From Podarcis vaucheri (taxonomy: Eukaryota), in NCBI GenBank assembly GCA_965113315.1, contig OZ220369.1: a stretch of DNA of 64,000 nt, one strand, 5' to 3'. This document shows positions 1 through 64,000 of the stretch, piece by piece (position 1 is the stretch's first letter; every line of letters starts with the position of its first letter). The position numbers were made by a program, and so were the translations under genes. The notes beneath the pieces are model-generated. The model saw nothing but the letters and a program-made list of their open reading frames with translations. It made no database searches and had not been told where the DNA came from.

Positions 1-1257
1 GAAATGTGAAAATAGTGAAGGAAAGGGTGTGATTTGTGGGGGGTGGGGGCAAAATAATTGCTGGTTATTTTGTTCTTTTGCCACTTCTACGCTTTTAAAC
101 ATTTTCAATCCAAAATTAGTTTTATTTTTATGTGGTTACCCTTTATTCTCACCAGTTTGGGAGTTTTGCAAGAGGTGGTGGGTGTGGGGCGTGAAAGGGC
201 AGTTTGTACATTTTAGAAATAAGCAGATCAATAAGCAAATACACTTTCTGCAGAGCCCCCATGCTTGTAGGTATTTCTTTGGCTGCTACCAACACTGCTA
301 ACTGCACTGAAGCAAAGGATGTTTTCCACACTGTCTAAGAAGCGAAGGAAGATATGATTTCACTAAGCTAGACAGAAAGGGCTAGAAGCCAAGATGTGTT
401 GCTGACTAACTTCCCCTATAGCTCTGGGGCAAGCCAGATAATGTCCCAGTTTATCACCTTTCCCACCATCAGGTTTGTACTGACTATAAGTTCATAAGAG
501 CTTTTAGTTCACATTTGCGAAGGAAGCTTCCAGTCCCCAAGCCACATGCTTGGGGCGGTCCTGTTGACATCACAGATCATCACTGATATGGGGCCTTCCA
601 TCTCTTTGTTCTTCTGACCACAATCCTGGGAAGAAAGCCTTTGTTCCTGCCATTTTACAGACAAGGAAGTGAGGCTGCGAGACAGTGTCATGCCTCAGGG
701 GGACCCAGTGAATCCGTGACTAAACTTGAGCTTGAACAATGAGTTTCCCCAAATCCTAGACAAAAATGCAAACCACTGAATTGTGTGGGCTCTGAGATTA
801 AACTGGAGGCTCAGGTCTGATTCACGAAAGGCATAAGCATGTAATGGCTGTGATATTTCTTGTTTTCCGTCTACTGTACCCAAAGTAATGTAGGTCTATC
901 TACACCATGAAGTAGTATAGCCAGTAAGTGACATTGAAACATGACCAAGGACGTCTTAGTTCAGATCCTACCTTGGCCATCATGAACTGGTGGTCTTTGG
1001 ATAAATAAGATGGACCTTTTTTTCAAGGTTGATACAGGGATTTCAGAAATGGTGTATGTGTAGATTTCTTTTGTGGGGAGAGAGATTCCTTAAAAGACGA
1101 GACTTTGCAAAACAGTATTTTAACACAAGAATTCTTTTTAGCATGCCAGTTTTAAGATAGCTACAACACATGTTACTGTGTTTATGTAGTGGTACCAAAC
1201 TATACTCTGAGTGAAGACTATAAAGGCCTTAAAGTGCATACATTTTTTCACATATAT

Positions 1258-2054
1258 CAGAGATAGGGACCTCAGGCCTGGGGGATGAATGTGGTCCTCT
1301 AGGTGCCTCTATATGGCCCTTGTCATTGTCTGTAGGCCACAACTGTCAGGGACTGGGCAGAGGAGGAATGGTGGAGACCGCCTCCCCAGCCTGACCCTTC
1401 TAGGGAGGAGGAAGAGGAAGACAGTTTAGATTTACAACAGGGGTTTGCAGGAGGTCACAGCTTAGAGGCAGATGAGGGAAAAGTGGGGAAATAATGGGAG
1501 AGGAGGAGGAAGCAACAGAGGGGCAACAGCTGATGGACACATTAGAAAGCATTCCTGATCCCGCCCCTCTCCAAGAATCCAGCGAGCCTTGAAAGCAGGA
1601 GAGCAAAGAGCTCAAAGACAGAGGGCATGTAGTAGCACCCGTAGAAGTGATGAATGAGGAAGTGGGAGAGACGGGGTGGTTGGGTGGAGCTTCACTCAGG
1701 ATAATGCCATTATCAAAGAGGCTGGGTTCTATAGCCTCTCTCTCTAATTATTGGATAAACAGGATGGTAAGAAACCTTCTCTTGTCTTTATACCTTCCTG
1801 GGAACCAGCCGGGAGCCGCTGGCAGCATCCTGACAACAACCCTTCCCCAGCCATTCCCCTTCCCAGCACTACTTCGCACCCTCCTTGAGTGTTTTTGCCT
1901 GGCTGCAATATGCCCTTGAACTCACACCACGCTTCTTGCTTGACAGAGCGGGATTAAACAAATGTTTGTTGCTCCACCCACTTTTGCTTCTGGCCCACAT
2001 GTGGCCCCTGGAAGGTTGTGTGGAAGGGGATGCTGAAAAAGGTTTCCTACCCCG
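1258..2054. mobile_element. Old non-autonomous hAT-like element, interrupted by the solo LTR (approximate limits)
   Basis: Degenerate CAGAGATAGGG... / ...TTCCTACCCCG ends. The internal sequence resembles the element at 54253-54579. Confidence 0.5.
1344..1835. mobile_element. Solo LTR (Ty3/Gypsy-like), 492 bp
   Basis: Ends TGTCAGG...CCTGACA (terminal inverted repeat, TG..CA) with a perfect 5-bp TSD ACAAC (1339-1343 / 1836-1840). It interrupts an older hAT-like MITE. Confidence 0.85.
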
Positions 2055-2317
2055 ATATACATATGCTATATGGGCAATGTTCTCCTTGGATTGAGAGACA
2101 CGTCTGCTAGAAGGGTGAAATAACATTTAGTTATTGACCTGCAGTTAGTGATAGAATCATTGGAGGAGCTGCAGGGAACATGTTTTGCATGCAGAATGTC
2201 AAGGGTTCCGCCCTGCATCTCCAGGCAGGGTCAGGAAAGACCTTCGGCTGAAACTCTGGAGAGCTGCTTGCTGATCAGTGTAGATACTGAGTGAGAGTTA
2301 GATGAACCAGGGTCAAA

Positions 2318-2512
2318 TCCACACTATACACTTATACTACTTAACAGCCATGGCTTCCCACAAAGAATCCAGTGAACTACAGTTTGTTAAGGGTGCTGAG
2401 AGTTCTTAGGAGACCCCCTAGAGCTGCAGTTTCCAGAGTGGTTTACAATCGATCCCTCGTCCCAGAGAACTCTGGGAATTGTAGCCCTGTGAGGGGAACA
2501 GGGGTCTCCTAA
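2318..2512. mobile_element. Palindromic MITE fragment (PIF/Harbinger-like family, many copies in the window)
   Basis: Motifs CATGGCTTCCC..AAAGAATCC..AACTACAGTTTGTTAAGGGTGCTG and GGGGTCTCCTAA recur at about 27730-27899, 33880-34040, 35350-35695, 41640-42298 and 55799-55992. The superfamily assignment is an inference. Confidence 0.6.
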
Positions 2513-2539
2513 GAAGTGTGATGTGTGAACAAGCCTTCC

Positions 2540-2785
2540 AGAATGGCAGATCTGGAAGGTCGAAGCCCCTGGAATGCAGGAATCAGGGCTAAAGAATCCC
2601 TGACAGATGGCCACCCAACTTCTGCCTTTAAAAAAACCCCAAGGCAGGAGATTCCACCACCTTCTGAGGTAGCCTGTCCAATGTCAAATGGCTCTTACAG
2701 TCAAAGAGTTCTTTATAATGCTGAGGCAGAATCTCCCTTCTTGTAATCTGAAGCCATTGGTTTGGGTCCTACCCTCTGGGACAGC
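2540..2785 (-). mobile_element. CR1 LINE 3' fragment
   Basis: Reverse complement matches the CR1 ORF2 end/3' UTR. Similar to 24348-24562. Confidence 0.65.
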
Positions 2786-4017
2786 CCATTTTGACAATGG
2801 GCATCCAAAGACTTATAATGCAACACTGGATTCTGGCTGTGTGCACCAAATTTTATGTCAGTATCTCAAAGCTAAATGGAGTTATCACACTTACGAGACA
2901 GGCAACGGAATGTCAAATGGGCGAGTTCATCCCAAAGACCCAACCCTGCCCTGAGTCATGGTTGTAGTAGGAGAAATTAATATATAAGTGCATTAGGTGG
3001 ATAATAATAATATGTGTCATTCTGTTATCCAGGGGAATTTTATTACCTTTATTAATGTTCTGTGTTAGAACATTCAAGCTGTAACAGGGCTACCTTTAAT
3101 TACAAACAACTCTTTAGCTGTCGTATATTAACCACACTAGTTTTTAAAGGGTGGGGTGTAATTTATTAAGCAGTATTTAACTGGGTATACAAGCTGGCTT
3201 TGGGTTAGGGTGGAGTCATAATGAGGAGCTTTGTGAAGACTCTTGATGCCTGGGGTGATAAAGGTGAAATACATCTGAGGAGCTTTCTAGGGTTGGTCTT
3301 TGGATGGGAAAAAGGACTCAACATTCCAGACTGACCTGCTTAGGACCCCATACTAAGGATGGCAAATATGATGAGTTCGGGAGACAGCCACAGGCAGAGG
3401 AAGGGGAATATGGCGGACAAGTTGGTTGTCCACTATGGGAAACCAGATGCTAGATGAAACAACTCTTTGGTTTGATAAATCAAGCCTCTTATTATGCTAA
3501 GTGTGTCTAGATTTCTGGAGGAAGCAAAAGAGAGATCTTAGGATAAACCAGATTTAGTGGTAAATGGAATGACTGAGATCTGCTGATAGAAGGAATTGCT
3601 TGATATTGTACCAAGCACATGCAGTAACCAGCAGTTGTGTTCCTTGTTGCAGACCTTTGCATGTTGACATTCATTCTTGATTGGTCCCAAACCTGTTTAG
3701 CATGGCTCGCTTTGCTCTTCTCCTTTAGGTGAATTGTGCTAGTTGTAGGCATGCAAGTAGGTGTAGGAGGAGAGTGGGGATTGGCTTCTGATGTCACAAA
3801 GGAACTGGCAGCTTCCAAAAACAAGGGAAAACATTGCAACATGGTTCCTTTCGGGTAAAGGCTATGTAGGATTCTCTCCAGTAAAAGATGAAGGGTCCCC
3901 CAAACATGGTGCATTGCTTTCTTGTTTCTCTTAGCTTTCGGATAAGGCACTTCTGCCCATGCTGGCAAAGCAGCACAGGAGTGAAGGCCAATGGACAGAA
4001 ATGCAAATGAATGGGTA

Positions 4018-4245
4018 GACAACCAGTGCAGTGTGGTGGTTAGTGTGCTGGGCTAGGATGTTGGGAGACCAGGGTTCAAATGCCTATTCAGCCAGGAAGA
4101 TCACTGGGTGGCCTTGGGGCCCATCACTCTTTTTCCTCAGCCCAACCTGCCTCACAGGGTTGTTGTTGTTGTGAGGATAGAATTGGGTGAGGGAGAACTA
4201 TGCATGCCACGTTGAGCTCCATGAAGAAAAGGTAAGATATAAGTA
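4018..4245 (+). mobile_element. tRNA-derived MIR/CORE-like SINE (Squam3-type)
   Basis: A box (GTGGTGGTTAG), B box (GGTTCAAATGC) and body CAACCTGCCTCACAGGGTTGTTG. Related copies at about 10503-10660 (+), 13545-13715 (-) and 24601-24796 (-). Confidence 0.7.
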
Positions 4246-4264
4246 AGGTTATAAGTAAGTAAGT

Positions 4265-4640
4265 AATTTTATTATTTATACCTCGCCCATCTGGCTGGGT
4301 TTCCCCAGCCACTCTAGTTCACTTACAACATATCCAAAAACATAATAAAAGCATCAATCCTTAAAAACTTCCCTAAACAGGGCTGCCTTCAGATGTCTTC
4401 TAAAAGTCAGATAGTTGTTTATTTCATTGACATCTGAAGGGAGGGTGTTCCACAGGGAGGGCACCACTGCTGAGAAGGCCCTCTGCAACCTCACTTCTCA
4501 CAGTGAGGGAACCACTAGAAGAGCTTTGGAGGAGGACCTCAGTGTCTGGGCTGAGAGATGGGGGTGGAGGTGATCCTGGGCCGAGGCCATTTAGGGCTTT
4601 AAAGGTTAGCACCAATGCTTTGAATTGTGCTTGGAAATGT
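4265..4640 (-). mobile_element. L2 LINE 3' fragment
   Basis: Minus strand encodes VLTFKALNGLGPG, typical of the L2 ORF2 C-terminus, followed by 3' UTR and an AT-rich tail. Close match to 41675-42005. Confidence 0.8.
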
Positions 4641-5309
4641 AGGCAGTGTTATAGAACACTCTGCCCAAAGTTATGCTCTGTCTATTAAAATTTGAAGTAC
4701 CCATTATAAATGAGATAGACTATGTTTTTAGAGTTCTCTGACAGGTCAAAACGATTCAATGGATGGTGGCAATGCAGTGGAACCAGTCTCACTCTCTTTC
4801 TTCAGAGTTCATTGGTGGTTTCTGCTGCCCATCAGGTAAAGGCCAAAGGGCATCACCAGGGGCAATGAAGGCTTAAAAACATTGGAGTAATTTTGGCCCA
4901 AGAAGGGCACCGTGTTATTTCTATTCCTCATATCAGCCTTGAATGTGATTTTGGTTTTGGTTTTAGTTTACTGTGAGAATCTTTTATAAGCCACTCTGAG
5001 AGCATTTCAGGGTTATTAAGCATGCTAGAAATATTCTAGAGACATAGAAAGCAACCAGGGTCTGAGGCAGTATGGCACCACATTCCAGTGGGGGGAGGGC
5101 AACAGTAAATTCACCACCATTTTCACTCTGAATTAGGTGACATGTGAATATGGGATTTGCTGCTGCTGGACATTCAGATAATTCCCAAATCCACTTGTCT
5201 TTGCTTTCTTTTTTTTAAAAGAACAGCCATTAACCATCAGTGGGTAACCTCCAGACCATGAGTCAAGGCAACCTGATCTACAAATGTTGTCCAGTTCCCC
5301 CACCCATAG

Positions 5310-5475
5310 NNNNNNNNNNNNNNNNNNNNNNNNNNNNNNNNNNNNNNNNNNNNNNNNNNNNNNNNNNNNNNNNNNNNNNNNNNNNNNNNNNNNNNNNNNN
5401 NNNNNNNNNNNNNNNNNNNNNNNNNNNNNNNNNNNNNNNNNNNNNNNNNNNNNNNNNNNNNNNNNNNNNNNNNNN
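5310..5475. other. Assembly gap (166 N)
   Basis: Run of N characters. Confidence 1.
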
Positions 5476-6764
5476 TGTCTGGGCAACGTTCTTCCTTGCG
5501 GACTAGAGCTCCCATCAAACTCCAGATGAACCTCGAGGAACCTGATTCACAGCTTGCTGCTTGGGATGGAACAGCTGGGTTCAGTTCCCTGAAATTCAGA
5601 GGCTCCCCAAGCCTTCGGGGTTCAATGTTCTTCCCACCTGGCACCTTTTCCCATGTCAAAACAAGGAAGGCATTGCCTGGCTTGATTTCGACATGTTTTG
5701 ATGTTGTCGGGTTTTGTATTGTATTTTTGTTTCCAGTGCCAAGAAACACGAGTTGTGGCATTATGAAACCGCTAAGAAGCATTTGCTCATACAAATTACT
5801 CATTTTAGGAGCTTGCTAATTAAATGGAAACATGTAGCAGCTTTGGAGCCCGAGATATATATTTTCCTGCTGCTGCTGTGCTCTGACATGAAGATCTACA
5901 TGCTCCTGCTCCTACACTCCTAACATGTCTCTCCAACGTGTTTGGGATACATTTTTTTAAAAAGAAAATAAAAGAAAAACACATTGCACTAGCAAGTAGA
6001 TCTTTTTCTGGCTTTCAAAGGGAGCACAGCAAAGGTGTGGCCAGCCAAGTACAGGGTGTGTGGCATAAATCTGCTTAGTCAATTTGTTGAGAATGCAAAC
6101 GGATAATAAGCACTTTACCACTCTGATGCTTCTACATAATTCCAACACAGCACCTGAGAAGCGATAAACATTTGTGATGTTACACCTGGCCACACCTGAG
6201 AATCTGCAGGTTGGAGAAGTAAACACAGAAGCTGAGTGGCAAATGAGTATTTTTAAATGAAAGAAGTTGGAACATGCCAAGAGTTTTTCAAAACAACTAT
6301 ATGATACCACTTGCTGTTTTCGTTTCTGTTTTTTTAAAAAGCTCGATTCATTCTTTTTTGTTCTTTTTTTTAAAAAAACTTTATTTCTCAGCTTCTGAAA
6401 ATACTCATAACAAGCAATCCCTGTATACCTCTCCCCAGGAAACATGCCATGCATGTATAAATGATACAATCAAACATTAAGCAGGTTTGTGCAACAGTTT
6501 AGAGTTGACTATAGCAGTTAAGTGTATTCCAGTGGGTTGTTGTTGTTTTTATTTTGATTAAGCATTTTGTGGTTTTGTATTTTGATTTTGTTCTGTGAAC
6601 AGCTCTGAGACCTGGAGGTATATAAATTCAATTAATAATAATAATCTTTGGTGATCACTCATAGCTGAGAAAGATTGTCTTCCATAAACACGGTTTTAAC
6701 AAGGAGTCCCTAAGTGACTGTGGAGGCCATTCTGGATCCACACGTCCTTCCAAAGTGGGGAAAG

Positions 6765-6765
<1 letters not shown>

Positions 6766-6799
<34 letters not shown>

Positions 6800-6815
6800 A
6801 TAAATAAATAAATAA
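6766..6815. repeat. (AAC)n microsatellite followed by (AAAT)n
   Basis: Read directly from the sequence. Confidence 0.95.
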
Positions 6816-8355
6816 TACTCTCCATCTTAACAGAGTGAACTGTGGGAAACTGGTGGAGAGGGGACAACATTGTCCTTTCCAGTGTATTGAATAAACATGG
6901 ACCACACAATTTCAAAATCGCCTTTGGTCTTCGTGTTCCTGTGCTTTAAGATGCTTTCTTAGTTTCTCCATAGTAAGAGCTATGTTCCATAGGCTATCCT
7001 ACTATGCCTCTAGCGTTAGTAACTGTTTCCCAATATCATGCTAATATATTTCTAGCTGCTGTTTTTAAGGATGGTTTTCTCACTGTACCACCACCACCAT
7101 TATTAAAGAACTTTTGCCCACCTGGAGATTCAAGACCTTCACCTGGCACCTGGAGGGGGACAGGAAAACCTGGAGACTTCAGATCAGACTTGGAAGTTGC
7201 TACCCTGCCCATTGCTTGCCTAGTTGAAGTCCGGTTTAAGATAAAGCATCATAAGAATGCAGATCTGGGGTCTGAAGTAGTCCATCCACACTGAGCACTA
7301 GGACAGCAGACCAAGCCTGCACGGATCACCTGGTCACAGTCTTCCCCAAAATGGTAGCAGGCTTTGCCTTTCTGTTCAAATCAGAGTGAATTTGCATCCA
7401 TACCTATAAATTAGCACATGCAGATTTTGTGCAAATTGGCACCCTTTTTCATTTTCTTCCTTCCCCTCACTGTTTTTGATGATTCAGAAGTGGTCATCCT
7501 ACTAGTCAGGCCAGTGCTGTGTGACTCAAAATAAATACCGCTTTGATATTTCTGTTAGGTACACACATTGCAATATGACTGAATTATAGACAGTTATCTG
7601 CCGCAGAATGCAAAGCCCAGAGGCTTTGTGTCAGATTTAGAGGTTCAGAATGGTTGAAAAAAATATTTTGAAGAGTCTTAGCATTAATTAGCCTTTCCCT
7701 CAAACATGATACACACAACTAATAGTAGGAATAAGGGCGCAAGGAGAGTGAGAGTGAGAGAGATTAAGGTTTCTAGCAGACTCCAAATCACAGCTAGATC
7801 TTTGTTGTTTTTGTTGCAACATTCATTCCTTTAGCCATCCATGGGTGTTTGGGATGCAGCTGTTTTGGCCTCTCTCTGCTAATAAGGGGATAACTTTTTG
7901 AGGTTATGCAGTAAGGTGCTAATTGACATTAACGCTGGAGCCAGGAAATGCTGACACAATTTGAAATTAACACCCTGTCAATACACAGCTGACCTGTGTT
8001 ACGCCAGTGCTTTGTCAAACTCTTTGGAATTAGATTTTCAATGCTGGAAGCAGAGGTCTCTTGCTGCAGTGAAGACTTGGATTGAACAGTTTGGGTTAGA
8101 AAACAGAGTTCGCGTTATTAAGAATTGTGGGTATGGCTCTATTTTATTTTAAAAATAAGGCACTCTTGCCCACTTGGAGATTGAAGCTCCCTGGAGGGAG
8201 CCAAGCAAACACAGAGACTTCAGGTCAGCCCTGGAGGTCTGGCAGCCCTACTGGAGGAGAAGGAGTGATCTAAAGTGGCACAGCAAGATGTAAAGTGGAA
8301 GGACATCTTTGAGGACAATGGGTGTTTGAAAGTCTGAAGTTTCAGTAATGCACAC

Positions 8356-8619
8356 TGTTAAGTTGTGGGTGAACGTATCAGACGACATAGCGATTCTTCA
8401 AACAGCTCTTGTTTATTCACAGGCCAGAACAGAACTGAACTGAAGGGTTCAGCCAGCCTGCTTATATAGAGCTCCAGTACAATGCAACTGTAACATCTTT
8501 CTGTAACTATCCAATCACTGAACGTCACTTTCAATCCCTTATTTGCATATGTGGACCTGAGTGAAAACTATCTACAGTATCCCCCTGCTGGCCCAGGGTT
8601 AGAACTTCAGTACATAACA
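8356..8619 (-). mobile_element. Solo LTR (Ty3/Gypsy-like), 264 bp
   Basis: TGTTA...TAACA inverted termini; 5-bp TSD CACAC/GACAC (1 mismatch). On the minus strand, a TATATAA box (about 8462-8468) precedes AATAAA (8412-8417). Its start TGTTATGTACTGA shares ATGTACTGA with the Gypsy LTR near 62215. Confidence 0.85.
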
Positions 8620-8733
8620 GACACAGTTTGACACATTACAGTCTGCAGTACATTTTAAATGAAGGTATAATAAAGGGAGGAAAGGGGGAGGCACAAGGAA
8701 CGGGATGGAATTCTCATATGTTTTGGTTTAGAC

Positions 8734-9569
8734 CAGTGTTTCCCAACCTTTTTTGGGCAAAGGCACACTTGTTTCATGAAAAAAATCTCGAGGCACACCA
8801 CCATGCCAGATGGGGAAAGGTCACTTTTTACTTATGTAAAAAAAAATAAAAAAATAGTAACAGCATAGAAGGTAATGGTTAGGCTAGCATCCCTCTTCCA
8901 AATATGCTAGGTTTTTATTTGCAGGGACTGTTCTACATGGGAAAGCATTCAGCACTGTCATTCTCCCATCTGCCATCTGAATTGGTACTATTCTGGGTCA
9001 ACTTACTCTGCTGCATGTGTAGATGAAAATGGCACCAAGTGTGGGGGAGGGGGCAGAACAGGTTTCAGATACAGGATATTAAGCATACACGTACTTCAGA
9101 TTGAACTGGTTGCTTGCTTTGCAAGTTTTCATTTCCCAAATGACTGCCTTGGCAAGCGCAATACCTACCAGGCTCAACGCCGGTCTCGCGCTGCCGCTTC
9201 CCGCGCTCTCAAGGACCCGGGAGGAGGAAGGCGTGAAGGGAATCTTGAAGGCGCAAAAACCTCACGCATGCGCAGGCCTTCCGCCTGCGACAGCCCAGTA
9301 AGCCGGCCGAAGCGAGCGGCGATGGGATGTGGGAGGGAGCTCGCTCGCCGCCCCGCGTGTGCCTATGTGGGGCACATTACAGCCCCGTGACGTCAGCGCC
9401 ACGCAGGCAGCCAGGCAGGCAGACGGCGAGAGCCCCGCGCTGGGCGGCCTCTCCTCGCCGCCGCCGCCCCGCCTCTCGTCGCCCGACTCGCCCGCCTCCC
9501 TCCCACGGCACACCAGGCAATGTCTCGTGGCACACTAGTGTGCCGCAGAACACTGGTTGGGAAACACTG
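8734..9569. mobile_element. Non-autonomous hAT (Charlie/Buster-type) element, 836 bp, with a CpG-rich interior
   Basis: Perfect 15-bp TIR CAGTGTTTCCCAACC / GGTTGGGAAACACTG; perfect 8-bp TSD GTTTAGAC (8726-8733 / 9570-9577); no transposase ORF. Confidence 0.93.
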
Positions 9570-9814
9570 GTTTAGACCCAGTGTCAATACATATACTAGC
9601 ATGAGTTTGGGGAGTCAGTCTGAATGAAACCCTGGGTCCTCTTCCAAACCTGGGATTCTGTATCTGTAAGGGGAAAGTGGCCAGAGCAGTTCCTTTGTTA
9701 AGGGAATGACTTTGGCTGCCTAGTTACATACCACAATATAGCACATCCAAAGAAGTTGCTCTGTGCCAGGTGGGCCTTCCCTCCACCTTCCTCACCTGTC
9801 AGATATTTATGTTT

Positions 9815-10160
9815 TTACTTTATTTTATTTATTGAATTTCTACTCCAGCCTTCATCCGAGTATCAGAGGGCAGGTTACAATATAAAAACATAGTAACAAA
9901 CAAAAATAATACCCCCTCCCAATTTACAAAGCCATAGATTGATTAACTGGCCAAAGGCCTAGCAGAAGAGGAAGCCCAGTGCCTAAAGATTTGTAATGAA
10001 GGTGTCAGGCAAGCCTCCCTGGGGAGAGCATTCCACAAGTGGGGAACCACAGCAGAAGAAGCTACCCTCTGGACCTCTCATGGAGGAGGCACACAAAAAA
10101 GAGCCTCAGATGGTGGTTGCAGGTCCCAATTGGTTCATGTGGGGAGAGGCAGTCATTGAG
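9815..10160 (-). mobile_element. Decayed L2 3' fragment
   Basis: Motifs GGGAGAGCATTCCACAAGTGGGGAACCAC and an AT-rich tail, shared with about 53900-54160. Confidence 0.6.
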
Positions 10161-10757
10161 GTATGTAGGAGAAAAATAGCCAGAGTTGTGTGTGAGTGAG
10201 CTGGGAGCTGGAGACAAAAGACAGGTTTGCCCTGTGTTGGACTTTGGGGCTCCCTTGGAAACCTCAATGGGAAGCAAAATCTATGGGGGTGTTAATGCTA
10301 TGATACCCTTCAAGATGTTCTCTGGTTGCATATAAATAAAACCATATAGCTTAAAGACACTACAGTCTCTGCTGATCTTCTTTCCAAGAAAACCTTCCAA
10401 GAAAACTGAATCTCTGTACGTGCCTGCAACACCTGGATTCTTTCACTGCTCAGAGATTGAGGAGGTGTTTGACAATATATAGGGCAGGGATGGGTAACCT
10501 GTGGAGAACCAGTGTGATATGATGGTTAGAGTGTTGGACTATAACCTAAGGTTATAGTCTAAGCCTGGGCCAGTCACAGTCTTTCAGCCACAGAGAATAA
10601 AGTGGGAAGGGAAGAACCATGTATGTCACCTTGATCTCCTTGGAGGAAAAGGTGGCATATTAAGCAAGCAAGCAAGTAAATAATGAATGAATGATGTTGG
10701 ATTCCAACTTCCAGCAGCTGCAGTAAAGATTCTTCATGCAGCCAATAGATAAACCCA

Positions 10758-11190
10758 CTGGAGGCAGTGATAGCCACCAAGTTGGATGGCTTAAAAAGAG
10801 GATTTAGACCAGGCATAGGCAAACTCGGCCCTCCAGATGTTTTGAGACTACAATTCCCATCATCCCTGACCACTGGTCCTGTTAGCTAGGGGTGATGGGA
10901 GTTGTAGTCCCAAAACATCTGGAGGGCCGAGTTTGCCTATGCCTGATTTAGACAGATTAATGAAGGAGAGGGCTATTGATGGCGAGTAGTCATGATGGCT
11001 ATGCTCTGCCTCCACATTTGGAGGCATTAATGCTTCTGGATGCCAGTTGCTGGAAACCACAGGAGGGAAGAGTGCCCTTGTGCTTGAACTTGCTTGTGTG
11101 TTACCCATAGGCATCTGTTTGGCCCCTGTGAGAACAGGATGCTGGAATAGATGGGCCATTGGCCATTGGCAGGCTCCTCTGATGTCCTTA
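10758..11190 (+). mobile_element. CR1 3' end interrupted by a MITE
   Basis: GGAGGCAGTGATAGCCACCAAGTTGGATGGC...GGATGCTGGAATAGATGGGCCATTGGCC, the same family as 26250-26912, 27165-27478 and 43330-44166. Confidence 0.75.
10810..10945. mobile_element. Hairpin hAT MITE (URR1-like), 136 bp
   Basis: Long near-perfect TIR CAGGCATAGGCAAACTCGGCCCTCCAGATGTTTTG; perfect 8-bp TSD ATTTAGAC (10802-10809 / 10946-10953). Confidence 0.93.
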
Positions 11191-11831
11191 TGGCCAATGG
11201 TCAAGGGTGATGTAGTCTGGCAACATCCCCGTCCCCATCATAGGACAAGGCTGCTCCTAGAGGCAGCCAAGTCTGTCCATAGGTGTGATTAAAAAGCACA
11301 AACTCCAAAAGGGTGTGAAATTGTACTAAGTGAGTGGGAAGTTCTGCAGAGTTATTCTCCACTTCCCATCGTCATAATGTCTTCAGTTAAAAGAAAAAAG
11401 AAAAAGGAAAGGAAAGAAAGAGGAGCGGGGGGAGGAAGAACCCTTTGAATGATCTTACTCTATTATACCATGTTACGGAGTTAATAGCTGGCCTTGTGGG
11501 ACCGCTGTTCTGAGCCAAAGGAGCAGGATAATGAAAATTGTAAATTAAAAATAAATTTCAGCTTTTGGCCTTTTCCATTGAAACCTATTAGCAGAGTGGA
11601 AGACTTGGAGCAAAAATAATCAGTGGTAAATGAGGCCTGGGCTCAACTCTGCGGGTTTTTCTTTTTCTTCTCCTGAGCCTTCTGCTCAGGAGAAGAAATT
11701 TGATATTAAGAGACTTTCTGTTTCTGAAATAGAATAATGGACAAGATCCTTGGGAAAGTAGGAAGATGAAAAGCAAAGCAATGGCCGTGACTACATAAAT
11801 TTGGTGTGCTCTAGCAGCTAAGAAGAATGGC

Positions 11832-11952
11832 AGGGCTGTAACTCAGTGGCAAGGCATCTGCTCTGCATGCAGAAGGTCTCAGGTTCAATCCTTGGAATCT
11901 CCAGGAAGAGCTGAGAGAGAGTCCCTGCCTGAAATCTTGGAGAGCTGCTGCC
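11832..11952 (+). mobile_element. tRNA-derived SINE (Squam2/Anolis SINE2-like), 5' part
   Basis: TAACTCAGTGG (A box) ... GGTTCAATCC (B box). Fuller copies at 32770-32945, 35071-35262 and 57677-57877. Confidence 0.7.
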
Positions 11953-12430
11953 CATAGGGGCTTCATTCACACTAGACATTTAAAGCAGTATCATACTTGA
12001 AACAGTCATGACTTCTAAATTGTCTGGTCGTGATTGTGAAGGACCACTAATTGGGCTAGCAACCTTCTCATCTTTTGATTTCTGGATATTATACAGTCAC
12101 TTGTAGCTGCAGTTTCAAGTTCTGGTCCTATCTGCACTCTACTTTTAAAGCAGTATCATACTTCCCCCAAAGCATCTAGGGAGCTGTAGTTTGTAAAGGA
12201 TGCGGAGAGGTAAGACACTGTCAGTGTTGCAATGCTAGGACCATCTTTCCCTGTCGGGTAATTTATTTGGAGCTTCCTGTGGAGACCAGGATGGGGTGAT
12301 GGGGAGTGTGTACATGTGTGAATCGAATCAAGGTGAGCAGCCCACATGAGATGAATTGGAGTGTTCACCTCTGCAAGCAGCCCTGCTTAACTTTTGGTGA
12401 TGCCCCAAACAGCTGGTTATACCATGTATA

Positions 12431-12782
12431 AAGGTAAAGGTAAAGGGACCCCTGACCATTAGGTCCAGTCATGGCCGACTCTGGGGTTGCAGCGCTCATC
12501 TCGCTGTATTGGCCGAGGGAGCCGGCGTACAGCTTCCAGGTCATGTGGCCAGCATGACTGAGCTGCTTCTGGCGGGAGCAGTGCACGGAAACGCCGTTTA
12601 CCTTCCTGCTGGAGCGGTACCTATTTATCTACTTGCACTTTGATGTGCTTTCGAACTGCTTGGATGGCAGGAGCAGGGACCGACCAATGGGAGCTCACCC
12701 CATCATGGGGATTCGAACTGCCAACCTTCTGATTGGCAAGTCCTAGGCTCTGTGGTTTAACCCACAACACCACCCACGTCCC
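12431..12782 (-). mobile_element. Sauria SINE, full length
   Basis: Minus strand starts GGGACGTGGGTGG, has B box GTTCGAATCC and ends in an (ACCTTT)n tail. 13-bp TSD TATACCATGTATA / TATATCGTGTATA (2 mismatches). Confidence 0.93.
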
Positions 12783-14026
12783 TATATCGTGTATATTTAC
12801 CATTTAATATAAATGAGGCATTACAGGTAGAACATCCTAAACAGAAAGTTTGCATCACTTCTCATACTTGGTGCCTTCCAGTGGAGCATGCATTCAGCTG
12901 TCTTCCATAGTATCTCAGCAACTGTGTTTAGAGAAATCAAGTGATCTCTTTGCAGGTCCTTGTGAACCATCCCTAAGTGATGGTGTTACTATCTGGTAGG
13001 CATGGAGCTTTTTGATCAGAGTAGCCAAGCTGTTCCTGGCTCCCTGAAGCATTCTTAACTGTAAAGTGCAAGCTGAACATGGTTTTGCTTTTAGGAGTAC
13101 CTCTCCATCGCCTGGGCCCTTTTTGTCAATTCACACAACGAGTTACAATTACAGCATTTCAGAAAGGAGACTTCCTAATCCTATTACTCATTCATCAACC
13201 TGCAAATGATAGCAGGAGCTCCAATCGAACAGTGGTGAAAAGAGCAACAGGAGTTGCCTGTGTTGTTGTGAATCTGGGCTTAGCTCAGGCACAGTAAGTG
13301 TGTAATCTTAAGGTTTTGTTGAGCTGAAATCCAATCACATACTTGACTGGTAGATCACAGAAAGAGAATGAGAGAGAAAGAGGGCTACCTCTCACACACA
13401 GTGCAATCCAGATTTTGTAACAAATCAACCCCTTGCCAACTTTTATACCAACTTTCCTCACAGTTTCTGGGCATGAAACACTTAATCTCAGAACAGCAAT
13501 TGGCACTGTTGTGTTTATTTATTACATTTATATGGCAACTTCAAGGATCTCAGGGTGGTATATTTGATTCTCCCAACCCCTATTTTATCCTACCTGTGAG
13601 ATAGATGAAGCAGAGAGAGAAAGGATGAAGGGCAGTTAGTGAGCTTCCTAGATGAGCTGGGATTTGAACCCTTGTCTCCCAGGTCCTAGTCTGACACTCT
13701 TGACTGCTACATCAAATAGTATCTCAAGGCTGCATGTCCCAAACAAAGTTCCCTTGGAATCTGAATAGATATCACACCTGAGTTGGAACCCTTAAGACTT
13801 GTATCCATTCACTCAGCAATTCAAATTGGCTTGAGGAAAATACAAGAATGTGAATTTCTGGATACATGGTCTCCTTTTCTTGTGCATATCAGTCCCCGAA
13901 GAAGTGAACTGCAACTACTAACCCACAATGATTTTTTGGAAGAAATACTTTTATGTACCTTGGACCATTTTGCAGCTGAACTTTATGGAAGCCAACTAAT
14001 GTAAGTGTAAGTGTAGCATTTTGGTT

Positions 14027-14053
14027 AACAACAACAACAACAACAACAACAAC
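14027..14053. repeat. (AAC)n microsatellite
   Basis: Read directly from the sequence. Confidence 0.95.
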
Positions 14054-15519
14054 ATATTAAATTTGTATACTGCTCTATACCCATAGATCTCAGAGTGGTT
14101 CACAACACAAAATTACAATATAAAAAGTACAAAAATGAATCATCACCATCACTATCCCAATATTCCCCCTTCCACAACACATTTTAAAAGGGTATTTTAA
14201 ATAAGGACCCTCACAGTTGTTGGACTAATTGGTATTTACTTATAGGATTTCTTACCTGCTCCTAAGTCCTCAGTGATTGGCAGGGATATAAGGTATCAGG
14301 TGGTCCTTACAAGTTGTTAAAAATGCTGGTCTCCATTTTGAGCCACTGTACTAGGGTGGATTAATGTTTCAGTAAAGAGATAAATGAGCAATGATTTAGT
14401 AACTGAAGACTAGAGGCTGTCGAAAGGACAAGATCCACAAGAACTTCTCAAGTTCAAGCCCAGCTGGAATAAGTGGGGTTTTCTTGCTCAGTGCCTGTTC
14501 ATTTCCATTTCATTTGCCAATGAACCTATAGAGTGCTGCCCAAAGACTCACTCTGTAGGTTTGTATTGAATAGTTTCACTTGCTTAAAGGTTCATATTAA
14601 ACATTTTTGACAGTCTGTCACTTTCTCCCAAGCTACGAGGTCCCAGTGCTCTCTGTAAGCCATTGATTTGCCAGTCGTACTGTTAGCTCTTTGTGAACAA
14701 TTAAGCTAAGGTCAGAGGTCACAATAGATCAATTTTGCTGACCGCGTTAATTTTATTTTTACTGAAAGGAACTTTTTGTCTCTTTTATCGGGAGGAAAAT
14801 TAAGCTGTTAACTGGAATTCCACCAGGCTGTCTACCCTGAAAGCCCTGAGGCTTTAGGGAATGGGTAGCAGTGGTGCTTTAAAAAAAAAAAAAGGCTCTC
14901 AGAAGGTAAATTTATTTCTTTTTTATTAAAAAGAACAATTTATGACCTATACAGTATGTCTGAGGCAGGGATCTTAACACAATGCACTGTATTTTCCCAT
15001 TGCTTTTTGAAGGCTCAACCGTGCAAAGTTTTGAGTTCCCCCCTGGAGACATACTGATTTCCTACAAATCCCCCCTTGGAGCCATTATGATCTTAGGGTG
15101 TTCAAACCACAAAAGATGTTGGCAGCCCTTGGCTTTCTCCTACTCTACTGCTTAAAGAGCCACAGAAACTGAAACGTCACAAGATTTCAAGAACGGAATC
15201 CTTTTACGCTAATGAAACAAGTCAAGCCAAATGGGGTTGCGTGTCACGGGAACACCGTATCATTATCTTAGTATCAGACTAAGTCATACTGAGAGCAAAC
15301 CCACTGAAATAAATGCACTTATGTTAGTTATGATTTCAGTGTGTATGACTGGGACTGCATTCACATGACATTTCGTTCTAGAATCAGTAGAGGTGAAGTA
15401 CTTTGCAGAGGATCTACGTCTGCCCAATGATCTTGTGAATGGACATATACCCAAACTGCAATCACTAGTTTCATTAATTGTAAGTTGCTTTGGATTGCCT
15501 CATGCAAGATAAAGAGACT

Positions 15520-15545
15520 AATAATAATAATAATAATAATAATAA
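15520..15545. repeat. (TAA)n microsatellite
   Basis: Read directly from the sequence; probably a LINE tail. Confidence 0.9.
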
Positions 15546-17776
15546 ATCACCTGCCCTCACCAAGCCTTCACCTGCTTGCCTTCTTATTTACATGCAGTCC
15601 AGCAGGTGACCCTGGCTATCAGTTTCCTCCTCTTTAGTCTCAATGTTGGTCCTGTAAATCTCAGTGGGGAGAAGGATGGGGATGAAACTAGTTAGCTGGT
15701 TCCATCTGTCAATGTCTCTGGCTCCACCTACTCTTTGGTCTCCCTGCCTTCTGCCCCACACGTCTCAATGGGCACCAGCCACCATATGCTTTTTTGAAGC
15801 CTTTCCACCACTGCAGATGGCTGAAGGAAGATACTTCAGCTTTGAATCCAGCAGAGATCAGGTGACACATGGAGCCAATAGGATTCCACATGGCCCTATA
15901 AAATTCCTGATACTAGTCTGCCTTTCTTTTTAGTTTGAGTAAGTTATTGTTCAGTCATAGACTGAGCTGCTTAACGACTAAAGCACGCAGCCCGGTATTC
16001 GAAAAGGCATGGCCCAACACACTCTTCTTAGAACCAATCTTTCCAGCTTGGAAAAGCATGTCAGCAACATGTCATTCCCTGCCATATTATTATTTGCAGA
16101 AACGAATGCAGCCCCAACCAAAGAATCACAAACAACAGCCATGTTGAAAGGAAATGATCTGCGTTATGGTTTTTAAGTAAATGATGCTCAACGAATAAAG
16201 GCCATTAGCTGCTGCCATTTACTTTGTTGAATTTAGCCAACATTACTGTGTTGATTTTAAAAGCTATCAGCTTAACTATAATAAATCCATTTGACATGTC
16301 TTTATTCCGATAAAACTTTAAGACTGCCAGTGTAGCAAATGAGATGCAAATGCTCTTTTTTATTTTAAGTATATTTAAAGCTTCCTTTTCAATGCAAATT
16401 TTACTGGAAATCCGACAAGCTAGGACAGACATCTTAGCTGTCAGCGTGCAAACGCTTTCATTTGGGTCTAGGGCTTGGGAATGGCTGGCTTTTTTTTTTT
16501 TATTCCCCTGCAGACTGAGATAATTAAAACTACAGAGAGACGGTTTTAAATATACATGATTTGGAGTTACTTAAACTGGGGGCTAATGTGGAACTGCAGG
16601 CATTAGCATTCTTGATAGGACAACAAACTGACCATACAACATACTCTGGGGCGGTGATCTCCATTGAACAATTTCTGCTTCTCTGTAAATAATGTTGTTC
16701 TCTCTTGTGATCTGCACCTGAACTAAGTATCAAGGGACAGAACCATCCCTTTGAAATGTGGTCTATGACTATCTGCTTTTTAAAAGATATATTGCTATCA
16801 ACCTGTTTTTCCCCCTTCATCTTTCCCACCCCCCTTGAAGAAAGCCCCTACCTCGACCCATGTTTTGTTTATTTTCAGTATGCAGCCTCTCTAGAATCAG
16901 TATCCACTTCAGCTCTGGTTTGCTGAAGCCTTATGAATGAGTTTATCTAAACAATGTGAATTTGCTCAGATCTCTCCAAAATCCCACATTTCTTGTGGTT
17001 GATAAAGCTGACTTTTGGTAAGAGGAGGTGGATCAGGGATGATTTAAATTTTATCACTGTGAAAGTGATAAAGGCTTTGCTATAAATAATAAGCATGCTC
17101 AAAACACCCACCCACACCATTGTCATGGGCAAACAGTTTGAATGGAGAGGGAGAAATTTGACAGGACTCACCTGCACCCCTCAATGCCCACTGCTATTGA
17201 CTTAATAAATAAATTTCTGCATATAAGAGCTGGTTCCATTTGTCACTCTCTAGTGTGATCAAGAAACAGAACCGAAGGTGGGGCTATGCAAATCAAGAGA
17301 TGGGGATATGTACAGGGAAAGATTTGATTCTCAGTGGCTTCTGGAGTAGGCTTTGGGCACACCTCAGCTGTGTTTTGCACCTCTTCCCTTTACCCCAGGG
17401 GTTGAATAACAGAATTGTAGGGTTGGAAGGGACCACAAGGGTCATCTAGTCCAACCCTTTACAATGCAGGGATCTTTCAGCCCAAGGGCCACATTTCCTT
17501 CTGGGCAACCTTCCAAAGGCTTCATGACCTTGGGTAGGACCAGAGGCAAAAGTACATGGAGCCACAAATGTAAATTTTATTTTTGTGCAGTAGGCAGGCT
17601 AGTTTCTACACACACTCCTACCCCACCTCTCTTCCACTCAGGGAAGCAAGAGGCATTATCTGAGTCTGAGGTTACATTCTCGCCCAGCCAAAACATTCAG
17701 GGTGAGAAGCAAAGAAAATGAGAGGTGTGGCCTGGGGTGAGAAGGTGTGTTTCAGGGATGGGTGTGTGGCCTAGGG

Positions 17777-18110
17777 CAGGGGTCTGCAACCTTTAAGACA
17801 AAAAGAGCCACTTGGACCCATTTCCGAAGAAAAAACAACAACCTGGGAGCCGCAAAACCATTGTGACATTTAAAGCATGCGCGCCGCTGCCCTCTGGTCT
17901 GACAGCGGGCGGGAAGGTGACGTTGGGACGGTGTGTGACTAACGCACGCACCGCCCCCATGCGACATCACAGCCAGTACAGTGCCCGCCACAGTGGGGAG
18001 TGTCGGGGCGCACAATGGGCCTCCTCCCCTCGCTAGTATCCGCCGCGGAGTCGCGGCAAAGGTGTAAAAGAGCCACGTGCGGCTCCGGAGCCGCAGGTTG
18101 CAGACCCCTG
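17777..18110. mobile_element. hAT MITE, 334 bp, nested in an older hAT-like element (about 17478-18178)
   Basis: Perfect 16-bp TIR CAGGGGTCTGCAACCT / AGGTTGCAGACCCCTG; perfect TSD GCCTAGGG (17769-17776 / 18111-18118); CpG-rich interior. Confidence 0.93.
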
Positions 18111-19041
18111 GCCTAGGGAGAGTTCTGAGAGAGTAGGCAGGCCGGTTTTGGCCCAGGGTCTAAGGTTCTCCACCCTGCTTAACCACATTTGAGTGAATTA
18201 TTGCTGTTCCCTCCTATGGGGAAAATACAAGTCCTGCTTTTGAAATCAAGGTGCCTTTCTGTGTGTAGCCCTTACTGCAATTTCATGGGGGTTGCAATAT
18301 GTCTCCCTGAGTACTCTACAGTATACAGTGCTCCCTTCCCTCCCATGCACCCTCCCACCACACTGCCCATCCTGACAATGGGCTTTTAAGGTCAGATAGA
18401 ACGTATTTGTGTCAACTACAGGTCGCAACAACAGCAACAGAAATAATCAGGAGATACAGCATGCAGATTTTCATCACCAAACACAGTCATTTGGCAGACA
18501 TCTTTCGAGTCTAGAATAAAAGGAAAAGAGAAGATGAGACGAAATAATAATAAGCTGCTCCGGGGGTGCAGCTGTCTGAAAAAGAAAACAAGTTACAAAG
18601 ATTCCGCAAGTGGAATAAGTTATGTACAGTGACGAGATTTGCATAAGTACATTTGAATCCTTTGTGCCATTTCACAATGTGGGATTTGGATTTTCTGTAT
18701 TGGTTATAATATTTGCATTGTGGGGGTGTAAGAAGTAAGGCCTGGGATGTGGAGGAATTGTGAACTGGAACACATCCTTAGGATCCCCTGATGCTGTTTG
18801 CTCATCCCTGTTTGCCAGCCAGGGAGTCAGTGACCAAGTGGGCAGTAGCACCTAGTGCTCCTCTTTCTGCTACTCCTGCCCATCACAGTGGTCTGGGTCA
18901 GAGGTGAAGTGTGGGTGTATAAGCTGAAGAGAAGAAGCAGGCATGGGGTATTCTCAATGGACCCCCAGATGGTGCATGGGCCCTCAGCAAATGCTTGGCC
19001 ATTTTGACCCTGATTATTTATACATAACTACCAACTCTACA

Positions 19042-19396
19042 GGGACGAGCATGGCGTTGTGAGTTAAACCACAGAGCCTAGGACTTGCTGATCAGAAGGT
19101 TGGCAGTTCAAATCCCCACAACGGGGTGAACTCCCGTTGCTCGGTCCCTGCTCCTGCCAACCTAGCAGTTCAAAAGCACGTCAAAGTGCAAGTAGATAAA
19201 TAGATACCACTCCGGTGGGAAGGTAAACAGCGTTTCCGTGCACTGCTCTGGTTCCCCAGAAGCGGCTTAGTCATGCTGGCCACACGATCCGGAAGCTGTA
19301 CACCGGCTCCCTCGGCCAATAAAGCGAGATGAGCGCCGCAACCCCAGAGTCGGTCACGACTGGACCTAATGGTCAGGGGTCCCTGTACCTTTACCT
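19042..19396 (+). mobile_element. Sauria SINE, full length
   Basis: GGGACG... head and ACCTTTACCT tail; perfect 12-bp TSD TACCAACTCTAC (19029-19040 / 19397-19408). Confidence 0.93.
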
Positions 19397-20407
19397 TACC
19401 AACTCTACTTCGCCTGCTGTATTAATTTATTTATTAAAATGCTTTTCTACTACTGTGCCTTCTAAAGCGACATTGAGGCAGGGCAGGGACAATAATAAAA
19501 TAAATGGAAAGCCATAGAAACCACAAACCAAGGATAAGAAATCCAAGTAATACAGAGCCCATTGTAACTGGCACACTGCCCCAACCCAATTGGATGGCCA
19601 GAAAAGGCTTGTGTGAAGATTTACATCTTATGAGGGCAGATCTACACTATACATCAGAAGCAACTGCAATGCACATTTAAAGCACACAACTTCCCCCAAA
19701 GAATCCCAGGAACAGTTGCTTCCCCTTCACAGAGGTGCCATTACCAGCAACCTTTACAAACTACAGTTGCCAACAGCTTTTGATTTTAGCAAGAAAAGAA
19801 AAGAAAAAGAAAACAACTTAATGTATATTTTATTGTTTTTATATTGTAATTTAATGTTGTGACCTGCCCTGAGATCTATGGATAAAGGGCAGTATGCAAA
19901 TTTAATAAATAATAGTAATAATAATATTTTTTATTAAATTGTTTTTAAAGAAAAGGATATTCCAATAAGCCAAAAACCCTCCCCCATGTATTTTCTACAC
20001 ATAATGTTTCATTACCAGACAATTATGTCACTTTCAGACACCCTGATTAATTGAGCGTTTTGTGAGGCTAATACATTTAAATTTCTAAACTCCAGAATGA
20101 GGCTCTGTAATTGTACAATTATGCATTCATTTAGATTTTCTTTATATATGTGTATAAAAAAAGAAATAACTAATCATGAGTGACCAAAAACTGGGTAGGG
20201 GAGGTAGGATTTATTTTCCTCCTCCTGGGTGGGTGCTAAATCATGAAATTGCATCTCTTTTGACAGGTCGCTCTGGCTGGGTTGCTAAGCTGTCCTTTCA
20301 AACAGACCACTTCAACTTTGTTCATCACTGTATGAATCCTTTTCATGTGGGGCTATCCCAATTCCTAGTTTATATTTCTGCAGTAGAAGCAAAGTCCAAT
20401 TCATTTA

Positions 20408-20537
20408 TTGTGGAAGGCACAGTATCCGCATTGTAGAAGGCAAACTATCATTACCGTGGAAAGCAAAGTACCACAGGAGGCAGAATATTTTTGTAGAAGG
20501 CAGGATACAAAGTGTATATTGCATAAGGCAAAGTATC
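20408..20537. repeat. Degenerate ~23-bp tandem repeat (consensus TTGTRGAAGGCAAAGTATC)
   Basis: Units start at 20408, 20431, 20454, 20491 and 20519. Confidence 0.7.
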
Positions 20538-20621
20538 ATTGGGCTGTGTCTGGTGTTCCCTGTCCACTAGTGCATGGACTGTTGTGCTATTGGATGAGTT
20601 AGCTTTGATGCTGCAGACCAG

Positions 20622-20817
20622 AGGAATCCAACGCAGTAGCTGCACTGGTGGAAAACCGTGGCACAACAGATTACTCAATCTGTTGTGCAGCCAAGTGACT
20701 AGCGACTTGCTTATGCATTTTCTTGAGCAACAACGTTCCACTGGTGCAAAACATTTGACCAGCAGAACAAGTATACTGGTGAGTGACTATAACTTAGCAG
20801 TGCATTGGATACAGGCC
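20622..20817. mobile_element. Old palindromic MITE-like remnant
   Basis: ATCCAACGCA.../...TGCATTGGATAC ends, internal TGCACTGGTGGAA / TTCCACTGGTGCA arms, and a perfect 12-bp stem at 20661-20688. Confidence 0.5.
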
Positions 20818-22644
20818 ATTATTGGGGAAGGCAAGCTGAAAAGTTTTCAGCATTGCTGACGACAAAGTATTACTGTTCTTACAGAAGGCCAAGCAGCCAG
20901 GAAGAGTTGCATTAGCTCTTGCTATCCCGCTGTCCAGATCAGCTGCATCACAACACCCAATGTCAAGCTTTGTGTTAACATGTAACAAAAGCCCCAACCA
21001 TTCCTGGTTGACAGGACTTTACCCATGTAGTAATAAATACGCCTGAATTATTGATGGCAATCGCCACTAATATTATTATGACCTCAATTAAGTGCTTTCC
21101 CCCTCCCTTTCTCCCAGGCACATTAGCAACAAAAGACCAAGGCTTTGCTCGCTGCTCCTTTCTTGCTGGCCCACTTTCCATTAAAATCGAATTGATCAAA
21201 CGTATTTGCCATTTCACCGTGAGTGGATAACTCTAATGGGTAATCTATCAGCATGGGGCTCCCTCAGTAAAGCTATTAACACCTTTTGTTGTTTGTCTCC
21301 CGTTTTTGAAACGTGCTGAGAGGTTCAAAAAGCCAAGACCCTCCAATCTGTTCGGGATTGGCGAGAGCTGCGACTCTTTGGGCCTTCCTTAATTACCGGC
21401 ATTTTGTCTACTCCACTGCGATCCATCTACACGACCACAAGCCGGTGTCGTGCTTCTGATAGCAAGTCCGTCTTTTTTTATTTACCGATGAAAACAACAG
21501 AGATGGCTAAATTAAAGCTGATTAGGAAATTGGCTGCATCATGGTTTGCCACATGAGGCAGGTTCCAGAGATGTGAGCTGCCATATTTACACCTTTCCAC
21601 ACCAACCAACCACCCATCCTCAAGCACTTGGCTTGAGTCTTTGCCACCAAAGTTGAAGTCACTCAGCAGCGAGGCAAAGAAATGGAGGTTTCCTGTCCTT
21701 TGGCAAGTTGGCAAATTGCATTAGTTACAGAGGGTACATGTGTAAAGTACAGCTCAGTGGTTTGTTTGGCATAGGCGGTGGGATTCTCTGAAAGGGCTCA
21801 GGGAGTGAGTTTCTGGGGGCAGATTGTACAGCGTGTACCCTTTGAAATCCAAGAGAATTGCACTCATTAAAATAAAAGGAATGGCTAACGAAAAAAGATG
21901 ATGGGTGCATAAACAAAGGCCCAGACGTGGAAGGCTCCGGTGTCAACAGAAGATGATGTGTTTCCTGACTGGTTTAAGAGATTGAAGTCAAATTCTTATG
22001 ATTGTTTTAGACACACACAACTGTAGTGTCTGGTAGCATAGAATTGTACAATGCACCTGTAACAGCAATTTCACCTGCTCTTACTTAGGAGTGAGTCTGA
22101 TGGATTTCAATGTACGATTGGGTGGTGAGATGAGGTGAGGAGGTATGTTGGGAAGTGAGGCTTGCTAGTGGCTATTTTTTTCACATTGTTCCCTTTACTT
22201 GCCAAGCTTGAGTGGAAATGTGCTTAATTATAATTCTGTGGATAACCAAAGCTCAGAACATATGACAAAACGTATGATTAACTTCTGTATTTCCTACCAA
22301 TAGAGTGGACTTCTGGGGCATTGTGCACGACCCCCCTGCCAAAAAAACAAAACAAAAACCGTGCCACAAAGAACAAGAACCATGACATCTTTATAGAAGC
22401 AGCCATTTTCCACACCTTGTGCCCTGGAAAGGGAATAATCTTTTGGGTCATAGCAGAAAACAAAGATGACTGCCAGTCAATTCTCCTGTCTGAAAGCCTC
22501 TTCCAGTCATTGTGGACAGTACTGAGCTGGGTGGGCCAATGGTTTGACTCAATACAAGGCAGTTTCCTATGCAGTTATGAGTGACTGGCTGCTGGTGTGG
22601 AAGCTGCTGTAATGTGACTCTTCTTTGAGCACCAATGCTCTTCC

Positions 22645-22910
22645 TAAGGACATAATAAGAGTTCATCCAACTCAGCATCCTTTTCACACAGTGGTCAGCC
22701 AGATGCCCACGAGAAGCCCCAAAGCAGGACCTCAACACAACAGCACTCTGCCCACGGGATTCCCAGGAACTGGTGTTCAGAAGCACATTACTCCTGATAG
22801 CCGAGGTAGAACACAGTCACCATGGCTAGAAGTCATGGACAGCCCTATCCTCTACAAATCCTCCTTTAAAAGTAATCCATGTTGATAGCCATCCATATTT
22901 CCTGTGGAAG
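22645..22910 (-). mobile_element. CR1 3' fragment
   Basis: Reverse complement of the CR1 3' UTR family seen at 26600-26912. Confidence 0.65.
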
Positions 22911-23269
22911 CTCCACTTCTTCTGCACCATACTATGTCTGTTGTACTTCTACACTACTCCTGGAATGGAGAAGAACTGTGCAGTAAAGACTCTTCATGTG
23001 TGATTTAGAGCTTCTTGCATTATAATCATGGGGGGTAAGAAAGAACACTGAGTTTTGCTGTCTTGAGAATTGTTACATGGTGGGACAACACTTGATGGAA
23101 TGCTGGCTTTGTTTTGTTTTCCTGGGGAGAGCTCCACACTATCTGCTTTCCTAACGGGACCAATTGGGGACTTTAAACAAACGAGGCTCACTTTTAGTCA
23201 ATTTGTATACTGGGTTACAGAGTTGCAGGAGACAGCTCATCCATTCTATCTTCTTTTCTGAAGTGGTGA

Positions 23270-23583
23270 CACTAGCGTAGCGGGGGGGGGGCACACACTG
23301 GGTGGCCACTTACCATGGAGGTGGCACTTACTGTGGTGCCTGCAGTGTTCCCGAGCCATGCGTCTCTCCTGGGAATGACACAGTGGCTCGGGCGCCTGCA
23401 GGCATCATGCCACTGCAAAGGTGGTGTGGGGTTTGCATATGCCCGCTGCCTCCACCTCAGCTGGAGGGCTGCTGACAGGGAGGCAGCAGGTGGAGTGGAC
23501 TCCATGCAGGCTCTGAATCTGCACTGCACATTCTGCCCCAGCTCGCCCAGCCCCAGGCACCCGAGCAGCTACCAACGCCATTG
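23270..23583. mobile_element. Older hAT-like MITE, 314 bp
   Basis: Degenerate TIR CACTAGCGT / ACGCCATTG; 8-bp TSD AGTGGTGA / AGTGGAGA (7 of 8); GC-rich interior. Confidence 0.65.
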
Positions 23584-23627
23584 AGTGGAGATGCTCCAAC
23601 TGGACCTCATGCAGGGAAGCCCACCTA

Positions 23628-23724
23628 CTTCCTCCTCCTCCTTCTCCTCCTTCTTATTCTCCTTCTTCCTCCTCCTCTTCCTCTTCTTCTCCCCCCCTTT
23701 CCTCTTCCTCTTCCTTTTCTCTTT
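23628..23724. repeat. Polypyrimidine (CCT/CTT) low-complexity tract
   Basis: About 97 nt containing a single purine. Confidence 0.95.
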
Positions 23725-24347
23725 AGGCATTTAAGGGACGGGTGAACATACATCACTAAACAACAGAGGACTGCTCACTTAGTGCTGCCTTGCAATATTG
23801 ATGGAGGTGACATTTCAACTAGCGTCGTCTTAATACAGTCTGTCATTCATATGCCGTCTGGAGACCAAAATCAATAAAGAGTGAGAATGGACTTCCGCAG
23901 TTGGTAGAAGAGGGAGAATAATAAGGAAAATAAAGCTGTAGCTGGAGTGAGGATTTTTGCATCCAGACCTGCTGTTTCAAAGTTGTTATTGTTTTTGCAA
24001 ATGTTAACGATGACTGAACACCAACCCAGCCAGGAGCAAATGCTGTTTTCTATTTTGTAGCCAATTCAGTGACGGTCTGGGAAGATTCACACACCTGTTG
24101 TTGCATATCTGGGCATGAGCTTTGGATTTCATCAGCCACTTCCAGTTCTTTGAGGCCTACATTACAGCATGCTAAAAGGATAATGTGATTGGGTTTTTAG
24201 TCCTTGGAGCAACCTTCGTAGCCCCAAATGAGCCTTGGAGATTTAAGTGTCTTGGCTATGTAAGTGGCAAGGGAGTGTCACTGGATCTCAGGAGTACTTC
24301 ACTGTCAGATTTTCACTCACTCACTCACTCACTCACTCACACAAACC

Positions 24348-24562
24348 TTATAGAATCATAGAGCTGTAAAGTTGGAAGATACCTCAAGGGTCAACTAATC
24401 CACCCCCCTGCAATGCAGGAATTTCAACGAAAGCATCCATGAAAGATGACCATCAAGCTTCTGCTTAAACACCACCAAGGAAGGAGTTCCCATAACTTTC
24501 CATGGCAGTCTGTTCCACTGTCAAACCACCCTCACTGCCAGAAATTTGTTCCTGGTGTTTAA
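24348..24562 (-). mobile_element. CR1 3' end
   Basis: ATAGAATCATAGAG is the reverse complement of the CR1 (ATTCTATG)n tail, followed by CR1 3' UTR. Confidence 0.8.
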
Positions 24563-24600
24563 ATATCCATCATAAATCTAGGGACATAGGAAGCTGCCAT

Positions 24601-24796
24601 TTTCTTCTAGAAGCTCAAGGTGGCATACATGGTTCTTCCCCATGTCATTTAATCCTCAGAACAACCCTTTGAAGTAGGTTAGGCTGAGGAGCAGTGACTG
24701 GCCCAAAGTCAACCATTGAGCTTCATGGCCAAGTGGAGATTTGAACCCTGGTCTCCCAGGTCCTAGGCCAAAACTCTAACCACTACACCACACTGG
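24601..24796 (-). mobile_element. tRNA-derived MIR/CORE-like SINE (Squam3-type)
   Basis: Minus strand begins CCAGTGTGGTGTAGTGGTTAGAG with B box GGTTCAAATC. Confidence 0.8.
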
Positions 24797-26249
24797 GATG
24801 GTCAAGCAGAACTGTTCCCCTCTATGGGGAAGCTTGCTCATGCAGTAGCCACACAGGAGCACATGGGGAATCTCTTGTATAGGCTAGGTAAGTCCTCCTG
24901 GCAGTGTTGTATCACTGTGCGTCTATGGGCCCCTTCATAGAAACACAACTTTCCAGTCCAAATGGAAACTGCAAATGCTTTTGGGGATGGCGCGTTGCGT
25001 GAGCAAGAGTCAGAGAAAGAAAAGTGTCCCTTTTCAGGGAGGGAGGGGGAGGAACCAGTCATAAGGTACAGCTGGGGAAAGATCATTAAGGGACGCACCG
25101 AAGCAGGTCACATCTGTGATTGAATACTCCATCTTTTTAGTACCCCACTGCTGTGTTTACTGCTCTTTAATGTGGCATTGTTTACTCACAATTAAACTCT
25201 TTACCATTAATTTAACTTTCAGATGTTGAATTGGTCACACAGATTCAAATCCCAAGGCTCGGACAGATGTGTTCTATACACTTGTTTAAACACGGCTCTC
25301 ATTAGGAAGTAATGCATGTACGGCAAGCTGATTACACCACAAAGCAGGGCGCTTTATCATGGGGGGGGGGCTCTTGGGAGGCCTTGGCAAGTTTGTCAGC
25401 TGCTGCTGTTCCTCTTCTGCCGCTTGCATAATGAGTGACAGGAAGGCTCCAGGCCTACGAGAGCTGAAAGATAGGAGCTGCATTGCTTCAGCCACAGCCT
25501 GTCCCCCCCCCCACCGCCACCGCCATTCACTCTCCCTCCACCCCCCAGACGAAAGCTGTAGAGCTGCTGGGATAGGAAACATTAATTGTTGTCGGCCTAC
25601 ATTTCACACCAAAGATAACAAATGTTTGCAACCAAGGCACTGTTTAAGGGAGATAAACAAGCCTGCCCCCTCCTTCCCTGGTTCTCCCCCCCCATTCAAC
25701 CCCGTGTAATTAAGCACAGCCTGCCAATTGAATCAAGATGTTTGCTAGAATATAGAAGTTGTGAACCCGTTAAGGGACAGGCATGGCTAGGAAATATTCC
25801 TGGGTACAGGTTCTTGATAGGTTCAAGTAGGTTTCGGAACCTGGCCCTGCTGTTTTGTGTGCTGCTTTTCCCCCCAGAATTGTTTTATTTATTTATTGTG
25901 TGCAGTAAAGGATTTAGGACTGCAACTGTTGTTTTGTAGACAAATTGCCAGGGACACATTGGCCCCAGAGAGAGAGAGAAAGAGATACACACACAAAAAT
26001 CAGTGAGTCGTATCTGTCAGTGGTTTTTAAGATGTCACAAGTTTCTAACTTTCAAAAAACTTTACACCGGGTATTTTGGTCACGGTGTTTGCTTGAGAAA
26101 CATAAAAGCAATAGAGCTTCAGGCAGCATACGAAGCATTGGAATTGGGTATGGAAGGTATGGAATTGGGTCACCAAAATTGTCTTCAAGGAAGAAGACAG
26201 CGGTAAAAAGGTAACCATTTAAGGCTTACTTGAATCTAAGAGCTGAAGC

Positions 26250-26912
26250 TTCATGTGGTCATGGGGTCGGAACAGGCAGTGATTGACCAGGAACGAGACC
26301 TTGGGGTTGCAGTGGATAGCTTGATGAAGACGTTGACCCAGTGTGTGGTGGCTGTGAAAAAGGCAGAAAATTCATTAGGAAGAAATTGAAAATAAAGTTG
26401 CTGGTATCCTAATGCCACTATACAAATCAATGGCATGGCCACATTTGTGTACAGTTCTGGTCACCTCACCTCAGAAAAGATGTTACAGAACTGGGAAAAG
26501 TTCAGAAAAGGGCAACCAAAGGGTTGGAGCATTACTCCTGTGAAGAAGGATTACAATATCCCAGCTTGCAGAAAAGGCGAGTAAGCGGGGACATGGGAAA
26601 GATACAGCAGCACGTGTTTAAACTATGGAATTTGCTCCTCCTGGAGGCAATGACAGCCACCAACTTGGATGGCTTTAATAGAGGATTAGAGGATAGGACT
26701 ATCAATGGCTACTAACCATGATGGCTCTGCCTCCACTGTCAGAGGCAGCAATGCATCTGAATACCAGTTGTTGGAAAACAGCAGGAGAGGGAAGGGATCT
26801 TGTGTTTGGGCTCTGCTTGTTTCCTAGAGGCATCTGGTTGGACCATTTGACAATAGGATGCTGCACTAGATGGGCCACTGGCCTGATCCAGCAAGATGTT
26901 CCTATGTTCTTA
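26250..26912 (+). mobile_element. Decayed CR1 LINE (ORF2 C-terminus plus 3' UTR)
   Basis: Frameshifted translation contains DQERDLGV, TQCVVAVKKA, MPLYKSM, CVQFWSPHLRKD, KVQKRATK and KRRVSGDM, all CR1 ORF2 motifs. Ends CCTATGTTCTTAG. Confidence 0.9.
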
Positions 26913-27164
26913 GAAATGCATAGAATTATGCATAATATGGAGGAAATACCATTCTTCTCCTTCCTCTCCCAGAACATTAAGAGTTCAGCACAACTCAAAA
27001 GGTGGCGCTCATAATTTTTAACACTGATCATTCCAAATAAATAAAATTTCCTCCCCACTTGCTTTAAATGTGGATACTATGGTTTTGTCATAGAAAATAA
27101 AGGACTTTCAACACCATCCCACTTTGCCATCCCCTACTGATCACTCTTTTTCTTCTTCGCCCAT

Positions 27165-27478
27165 AAAGCTCAGAGTCATCCCGTGAAGCTGAATGTTGGA
27201 AGATTTGGGTCAGATAAAATAACGTACTTCCTTGCATGGTGCATAGATAAACTATGCAACTCCCTCCCACAAGAGGCTGTGGTGGCCACCAACTTGGATG
27301 GCTTTAAAAGAGGGTTTGACAAATGCAAAGGTAACAAACCTATATCCCGTTTCCACTGTCAGAGGCAATATGCCTCTGAATACCAGTTTCTGGGAATCAC
27401 ATCTGGTTGGCCAATGTAAGAAGAGGATGCTGGACTTCATGGGCCTTTGGCCTGATCCTGTAAGGTTCTTCTTATGTT
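27165..27478 (+). mobile_element. CR1 3' fragment
   Basis: KLNVGRFGSDK...LCNSLPQEAVVATNLDGFKRG, then 3' UTR ending TTCTTATGTT. Confidence 0.85.
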
Positions 27479-29539
27479 AATGTGTAAGGGGGTCAAATGA
27501 ATCTTAACTGGAAGAGAGTGCCACAACTGTGGGGCCACCACTGAGAAGGCCAACGATTTGCAGCAGGCTTGCAAGCAGAGTTGCTCTATTGGACAATGGT
27601 GGCTGTATGAGAACATGCTTGTGTTGAGATTCAGTTCTTGAAATCTCGGGTTAAAGGGGTATTTGATAGCAGGCTTGAAAGTGCCATCTAGGGTGGACAC
27701 TACTGGGCTAGGTGGGCCAGTAGCCCATCCAGAGTGGTTTAACAGTCCATCCTTCTCCCCAGGGAACTGCACCTCAGGGAAGGGAAGAGGGGTCTCTCAA
27801 AACCCTTAACAAACTACAGTTCCCAGAATTCTTTGGGGAAAGCCCTCACTGTTTAAAATAGTATAATCCTGCCTTAAATAAACAGTGCAGACATGGCCCT
27901 AGTGTTTTATAAACTGTGGCTTTGTGATTTGCTATTATACTATGAATTTTATGTTTTTAAAATTATGTTTTTAAAGCTCTCCCTGACTTGGGAGAGTTTT
28001 ATAAAGAAAGAAAGAAAAATGCCATTCTTCTTCCAAACACACTTTAACAAAAGAAGGAAGAAGAGAAAAGCAAACATTGTATCTTGGGTACTTATTGCTG
28101 TTCTAAGGTAGACATACTTTAAGAAGAGAGAGAGAGAGAAAAGATTGTATCACAAATTCTTTCTACATTTCTAAAGGTTAACCCAAAAGCCACAATGTGA
28201 TATAGAAAATTATGTCTTATAACTTTAAGAGTTTCTAGATTATATATATTGATTTGAATTAAATTGCCTCTAATACAGCTGCTCAAACATTATTATATTG
28301 GGAGAGTTAATCCCTAAAAGGTAGCCTATATGTTTCGAAATAAAATAAATAAGCCAACATGTCCTTGGAAATCCTTTTTTCTACTTTTGCCTTATGAAGA
28401 TCATCATAAGAAAAATCTAGGTATAACTGATAGGGCACAGAAGTGTTCCGCTTAGCCTGGATCATGCCCATTAGCTCCTGTTTGTTTGATGGTCTGCTTT
28501 TCCACCAATACCCACCCCTCCCCTTACAAAGAGAAAGGGGGTTCTGTAGAACTCAGAAACCTTTCTTCTGACTCTGCTTCACAGGGCCTGTATTCCTTAA
28601 ACCAAAGTTGTCAGCAGGGCCAACGCAAATTTATTTTAAGAGCTGGTTCCCTTTGAAATTCAATTGACTCAAGTAATGACTACTCTGTTGGCAGCAGGAC
28701 CTCTCTTTTAAAGGCAAGAGTGAAAAAGAAACCCAGTCCCTAGCCCCGTTACTCTAACAAGTGGATCTGGATTACGGTACATTAACTTTTTTGAAATGTC
28801 TTTTGCTAATTCTCGCACATTGTGTGGCGTTTAAACGGGGAGATTCTTCCCCTGGTGCCCGGGCTGATGCATTCATCCCCCTGCATGCACTTTATTAGGT
28901 ATTGTACTCCTGCCACACCTGCAGGTTTTAAACGACTAACTGGAATGTTAAAATGCTTGTGATTTCAGTCAAAGCAAAAGCTCAAAGGGCAAAGGTCAGC
29001 CTATTGTAGCCGGCCGCCCCAAAGACACGGAGGAGAAGTGCTTGTTAATGATAGCTACCCTATTCTGCAAAGATGCTTTCTTCTACGAGGCTGCTGTGTC
29101 AAAACACTAACTGAGCAATTCTGGGCATTGTCCGCTGAATAGGAGTTAAATTATTCTGTTTTGTCATTAAGTGATCCTTGATTGGCAATCCAGCACACAA
29201 AGGGGGTGATCCTTAAGGGACATAAAATTGTTAGGACTCTTTAAAAATGAATTGTGAATGGAGGGAGGACTCCACAAGGCCCATCTCTTTTGAGAAATTG
29301 CAGCTGCCCAAAAAGCACTGATAGAAACGCTTTTGGGTGGTGTTTGGGAAGATTCATCTGCTCAACAAGTCTGCTTAATTTCATTTTTGGGGACTGGTTG
29401 GCTCTTTTTTATTTCTGGATGGAGCATTAATGGTTGGTACAGTGATGGCCACTTCAATTAGAGGGCTTTTTTCTTTTCTTTTTAAGAATGAAACAAATTC
29501 ATGGGGGATTGGTAGGATCAACTGCTAAGCCACTTCTGG

Positions 29540-29984
29540 GCCTGCCCCAGGAGGTGGGGTTGCGGGCATCACGCCCTTCCCCACGTGAGCGGGGGCTGAT
29601 CTCAGCCCCCGCGAGAGCAGGGGAATCATGTCCGGCCACGCCTCCCGGCCAGCCAATCGGCTGGCTGGAGGGGGCGTGGCTTGCCCTATTTAGGGCCGGA
29701 GCGGAGGGGGCTCGCCCTCTCTTCTCCGGCTAGCCCCCAGAGCGGTGACCCGGGGGAGCTCTTAGCCGACGTGCCTCGGCGGGAGACTCCCCCGATCAGT
29801 GTTAACCCTTCACCGTGTCTCCAGCAAATGGGCTGGAGCCGGATAGTCGTTAGGACCAATGCCTAAGCCAATGCCTCTCATTCCTGAATTCAATAAAGTT
29901 GTGGCCTAATTCGCCCAATTAACCTTAATTATGGTGTCTCGTGTGTTTATTTATCTTGGTGGGGGGCGGGAACTCGCCACGCAA
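29540..29984 (+). mobile_element. Terminal repeat of a retroelement (solo LTR or DIRS/Ngaro-type end); left limit uncertain
   Basis: CpG-rich, with ordered CCAAT (29653), GC box GGGGCGTGGC, TATA-like TATTTA (29687), AATAAA (29892) and a GT-rich downstream tract. No clear TSD. Confidence 0.6.
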
Positions 29985-30246
29985 TTAACAGACACAGCTA
30001 GATAGAACCACCATGATTTAAGGCAGGACACCTCTGTTTCTGAGGACAACAAGGGAGAACATTTGGTTTCACAATATGCTAACAGCCATCTGCATTTCCA
30101 CAGTTTGAGACAGGGTACCTGACTAGTTAGACCTTTTAGTCTGATCTAGTTGGAGGGTCCACATAGCTTTTATTTTTAAAAAAAACCGAATGAAATCTAA
30201 TTTATTTAGTAATTCCTTACAGTTTGCACCTACTTACTATCTAGCC

Positions 30247-30505
30247 CAGAGGTGAGCAGCCTAAGGCCCATGGGCCACAAGCAGCCCAAAGGGGTCATTT
30301 TACTGGCCCATGAGCAGCCCCTGAACCAAGCCGCCCGCTCGGTGAGCCCCACACGCTGCACTAAACCAGTGCAGCACGGCGCGGGGACTCACCGAGCGGT
30401 GCCGAAAATCGTGTCTGCACAGATGCAGATGCTGGAAATCACAGGCAGGCTTGAGAGAGTGCACCTGCGATCCGGCCCAGGCAAGGTAAGCCTTGCCAAC
30501 TGCTG
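30247..30505. mobile_element. hAT MITE, 259 bp
   Basis: Degenerate CAGAGGTGAGCA / TGCCAACTGCTG termini; TSD ATCTAGCC / CTCTAACC (6 of 8); subterminal GGCCC motifs. Confidence 0.65.
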
Positions 30506-30545
30506 CTCTAACCCCAGATGTTTTGAGGTTTGGTGGGGGTTAGAT

Positions 30546-30678
30546 CAGGGATGGGAAACTTTTGGTTCTCTAGATGTTGTTGGACTGCCATTGTCCCTAA
30601 CCATTGGCCATGCTGGCTGGGGCTGTTGGGAGTTGGAATCTCAATTGCATATGGATGGTGCCAGGTTCCCCATTCCTG
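30546..30678. mobile_element. Decayed URR1-like hairpin MITE
   Basis: CAGGGATGGGAAAC / GTTCCCCATTCCTG. Other copies at about 45723-45855, 49440-49572, 59384-59528 and 61430-61570. Confidence 0.7.
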
Positions 30679-32102
30679 GAATAGGCACTCTAAATGGGAT
30701 CTTGAGTAACTTCTTTTATCATGATTTCCAAGCCTGAACCCTAGAAGAGATGACCAGTTCTAGTGAGCTCTGTCTCAAATGATGTTCTTCATCAATTGGA
30801 CCAACTTTATGTGTAGCACTGCACAAATCTCCATGTTCCTAAGTATTCTTGGAGGCAGAATAGGCCCAACTGATTATCCATGAGACTTAATCTAGATCTG
30901 ATTCATAACTTCAGTGCATAAAGAGCTGGTCAATTTGTGGAGAGCAGAGATGGAGAAAGCAGACATGATAACACTGTAGGCACATATAGGCTCACTATAT
31001 ATGTACTTGTAGAAGGCCTGGAAAGGCTCATTGTGAATTCTGAAAACCCTGTTCTCTGGGACCACAGTATAAATGGGAAATCCTTGAGGCATTTGATGTC
31101 TGTGAATTCCAAGGCAAACTACGCTGACCCACATCTCCCAGACTAATGTATGGATTAGAATGCACAGCCTTCGGATTTTGTAATTCTCAGAAATGGTGAC
31201 ACAGTTCTTGGTTAAGAAAAATATACCAAGTTGTGTTCCAAAATGTGTATTTTAGATAAAATTTATTTAAGAATGTGTACATTGAGATAAAATACACATA
31301 TAAATACATATCTGGTAATATGAGGCACAATATTATGTAATACATTATAAAATATGTATGTAGATACAAATTTAGGGGCACATTTTGCTTTAAATTGAGG
31401 ATTAAAGCAGGAAAAAGTTGGAAAAGACCTGCAACTTTTACATGACTGTGATATGTCCATCCCTAGTACAAATCCTGAATTGACCATTGTCTTAAAAACA
31501 ATCGATCTGCATAGTTATTTATTTGAGTTGTATCCCACTCTTTTTCCTGGAAGTTCCAATGGCTGATAGAACTCATTATTTTGGAATGTGAGCCTGCGTG
31601 TGAGTGCATGTGCCCCTCGAAAAGCCACAGTGTTTGAAATATAAATGGCCATTAGTTTTGTTCATCTTCTGAGCTGGTCACCAAGATTTACCTGATGATC
31701 CATTATAATTAGGTCATTCTTGGACCTTGTGGGTCACTGTTGGAGCAGAGGAGAGAGAGGAAATGCTCATCCACAGTGAAGCCATTTCTTTTTGTGCACA
31801 GTCCCCCCTATCCCAACCCGGAGGCTCCTAATCTTAATTGAATCAATTTCTTGGCATATGTTGACAGTGAAAGATTGCTTGAAGCTGAGAGGGCAGGCTG
31901 GACGGAGCTTCCAGAACAGGGTGGGGGGAAATCATCCTTAATCATTAATTTGTTCATTCACTCCCATTTACTTCCATTCTTCAATGTCTCAGAAGATGTG
32001 CCTCTTGCCACCTACCTCTCCAGCAATTACTTCTAAGTGTTCCTCCCAATATACTTGCCTGTGTTTGAAGAACCTAATTTGCTTGAGATTATAAGATGCT
32101 TT

Positions 32103-32106
<4 letters not shown>

Positions 32107-32159
<53 letters not shown>
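32107..32159. repeat. (CT)n microsatellite
   Basis: Read directly from the sequence. Confidence 0.97.
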
Positions 32160-32162
<3 letters not shown>

Positions 32163-32769
32163 TGTCAAGCTTGGTTTCTGGCTGATTAGAGTCTTGCATC
32201 TCAATGCTGAACTTCGTTCATGGGACGAAACAGGGCTGGTCCTACCATTAGGTAGAATGAGGTAACCACTTCAGGTGGGAAGTGCTGGTGGGTGGGAGTG
32301 AGGTGGCAAGATGTTAGGGGACAGAGCTGTGTGTGCCACATGACTTTCCGTGTGCCTCCTAAATGAACCTGCTGCCTTCAGGAGCAGTGGAAGATGACAA
32401 CCCATCACAAACATAGATGGGTTCCAGTTGCCGGTTTGATCAGCTACCCACATGTCTTGGGTTGGCCCTGAAATGAAGAATCCATGGGTAGCATTCAGCT
32501 ACGTTTTACTCAAAGTAGACCCACTGAAATGAAAGAACATGACCCACTTTACATTGCATAAAAGTTAGCTGAATACCACCACATGTCTGGACAGGAGTTT
32601 TGAAGAAGGGCAAGAGTGCATCTAACCTCTGAGGTTCTGATGTGATGAATCCTTCACCTCTCATGATCTCCCCCCAAACCTTGTTTATCTCATTACACAA
32701 TGAATTCTGTGATGACCTCTCCCCCCCACCTCCCTTCCATTGCCAGAGCTGATGAATCCTGATGAATGT

Positions 32770-32945
32770 GGGGAAAGAGCCATCACTCAGTGGTAGAGCA
32801 TCTGCTTTGCACACAGAAGACCCCAGGGTCAATCCCTGGTATCTCCAGGTAGGACTGAGAGAGAACCTTGCCTGAAATTCTGAAGAGTCGTTGCCAGTGA
32901 GCATAGACAATAGATGCATCTGACTCAGTATAAGGCAGCTTCCAT
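32770..32945 (+). mobile_element. tRNA-derived SINE (Squam2-like)
   Basis: CTCAGTGGTAGAGCATCTGCTTTGC head and CTGACTCAGTATAAGGCAGCTTCC tail. Confidence 0.8.
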
Positions 32946-35070
32946 CTTTCACATGGTTGTATTCTAATAGAGAATAATAAATGTGTCAGATCTTGGGAGG
33001 TACATATCATGGCTTTCACACTTGCTGCATGCCCTGCCTATGTGATCCTTTGGAAGAACTACTGTAGCCTGAGGCTTCCAACCTGATTCCATATTATAAT
33101 GAATGTGCATCACACTATATGAAGCTATATTTAGACAAACCAGAAGCAGAGAAAAGTGCAAGGGTAATGGGTGGCAAGGATAACAACACTTGATGTTGTT
33201 TGGATGGAACCCACCAGAGCAACTCTGTACTACAAAAGATGAAGTACAAAATAGAAATGTCAACTGTGTAAAGCCCCAAATACTTGGATAACCACTCAGA
33301 ACTTTCATTGCCGACTAAGGAATGGTAGGTGTGTTTGTGGAACAAAGCCTTCTTGGTGGTGACCCCCATCCTTTGGAATTTTCTGCTTGGGATCCCGATT
33401 GGTTGCCTTCTTACTTGTTTTTATATACAAGAGCAAGGTCCCATCATCTCGGCATGCTTTTGCTCTGGAAAGTTAAGTCCTTTCCTTAATTGCACACGGT
33501 GCTCTCTGATTTTGCTGCTTCTTTGATCTTGGTTGGCTGCTGTTTTAGCTATGATGATCCATGTGCGTGTATTTTTATGGATTGCTGCTAGCCATCTGGA
33601 CGACCCCACATCCCTAATGCAGGAGCCAGAGGGCCTTGAATGCATGGGAATAAGAATCTGGATGTGGGTTATGCTTAACTGATGCAGAGTGTATTGCTCA
33701 GGTTCTTTCCCAGTGCTGTATACAGCCACTCCTCTTCTTCCTTCTAGAACGTTCCCTTGTCCTCCCAGTCTAGCATGGATTCTGAGTTTGACTAACGTGT
33801 CATAAACCCAAGGCATTCTGAGATACTGGCTTGGACCAAAGAATGGATGTCACTAGCATCATGTGCAGAATAAAGTTACCTCCACACTAGCACATGGCTT
33901 CCCCCAAAGAATCCTGGGAACTGTAGTTTGTTAAGGGTGCTGGGAATTGTACGTCTATGAGGGATAAACTCTATTCCTGGGATACTTTTTTTTTTGGGGG
34001 GGGGAAGTCATGTACTTCAAATGTATGATGTAGATGTGATCTAACTCCATTATATCTTAAAAACCACCAACAACTTATAGATTTGTTGGGTACAGTTTCT
34101 TTCTATACAAATTTGAAATAAGTCTACTTTACAGGATTGTCGTAATGCCCAACATAGCTGTATAAATATTAAAGCTCAACAGAAGCCTTAAGGAGAGACA
34201 GCAGGAAAATGATGATGATGATGATGCTTGATAAGAATAACATTTAGCATATGAGTTGTTGGTGTTTAAAAGTCTGAAAACAGTATTTTTTTTAAAAAAA
34301 ACCCACTTGATTTACATCTTCATGGTGGAATAATTAAAATGTTTACAAATAATGGATGTTAAGCTTGTTCTACTTCTGGTGAAGGTAATAAATCCACACA
34401 CACGTAGCTCTCTGTATTTGAGAGATCCTTGAAGCAAGTGCAATTTTAACATTTTGATGACAGCTTTAGGGCACTACGAGGCAGTGATAAAGCTAGGAAT
34501 TACACCATGTGATAATTCTGCCTTTCATTATGAAAAGCACCGGTTCCTCCATACTAAACGAAGAGAAAACTCAGGAAGTTATCCAAGGGCGAAATTCATT
34601 CATTATGCATGTACGTGATTCCTCTAAAAACAAACCAGCAAACAAACAACTCCAGGCCAACAACAAGCCCATCTTGATATTTATAGTACCTTTTAAATAC
34701 CGGTAAGTGAGTTTACATACATGAACATTTCCAGACCTATCTACCTTTTTTTTACGATAAAGATGTTGGCAAATACAATCGGGGTTTAAAGTGACTGCTG
34801 GAAGTGTGTAAGTCAGATAATTTTTATTTTATAGACAAATGGGGAAAGCTTGGGGTTTATCCTGTATTTTATTTACTCATTCATGCTGACCCTGAAATAT
34901 TGATGTTTTCAGCTGGTAAATCCATGGCTACATAGGAGAAAGTGGGAGGGTAGGACACCCAACTGAACAGCGCCCATGACAAAGGAAGAGAGGACATGTT
35001 TCATTTTCCAAGCAACATGGCTATATCTTAAGCCCGCAATCCTCTGGTACCTGGGATAGTGTTGTGTTGC

Positions 35071-35262
35071 AGGGAACATAGGAAGCTTCTTTATATTGAG
35101 TCTGTTGGTCCATCCAGCTCATTACTGTTTACACTGACTGGCAGTGGGCCGCCAGGGTTTCAGGTAGGAGTCTCTCACAGTCCTACTTGGAGATGCCAGG
35201 GTTTGAACCTGGGACCCTCTGTATGCAAAGCAGATGCTCTGCCAGCTGAGCTAGGCCCTTCC
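35071..35262 (-). mobile_element. tRNA-derived SINE (Squam2-like)
   Basis: Reverse complement of the 32770 and 57677 family, with a TATGTTCC tail. Confidence 0.8.
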
Positions 35263-35377
35263 TATACAAGCAATCAGGTTTGTTTCTTGAAGGGCACAGA
35301 GACAGATCAATCCTTGGAGAAGGAGGTCCAATGTAGGACACCTCCTCTTTGGCCACACCAACACCATACATTTAAAT

Positions 35378-35513
35378 CAGGCTTCCTCAACCATGGCCCT
35401 CCGAATGTTTTGGGACTACAACTCCCATGATCCCTAGCTAGCAGGACCAGTGGTCAGGGATGATGGGAACTGTAGTCTCAAAATATCAGGAGGGCCGAGG
35501 TTGAGGAAGCCTG
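35378..35513. mobile_element. Hairpin hAT MITE, 136 bp, inserted in a Harbinger-like MITE
   Basis: TIR CAGGCTTCCTCAACC / GGTTGAGGAAGCCTG; TSD ATTTAAAT / ATTTAAAG. The core is the reverse complement of the 10810-10945 core. Confidence 0.9.
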
Positions 35514-35922
35514 ATTTAAAGCATCATGATGCCACTTTAAAAAGTCATGGCTTTTCCCAAAGGATTCTGGGAGCTGGTGTTTGTTAAAGGTGCTGAGAGG
35601 AAGCCCCTGTTCCCCTCACAGAGATACAATTCCCAGAGTTCCCTGGGAAGAAGAATTGACTGTTAAACCACCCTGGGAATTGTAGCTCTGCGACCCAACT
35701 CCACCCCATCCCACTAAAATATAAAGCAGAAAATGCAGTCTGAATCGAACTTGGAGTAGGCCTGTTGAAATTAATAGACCTAACAGTCATGTTCATTCAT
35801 TTCATCGGGTTATTCAGAGTAGATTATATTTGGATACAATCCATATATCTCAAGCCACTATCTCCTAGTTTTCTACCTGCAAGGTTCAAACTTGTGACCC
35901 CACAGCCTGCAGTCTGTTTTTA

Positions 35923-36272
35923 AAGGTAAAGGGACCCCTGACCATTAGGTCCAGTCGTGACCGACTCTGGGGTTGCGGCGTTCATCTCGCTTTATTGGCC
36001 GAGGGAGCCGGCGTACAGCTTCTGGGTCATGTGGCCAGCATGACTAAACCGCTTCTGGCGAACCAGAGCAGCGCACGGAAACGCCATTTACCTTCCCGCC
36101 AGAGTGGTACCTATTTATCTATTTGCACTTTGACGTGCTTTCGAACTGCTAGGTTGGCAAGAGCTGGCACCAAGCAACGGGAGCTCACCCTGTCACGGGG
36201 ATTCGAACCGCCGACCTTCTGATCGGCAAGTCCTAGGCTCTGTGGTTTAACCCACAGTGCCACCCGCGTCCC
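35923..36272 (-). mobile_element. Sauria SINE, full length, young
   Basis: GGGACGCGGGTGG head and ACCTTT tail; CpGs largely intact; perfect 15-bp TSD TGCAGTCTGTTTTTA (35908-35922 / 36273-36287). Confidence 0.95.
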
Positions 36273-36348
36273 TGCAGTCTGTTTTTAGCAGGTGCCAAAA
36301 GCAGCACAATGATATTAATAGGCAGGGATTTCCAAAGTGTGGGTGCTG

Positions 36349-36710
36349 CAGACCCTCCAAGTGTCCCCATGTTCCAGGGTCAGTCCCAGAAGCTGTCCCT
36401 GTTTCTGATTTGATCCTGGAATGCCCCGCTTTTTCTTAGGACGTCCCTATTTTCATTGGAGAAATGTTGGAGGGTATGGAGTTATGCAACATCCGAGTGA
36501 AAGAGATAAGTAACTATGCAACCTTTAGAAGACATCTAAAGATAGGCCTGTATAGGGAAGTTTTTTAATGGTTAATGTTTTATTATGTTTTTATATATGT
36601 TGGAAGCAACCCAGAGTGACTGGGGCAACCCAGTCTGATGGGCAGGGTATACATAATTGTTGTTCTTGATGACATCCCAATTTTCATCAGATAGATGTTG
36701 GAGGGGTATG
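36349..36710. mobile_element. Composite non-autonomous DNA transposon carrying an L2 3' tail (copy 1)
   Basis: CAGACCCTCCAA / TTGGAGG(G)GTATG termini; 6-bp direct repeat GTGCTG on both sides; internal duplicate of the right end near 36478. Confidence 0.75.
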
Positions 36711-36877
36711 GTGCTGGCACACTAAAAATAAATAAATAAAAATTTCTTGCCAGTCTGAAATGTGTATTATGTAGCATCTATAACAGTGCCAGTTCTGCAA
36801 ACTGGTCAAGTGGGCACATACAGTGTAAGGCAATCTCACAGGTAGGTGTTTCCTAAGCTGCTTTATGTACTAATATC

Positions 36878-37257
36878 CAGTGCTTTTTTTCTGGGGGTAT
36901 GCATAGCCCTAAACATTTTGTGAATCTAAGTTTGGCCTCATTGAGGGGCAGTACAGTGGTACCTCAGGTTAAGTACTTAATTCGTTCTGGAGGTCCGTTC
37001 TTAACCTGAAACTCTTCTTAACCTGAAGCACCACTTTAGCTAATGGAGCCTCCCGCTGCTGCCGCGCCGCCGGAGCACGATTTCTGTTCTCATCCTGAAG
37101 CAAAGTTCTTAACCCGAGGTAATATTTCTGGATTAGCTGAGTCTGTAACCTGAAGCATATGTAACCTGAAGCGTATGTAACCCGAGGTACCACTGTATTT
37201 CAATATGAGCAGGATAATGAGAGTACCCCTAAACATTTTTAATAGAAAAAAGCACTG
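36878..37257. mobile_element. hAT-like MITE hosting a Tc1/mariner MITE
   Basis: TIR CAGTGCTTTTTT / AAAAAAGCACTG; degenerate 8-bp TSD CTAATATC (36870-36877) / CTAATAGT (37421-37428, displaced by the Bov-B insertion). Confidence 0.75.
36954..37195. mobile_element. Tc1/mariner (Tigger/pogo-like) MITE, 242 bp
   Basis: TA|CAGTGGTACCTC...GAGGTACCACTG|TA with internal TAACCTGAA repeats. A second copy lies at 39707-39948. Confidence 0.92.
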
Positions 37258-37262
37258 CTAAT

Positions 37263-37413
37263 TTTGTTGTTGTTTAGTTGTTTAGTCGTGTCCGACTCTT
37301 CGTGACCCCATGGACCAGAGCACGCCTGGCACTCCTGTCTTTCACTGCCTCCCGCAGTTTGGTCAGACTCGTGTTTGTAGCTTCGAGAACACTGTCCAAC
37401 CATCTCGTCCTCT
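37263..37413 (-). mobile_element. Bov-B (RTE) LINE, severely 5'-truncated
   Basis: (CAA)n tail; GTCCGACTCTTCGTGACCCCATGGAC 3' motif; perfect 12-bp TSD AGCACTGCTAAT (37251-37262 / 37414-37425). Confidence 0.92.
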
Positions 37414-38554
37414 AGCACTGCTAATAGTGAAACCTTAAACTTGGCCAGGTAGCAAAAGTGCAATTGTTTCTCCAACAGGCCATTCAGCATAAATGCTGCA
37501 CACGTGTCTCAAGATGTTCAGCAGAGCATCCTGACAAGCTCTGTGTTTCCTACGTGAGAATTGCTGTCTTATGAATATGTCCAAAGGGTCTGCCATCTGC
37601 CATGGGGAGCCTTCCCCTCCGAGCGTTGCAGTTACACGTCCTTAGCCACGAGGCAAAGATATCACAGCCGGGCGTGGGGGTTGGCACAGGAAAGAGCTGT
37701 ATTCCCTCAAAACATTTGGGGTTCCAGAAGAATTAGAAGAGCTTTCAGGAAACATCACCGCTGTCCCCCCCTCCTCTCTTTTAAAGCCCCAAACCTCTTT
37801 TTCTAACTGTGCAAGCAGGTCAGCAAATCGTTCCAGGGACTGACACTCCCACCTCGCTGCGCAAACACTCTTCTGTGAGCTTTCATTTAATTGCACTTGG
37901 ACATCATTATTTCTTTGAGGGAGGCGGGGGTGGCGGGGGTCTGTCGGCAAGCCAGCCAGCATCATGAATGCAAAGAATTTATCTCTACACCTTTACTGTC
38001 TTAGGGAAGATGGTATCAACAGTTCCAGATGGGCTCCACTGGAAAATAAATTCCACTTCCTTTTATCGCTGACAGCCATCCCATTTACATATTCTACTGG
38101 CGGAACTGATAATCGGGAAAGTGATTAATGTCCTGTGATCTGGAGATACCTGTTTTGATCAATGTCCAGTGGATAAAATGTCTTTTGTTGAGGGTGCTCA
38201 GAGTCCAAAAAATAAAAGAAATAAAAGAAATCCACTACACCACCCACCCCATGATTAATGTAACTAAATGTTTAGGGTCAGCTAGTGCTGGCCCAGGTTC
38301 AGTTTCAGACTAAAGAGAGGTCACAGAGAAGTAAATTCATCATGTGAAGAAAAACATATAGAAGTTGGTAGCTTCAGATATTTCCTAAAAGATTGCGTTT
38401 TTGTGTCTGGCGTGTGTTTAGGCTGTCGTCTATGTATGTTGGCTCTTCCCTTTTGCAAGTTGCTGCATGTGCACGCACACACACAACGTACCACATAATG
38501 CGTGTTCCACACTTCAAAGGAATCAATCTTCCAGTGTGGCTGCACCGATACTTT

Positions 38555-39490
38555 TTTTTTTATATAATAATTTTTATTACATTTTTTCCAATTACAGAAA
38601 AGACAGAAAAAAGAAAGAACATAGAAAATAGAAAAAGAAAAAAAAACAGAGAATCAAAACCATTTCAACAACTTATATCAAATTTCTATCGGACTTCCTC
38701 GCATCTCCCGCATAGTGCGTTCTTAACAATAAAATTATCAGCAAGTTATACCCTTGTTTCATGTATTTCTTTGTACTTTCAATTGCAATTTAAGTTTAAA
38801 TCCCTTATTTTCCATTTACTCTAAAAATATAGCATATTATCGTTTTTGCCCATTTAAACTTTAATTCTTTCATAAATATTATCCAATTTCATATATAATC
38901 CACTCTCGTTGCTGGGGCTAACCTTCCAAATCATACGGCATCTTAAAGTTCATATAACTTATAATACTTTTGCAAATAGTCCTTAAATTTTTTCCAGTCC
39001 TCCTCCATTGCTTCTTCTCCCAAATCTCGGATCCTGGCAGTCATCTCGGTTAGTTCCATGTAGTTCATCAGTTGCGTCTGCCAGTCCTCCAGTGTGGGCA
39101 AATCTTGAGTCTTCCAATGCTTAGCAATAAGAATTCTTGCTGCTGTGGTAGCATACATGAAAAAAGTTCGATCCTTCTTTAACACCTTCTGGCCGACAAT
39201 GCCCAGAAGGAAGGCCTCCGGTTTCTTAGGGAATGTGTACTTAAACACCTTTTTTAGCTCGTTATAAATCATTTCCCAGAAGGCCTTCACTTTTGGACAA
39301 GTCCACCAAAGATGAAAGAATGTCCCCTCAGCCTCCTTACACTTCCAACATTTATTGTCGGACAAATGGTATATCTTAGCCAGCTTGACCGGGGTCATGT
39401 ACCACCTGTATACCATTTTCATGATATTTTCTTTCAAAGCATTACATGCAGTAAACTTCATACCGGTGGTCCATAACCTCTCCCAGTCTA
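38555..39490 (-). mobile_element. 5'-truncated L1 LINE, 936 bp, inserted in an older L2 3' fragment
   Basis: Poly(A) tail (T run at 38552-38561); perfect 15-bp TSD CTGCACCGATACTTT (38540-38554 / 39491-39505); ORF2 C-terminus plus about 390 nt of 3' UTR. Confidence 0.93.
38943..39488 (-). pseudogene. L1 ORF2 C-terminal fragment (cysteine-rich zinc-knuckle region), uninterrupted
   Basis: CWKCKEAEGTFFHLWWTC (C-X2-C-X8-H-X4-C), YRWYMTP and AARILIAKHWK. The frame is open from the truncation point (DWERLWTTGMKF...) to the stop. Confidence 0.9.
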
Positions 39491-39706
39491 CTGCACCGAT
39501 ACTTTGGAACTCCCTACCCCTTGATATTAGGTCAGAGCCTTCACTATATTGTTTTTGGCACCTGCTAAAAATGCTTTTGTTTAAGCCAGACTATATGGCC
39601 ATGTATATTTCACATGTATTTTAATATGTAATTTCATTATTGAAGTGTATCTTGTAGAACTCCTGATTTTATTTTGGAATGTTTTTAGGCTAACTTGTTT
39701 TTAATA

Positions 39707-39948
39707 CAGTGATACCTCGGGTTAAGTACTTAATTCGTTCCAGAGGTCCGTTCTTAACCTGAAACTGTTCTTAACCTGAAGCACCACTTTAGCTAATGGG
39801 GTCTCCTGCTGCTGCCATGCCGCCGGAGCCCAATTTCTGTTCTTATCCTGACACAAAGTTCTTAACCTGAAGCACTATTTCTGGGTTAGTGGAGTGTGTA
39901 ACCTGAAGCATATGTAACCTGAAGCGTATGTAACCCGAGGTACCACTG
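39707..39948. mobile_element. Tc1/mariner MITE, 242 bp (second copy)
   Basis: TA|CAGTGATACCTCGG...CCGAGGTACCACTG|TA; closely similar to 36954-37195. Confidence 0.92.
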
Positions 39949-39962
39949 TATACGATTTCATT

Positions 39963-39964
<2 letters not shown>

Positions 39965-40016
<52 letters not shown>
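39965..40016. repeat. Compound (CT)n(CA)n microsatellite
   Basis: Read directly from the sequence. Confidence 0.95.
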
Positions 40017-41253
40017 GTTAGCCTAAAAACGTTCCAAAATAAAATCAGGAGTTCTACAAGATACATATACATACATACATAGCAGATAGGGATTTTGACG
40101 ATTAAGTGGTATATAAATGCTGTTGCATATTTTTTTTACTTGTTGTTTTTAAAAACAACAATATTTTCCATATGCAAATAAAGTTGCTTTAAATAAAGCC
40201 TCTTCATTGAAGTTTGTATTTATGGTGATGTATTTATTAGTCAGTTACCCAGGAAAAATCCAGGTCTCTGAAGTTATTCCCGAAGGCATGTGCTTCAAAA
40301 AGGCTGGAGAGAGAGAGAAAGAGGGAGGGAAGGAGGGAGGGAGGGAGGAAAATAAAAGGCATTAAAGAAGAGTTAAAGAGATGTAAATGTGCTAACTGAC
40401 AAGAGGAAGGTTTTCCAGATGTGAAAATCTAACGTGCACACACAATTTTCAGAGGCCATGAATGGACCTGAGGGATGATTTTACGGGTGTGATTCCAAGA
40501 TGAGCTAGACCTGAGCCACACCTCCTGAACCAGGGTCAGAAAACATCCAACCCATGAGTCTAAATGAGCTCTGGTTCATCCATTAGGTTTAGAGGGCTGT
40601 CTCAGTTGATGGTGACATTTGAGAAGCCACTGGTGCTCAATGTCACCTGTTCTAAGACAATATACCTGTGATTCACAAGTGCTGGAGTGTGGCTGGGGGA
40701 GAGGAGTTTGTGGCCTAGAGAAATTCTTGAGGACCAGACAGACATACCCAAGGGCTGCATTCGTCCCCTGGTCCTGAAGCTCTCTACCTCAAAGGTTGCA
40801 TGTCTCCACACGTTTACTGCACGAGACAATGTGACCTTTTGAGAGAAGGGCCTCCTATTGCCTTCATCCCACTGCTATCTTTGGAACCATTTTGCGAGCT
40901 GTGTCTGTTATTTGGATCCTGCTGTTGCAGGCATAGTTTTAAGTAGCTTGAAGATTTGCATGGATGGCAGGTTGCTTGTCGTTCCATGTGATCCGATGTT
41001 CCCCAGAGGTCAGCCGAGGAGTGAGATGAGAAACAAACAGGCTGAGAAATGAAGAGACAGACAAGCCTTCACCGTTCAGATAAAATTCTGAAAGCCCACA
41101 GGGCCCCGAAGCTTTCATTTTTCACCCAGATTTTTGAGTTCTAGAATTGCTAAGAATTTGCATTCAGGATATAAAGCCGGAGCCCAAAATAAACACAGAC
41201 ATGACCGTAGCGATCGCCTTGTGATCTGACGAAGAGTCTGTCTTACGCAGTAT

Positions 41254-41605
41254 CAGACCCTCCAAGCGTCCCTATTTTCCAGGGGTACCCCTGATTTAGA
41301 GAAGCCATCCCGGTTTCTGATTTGATCTCAGAATGTCCCGCTTTTCCTTAGGACATTCTTATTTTCAGTGGAGAAATGTTGGAGGCTATGGAGTTATCTG
41401 ATCCCCTGAACCGTCTAAAGGCAATCCTGTATAGGAAAGGGTTGTTTTTTAAAAAATGTTTAATGTTTTATTGTGTTTTTATATATATTGGAAGCTGCCA
41501 AGAGTGGCTGGAGCAGCCTAGTAAGATGTATGGGGTATAAATAGTAAAATTATCATTATGGAATGGGATGTCCCTATTTTCATTGAATAAATGTTGGAGG
41601 GTATG
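41254..41605. mobile_element. Composite non-autonomous DNA transposon carrying an L2 3' tail (copy 2)
   Basis: CAGACCCTCCAA / TTGGAGGGTATG; flanks CAGTAT / CAGTAG; same internal layout as 36349-36710. Confidence 0.75.
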
Positions 41606-41674
41606 CAGTAGCCCTCAGCATTTATGCAGCTGTTTTAAGTCACATCCACACCACCTTACATTTAAAGCACTCTG

Positions 41675-41722
<48 letters not shown>

Positions 41723-42005
41723 CCGCCCATCTGGCTAGGTTTCCCCAGCAACTCTGGGCGGCTTCCAACAAAATATTAAAATACAATAATTCACCAAATA
41801 TTAAAAGCTTCCCTAAACAGGGCTGCCTTCAGATGTCTTCTAAAAGTCAGATAGTTGTTTATTTCTTGGACATCTGGTAGGAGGGTGGGTACCACAACTG
41901 AGAAGACCCTCTGCCTGGTTCCCTGTAACTTCACTTCTCACAGTGAGGGAACCTCCAGAAGGCCCTCAGCGCTGTCCGGGCAGAACAATGGGGGTGGACC
42001 TTCAG
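41675..42005 (-). mobile_element. L2 3' fragment with (TAA)n tail, inserted in a Harbinger-like MITE (about 41640-42298)
   Basis: (TTA)n at 41675-41720, then sequence closely matching 4280-4560. The MITE sequence resumes on both sides. Confidence 0.8.
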
Positions 42006-43329
42006 GTAGCCACTTTAACAGTCATGGCATCCCCCAAGGAATCCTGGGAGCTAAAATTTGTTAAGGGCATTGAGTATCCCCTGTTCCCCACCCAGAATGA
42101 CAATTCCCGGAGTTCGCTGGTAAGAGGGATTGATTGTGAAGCCACTGTGGGAATTGTAGCTTGTGATGGGAATAGGGGTCTCCTCACATTTCTCAGTACT
42201 ATTAACAAACTACACTTCCCAAGTTTCTTGGGGGGGGGGAGTCATAACTGTTTAAAGTGATGTAAGAGTGCTTTAAACATGTAGTCAAGATGGGGGCCAG
42301 AGTTACAATTTCCAGCACCTTTAATAAACTACAGTTCCCATGGTTATTTGAGGGAAATAGAGTGGAATATAGCACATGTATGTATATTTGCTATTTGAAA
42401 AAACCCCACACAAAACCCATTGGCAAGTAATGTGGAAATGAGTAGTATACTTGCACTGTATTCCACTATATTTCTAGAAGAAGCTTTTGCATTGTGTGAA
42501 AGCTCAAATTAACAGGGGAATGTTGGTAAAACGGGATAAACTGTCACGTGAATGTAGCCAAAGCACATATCTGGAGGGCAAAGGCTCATCACCCCTGTTC
42601 CAAAATGTGTACCAGGTTTCAAGTGAGGCAGAGAAATCATTTTTCTTAAAATGGTAGCTAAATGTGCTGCTTGGCTTTTAGTTGGGGTGTATTTATTTAG
42701 CACTCATTTCTATGAATGCATTCATTGATTTTTTAATTAAGATTTAGAGGTTAACCACCGTGTTTTTCAAAGAACAGTAATATATGGTCTCATCTGCTGT
42801 TATGGCTAGCTGTAAACTATCAGTATATAATAATTTTATTTGCAGAGCGTTCTACCCTTCACCCGACACACACTCTCCCTCCCACTCATAATAATAATAT
42901 TTTTTGTTGTTGTTTCATCTGTTTAAACAGCTATAATATCAGTTTGAGCCATTTAAGACTTCCTCTCATTAAACTCAGGAGTTATGCCACCATCAGTCAT
43001 TTTCTAAGGTGTAATCACTTAAACGATAAAAATAGCTTATTACAGCAGCAAGTTCAGGCCGCTGGAGTAAAAGGAGACTCAGCATTTCCCATTACAAATC
43101 TCATTATTGAGGAGTTTACAGTTTGGTTGTTAAAAAATAAATAAAATAAAGTGAGAGGAAAAATGAAATATGTCACATGCTGGGACTCTTATTGTCTTGC
43201 TCTAGAGGTGATGTATTAATCTACCCCATCCCATTACAACCGCTTCAAAGAAAAGCCGTGAAGGGCCCTAAACTCCCCTTCTGCCCAATAAAATTACTGA
43301 GAGAAGATGAAAAGCTGCAGTTGGAACGT

Positions 43330-44166
43330 ACAGGACAGCAACATACAGGGTCAATGAAGGCCATTGTGGGAATGGAGAAACATCTATGCATGATATGGAG
43401 AAAGTGGATGGAGAAAAGGTTTCTCTCTCACATAACACTAGAACATCCATCTAACAGGACTGAATGTTGGAAGATGGACTTCTTCATGGAGCACACAGTT
43501 AGACTAAGGAATAAGCTCCCACAGGAGGCAGTGATGACCACCAACTTGTTGTTGTTGTTTAGTCGTTTAGTCATGTCCAACTCTTCGTGACCCCATGGAC
43601 CAGAGCACGCCAGGCACCTCTGTCCTCCACTGCCTCCCGCAGTTTGGTCAAACTCATGCTGGTAACCTCGAAAACACTATCCAACCATCTCGTCCTCTGT
43701 CGCCCCCTTCTCCTTGTGCCCTCCATCTTTCCCAGCATCAGGGTCTTCTCCAGGGAGTCTTCTCTTCTCATGAGGTGGCCAAAGTACTGGAGCCTCAGCT
43801 TCAGGATCTGTCCTTCCAGTGAGCACTCAGGGCTGATTTCCTTAAGAAAGGAGAGGTTTGATCTTCTTGCAGTCCATGGGACTCTCAAAAGTCTCCTCCA
43901 GCACCATAATTCAAAAGCACCCATTCTTCGGCGATCAGCCTTCTGCCACCAACTTGGATGGGGACTGGACAAATTCGTGGAGAGGGCTGTCAAAGGCTAC
44001 TAGCCGTGATGGCTGTGCATAGTTAGAGGGAACAATGCTTTTGAATACCAGTTGCTTGAAACTCCAGGAGGTCTCTTGTGCTCAGCAGGTTTCTGTCCAC
44101 CAAGGAACAGGATACTGGACTAGATGGGCCATTGGCCTCATCCAACAGGCTCTTCTCATGTTCTTA
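43330..44166 (+). mobile_element. CR1 3' fragment interrupted by Bov-B
   Basis: LRNKLPQEAVMTTNL|DG motif split by the insertion; CR1 3' UTR ending CATGTTCTTAG. Confidence 0.75.
43549..43945 (-). mobile_element. Bov-B (RTE) LINE 3' fragment with open ORF C-terminus
   Basis: KADRRRMGAFELWCWRRLLRVPWTARRSN...LEGQILKLRLQYFGHLMRREDSLEKTLMLGKMEG...RGRQRTRWLD; (CAA)n tail; 11-bp TSD CCACCAACTTG (43538-43548 / 43946-43956). Confidence 0.95.
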
Positions 44167-44169
44167 GGT

Positions 44170-44627
44170 TAAAGATTGAAGAGAATTTTTCTTCAGTTCA
44201 CTTTTAAGAGCTTAAGAAGAGCCAGCTGTGGAGGTAGAGCATGGCTATTGTGGCTAGCAGCTATTGGTTTAAGGGTAAACCTGCCAAATCCACACTTTCT
44301 TAAACAATCTGCGAACCACTACCTTTCACAACACACTTGTCTCTGACTGTTCCAGCCAAACAATGTCTGCAAATGAACACATTTGGGGGTCAAGCGTGCA
44401 TAAGAATGCACACATTAGGGGAAAGAACATTCCAAAATGAATTTTATTCAGGGACATTGCTTTGTAAACACACGTATATTAGGGGAAATTCACACAAAAA
44501 GACTGATGAATTTTCGCAAGGACTTCATATTTAAATCACAGTGATGTGGAAATGTTGAGAACTGAACTTAAGAATGGAACAGTGAGAAATGGAGAGAAAT
44601 GGAAACCAAAAGATTTGCCCATCCCTC
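44170..44627. mobile_element. Old interspersed repeat (probable non-autonomous DNA transposon ending ...GCCCATCCCT)
   Basis: Homologous pieces at about 31150-31465, 51830-52132 and 60040-60450 (shared motifs TGATGTGGAAAT and ATTTGCCCATC). Confidence 0.55.
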
Positions 44628-46764
44628 ACTTCCATGTGTTTACATGGAAGTAAGCCACATTCAGTTCAACAGCACTCTCAGGTATGTGTCTCTAAGACTG
44701 CAGTCTTAGTTGCCTTTTTATGTATATGCATAATAACCAGAACAATGATCATGACCAAGTAGTATTTGAGAGTGTCTGCTGCATGGAGATGGTAGGCAGA
44801 ATAGGGGAGGGAAAAATAAATAGATTTTGACTGACTAATCTTTTGCTTTCTGATGTGGCTTTTACACTTTGAAATATTCAAGGCTCCCACATGTTGCTGG
44901 GGAAAGTGGTGCACGCCACACATCCCGTTGATCCTTATACTTTAATCTCTCTTTAATTGCTGTGGTCAAGTTACCCCACACTTAATAACCCGCAGCTTGG
45001 TATATTATTTAATATGGTTGACACATACTTTGTCTGAAATGTCAGCGCCGGTAGAAGCCCCGGAGTTGGAAACGCCGCTCATGATGGATGGCAGAAGAGC
45101 TGCATCATCTGTTCTTTGTCTGCAATGTTATGTTGGCTGCAATTTTTTTTTGTTTTAATACTGTGACACTCAAGTTGGTGCCAAAGTCAAAGCTACTGAG
45201 CGAGTAATGTTATCCCCTTGCTTCTGACGTTGGCAGCTAAACATTCTCCACTTCCTTGGCTGTGGTTTCCCCTCCCCTCTTCTTCTTCTCCTCGTCTTCT
45301 TCTTCTTCCCAGGAACGTGTAATGGTATATCGCTCAAGTCTCCAGCATTGTTTCAAACAGGTTGATTTAATTATTTCTTCACCCGGTGGCTCCCCACCCC
45401 CTCTTTTTGTTACAAAATGGCTTACACCATGCCATACTTTTTGTCTCATTATGTTATTTACACCAGAGACAGGAATAGCATCTGTTGGGCAAAGAATATA
45501 CACTTGTAAAGTGGCCTGGATACTAATTTGCACAAACAGCAACTGAGACCTGGGGAAGGCTGTTAAATTTCAGCACGTCAGTTTCTTGTACGTTTCAAAC
45601 GTGGCTTTGCCTTTCCTTATTGCCACAAACCAAACAACCAGAAAAGAGTGAGGAAGCGGATACCATGTTCTAGGCCTGTATTAATATAAATGTCAATGAC
45701 ACTATAGATTAGGGCTCAAGCCCAGCGATAGCCAAGGGGGTGCCCTCCATATGCTGTTGGACTACAACTCCCATAATCCCAGTTCATTGGCCACACTGGC
45801 TGGGGATGATACGAGTTGTAGTCCACACCTGAAGGGCACCATGTTGACAATCCTGTTCTAGGCAAACCAGATCACCTGTTCCATTCACTCTCTATTGTCC
45901 ACAGACCAGAACTTTTCTACTCAGTCACTTGCTGATGACATATTTTCTTTCCAAATATGGGATGAATACCGCTGATGGTGCTGTTTATGAGATTTCTAAA
46001 ATGCAAATCAGCTGCCAATCCTGAAAGAATCAAGGAAAGCAGGTTAAACTCACCAGCTAAAAAATCAAGACTACAAAATTGGAGAGCATTAAGAAAGTGT
46101 GTAGCAGCATTATTTACCATTTTATTTTTTTTTTAATTCTGGGATCTCACCTTCAAGTTTTGAGAGGATCTCTGGGGCCACCATACATTAAAACAAAGTT
46201 GGGGCTTTTACCACTACGTTCAGCTGCATACAGAGACAGCTGTGATTATCCATTCTTTTTAATTCTAAATTTTAATTTGTTGTAACCCACCCTGGGACTT
46301 GCCAGTGAAGGAGGCTAATAAATTTAATCATAATCATAACAGTGTTCTAAGGAGAATGTTGTCACACTTCTGTGTCAGTACACTGCTAACCCCCCCCAAA
46401 AACATTTCTCCTATTGTTTTATTTATTAGCTTCCCTCCCACTTTTTATCCCCCCTTTCAATTATTGTCTCCCAATAATTGGGAAATGCCGATGCCCTCAT
46501 TCCTCATCACCATGCTTCAACATTTGATCCAGACTTGTGTGAAGCATCTCCTCTAAAATGGTTTACATATAAAGTGATGGGGAATTGCACCGAAGGCCCC
46601 ATTCGTAGTTTGCACCATTGGCATACACAGGTCGCCACTTGGTGCTGCTGTTCTCAACTGATGAACAGGCATGCATGGAGCTGCGCCAGCCAAGAATAGA
46701 GGTGGCTAACCTGTGGCTGTGCAGAAGTTGTGGGACTAAAACTCCCATCATCCCTGACCACTGC

Positions 46765-46835
46765 TGAGCGAAGACAACACCATGCTGGAATGCCTGTAGA
46801 GTCGCAGAACAATTTATTCAGTAGCTTTTACAGAT
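46765..46835. repeat. 71-bp dispersed direct repeat, copy 1
   Basis: 69 of 71 identical to 51716-51786. Confidence 0.9.
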
Positions 46836-49800
46836 ATCTAGAATATATTCCAAACATCTCACATTGCTGATGTGTTTTTAGTTTACAGCTGGTTTTAATT
46901 TTCTGAATCTTGTAATTGCTTTCTGTAAGCTGCTTTGAGGCTTCTTCTTCTTCTTCTTGCAATTGAGCAGTACATAAATTCTATGAAATAAATAATAAAA
47001 ACCTTCAGTGCCACCGGTTAGCCATCCACGAACTAGAGAAATACACGCAATATCTGCTGGAGAAATGTTGGCAAAGTATACGTAAAACGGGAGGGGAGCT
47101 TGAAAAACAATGGGATGGGGATAGAAAGACATAAAAGCAGATCTGTCTGGAAATGAAGGAGGTCACTTTCAGTGGTGTAGCTATCAGTGCAAAGAAGAGG
47201 AGAAAGTGTAACAGGAGCAAAGGAAGATAACTGTAGGGAGGTGACATTGATACTGCACTTGCAAAATCTTGCCTAACAGGTGGGTGGAGTGGAGTTGACT
47301 TAGATGGGCACAGAGTTAAGGTGTTTGCAAGAATAGCTTAGACTGTGGGAAAAGAGGATTAGAAAATTAGTGCAATCCAATATATGTTTACTCAAAAGTA
47401 AACCCCATTGACTTCATTGTGGCTTAATCCCAGCTAAGGAGACTGGAGCTTTGAATGCATTCTCCAGTCAACATTCCCTTTAACCAGACTCTTGCCTTTT
47501 ACATGCAACGTGTGCATTTAACATATGCACAGTCAGCTTTACACATGTGACAATATTTTAAAAATAAAATTAAAAGGGGGTGGGGTTCTGGGAAAGATGA
47601 CTTTGGCAACCCCACCCGCCACTGAACCCAATAGGTCTTGACTATACATGAGTTTGGCTTTAGGAGTGATCCACAGAATGTAAACCACCCCCTGTGTAAA
47701 TTGTAAGCCTAATATATACTATATGTTATATGATAACCTCAGTTTCCAAAGTTTATTTCCATCCTCTAGCTTTCCCTGCCTGCTCTCTCAAGCTTCCTTG
47801 TGCCAAGGAGGGCATTCTGCTGACACTGAGAGCAGCTCTCCATGGTTTCAGACTTAAGTTTCTCCCAACCCTAAGTGGAGATGCCGAGGACTGAACCTGA
47901 GCCCTTTTGCATGCAAAACAAATGCTCTACCACTGAGCCCTTTCCCTTAATGTGCAGCATTGCATTAGAATAGGAACATGAAAAGCTGCCTTATACTGAG
48001 TCATACCATTGGTCCATCTCACTCAGTATTGTCTACACTGATTGGTAGCAACTCTCCAGGTTTTCATTCAGGCAGGTGTTTCTCTCAACCCTACCTAGAG
48101 ATTGAACCTGAGACCTTCTTCATGCAAGGCCTTCTTCACTCCAACTGTCGCTATTTTACCAGGACAGCCACTACCATGGATTCTGTCTTTATCATAGAAA
48201 GTGCCTGATTAAGAGAACTCTATAGGAAGTGGGCACTGGGTACGGCAAAGTGGGGTCAGATGGTGGGCAAGTGGTGTTGCCACTGCTCCCCGTTGCTGGG
48301 TCTTGCCACCAGCAAAGCAGCCCCCTTGCCATTGCTTCCGCTGCCTCTGCCCTCCCTCTCCAACCACCTTGTCCTGATTTTCTTTGCCCAAATGTTGGAA
48401 GGTGTGTGGGAGCCCTAATGGCATGGAATATGCTTTGCCATCAGCCAGGGCATCAAAGGCCACACTGGAAAGCTGTTCCCTTGCCTCCTGGGAAGAATAT
48501 CATGGCAAAGTGGAGACCAACTGGGCTTTGGGTGAAGCTTGCTCACCACCTCTCTTCCTGGAAAGAAAACTCACAAAAACTTTGAACCATACTCAAGTTC
48601 CAGAGATTGCTTTTTACCTCATCCCTCTCATTTCCTTTTCCTTTTGTGTTGCGTCTTTTAGACTATAGGCCTTGCGGTAAGAACTGTTATACTAATGATC
48701 TCCGTAAGCTGCTCTGACAGCTTCCCCCCCCACTCTGAAGAGCAGGTTAAAAATACTACTTAAGTAGCTAAGTAACTACTTTTTTGCCAATAAGGAAACA
48801 TCTGTGCCTCTGACAGTGTTTAAAAGGGCTAACGAAAAACTGAACCCAGACAGCATGGCATAAAAATAGCTGGACTATTGCTTCTTTGACCCCTCTTTTA
48901 TTAAAATAAAATTTATTAGTATGGAAGTGTGTGTGTTTTTTATAAAAGAAAAAGTGTTGCAAAACCTGTTCTCCACCACACTCCTGGTTTGCTAGCACCC
49001 ATCACGCAAAAACAAAGAATTGTGTTTTTTAAAAAGAAAGGTAGAAACATTTGTGTTTGATTTGCTAACTTCAGCATAATCCAGCAAAAACATCAGCACC
49101 ACCTGTGATATGAGGATCAGATTTATTATCATCTTCTCAGGGATTGCGACAGACTTGCCTGGCCCCACCCGCCTCTTAATAAATCAGGTGCTGAAACTAC
49201 TTCTAAGGAGTGCAGTGCTGGGAAGAGAGCAGGGGGATCAAAGACACCAACTCAGCTGAAGTGGCCACTTGACCTTTTCTCAGAGCCAAAAGGGTGCAGA
49301 GAATTACAAAAAAAAAAATAAGGCTTGAGATCATTCACAATGGGCATGATTGTGAGATTCAAGAGATTATAGATTAATTCAGGGAAGAGAGGAGGCAACT
49401 AGCTATGATACAGAATGGCAAAAATCCATGATCCTGACTTGTCGGGATGGAAAAGCTGTGGTTCTCTGGATGTTGTTCGACTCCAACTCCCATCAGCCAG
49501 TGTGGCCAATGGTCATGGTTATGGGAGTTGTAGTCCAGCAACAGCTAGAGGGCCACATCTTCTCTGTCCCTGCCAAAATGTTCCTAGAAGATATGCCACT
49601 TGATGTGGGCCACAGGTGAGAAACCATGGTGGTGTTGACTTCATATTTTGCTTGTTGATTTCCTGGAGTCATCTGATGGTCTGCTGTTGGAAGCATGTTG
49701 CTAGGCTAGAGCGTATCTTTTGATCACACCCAGCTGAGCTCTTGTTGTGACTGCAAGGAGTGAATCAGGTTGAAATGTTGGAATTAAGACCAAATAGCAT

Positions 49801-50708
49801 TGGAATGCAAGAACTGAAATGGCTTACTATCTCACATTGACCAATGATTATTTTTTGCAGAGAATAAACTTGGTTTGCACACATGCTTAAACACCTGTTG
49901 TGGGGATTCATGGAGGAGGGGGGAAACCATGTAAGCCACCCTTGAGCTCCTTGGGGGTTAAGGTGACAAATAAATGCAATATTTATCAGCATCAGCATCT
50001 AACATCAATTGACCAATTATGCACCAATGGTGATCCAGCACTTCTCCTTCTCCTTCACCTGTAAGCTGACTTGCAGAAAGAATATTTATATGGTGGCAAC
50101 TTTACAGGGATCATATTTTCACAGGCATTAGCTGTACTTCAACATTACACACACAAACACACAGAGACAGCATCAACCGGCTTTTCCTCCATGTCACTGA
50201 GTCTCCCATTTTTGTTTAAGTTCTTCACGTTCTTTGACTAGAGGGTTGTGACAGGAGACAAGCTGTTGTGATGAGTCTTGCCTCTGTGTTAGCTGTGCTT
50301 TTCAATTACAGAGAGAGCCAGCTCAATTAAAAGAAGAATATTCTGTACCTACATATGCATCAACCGGGCAATAACATTAATTTCTTGTCATAGGCAGGGA
50401 TGGGCCACTGCATTCCATGTTCCCCAGGTCTGATGTACTCTGCAAACAATGGTACAGAAACAAGAAAAGTGTTCAGAAGCACAGACGAAAACCCACAAGG
50501 TGATCAGGCTCTGGCTTAACCAAATAGGCACCACTGAATGGTCTATTTGCTGAATGGATCAGGACACATCCAACCAAGATATTTAAAGCACTCTTATAGC
50601 ATTTTAATGGTCATGGCCTCCCTGCAAAATCATGGGAACTCACATTAGTTAAGGGTGCTGACCACACAGAGATACAGTTCCCAGCACCCTTAGCACCTCA
50701 TGGAGCTT

Positions 50709-50853
50709 TCTGGGATAGTTCAGTCAATAGAGCATGAGACTCTTAATCTCAGGGTCATGGGTTTAAGCTCCATGTTGGGCAAAAAGATTCCTGCATTGCA
50801 AGGAGTTGGACTAGATGACCCTTATGGTCCTTTCCAACTCTTCAATTATATGA
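50709..50853 (+). mobile_element. tRNA-Lys(CTT)-derived SINE with a CR1-type tail
   Basis: TAGAGCATGAGACTCTTAATCTCAGGGTC matches the vertebrate tRNA-Lys-CTT anticodon arm. The acceptor stem and T-loop are mutated. Followed by GTTGGACTAGATGACC...TTCCAACTC (CR1 3' end). Confidence 0.85.
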
Positions 50854-51009
50854 CTGCAGTTCCCAGGATCCTCAATGACTGTTAGAGGGGTAAAAATGAT
50901 ACACAATAAAATTTTGATGTCTCTACCACATCTCCCTCTCCCCCTCTCTGTGTGTGCATATAATAAAAATATAAGAATGTCATCACACTGTATTTCACTT
51001 GGACACAGA

Positions 51010-51350
51010 ATCAGGACAGATAAAAGTGCTTCTTCACACAGCACATAAACAGAAGGCAGTGATGGCCACCAACCTGGATGGGTTTAAAAGAGGAGTATAC
51101 CAGTCCATGGAGGGAGGATGGCTCTATTAGTGGGTCCTAGCCCATGTATGCCCTGCCTCCATGTTTGGTGGCAATAATGCTTCCGAAAACCAGTTGCTGG
51201 AAACCACAGGACAGTGGGAGAGTGCTTTTGTGTTCAGGTCCTGTTTGTGGGGTTCCCACAGGCAACAGGTTGGCCCCTGTGAGAACAAGGTTCTTGACTA
51301 GATGACGCACTGGCCTAACCCAGCAGACTCTTCTGATGTTTTTATGTTCT
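51010..51350 (+). mobile_element. CR1 3' fragment, followed by an inverted CR1 piece (about 51351-51432)
   Basis: GGCAGTGATGGCCACCAACCTGGATGG...TTATGTTCTT, then the reverse complement of the same motif. Confidence 0.75.
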
Positions 51351-51715
51351 TCATGAATTGGTCTAATCTGCTTCTGAAGCCATCCAAGTTGGCAGCCACC
51401 ACTGCTTCTTGTTGGAGCGAATTCCAAAGTTCCACGGGGCACTTTGTCAATTTGGGACACATTGTGATTGCAACATGCCTCCCTTCCCACCACCTTGCCC
51501 CTCCCCTTCCAAGTAATCAACAGCTCCAAGATAAGTGCCAGGGCTTCATATGAGAAGCAAAAGCAGATCCTATGCCAGCAGTCCCCCCCCCCCTGCCAGG
51601 AACAGCAGCCCCATCTGAAGCACCGACATAGGGCTGAGCCCATTTTTCCCACTCTTTTGAAGAAAGCCAACCTAAATATCTTGGCACATCCATCCCTGTG
51701 TAGGTGGTGAGAACA

Positions 51716-51786
51716 TGAGCGAAGACAACACCATGCTGGAATGCCTGGAGAGTCGCAGAGCAATTTATTCAGTAGCTTTTACAGAT
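51716..51786. repeat. 71-bp dispersed direct repeat, copy 2
   Basis: 69 of 71 identical to 46765-46835. Confidence 0.9.
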
Positions 51787-54252
51787 CATAATGTACTTTA
51801 GAAAATAAAAGAAAACAATATTGGGCGTCCTCCTCTGAATTTTGTAATGCAGTTCTCCAGCCAAGTAATGTGTACCCAAAAGCATATTCTAGCACAACAT
51901 GCGCATATAAACACATATATTTCTGAAAGCAACATACAAGAATGCAACACATTAGGGAAAATTGAATTGCAAACAATGTGTACTTTGGAGGAAATCCCAT
52001 ACTGTGTATTTTTTTTGGGAGAAATTTGCATCAAAACGCTAATGAATTTTCATGATGATTTTTAAAAAGCAAAGTGATGTGGAAATCTAGAGTAAGAAAC
52101 TGAGGAACTGAAATTGACATATTTGCCCATCTGTCTCCTGGCACTCCTTGAATAATTCCCAATATCATGCAAATCTCTCCACTCTTGATGATTTCACAGC
52201 ATTGCAGTGTTCAAAACTAACAGTCCAATCCTACACATATTAACTTACTCAGAAGAAAATATTCACCAAAATAATGTAACACTTACATGGGAGCCAGCCC
52301 CACTGAACGAAGTGGGACATACCTTGAAGAAACATGCATAAACTTACCCTGTCAACAAAGGGCAGAAACAGCCATGATACATTTATACAGGATCCTTATT
52401 CTCCCATGAAGCCTACATAGTGTCACAGCAAATTAAAAATTATTTCAGACATCCAGAAATAAGTGAGTTATTTGAAATATTCTAAAATGGCCACTGGTTC
52501 CAGGAGGATTTGGTTTTTTTAAAAAAGCATTGCAGAATCAAACCTTAATGTACTCTCAAGAAATAGTAATAATAATCCATAAAACAAACAACAACAAAAA
52601 TCAATCTTCCATCCAACTTAATTAATTGGTTGTTTGTTTAATTACAAATGCAGGTTTGATTTTGTTTTCATAAAATAAAAGCTCATCTCACGCTTTTTGA
52701 AGTATACAGTAATTAAGATCTGTCACCCTTAGTCCATGCTGGTAAAATTAAATGTGCTGAACAAAAAATAAAATGTGGGGATTGGACTATCAAATAGGAT
52801 TGTGATATCAAAGTCTACAGGAAAAGATGGGCTGAAGCAGAAACAGTCACACCACGAAGCAAATCCCTTCTGCAGACTTGGTTGGTATACAGCCAGCTTT
52901 TAAAAATAATAATAATAAGAAAAAAGTGCTTCTTTCTCTTTAAAACCCAGAAGGGGAAACTTGACATCTTTTATCAAAAAGACAGACAATTCTTATCCCG
53001 TGACAATTTGAGATTATGGATCCCAAGAGGCTTCCCTTACATTGGTATTTTATCACTGAAATCACAGCCGGCGCTGTTTATTTTCTGTACCTCCACATAG
53101 TTTTCAAGGTGTTGCCAGCAGGACCTCGACTGACACTGACATGTGTTGTCATATTGCAAGATCTGAAAGAAAACACCAGATAAATAAATATCAAGGGGTT
53201 CTTGATCTCCTGTTGCTTGCTGAGTTTTCGGAGACACCGGCGCTAGCTGATGCTCAAACCTTCCGTGTTTTGCTGGGGTCTCAAATGCACCAGTCTCAAG
53301 TTCTCTGGGAAATTAATTATTTCCCAGAGTTTTGCCGGCCTTTCCCCCTCAATTGTTTTCCTTTTCCCTTAAGGAGCTACATAGGTACAACTGCTTAGCT
53401 GTAAGCAGGGGACTGGCCCACAACTTCATTGGAATGTTTGGTGGCAAGGTAAGTGAGATGAGTCTGGAGAAGATTTGTTCAACCTGGACATTGCTGGACT
53501 CACATTAGCCCTAGCCAGTGTGGCTAATGGTCAGAAATGATAGGTGTTGAGGTCTAGTAGCACTTGGAAGGCAGGCACCAGGGTGATGAAAGATGGCCTG
53601 GAAGTATGGCTTTGGCCTAGACCATGGTCAATGGACCAACTGGGCATTCTTCCAGTCCTTGGTCCCCATCTATAAACACGGTGTAGATGTGGGAAACCTC
53701 AGCACCATCAAGCATGGTCAACAGACAGGGGCTCCTACTGTAATCATCATCATCATCATCTCAAAATTTTTTACAACAATAAATAAATCCTAGAATGCTA
53801 GAATTGTAGAACTGGAAGGAATCCCAAGAGTCATCTATTCCACCCCCTTGAAATGCAGGAATCGCAACAAGTGCTGGCCACTTGCAGTCAGAAGCAACCA
53901 GAACAAAACTAAAATAGAATAAAGTCAAAAGCTCGTTTGTATTTTGAAAAGGCAGGACTAAAACATACCACCCACTGAAGGAAGCCACAGATAATTATAA
54001 GCCAATGACCTGGAGGGGGAACGTTTTTTTTGCCTGGCACCTAAAGTAGAGATGGTGCCAGTTGAGCCATCCCAAGGAGAGCATTCCACAGGCTGGGAAC
54101 CATAGCTAAAAAGGCCTGTACTAGTGTTGCTACACTCTGTACCTCCTGTGGAGGGGTAGTTGATGGAAGTTACAGTTTAGTAACATCTGGAAAGCCAAGA
54201 GGGTCCCACACTTGTAGCAGTGGCTGTGTATGAATAGATACCTGTTCTAAAT

Positions 54253-54579
54253 TAGGGGCAGGCAATGTCAGGACCGAGACCCAAATGCAGCCCTCCAAGT
54301 CTTTCTATCTGGTCCCTCCATCACCTTCCTGGTCACATCCCCTCTCTCCACACCTCTCACCAACCTTGCCTTGCACATTCTTTGAGCATTCTTGAATTCT
54401 GAGAATGCCTCTTGCTTGCCTGAACAGAGGACAGAGAGAGGGTGAGAAGCCAGTCTCCTGTCTCCTGTAATATTTACATTAGTTGTTCCCGTTGTTGCAG
54501 TCACCACTTGCATGCAACCTCTGGAAGGTTGCTTAGAATGGAATACAACCCTTAGACTGAAAAGAGTTCCCTACCTCTG
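54253..54579. mobile_element. Old hAT MITE, 327 bp
   Basis: TAGGGGCAGG / CCTACCTCTG degenerate TIR; 8-bp TSD TTCTAAAT (54245-54252 / 54580-54587). Confidence 0.7.
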
Positions 54580-54727
54580 TTCTAAATTAACTTTAGAACT
54601 AACTACTGATGGAGAGAGCAGACTACCCACTCTTTGCACCTACATTCTTCCTAGGAAGGGTATCTGCTGCATTGCAATATATGATGGACAATATATGAAC
54701 GTAAGAAACAACCTTATATTGAGATAG

Positions 54728-54912
54728 GCTATTGGTCCATTTAGCTATTGGCCCATTAGTCATTTAGCTATGGGTGCATTCTGCCATTTATACATTAGTC
54801 TTGTTTAGATCCATTTAGCCATTGATGCACACTGGTCCACTTAGCCACTGGTCCATATGAACATATGAAACTACCATACAGTATATTTACACAGGTTTTG
54901 GTCCATTTAGCC
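54728..54912. repeat. Degenerate ~15-bp minisatellite (TGGTCCATTTAGCYA)
   Basis: Repeated TGGTCCATTTAGC, GATCCATTTAGCC and TGGTCCACTTAGCC units. Confidence 0.7.
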
Positions 54913-57676
54913 TTGTTTTGTCTACTTTGAGATCCTTTTAACTGGACACACCAGACTGACCCTAGGGCATTCTGGAGGTAAATCAGGTCCTCTGCTCTTG
55001 AACTACAGACCAGACCCCGGTGTTGCTCAACTACAACTCTTATCATTCCATGTTGGTTGGATTGGTGGGAGTTATAACCCAACGTTTGTAGGATCAGACC
55101 TTCCCTGCTTCTGATGCTACCAGTGGCTGCTTCCATGGATCTCTATCTCCCATCTATCCATTTGCTAATAAAATAAGTGAAGTCTTGACCCTATTCCTCC
55201 TCCAAACTCCAACAATCTGGTGCTCTGATCTTAGGAATGTTCCTTTCTGGCTGCAAAGGACCATTATTCACAAGGAGCAACCAACCCTGTGCACCAAGTC
55301 CTGCCAAGAAAAATGCCTCACCACCCACCATCCTGCCTCTAAGTTGTAATAGTTCATATAGACAACCATTTATTAAGTGATAACATGATCATGGCATACA
55401 TGCAGCCACTGGGTAAGCTGGTTTTCTGTGTTGTCTTGCCAGTTGATGAAGAAACTCTGACTGTTGATGTTTTTGGTGCAATACTCCCTGGAAAATAAAA
55501 GGGAGAAGGATATGACCTTTCACTATGAAATGTGGAGACTTCTTTCCTTTTCTTGGGAAAGCACTGGTCAAAAGGATGTGAGGGATGCCACTGGGCTTCA
55601 TGTATCTCAGTCACTTTGAGAGACTGAAGGATTCGGTCAGGCAGTGCAGATGGCTGCTAGCTGAACCATTTTGCCTCTGTTTCCCCTAACCAAAGATTGC
55701 CAAAATTGTGTATGGACCCCACCTATACCAGCTGTATTCCATCAGGAATCCAAATAAACAGGCTGTGGTGGATTGGCTCCTTCTCCCTCTCCAGCAGTGG
55801 TCTCATCTGCACTATACATTTAAAGAAGAATTTGCTGTCCCAGAGCTACAATTCCCAGAGTTCCTTGGGAAGAGGGACTGATAGCTAAACCACTCTGAGA
55901 ATTGCAGCTGTAGGAGGGGAATAGGGGGTCTCCTAGTGACTCTTGCACCTTTAACAAATGAGAGCTCTTGGAATTCCTTGGGGGAAGCCCATGTAAGGCA
56001 TGAATACGGGTTGGGTTTGTTCATATTCAATAAGCCTCCCACAAATGTCTAAGCAGGACACAATCTTCATTTTTATTCACCCTCACCTACCCTTAGTTTA
56101 TTTCTCAACATTTATATCTCACTTATTTATTTTAAAGGAAGTATCCCAATTGCCAAACAACGCCAAGGCAAAGAAAGTACCCTATACAAACAAAGAGATG
56201 GAAACCATGGCTGTTTAAAATGGAATCAAAGTGGTTGAAATGTGTGGAATGAATGTGGCCTTAGTTAGATCCAAGAATTTGAATATCACCTTTAAAAAAC
56301 CAAAACCAAAAAACCCAAACCTTTTTTTCAAAAGGTGGAGAAGTGTCCTGATTTCTTTGGAAAGGTTGGGTTATAAATATAAACATGCAAATGTACAAAT
56401 AATTCAACAACAACAACAACAGCAATGCTTTGTCCTAGGGTTGGAAGCAACGGTAGTGATGCAACCAAACCCAGCACACAGCGGAGAAGCTGTCTCTGCT
56501 ACTCCTCGATGTGTCAGTTGAAATGTCACTCAGGTATCTTCCCTCTGGATTTTTCTCCCTCTTGGGATCGAGTAGTACACAAGAATGACCCATCCCCGGC
56601 GTACTGGTATTCTGAAACTCATGATTTGTCATGGTTGCAAACCTCAAAAGCCAGGCTTGAGCTGTGTGAGAACAGCAGGTTCTACATGGCGGCTCCCCTG
56701 TGGCTTCACCAGCTTTGCTTTGCTGACTATCAGGAGGGAGGGATAGAGGCTTTGGTTCTCTTTCCTTTTATGTGTTGTTGTTTTTTCCCCCAAAGATCTA
56801 ACTCTTTGAAAAAAAAATGGGGGTGGGGGTAAGGAAGGCTTTCACCTGAGCTGGCTTTCCTGATACTCTTTGTAGCTTTTGTATATAAGGGGGTACTTTT
56901 GAAGTGATGTACAAAGAAAGTGCATGTTCCCGAATCGATAATGCTTTAGTTTCTCATAAAGGTGGGGAGCTGGACCAGAAGCAGCTTTTGGTGATTTACA
57001 GGGTGACCTAATTTACCCCTACAGCCTTGCTGAAAAAACCCAACAGTAAGGTGCTTAGATGTCAGCATAGAACATAAGAAGAGGCTGCTGTATCAGGAAA
57101 ATGGGCCATCTAGTCAAGCATTCTGTTCCCACAGTGGCCAAATAGATGATCCAGTGGCCAACCAGATTATTTTGGGGGGTTCACAGACAGGGCATGAAAG
57201 CAACAGCCCTTCCTTCCTGTTACTCATAAGAACATTTGAGGAGCCCTACTAGATCAGACCAAAACCCGTCTAATCCAGCATCCTGTTTCCAAAGTGGCCA
57301 ATCAGATGCCTATGGGAATCCTTAAGCAAAGCCCAAGAACAACACCCAGTAGGGTGGGTCTTGGATAAGGTGGATACCCAGGCAATTTTTGGCACTTCCT
57401 TGTTTGCAACTAGTCTTAGGCCAGTCTGCATTGTGGTTGTGAAAGCTTGTTGGAGCCATTGGCTATTGCCACGACAGTTTTGCAGCAGGAGGTCCTTATG
57501 CTGGGGTTATGTAGGAGATGGTGACATATGCATGCATGCAGGGAGAAGGTAGCAATGGTGTGGTCTGCATGGTACCATGTGGCATAGGCCTCCCATGCTC
57601 TGCCTAGGCTCAATGAAGATGAGTCATGCTGTGCTTCACACTCTAAGGATGGAGGAAACTGCATTCTACCAAGTCT

Positions 57677-57877
57677 GGGGAAGGGCAATGGCTCAATGGT
57701 AGAGCACCGACATTTTCATGCAGAAGGTCTTAGGTTCAATCTCCAGCATTTTCAGGTAGCGCTGGGATAAGACCCCTGTCTGAAAATTCTACAGACCTGC
57801 TGCCAGTCAGCATGTAGATAATGCTGAGCTAGAGGGACCAATGGTCTGACTCAGTATAAGGCAGCTTCCTGTGTTTC
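57677..57877 (+). mobile_element. tRNA-derived SINE (Squam2-like), full length
   Basis: GGGGAAGGGC..GCTCAATGGTAGAGC head; GGTTCAATC B box; tail GACTCAGTATAAGGCAGCTTCCT. Confidence 0.82.
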
Positions 57878-59574
57878 CCCCAACTTATTCATTCGGCATC
57901 TTCATTATGCAGCGGAAGACACACTTCCCCCCAGTTTTTGACATTGAAGATGCATATTTTTAGGACCCACCTTATTTCAGAGATCAGAACTGTGGTGCTA
58001 GGCTTTATGCTTCTGCATATGCAGGCAAGAATCTTCATGTGCAGAATACAGAGTTTAGAACTGACCTTCAGGCCACTTTCATCCAGTTTGGGACCTTTTT
58101 GAATTCCGAGTGGTAATAGGGAGAAAGGAAGATCATTTCTGTCTCGTGTTGAATGCAGCACTCAGCCCTTCTTGCAACACGTCCTCCTCAGCACTCTTTA
58201 CACACATTAGCTAATGATCCTTATTTCTAATTAGTAGAAATTGACTATGGTCAAAAGGGACACTTGAGTCAATTAGCCAAATTATATATTCAAATCTCTG
58301 AGCTCCTGACCCGGAGCTTTTGAACAGCTGATGAAGACATCACTAGGCAACTGTACAGCACCCAAATTAAAGTCTCTTGACTAAAGTGTAGCAGGGTGAA
58401 GAATACGACTGTAAGAAAGTGTATCTAATCTTATCATTCTGGAATGAAAGCTTTCCCCTTGAGACGGAAGCATGAAAAAGGAAAGGTCTGGTTCAGAAAT
58501 CCCTCTATTCATAACCACTTGTCCCATTTCAGTCACTTCATATTAAATTCTTTTCCATATTTAGTGTGTGGGGAGTGTGTGTGTCAGTAGATGGTCAATA
58601 GGCCATGGCACCTAGGCATAAGGAGGTGTCATTGAGAGCATTTTGCCAACTTCAGAGACTGGAAAGTCCTGTTCTGGCATTGTTCAAAGCAGGAAGTGGC
58701 AAGAAGTAGGTAAGTAAGTGCAATTTTCCATTCTAGAATTAAAACTTTCCTCCTCACTTAAAATTTGGTGTGGGGTCCTTCAAGTGTGGTTGGGGTCCAT
58801 AGGTCATAGTCAGGGAATGTGGAAGCCATAGTCAAACCACACCCAGATGGTGACAATTTCCCTATCACCCACTTTCAATGATGCATGCATATGGCTTGTC
58901 TTTTGCTACCATTGATCCTTGTAACCTTGGTGGCAGAAAAGACATTTTCTTTTGGATGCAAAAACTGGACCTTAGCAAGCAGTCTCATAATGAAATGGAT
59001 GGAGGCCATCATCAGTTGGTCTGCCAACAATTCCATGTCATACCAAATGTCACCTGACTGGTACATATTTATTGTGCCAACCTTGATCTTTGGTTGCAAA
59101 CAGTTTATTTGACTCTACAAAACCCCCAAAATCAATAAAGGGGCATACCTAGATTTTGATGGCATTGGTGAATGTAATACTCATAAATGTGAGTAGTTAT
59201 CTTAATCCACTATAAGTGCTTTTAAAATGCAGGTAGTATCATCCTCAACTAATTCTGATCTGTATCTCTCTAGAGAGGGAATTTTGCTTTGGCATTTGCA
59301 CTATTTCCTTTTGTAATTATACATTATAATTGACTCAGGAGAGTAAACAGTAAAGGCCTGGCTCGTGTTTGTTCTAGATAGTGCAGGGATGGGAACCTGT
59401 GGCCCTTCAGAAGCTGCTGGACTACAAGTCTCATCATCCCTGACCATCACCCTTCACCAGTGGCCATGTTGCCTGGGCTGATGGGCATTGGAACCCAACA
59501 TCTGGAAGGCTGCAGGTTCTCCATCCCTAAGAAAGTGTTTTCATCCAACTGATTTCCTGATAAAACTGCTAGCA

Positions 59575-59675
59575 AAGCTAAGCAGGGTCCTGCATGGTTT
59601 CAAATTGGATGGGAGACCACGCGTTGAGATGATGACCCTTGAAGTCCCTTCTAACACTACAGTTGAATGATTCAA
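59575..59675 (+). mobile_element. 5S rRNA-derived SINE remnant adjoining a CR1-type tail
   Basis: AAGCTAAGCAGGGTC...TTGGATGGGAGACC match 5S boxes A and C, then GATGACCCTTGAAGTCCCTTC (CR1 3' end). Confidence 0.6.
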
Positions 59676-61849
59676 TGTTTGCATCACCAGAATAACAAAT
59701 CTGTTGATCTTTGGTTGTCATATTTTTTTCCTAAAATATATTATTTGGTTATTCCTTAGGTTTCCCAACAATGGTACAAGCAAGAACAAAACAAAAGAAC
59801 CACATCTTGTACAACCCATCGTAGTATGGCCTCCTTTGTCATAAGGCAATAAAGCAATGTCACCACTCTCCGAAACCATTGGTGAGACTAAGTGCTTCTT
59901 TGAAGTACCCTTGGTTGCAGTTTTGCCAGATTAAATAAAAAGTCTCCCACTTCCCCATGTGGGAAGAAGACAAGAGCCAATGTTAAAATGTTTAGTGCTC
60001 TTTGGACAACAGGACACTAGAAATAAGCAATGTAGTGCTGGACTGAAAATTCTTTGGGGTTTTCCTTCTTCTTTTGACCATTTACTGAAAGTTCGGTTCA
60101 GTTTGCATGGAGAATTTACCTAATTTGTGCACTCCAAAACAATGCACAAACCCAACTGCAGCTGTTTGCTGCAATTCTCACTCCTGATTTTGTGATGCAT
60201 TCCTCCGACCCAAAGCTATGTGTAATTAAAGCTTGCAAAAATTATTGCTTGCCTTACCAGTAGCTTCTTGTATGCTGCTATTTCCACATCGTCTCCGAGA
60301 AGATCTTAGTCAAGTAATAAATGGGCATATAAGAAATGTGGGGACTAATCTTTAAGTGGATTATATTAAAAAATCACAAACTGATGTGGAATGTGGAAGA
60401 TTGGAAAAATGGGAGGGGAGTAGGAGAGAGAAATTAACACTCGCTCAATTCTCCTGCTACCCCCCTGTTGTTGCTGCCCATTGCTGTTCATTGCTGTTCA
60501 GCTGCCTACTTTGAGCATGCAAGCAAACAGTAGCAAGAGTGAAGAGACTGAAAAGGATTTCCTGCCTACCTTGTGCTCACTTTGCTGGGTAGTTGTAAAT
60601 AGAGTGCTTGAAATGGACAGAAAAGGCAATGGAGAAGGAGAAGCTCCTGCTGGCCTCCTTTCCAATCCTGAATTCACCCCTGGTGGTAAGTTAGCAATTT
60701 ATGTGAAGAGCTATAAGGAGATGACTTGTTTATGTTGCGGGAAGAGTGAATACTTTAACCCTGAACAACAGTTTGTGTACTCCAGGAGATTAATATCTAC
60801 ATTGCATGGGCTTGCTGTGAATAAATTAACTCTTGACTACACAATTACTGTCTTAGCGGTGTTCATTGCAGACAATTACATGGTGCATACGATATTTAAT
60901 GTAGTTTTGTGATGAATTTCGGAAATGATCGAGTCAGATGACAGAGCCTCATTCCGTGTCACACTAGGACACCAATAAGCTGCTGATTATCTGTAAGGAG
61001 AAATGTAAATCATCTGTTCTCTTTGTAATGAGAACAATACTGGGCTAATCATTCATAAAGAATAATTTATCTCCCCATTTATTTACTTATTTAGTTCCCC
61101 TTTACTACTTTGGCCTACAGACTATTGATCATTCATCTGGTAGTTGGTTCCAAAGATGTTGAGAAGATGGGATTAAAGATAGCACCAAGCAGGCTAGCAA
61201 GCAAGCAAAAAACCCACACCAGTAATTAGTATTTTGCCATATTATTATGGTGTGTAAATATTCATTGGCAAGTCTTAGTTATATGTCTATCTTTCAGTGG
61301 ACAGAGTATGGAGGAGGAAAATTAACATATTGTTATCTGAGCTGAGCACTTAAAGTCGCTTTTGATCCCTGTAAATAAGTAATAAGATAAAGCAAACACC
61401 TGGACCTGAATAAATATTCCCTCTCTCTCTGGGGTAGACAATCCAGTATCCTCCAGAGGTTGCTAAACTCCAGCTTACATCAGCCCTAGTCAGCACTGCC
61501 AATAGTCAGGGGATGATGGGAAACATAATGAAACAATATTTTGAGGGTGCTATGTTAGTTATCACCTATCTGCCTATCTGTCAGGAATATTTGTTTGTTT
61601 GTATTTGCTTTATTTCACTTACTTATTTACTTACTTACTGGAGATAGTTAGCTACTGAAGGACAGTTTGTCTGAAAATAAATAAAACAAACAATACTCGG
61701 CCTACATCACTTCTGGAAGATCCAAGAGTTCAAGCTTTGGCAAGTCTCTAATGAAAGAAAGAACCAAAATCCAAAGGTGTTTTTAAAAGGTGTTTTAAAA
61801 AAACAGCCCCCCCCAAACCTCCCCTTTAATCCAAATCTATTATTATGAT

Positions 61850-62215
61850 TGAAATATACTCGGAGTCGCAAAGTGATTTCATGCTCTTTATTCAGCTCAT
61901 AGTGGTGAGGAGGAATGAATGAAAGTCCCCTCACAGTATCTGCTTTATATACACTATTTACACAATGGGCTGCACATGATTGGCTAATTCCGGAATTCTA
62001 CTGTAAGCCAATCAGGTTGTGGATTCACTTCTATCTGGAGCAGGATTGGGTGGTTCCTGCCAACCAATCATACTGCTGCATTGTTCTAGGACCAATCAGA
62101 CTGCTGCATTCTGAATCCTATTGTTCTAGGACTAATCAGACTGCTGCAATTTGGATCCTATTGTTCTAGGACCAATCAGACTGCTGCAGTTTGAATCCTA
62201 TTCAACTCAGTACAT
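61850..62215 (-). mobile_element. 3' LTR of the Gypsy element (outer end at 61850, or possibly 61846 or 61841)
   Basis: On the minus strand: three 40-bp CCAAT-type repeats, TATATAAA (61944-61951), AATAAA (61887-61892), ending ...TATTTCA. Confidence 0.85.
62081..62200. repeat. Three 40-bp tandem repeats in LTR U3
   Basis: TTGTTCTAGGACCAATCAGACTGCTGCA..TGAATCCTA units at 62081, 62121 and 62161, plus a partial unit at 62063. Confidence 0.95.
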
Positions 62216-63998
62216 CCACATGCAGGCGTGACCATGGTGCTCGGGCGGACTCCCAGGACTGGACTGGGGCCCTTGGGGGATCTGGGCGGGATTCTTGGCA
62301 GGCCTGGCAGTGTTTGACCCAGGCCTCTATCTCTCCATCGATCCCCGGCCACCACACATAACTCCTGGCAAGGGCCTTCATTCTTACTACCCCTGGATGT
62401 GTCTCATGTAGGGCTGTGAGGACCCTTTTGCGGAGGGGCTGGGGAACAACGACTCTGCTTCCCCATAACAGGCACCCCTTGTGCGCCGACAGTTCATGTT
62501 TGCGAGTTGTGTAGCCGGCGAATTCTGGCCCGGGGCTGCCGCTGGGCCATCCCCTCCACACCCAGTCCAGGACCCGGGAGATGACCCTATCTTTCTTGGA
62601 ATGGTGTGCAACTTCTTGTGCCTGAATGGGGCGGTCGGGAAGCAGCTCCAGGCTCATAACCTCTTGTGCAGGTGCTGGGTCAGGGCCTGTTTCCGGCAGT
62701 GGTAGCCTGCTGAGGGCGTCCGCATGGCCCATCGCCTTCCCAGGTCGGTGAATCAATGCATACTGGTAGCTGGCAAGGAAAATTGACCACCTGAGGACCC
62801 GAGGAGACAGCACTTGGGGGGTCTGCTTTTCGGGGGCAAACAAGCCAAGCAACGGCTTGTGGTCAGTCACCACGGTGAAGGGCCGCCCATACAAGAAATC
62901 ATGGAATTTTTTTACTCCCTTCACGATTGCCAGACCCTCCTTGTCAATTTGCGAGTAGTTCCGCTCGGTTGCGTTGAGTGTCTGGGAAAAGTACGCCACC
63001 GGTACCTCTCTTCCATCCGAGAGTTGGTGCCCCAGGACAGCGCCAATGCCATAGGGTGAGGCGTCGCATGCTAGCACCACCGGCAGCCTCTCGTCGAAGT
63101 GTGCCAAGACAGAGTTTGAGACAAGCAAGTCCTTGACTGCCTGGAATGCGGCCTCCTGGCGCTGGCCCCACACCCAAGGGGCCCGCTTGTCCAGGAGTCT
63201 GTGTAGGGGCTCCGCTACCGCCGCCTTGTGGGGAAGGAAGGAATGGTAAAAGTTCAATAGTCCCAAGAAGGCCTGAAGTTCAGTCTTGCTCTTGGGCGCT
63301 GGGGCATCACAAATGGCCCGTACCTTGTCCCCAGTCGGGTGGACCCCTTCTGCGTCCACCATAAATCCCAGAAAGTCCACCTGAGGCACTCCTAGTAGAC
63401 ATTTTTCCCGCTTCACCTTGAGACCCGCCGTCTGGAAACGGTGCAGAACGGTGCGGAGGCGGTCCTCAAACTCCTCTGGTGTGGGCCCGGCAATCAACAC
63501 ATCATCGAAGAAGGGGGTGACACCAGGAATCCCTTTGAGGAGAGAGTCCATTAAATTCTGGAATATGCCTGGTGCCACGCTGACCCCGAATTGCAGCCGC
63601 TTTACCCTGAACGCTCCTCTGTGTGTCACAATCGTCTGTGCCTCTGCTGTGGCCTCATCTACTGGCAGCTGTTGATATGCTTGGGCCAAGTCCAGCTTGC
63701 CAAAAATTTTCGACCCAGCCAGGGTGGCAAGGACATGGCTGACCACTGGCACTGGGTATGCGTGGGCCGTGAGGGCCTTGTTTATGGTACATTTGTAGTC
63801 TGCGCAGATGCGGACCGAACCATTAGGCTTGACGGGTGTGACGATTGGAGTTTCCCAGGGGGCATTAGGCACCGGCTCCAGCACTCCTTGCTCCACGAGT
63901 CGGTCCAATTCCTCATCTATACGGGGTTTCAAGGCGAACGGGACCCGGCGGGCCTTGAGCCTGACCGGTCGTACTGCGGGGTCAAGCTGTAGCGCAAT
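62202..63998 (-). CDS. pol: Ty3/Gypsy retrotransposon pol (RT, RNase H, integrase HHCC), truncated at the start of the integrase core and open beyond the window end
   Basis: RT: RICADYK, KLDLAQAYQQ, RLQFGVSVAPGIFQ, PFFDDVLI, FLGLLNFY. RNase H: LACDASPYGIGAVL, YSQIDKEGLAIV, TDHKPL, ADALSRLP. Integrase: LHETHPG...CQAC, PWSRLHVD. The order RT-RH-IN indicates Gypsy. The frame stays open upstream of 63932 (IALQLDPAVRPVRLKARRVPFALKP). Confidence 0.96.
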   Translation of the reverse strand: MALQLDPAVRPVRLKARRVPFALKPRIDEELDRLVEQGVLEPVPNAPWETPIVTPVKPNGSVRICADYKCTINKALTAHAYPVPVVSHVLATLAGSKIFGKLDLAQAYQQLPVDEATAEAQTIVTHRGAFRVKRLQFGVSVAPGIFQNLMDSLLKGIPGVTPFFDDVLIAGPTPEEFEDRLRTVLHRFQTAGLKVKREKCLLGVPQVDFLGFMVDAEGVHPTGDKVRAICDAPAPKSKTELQAFLGLLNFYHSFLPHKAAVAEPLHRLLDKRAPWVWGQRQEAAFQAVKDLLVSNSVLAHFDERLPVVLACDASPYGIGAVLGHQLSDGREVPVAYFSQTLNATERNYSQIDKEGLAIVKGVKKFHDFLYGRPFTVVTDHKPLLGLFAPEKQTPQVLSPRVLRWSIFLASYQYALIHRPGKAMGHADALSRLPLPETGPDPAPAQEVMSLELLPDRPIQAQEVAHHSKKDRVISRVLDWVWRGWPSGSPGPEFAGYTTRKHELSAHKGCLLWGSRVVVPQPLRKRVLTALHETHPGVVRMKALARSYVWWPGIDGEIEAWVKHCQACQESRPDPPRAPVQSWESARAPWSRLHVDVLS

Positions 63999-64000
63999 GG

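Follow-up and report, generated by a model that had tools for sequence, protein, structure and literature searches.

Large-scale capture of gene fragments by cut-and-paste transposons is a hallmark of plants, and in the available portions of the rice literature Pack-MULEs are described as preferring GC-rich gene fragments, reaching many copies and, in a subset, containing promoter sequence (PMC5861414). A broad survey of animals found almost only single copies: the sections available from Tan et al. 2021 give 4 multicopy Pack-TIR cases among 370 in 100 animals, and report a frog hAT that carried a 5' UTR to three chromosomes (PMC8277862). In the same sections, animal Pack-TIRs hold host DNA inside terminal inverted repeat (TIR) ends, have a TIR-free parent and show microhomology at their junctions; hATs are the most common class, and the multicopy cases tend towards GC-rich DNA. 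Amplification of a host promoter together with a splice donor is described for the bat Helitron HelibatN3/NUBPL, with promoters of 15 genes in 4,690 copies that can splice into downstream acceptors (PMC4778049, in excerpt). Buster hATs have an 8-bp target site duplication (TSD) of the form nnnTAnnn, short TIRs and a ZBED5/SCAND3-like transposase, and the excerpted Buster papers describe no capture of a host promoter (PMC3517528, PMC3499496).

The hAT family reported here shares with these systems the captured GC-rich host DNA, the TIR-free parents, the junction microhomology, the amplified arrangement of a putative promoter with a splice donor, and the Buster ends. It differs from the animal Pack-TIRs, whose multicopy example in the available text has three copies (PMC8277862), in that one form alone has at least 74 verified copies, 214 elements fall into 28 structural clusters, the mosaics are serial and multi-locus, and transposase-coding copies also capture. 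Unlike HelibatN3, described in excerpt as a rolling-circle element with end-bypass capture (PMC4778049), it is a cut-and-paste hAT whose splice donor was made at a junction and whose used acceptor belongs to its own transposase exon. Unlike rice Pack-MULEs, plant Mutator elements with long TIRs that, in the text available, act as promoters (PMC5861414), it has 15-bp TIRs and lives in a vertebrate. In the literature covered, which held few subscription papers and neither Repbase nor Dfam, this hAT family is unreported; nor did that literature contain a TIR element with a captured promoter feeding its transposase.

We consider it probable that the element is a young, high-copy, non-autonomous Buster-type hAT with a mosaic of host DNA inside, whose autonomous parent captured a CpG island (likely that of TFDP1) and likely uses it to express its transposase. 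The family shows Pack-MULE-like behaviour in a vertebrate, and its capture is recent: donors, junctions and intermediates are still readable, and transposase frames remain intact and are transcribed. With such a family one can test by what route capture occurs, what makes CpG islands preferred targets, and how a transposon entering a new host comes by a promoter that functions there.

Structure and classification of the element

The window is a stretch of 64,000 nucleotides from Podarcis vaucheri (GCA_965113315.1, contig OZ220369.1). It contains an 836-bp element at 8734-9569, with composition and motifs placed as the preliminary description had them. Its features are as follows (donor coordinates refer to genome G000).

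8726-8733, plus strand: left 8-bp TSD, GTTTAGAC, with TA at positions 4-5
8734-8748, plus strand: left TIR, 15 bp, perfect
8734-8804, minus strand: hAT end corresponding to the autonomous element's 3' end, beyond the transposase stop
8802-9142, plus strand: piece 1, captured AT-rich DNA; TIR-free donor at C10:110,497,168-110,497,652
9140-9171, minus strand: piece 2, 32 bp left over from a 1.1-kb flank; TIR-free donor at C19:44,904,850-44,905,971 (L222)
9163-9171, minus strand: splice donor CTG/GTAGGT, made at the junction of pieces 2 and 3; exon ends at 9169
9171-9399, no strand given: piece 3, captured CpG-island piece, putative promoter; TIR-free donor at C18:81,751,474-81,751,696
9265-9274, no strand given: NRF1-like site, inherited from the donor island
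9388-9395, no strand given: CRE, TGACGTCA, inherited from the donor island
9402-9500, no strand given: piece 4, GC-box-rich, foreign to the older element end and longer in sister subfamilies
9501-9569, minus strand: hAT end corresponding to the autonomous element's 5' end; contains GGCACAC subterminal repeats
9555-9569, minus strand: right TIR, 15 bp
9570-9577, plus strand: right 8-bp TSD, GTTTAGAC

The perfect 15-bp TIRs and the TSD on either side of 8734-9569 bear out the boundaries proposed earlier. Judged by its ends, the element is a Buster-type hAT MITE: TA occupies TSD positions 4-5 in 29 of 30 elements of an unselected first set (and in 208 of 214 TSD-bounded elements, a set selected for a matching 8-bp TSD), nnnTAnnn being the Buster signature alongside short TIRs and a ZBED5/SCAND3-like transposase in the excerpted text (PMC3517528), and its 15-bp TIRs lie within the short-TIR range of Busters (5-27 bp). 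At 836 bp, without transposase and with many near-identical copies, it has the make-up of a MITE; its non-TE interior, with three TIR-free donors covering 8802-9399, is that of a Pack-TIR, and its dispersed copies, each with a distinct TSD, make it a multicopy one. Relative to the longer copies L092 and L098, the left hAT end (8734-8804) is shorter, owing to a deletion at a CAT repeat. Just outside the element, 8500-8620 of the window holds another transcribed repeat, with many reads, variants and loose ends.

Copies, age and CpG decay

A genome search with the element gave 1814 candidates, which is not a copy count; all of the best 40 that were scored are full length at 98-100%, and each of 30 copies checked has its own TSD with at most one mismatch. 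A 181-base interior query returned about 580 candidates, again not a copy count. Among the fetched loci, which are biased towards the best matches, 74 full-length copies were verified.

The division of the interior into an AT-rich part (8820-9160; GC 0.41, CpG observed/expected 0.14) and a CpG-dense part (9170-9510; GC 0.72, 44 CpG, observed/expected 1.01, against a window average of 0.27) holds by both measures. The CpG-dense part had been called undecayed. However, among the 74 copies the departure from the majority sequence is 3.9% (326/8379) at CpG positions and 0.51% (271/53254) at non-CpG positions, so that CpG sites have decayed about 8 times faster; 309 of the 326 CpG differences are of the deamination type. 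The window copy follows this pattern, with 8 of its 11 differences at CpGs, one of them beside the NRF1 core (9264). Since CpG sites are decaying faster than other positions, the CpG richness indicates youth rather than protection. At what we take to be the reptile rate, the divergence among copies corresponds to a few million years at most. We infer germline methylation of the copies, and most MITE copies, probably including the one in the window, are likely to be methylated and quiet.

The interior is a mosaic of captured host DNA

We have very little doubt that the interior was captured from the host and is a mosaic: it consists of four pieces, not of a single promoter-exon-intron block. 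The C10 donor of piece 1 is 98% identical to the longer variant L092, from which the window copy lacks about 55 bp, and no TIR lies within the 4 kb fetched around the C19 donor of piece 2. Piece 3 matches its C18 donor at 92% in the window copy, and the majority sequence of the copies differs from the donor by 5 mismatches and 8 gap bases in 230 columns. Words are shared at the junctions (ATG at 9140-9142, a single G at 9171, CGCAG plus two added bases at 9399-9402, and TCCCA at the right end), giving microhomologies of 1-5 nt.

Searching the genome with the DNA of the GC-rich part returned copies only and no donor. Two exact exclusion patterns likewise gave 7 and 9 matches, all from within the family, since the donor's anchor sequence is different; a pattern allowing two mismatches found it as one of eight matches. 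For piece 4, the 30 loci fetched from 990 candidates all bear TIRs and include no donor, and no donor was found in a search for the unique segment of L092. The C19 donor locus itself (L222, 44.905 Mb) starts at a pyrimidine tract followed by CAG, and RNA coverage on one strand spans the part of the composite L161 that matches it; L222 may be an expressed host exon. The older deletion derivative L178 (L178:2645-3676), which has a presumed ancestral 5' region, lies about 6 kb from the C10 donor. At L199 and L232, two family members lie close together or nested, and are possible substrates for composite elements. On the plus strand of the window, a 159-codon stop-to-stop frame (8911-9390) spans three capture junctions, probably by chance.

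The putative promoter piece comes from an island upstream of a DP-family gene

The C18 donor sits in the sole strong CpG island of 40 kb (observed/expected 0.86), an interval in which no TIR was detected; the match belongs to a 2-kb gene-front island and continues into unique sequence on both sides. E2F_TDP and DP domain exons follow downstream on the same (minus) strand, and the donor lies 2.3-2.5 kb upstream of the start-codon exon of this DP-family gene. That exon, 2.3 kb away, reads MAKD, which we take to resemble TFDP1. Na/H-exchanger exons lie upstream of the donor, an arrangement that matches the human order TMCO3-TFDP1, with TMCO3 upstream, as given in the available text of PMC3722009; the gene is likely TFDP1. 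The plus strand of the window corresponds to the sense of the gene, and the minus strand points away from it.

The motifs of the CpG-dense part, an NRF1-like site at 9265, a CRE at 9388 and GC boxes at 9442-9473, are where they had been predicted. The full NRF1-like sequence GCGCATGCGC is retained in 49 of the 74 copies and the CRE TGACGTCA in 70. In 5000 dinucleotide shuffles of 9170-9510 the NRF1 core arose 65 times, the CRE 3 times and both together never. The captured C18 DNA lies within a CpG island upstream of a start-codon exon, and its promoter status is putative.

The preliminary description had proposed that the element transduplicated the promoter, exon 1 and part of intron 1 of a host gene, and had asked for a TIR-free parental locus alongside many TIR-flanked copies. 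Both exist, and the capture of a CpG-island piece, putatively a promoter, from the 5' island of a DP-family gene stands. The exon 1 and intron 1 part does not: the window subfamily has lost by deletion the host's predicted exon 1 and the start of the intron, and the AT-rich part, read as the intron following the GC-rich part, maps to C10 and C19, whereas the promoter piece maps to C18. The island part towards the gene, with the predicted first exon and the start of the intron, is retained in the sister elements L153, L166, L287 and L302.

A splice donor made at a capture junction

The minus-strand CTG|GTAGGT at 9168-9163 is present as described. Its last exon bases and intron side come from piece 2, with a C-to-T change at +2, and no splice donor occurs at the corresponding position of the host island. 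The position is one that RNA uses, joined to the transposase acceptor (see below), but it is a junction-made site and not the exon 1 donor of the host gene that it had been taken for. It is retained in 72 of the 74 copies. Each MITE copy keeps the promoter-plus-donor layout and could trap downstream exons.

No start-site peak was detected in the window element in the 6-12% of three RNA runs that were read. Family reads there are sparse, on both strands and at low depth for a family of this size. Depth over the unique flanks at 8632-8719 and 9600-9800 is approximately zero in three raw-read runs, so that the read-out into flanking DNA expected if the window copy were acting as a mobile promoter cassette was not seen; the animals used for the RNA runs may lack the window insertion.

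Transposase-coding composites carry the adjoining piece of the island

Copies with a longer left end led to transposase-coding composites of 3.9-4.3 kb; a genome search with the Pfam hAT dimerisation domain had given no locus with the element's ends among 30. The transposase frame lies on the minus strand, the left end of the MITE being its 3' side and the right end its 5' side. It is uninterrupted, at 626-627 aa, in four of the eight composites examined, and L161, with a 627-aa frame, has the same ends as the MITE. The protein matches entries named ZBED5-like and SCAND3-like and gives only a sub-threshold zinc finger in Pfam; D, D, CxxH, RW and E motifs, whose roles we assign by assumption, are visible. 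It shares 95% identity with a Podarcis muralis UniRef entry and 92-96% with partial proteins of a snake, a newt and frogs, a similarity that suggests horizontal transfer.

All eight composites have C18:81,751,697-914, including the splice acceptor, directly before the transposase gene. This piece and piece 3 of the MITE (81,751,474-696) are exactly adjacent in the donor, and L153 and L166 carry 81,751,146-480. In L161 the C19 flank and a 35-bp duplicate of the element end lie between the two halves of the island. The older copy L178 has an AT-rich right end and, in place of the island, a different 5' region, which indicates that the island is a later gain; older copies lack the GC-rich piece. 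Promoter-like DNA lies upstream of the acceptor in all eight composites, with three NRF1-like copies in one. Shuffled promoter pieces are seen in the 5' extensions of the composites L155-L159, L164 and L169, the three NRF1-like copies being in L155, and the six others have a second piece with E-boxes, CCAAT boxes and a CAG|GTGAG donor.

In two bulk RNA runs, sense-strand coverage of the L161 transposase begins at the captured acceptor, depth rising from below 2 to 37 (X23) and 80 (X24). In a single-cell run (X22), the only one of four runs with this joint, 13 reads with 10 different starts join ...GAGCCTG, the donor position named in the preliminary description, to the captured transposase acceptor. 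The joined form occurs in none of 313 genomic loci. Compared with the L161-type composites found, the spliced reads are missing one base, and they were matched to no genomic template. A different leader exon is commoner on the transposase acceptor (L161:4544), with 41 reads in X24 and 68 in X22; it is absent from all loci searched and is possibly a trapped host exon. Host-exon trapping may therefore supply most of the transposase RNA. On balance, and in part by inference, we lean towards the captured island being used to express the transposase.

Sister subfamilies carry other gene fronts

In the fetched loci, 214 distinct elements bounded by TSDs form 28 clusters at 85% mutual coverage. A 1.3-kb sister cluster (32 fetched, 122 candidates; L091, L102, L106, L110, L118 and L254-L283) contains upstream DNA, an ATG and the start of a SIX domain, and a common 239-codon frame extends into the promoter piece in 9 of 30 fetched copies. 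Of its 122 candidates the best 40 were scored and 30 fetched; all have the family TIR, and none is a SIX donor. L151, L152, L160, L165 and L168 carry the first exon of TP53RK (E 4e-25) with upstream DNA and downstream intron-like DNA. A host origin of the SIX and TP53RK cargo is suggested by protein identity. Fragments resembling SIX, TP53RK and TFDP1, present in hundreds, can confuse gene annotation and methylation studies in these lizards. AT-rich cargo is also present in the family, and the sampling was not built to gauge a CpG bias. TcBuster is reported, in the available text, to favour transcription start sites (PMC3499496); by analogy, such a liking may be a cause of elements landing near islands.

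Further CpG-rich cargo types occur in L107, L108, L125, L128, L171, L229 and L291, and a 200-codon coding-like piece in L107 has no Pfam match. L302 (1979 bp) combines a TFDP1-island piece with a second promoter and an ATG exon that ends in a GT donor and that we presume to resemble the first exon of fumarate hydratase.

Proposed history and alternatives

One capture of about 770 bp, followed by template-switch insertions and deletions, is the simplest history. A horizontally acquired element would have gained this much of the island at its 5' end, in an orientation that lets transcription leaving the host gene run into the transposase. A later switch would have copied the 1.1-kb flank of an insertion and 35 bp of the element's own end into the middle of the island piece, creating a splice donor and an intron. 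Deletions and further swaps would have removed the transposase to leave the 836-bp form, which would then have spread in trans. Repeated template switching, as read from the junctions, is the likely means by which the mosaic was assembled. A bolder version is tentative, and we see it as possible but doubtful: the hAT would have swapped its own promoter for a host housekeeping island read backwards, feeding its transposase by splicing, and would have become a promoter-collecting vector, gathering the first exons and islands of numerous genes and spreading functional promoter-plus-donor cassettes by the hundred through a lizard genome in a few million years.

The competing accounts differ in what the island pieces do and how they arrived. 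That they are methylated, passive cargo, with transposase RNA coming from host exons spliced to the acceptor of one or two insertions, is rather unlikely; the eightfold CpG decay, the low RNA on two strands without start peaks and the commoner leader foreign to all loci searched fit this account, whereas the 13 reads joining the captured piece's own donor to the acceptor, and the promoter-like DNA retained upstream of the acceptor in every composite examined, do not. Composites could also have arisen by end bypass, a defective inner end being skipped and flank carried to the end of a second element. We regard this as improbable. Although the inner end abuts an 8-bp site (TA at positions 4-5) that coincides with the edge of the C19 donor, and only the outer ends have flanking TSDs, the outer module breaks off at the very base from which the inner piece continues in the host island (81,751,696/697), as would not be expected of bypass, and the other cargo swaps are internal, with short microhomologies.

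For a single contiguous promoter, exon 1 and intron 1 of one gene, promoter-active at the window locus, there are a promoter donor, use of the predicted splice donor position, and L287 and L302, in which island, predicted exon and the start of the intron form one piece; with the AT-rich part on C10 and C19, the promoter on C18, no splice donor in the host sequence there and silent flanks at the window copy, this account is very improbable, and its contiguous architecture is refuted by pieces from three chromosomes. Least probable of all, to the point of being barely credible, is that subterminal or promoter DNA native to the hAT makes up the interior, as the counter-case set beforehand would have it, and that the C18 match is a decayed transposon. 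The GC-rich piece does occur in autonomous copies, but these captured the same host DNA: the C18 match is TIR-free and embedded in unique gene-front sequence, and older copies lack the piece. We retain capture followed by template switching as the preferred history. Elsewhere in the window, 29501-30000 and 63501-64000 are two further CpG-island-like intervals.
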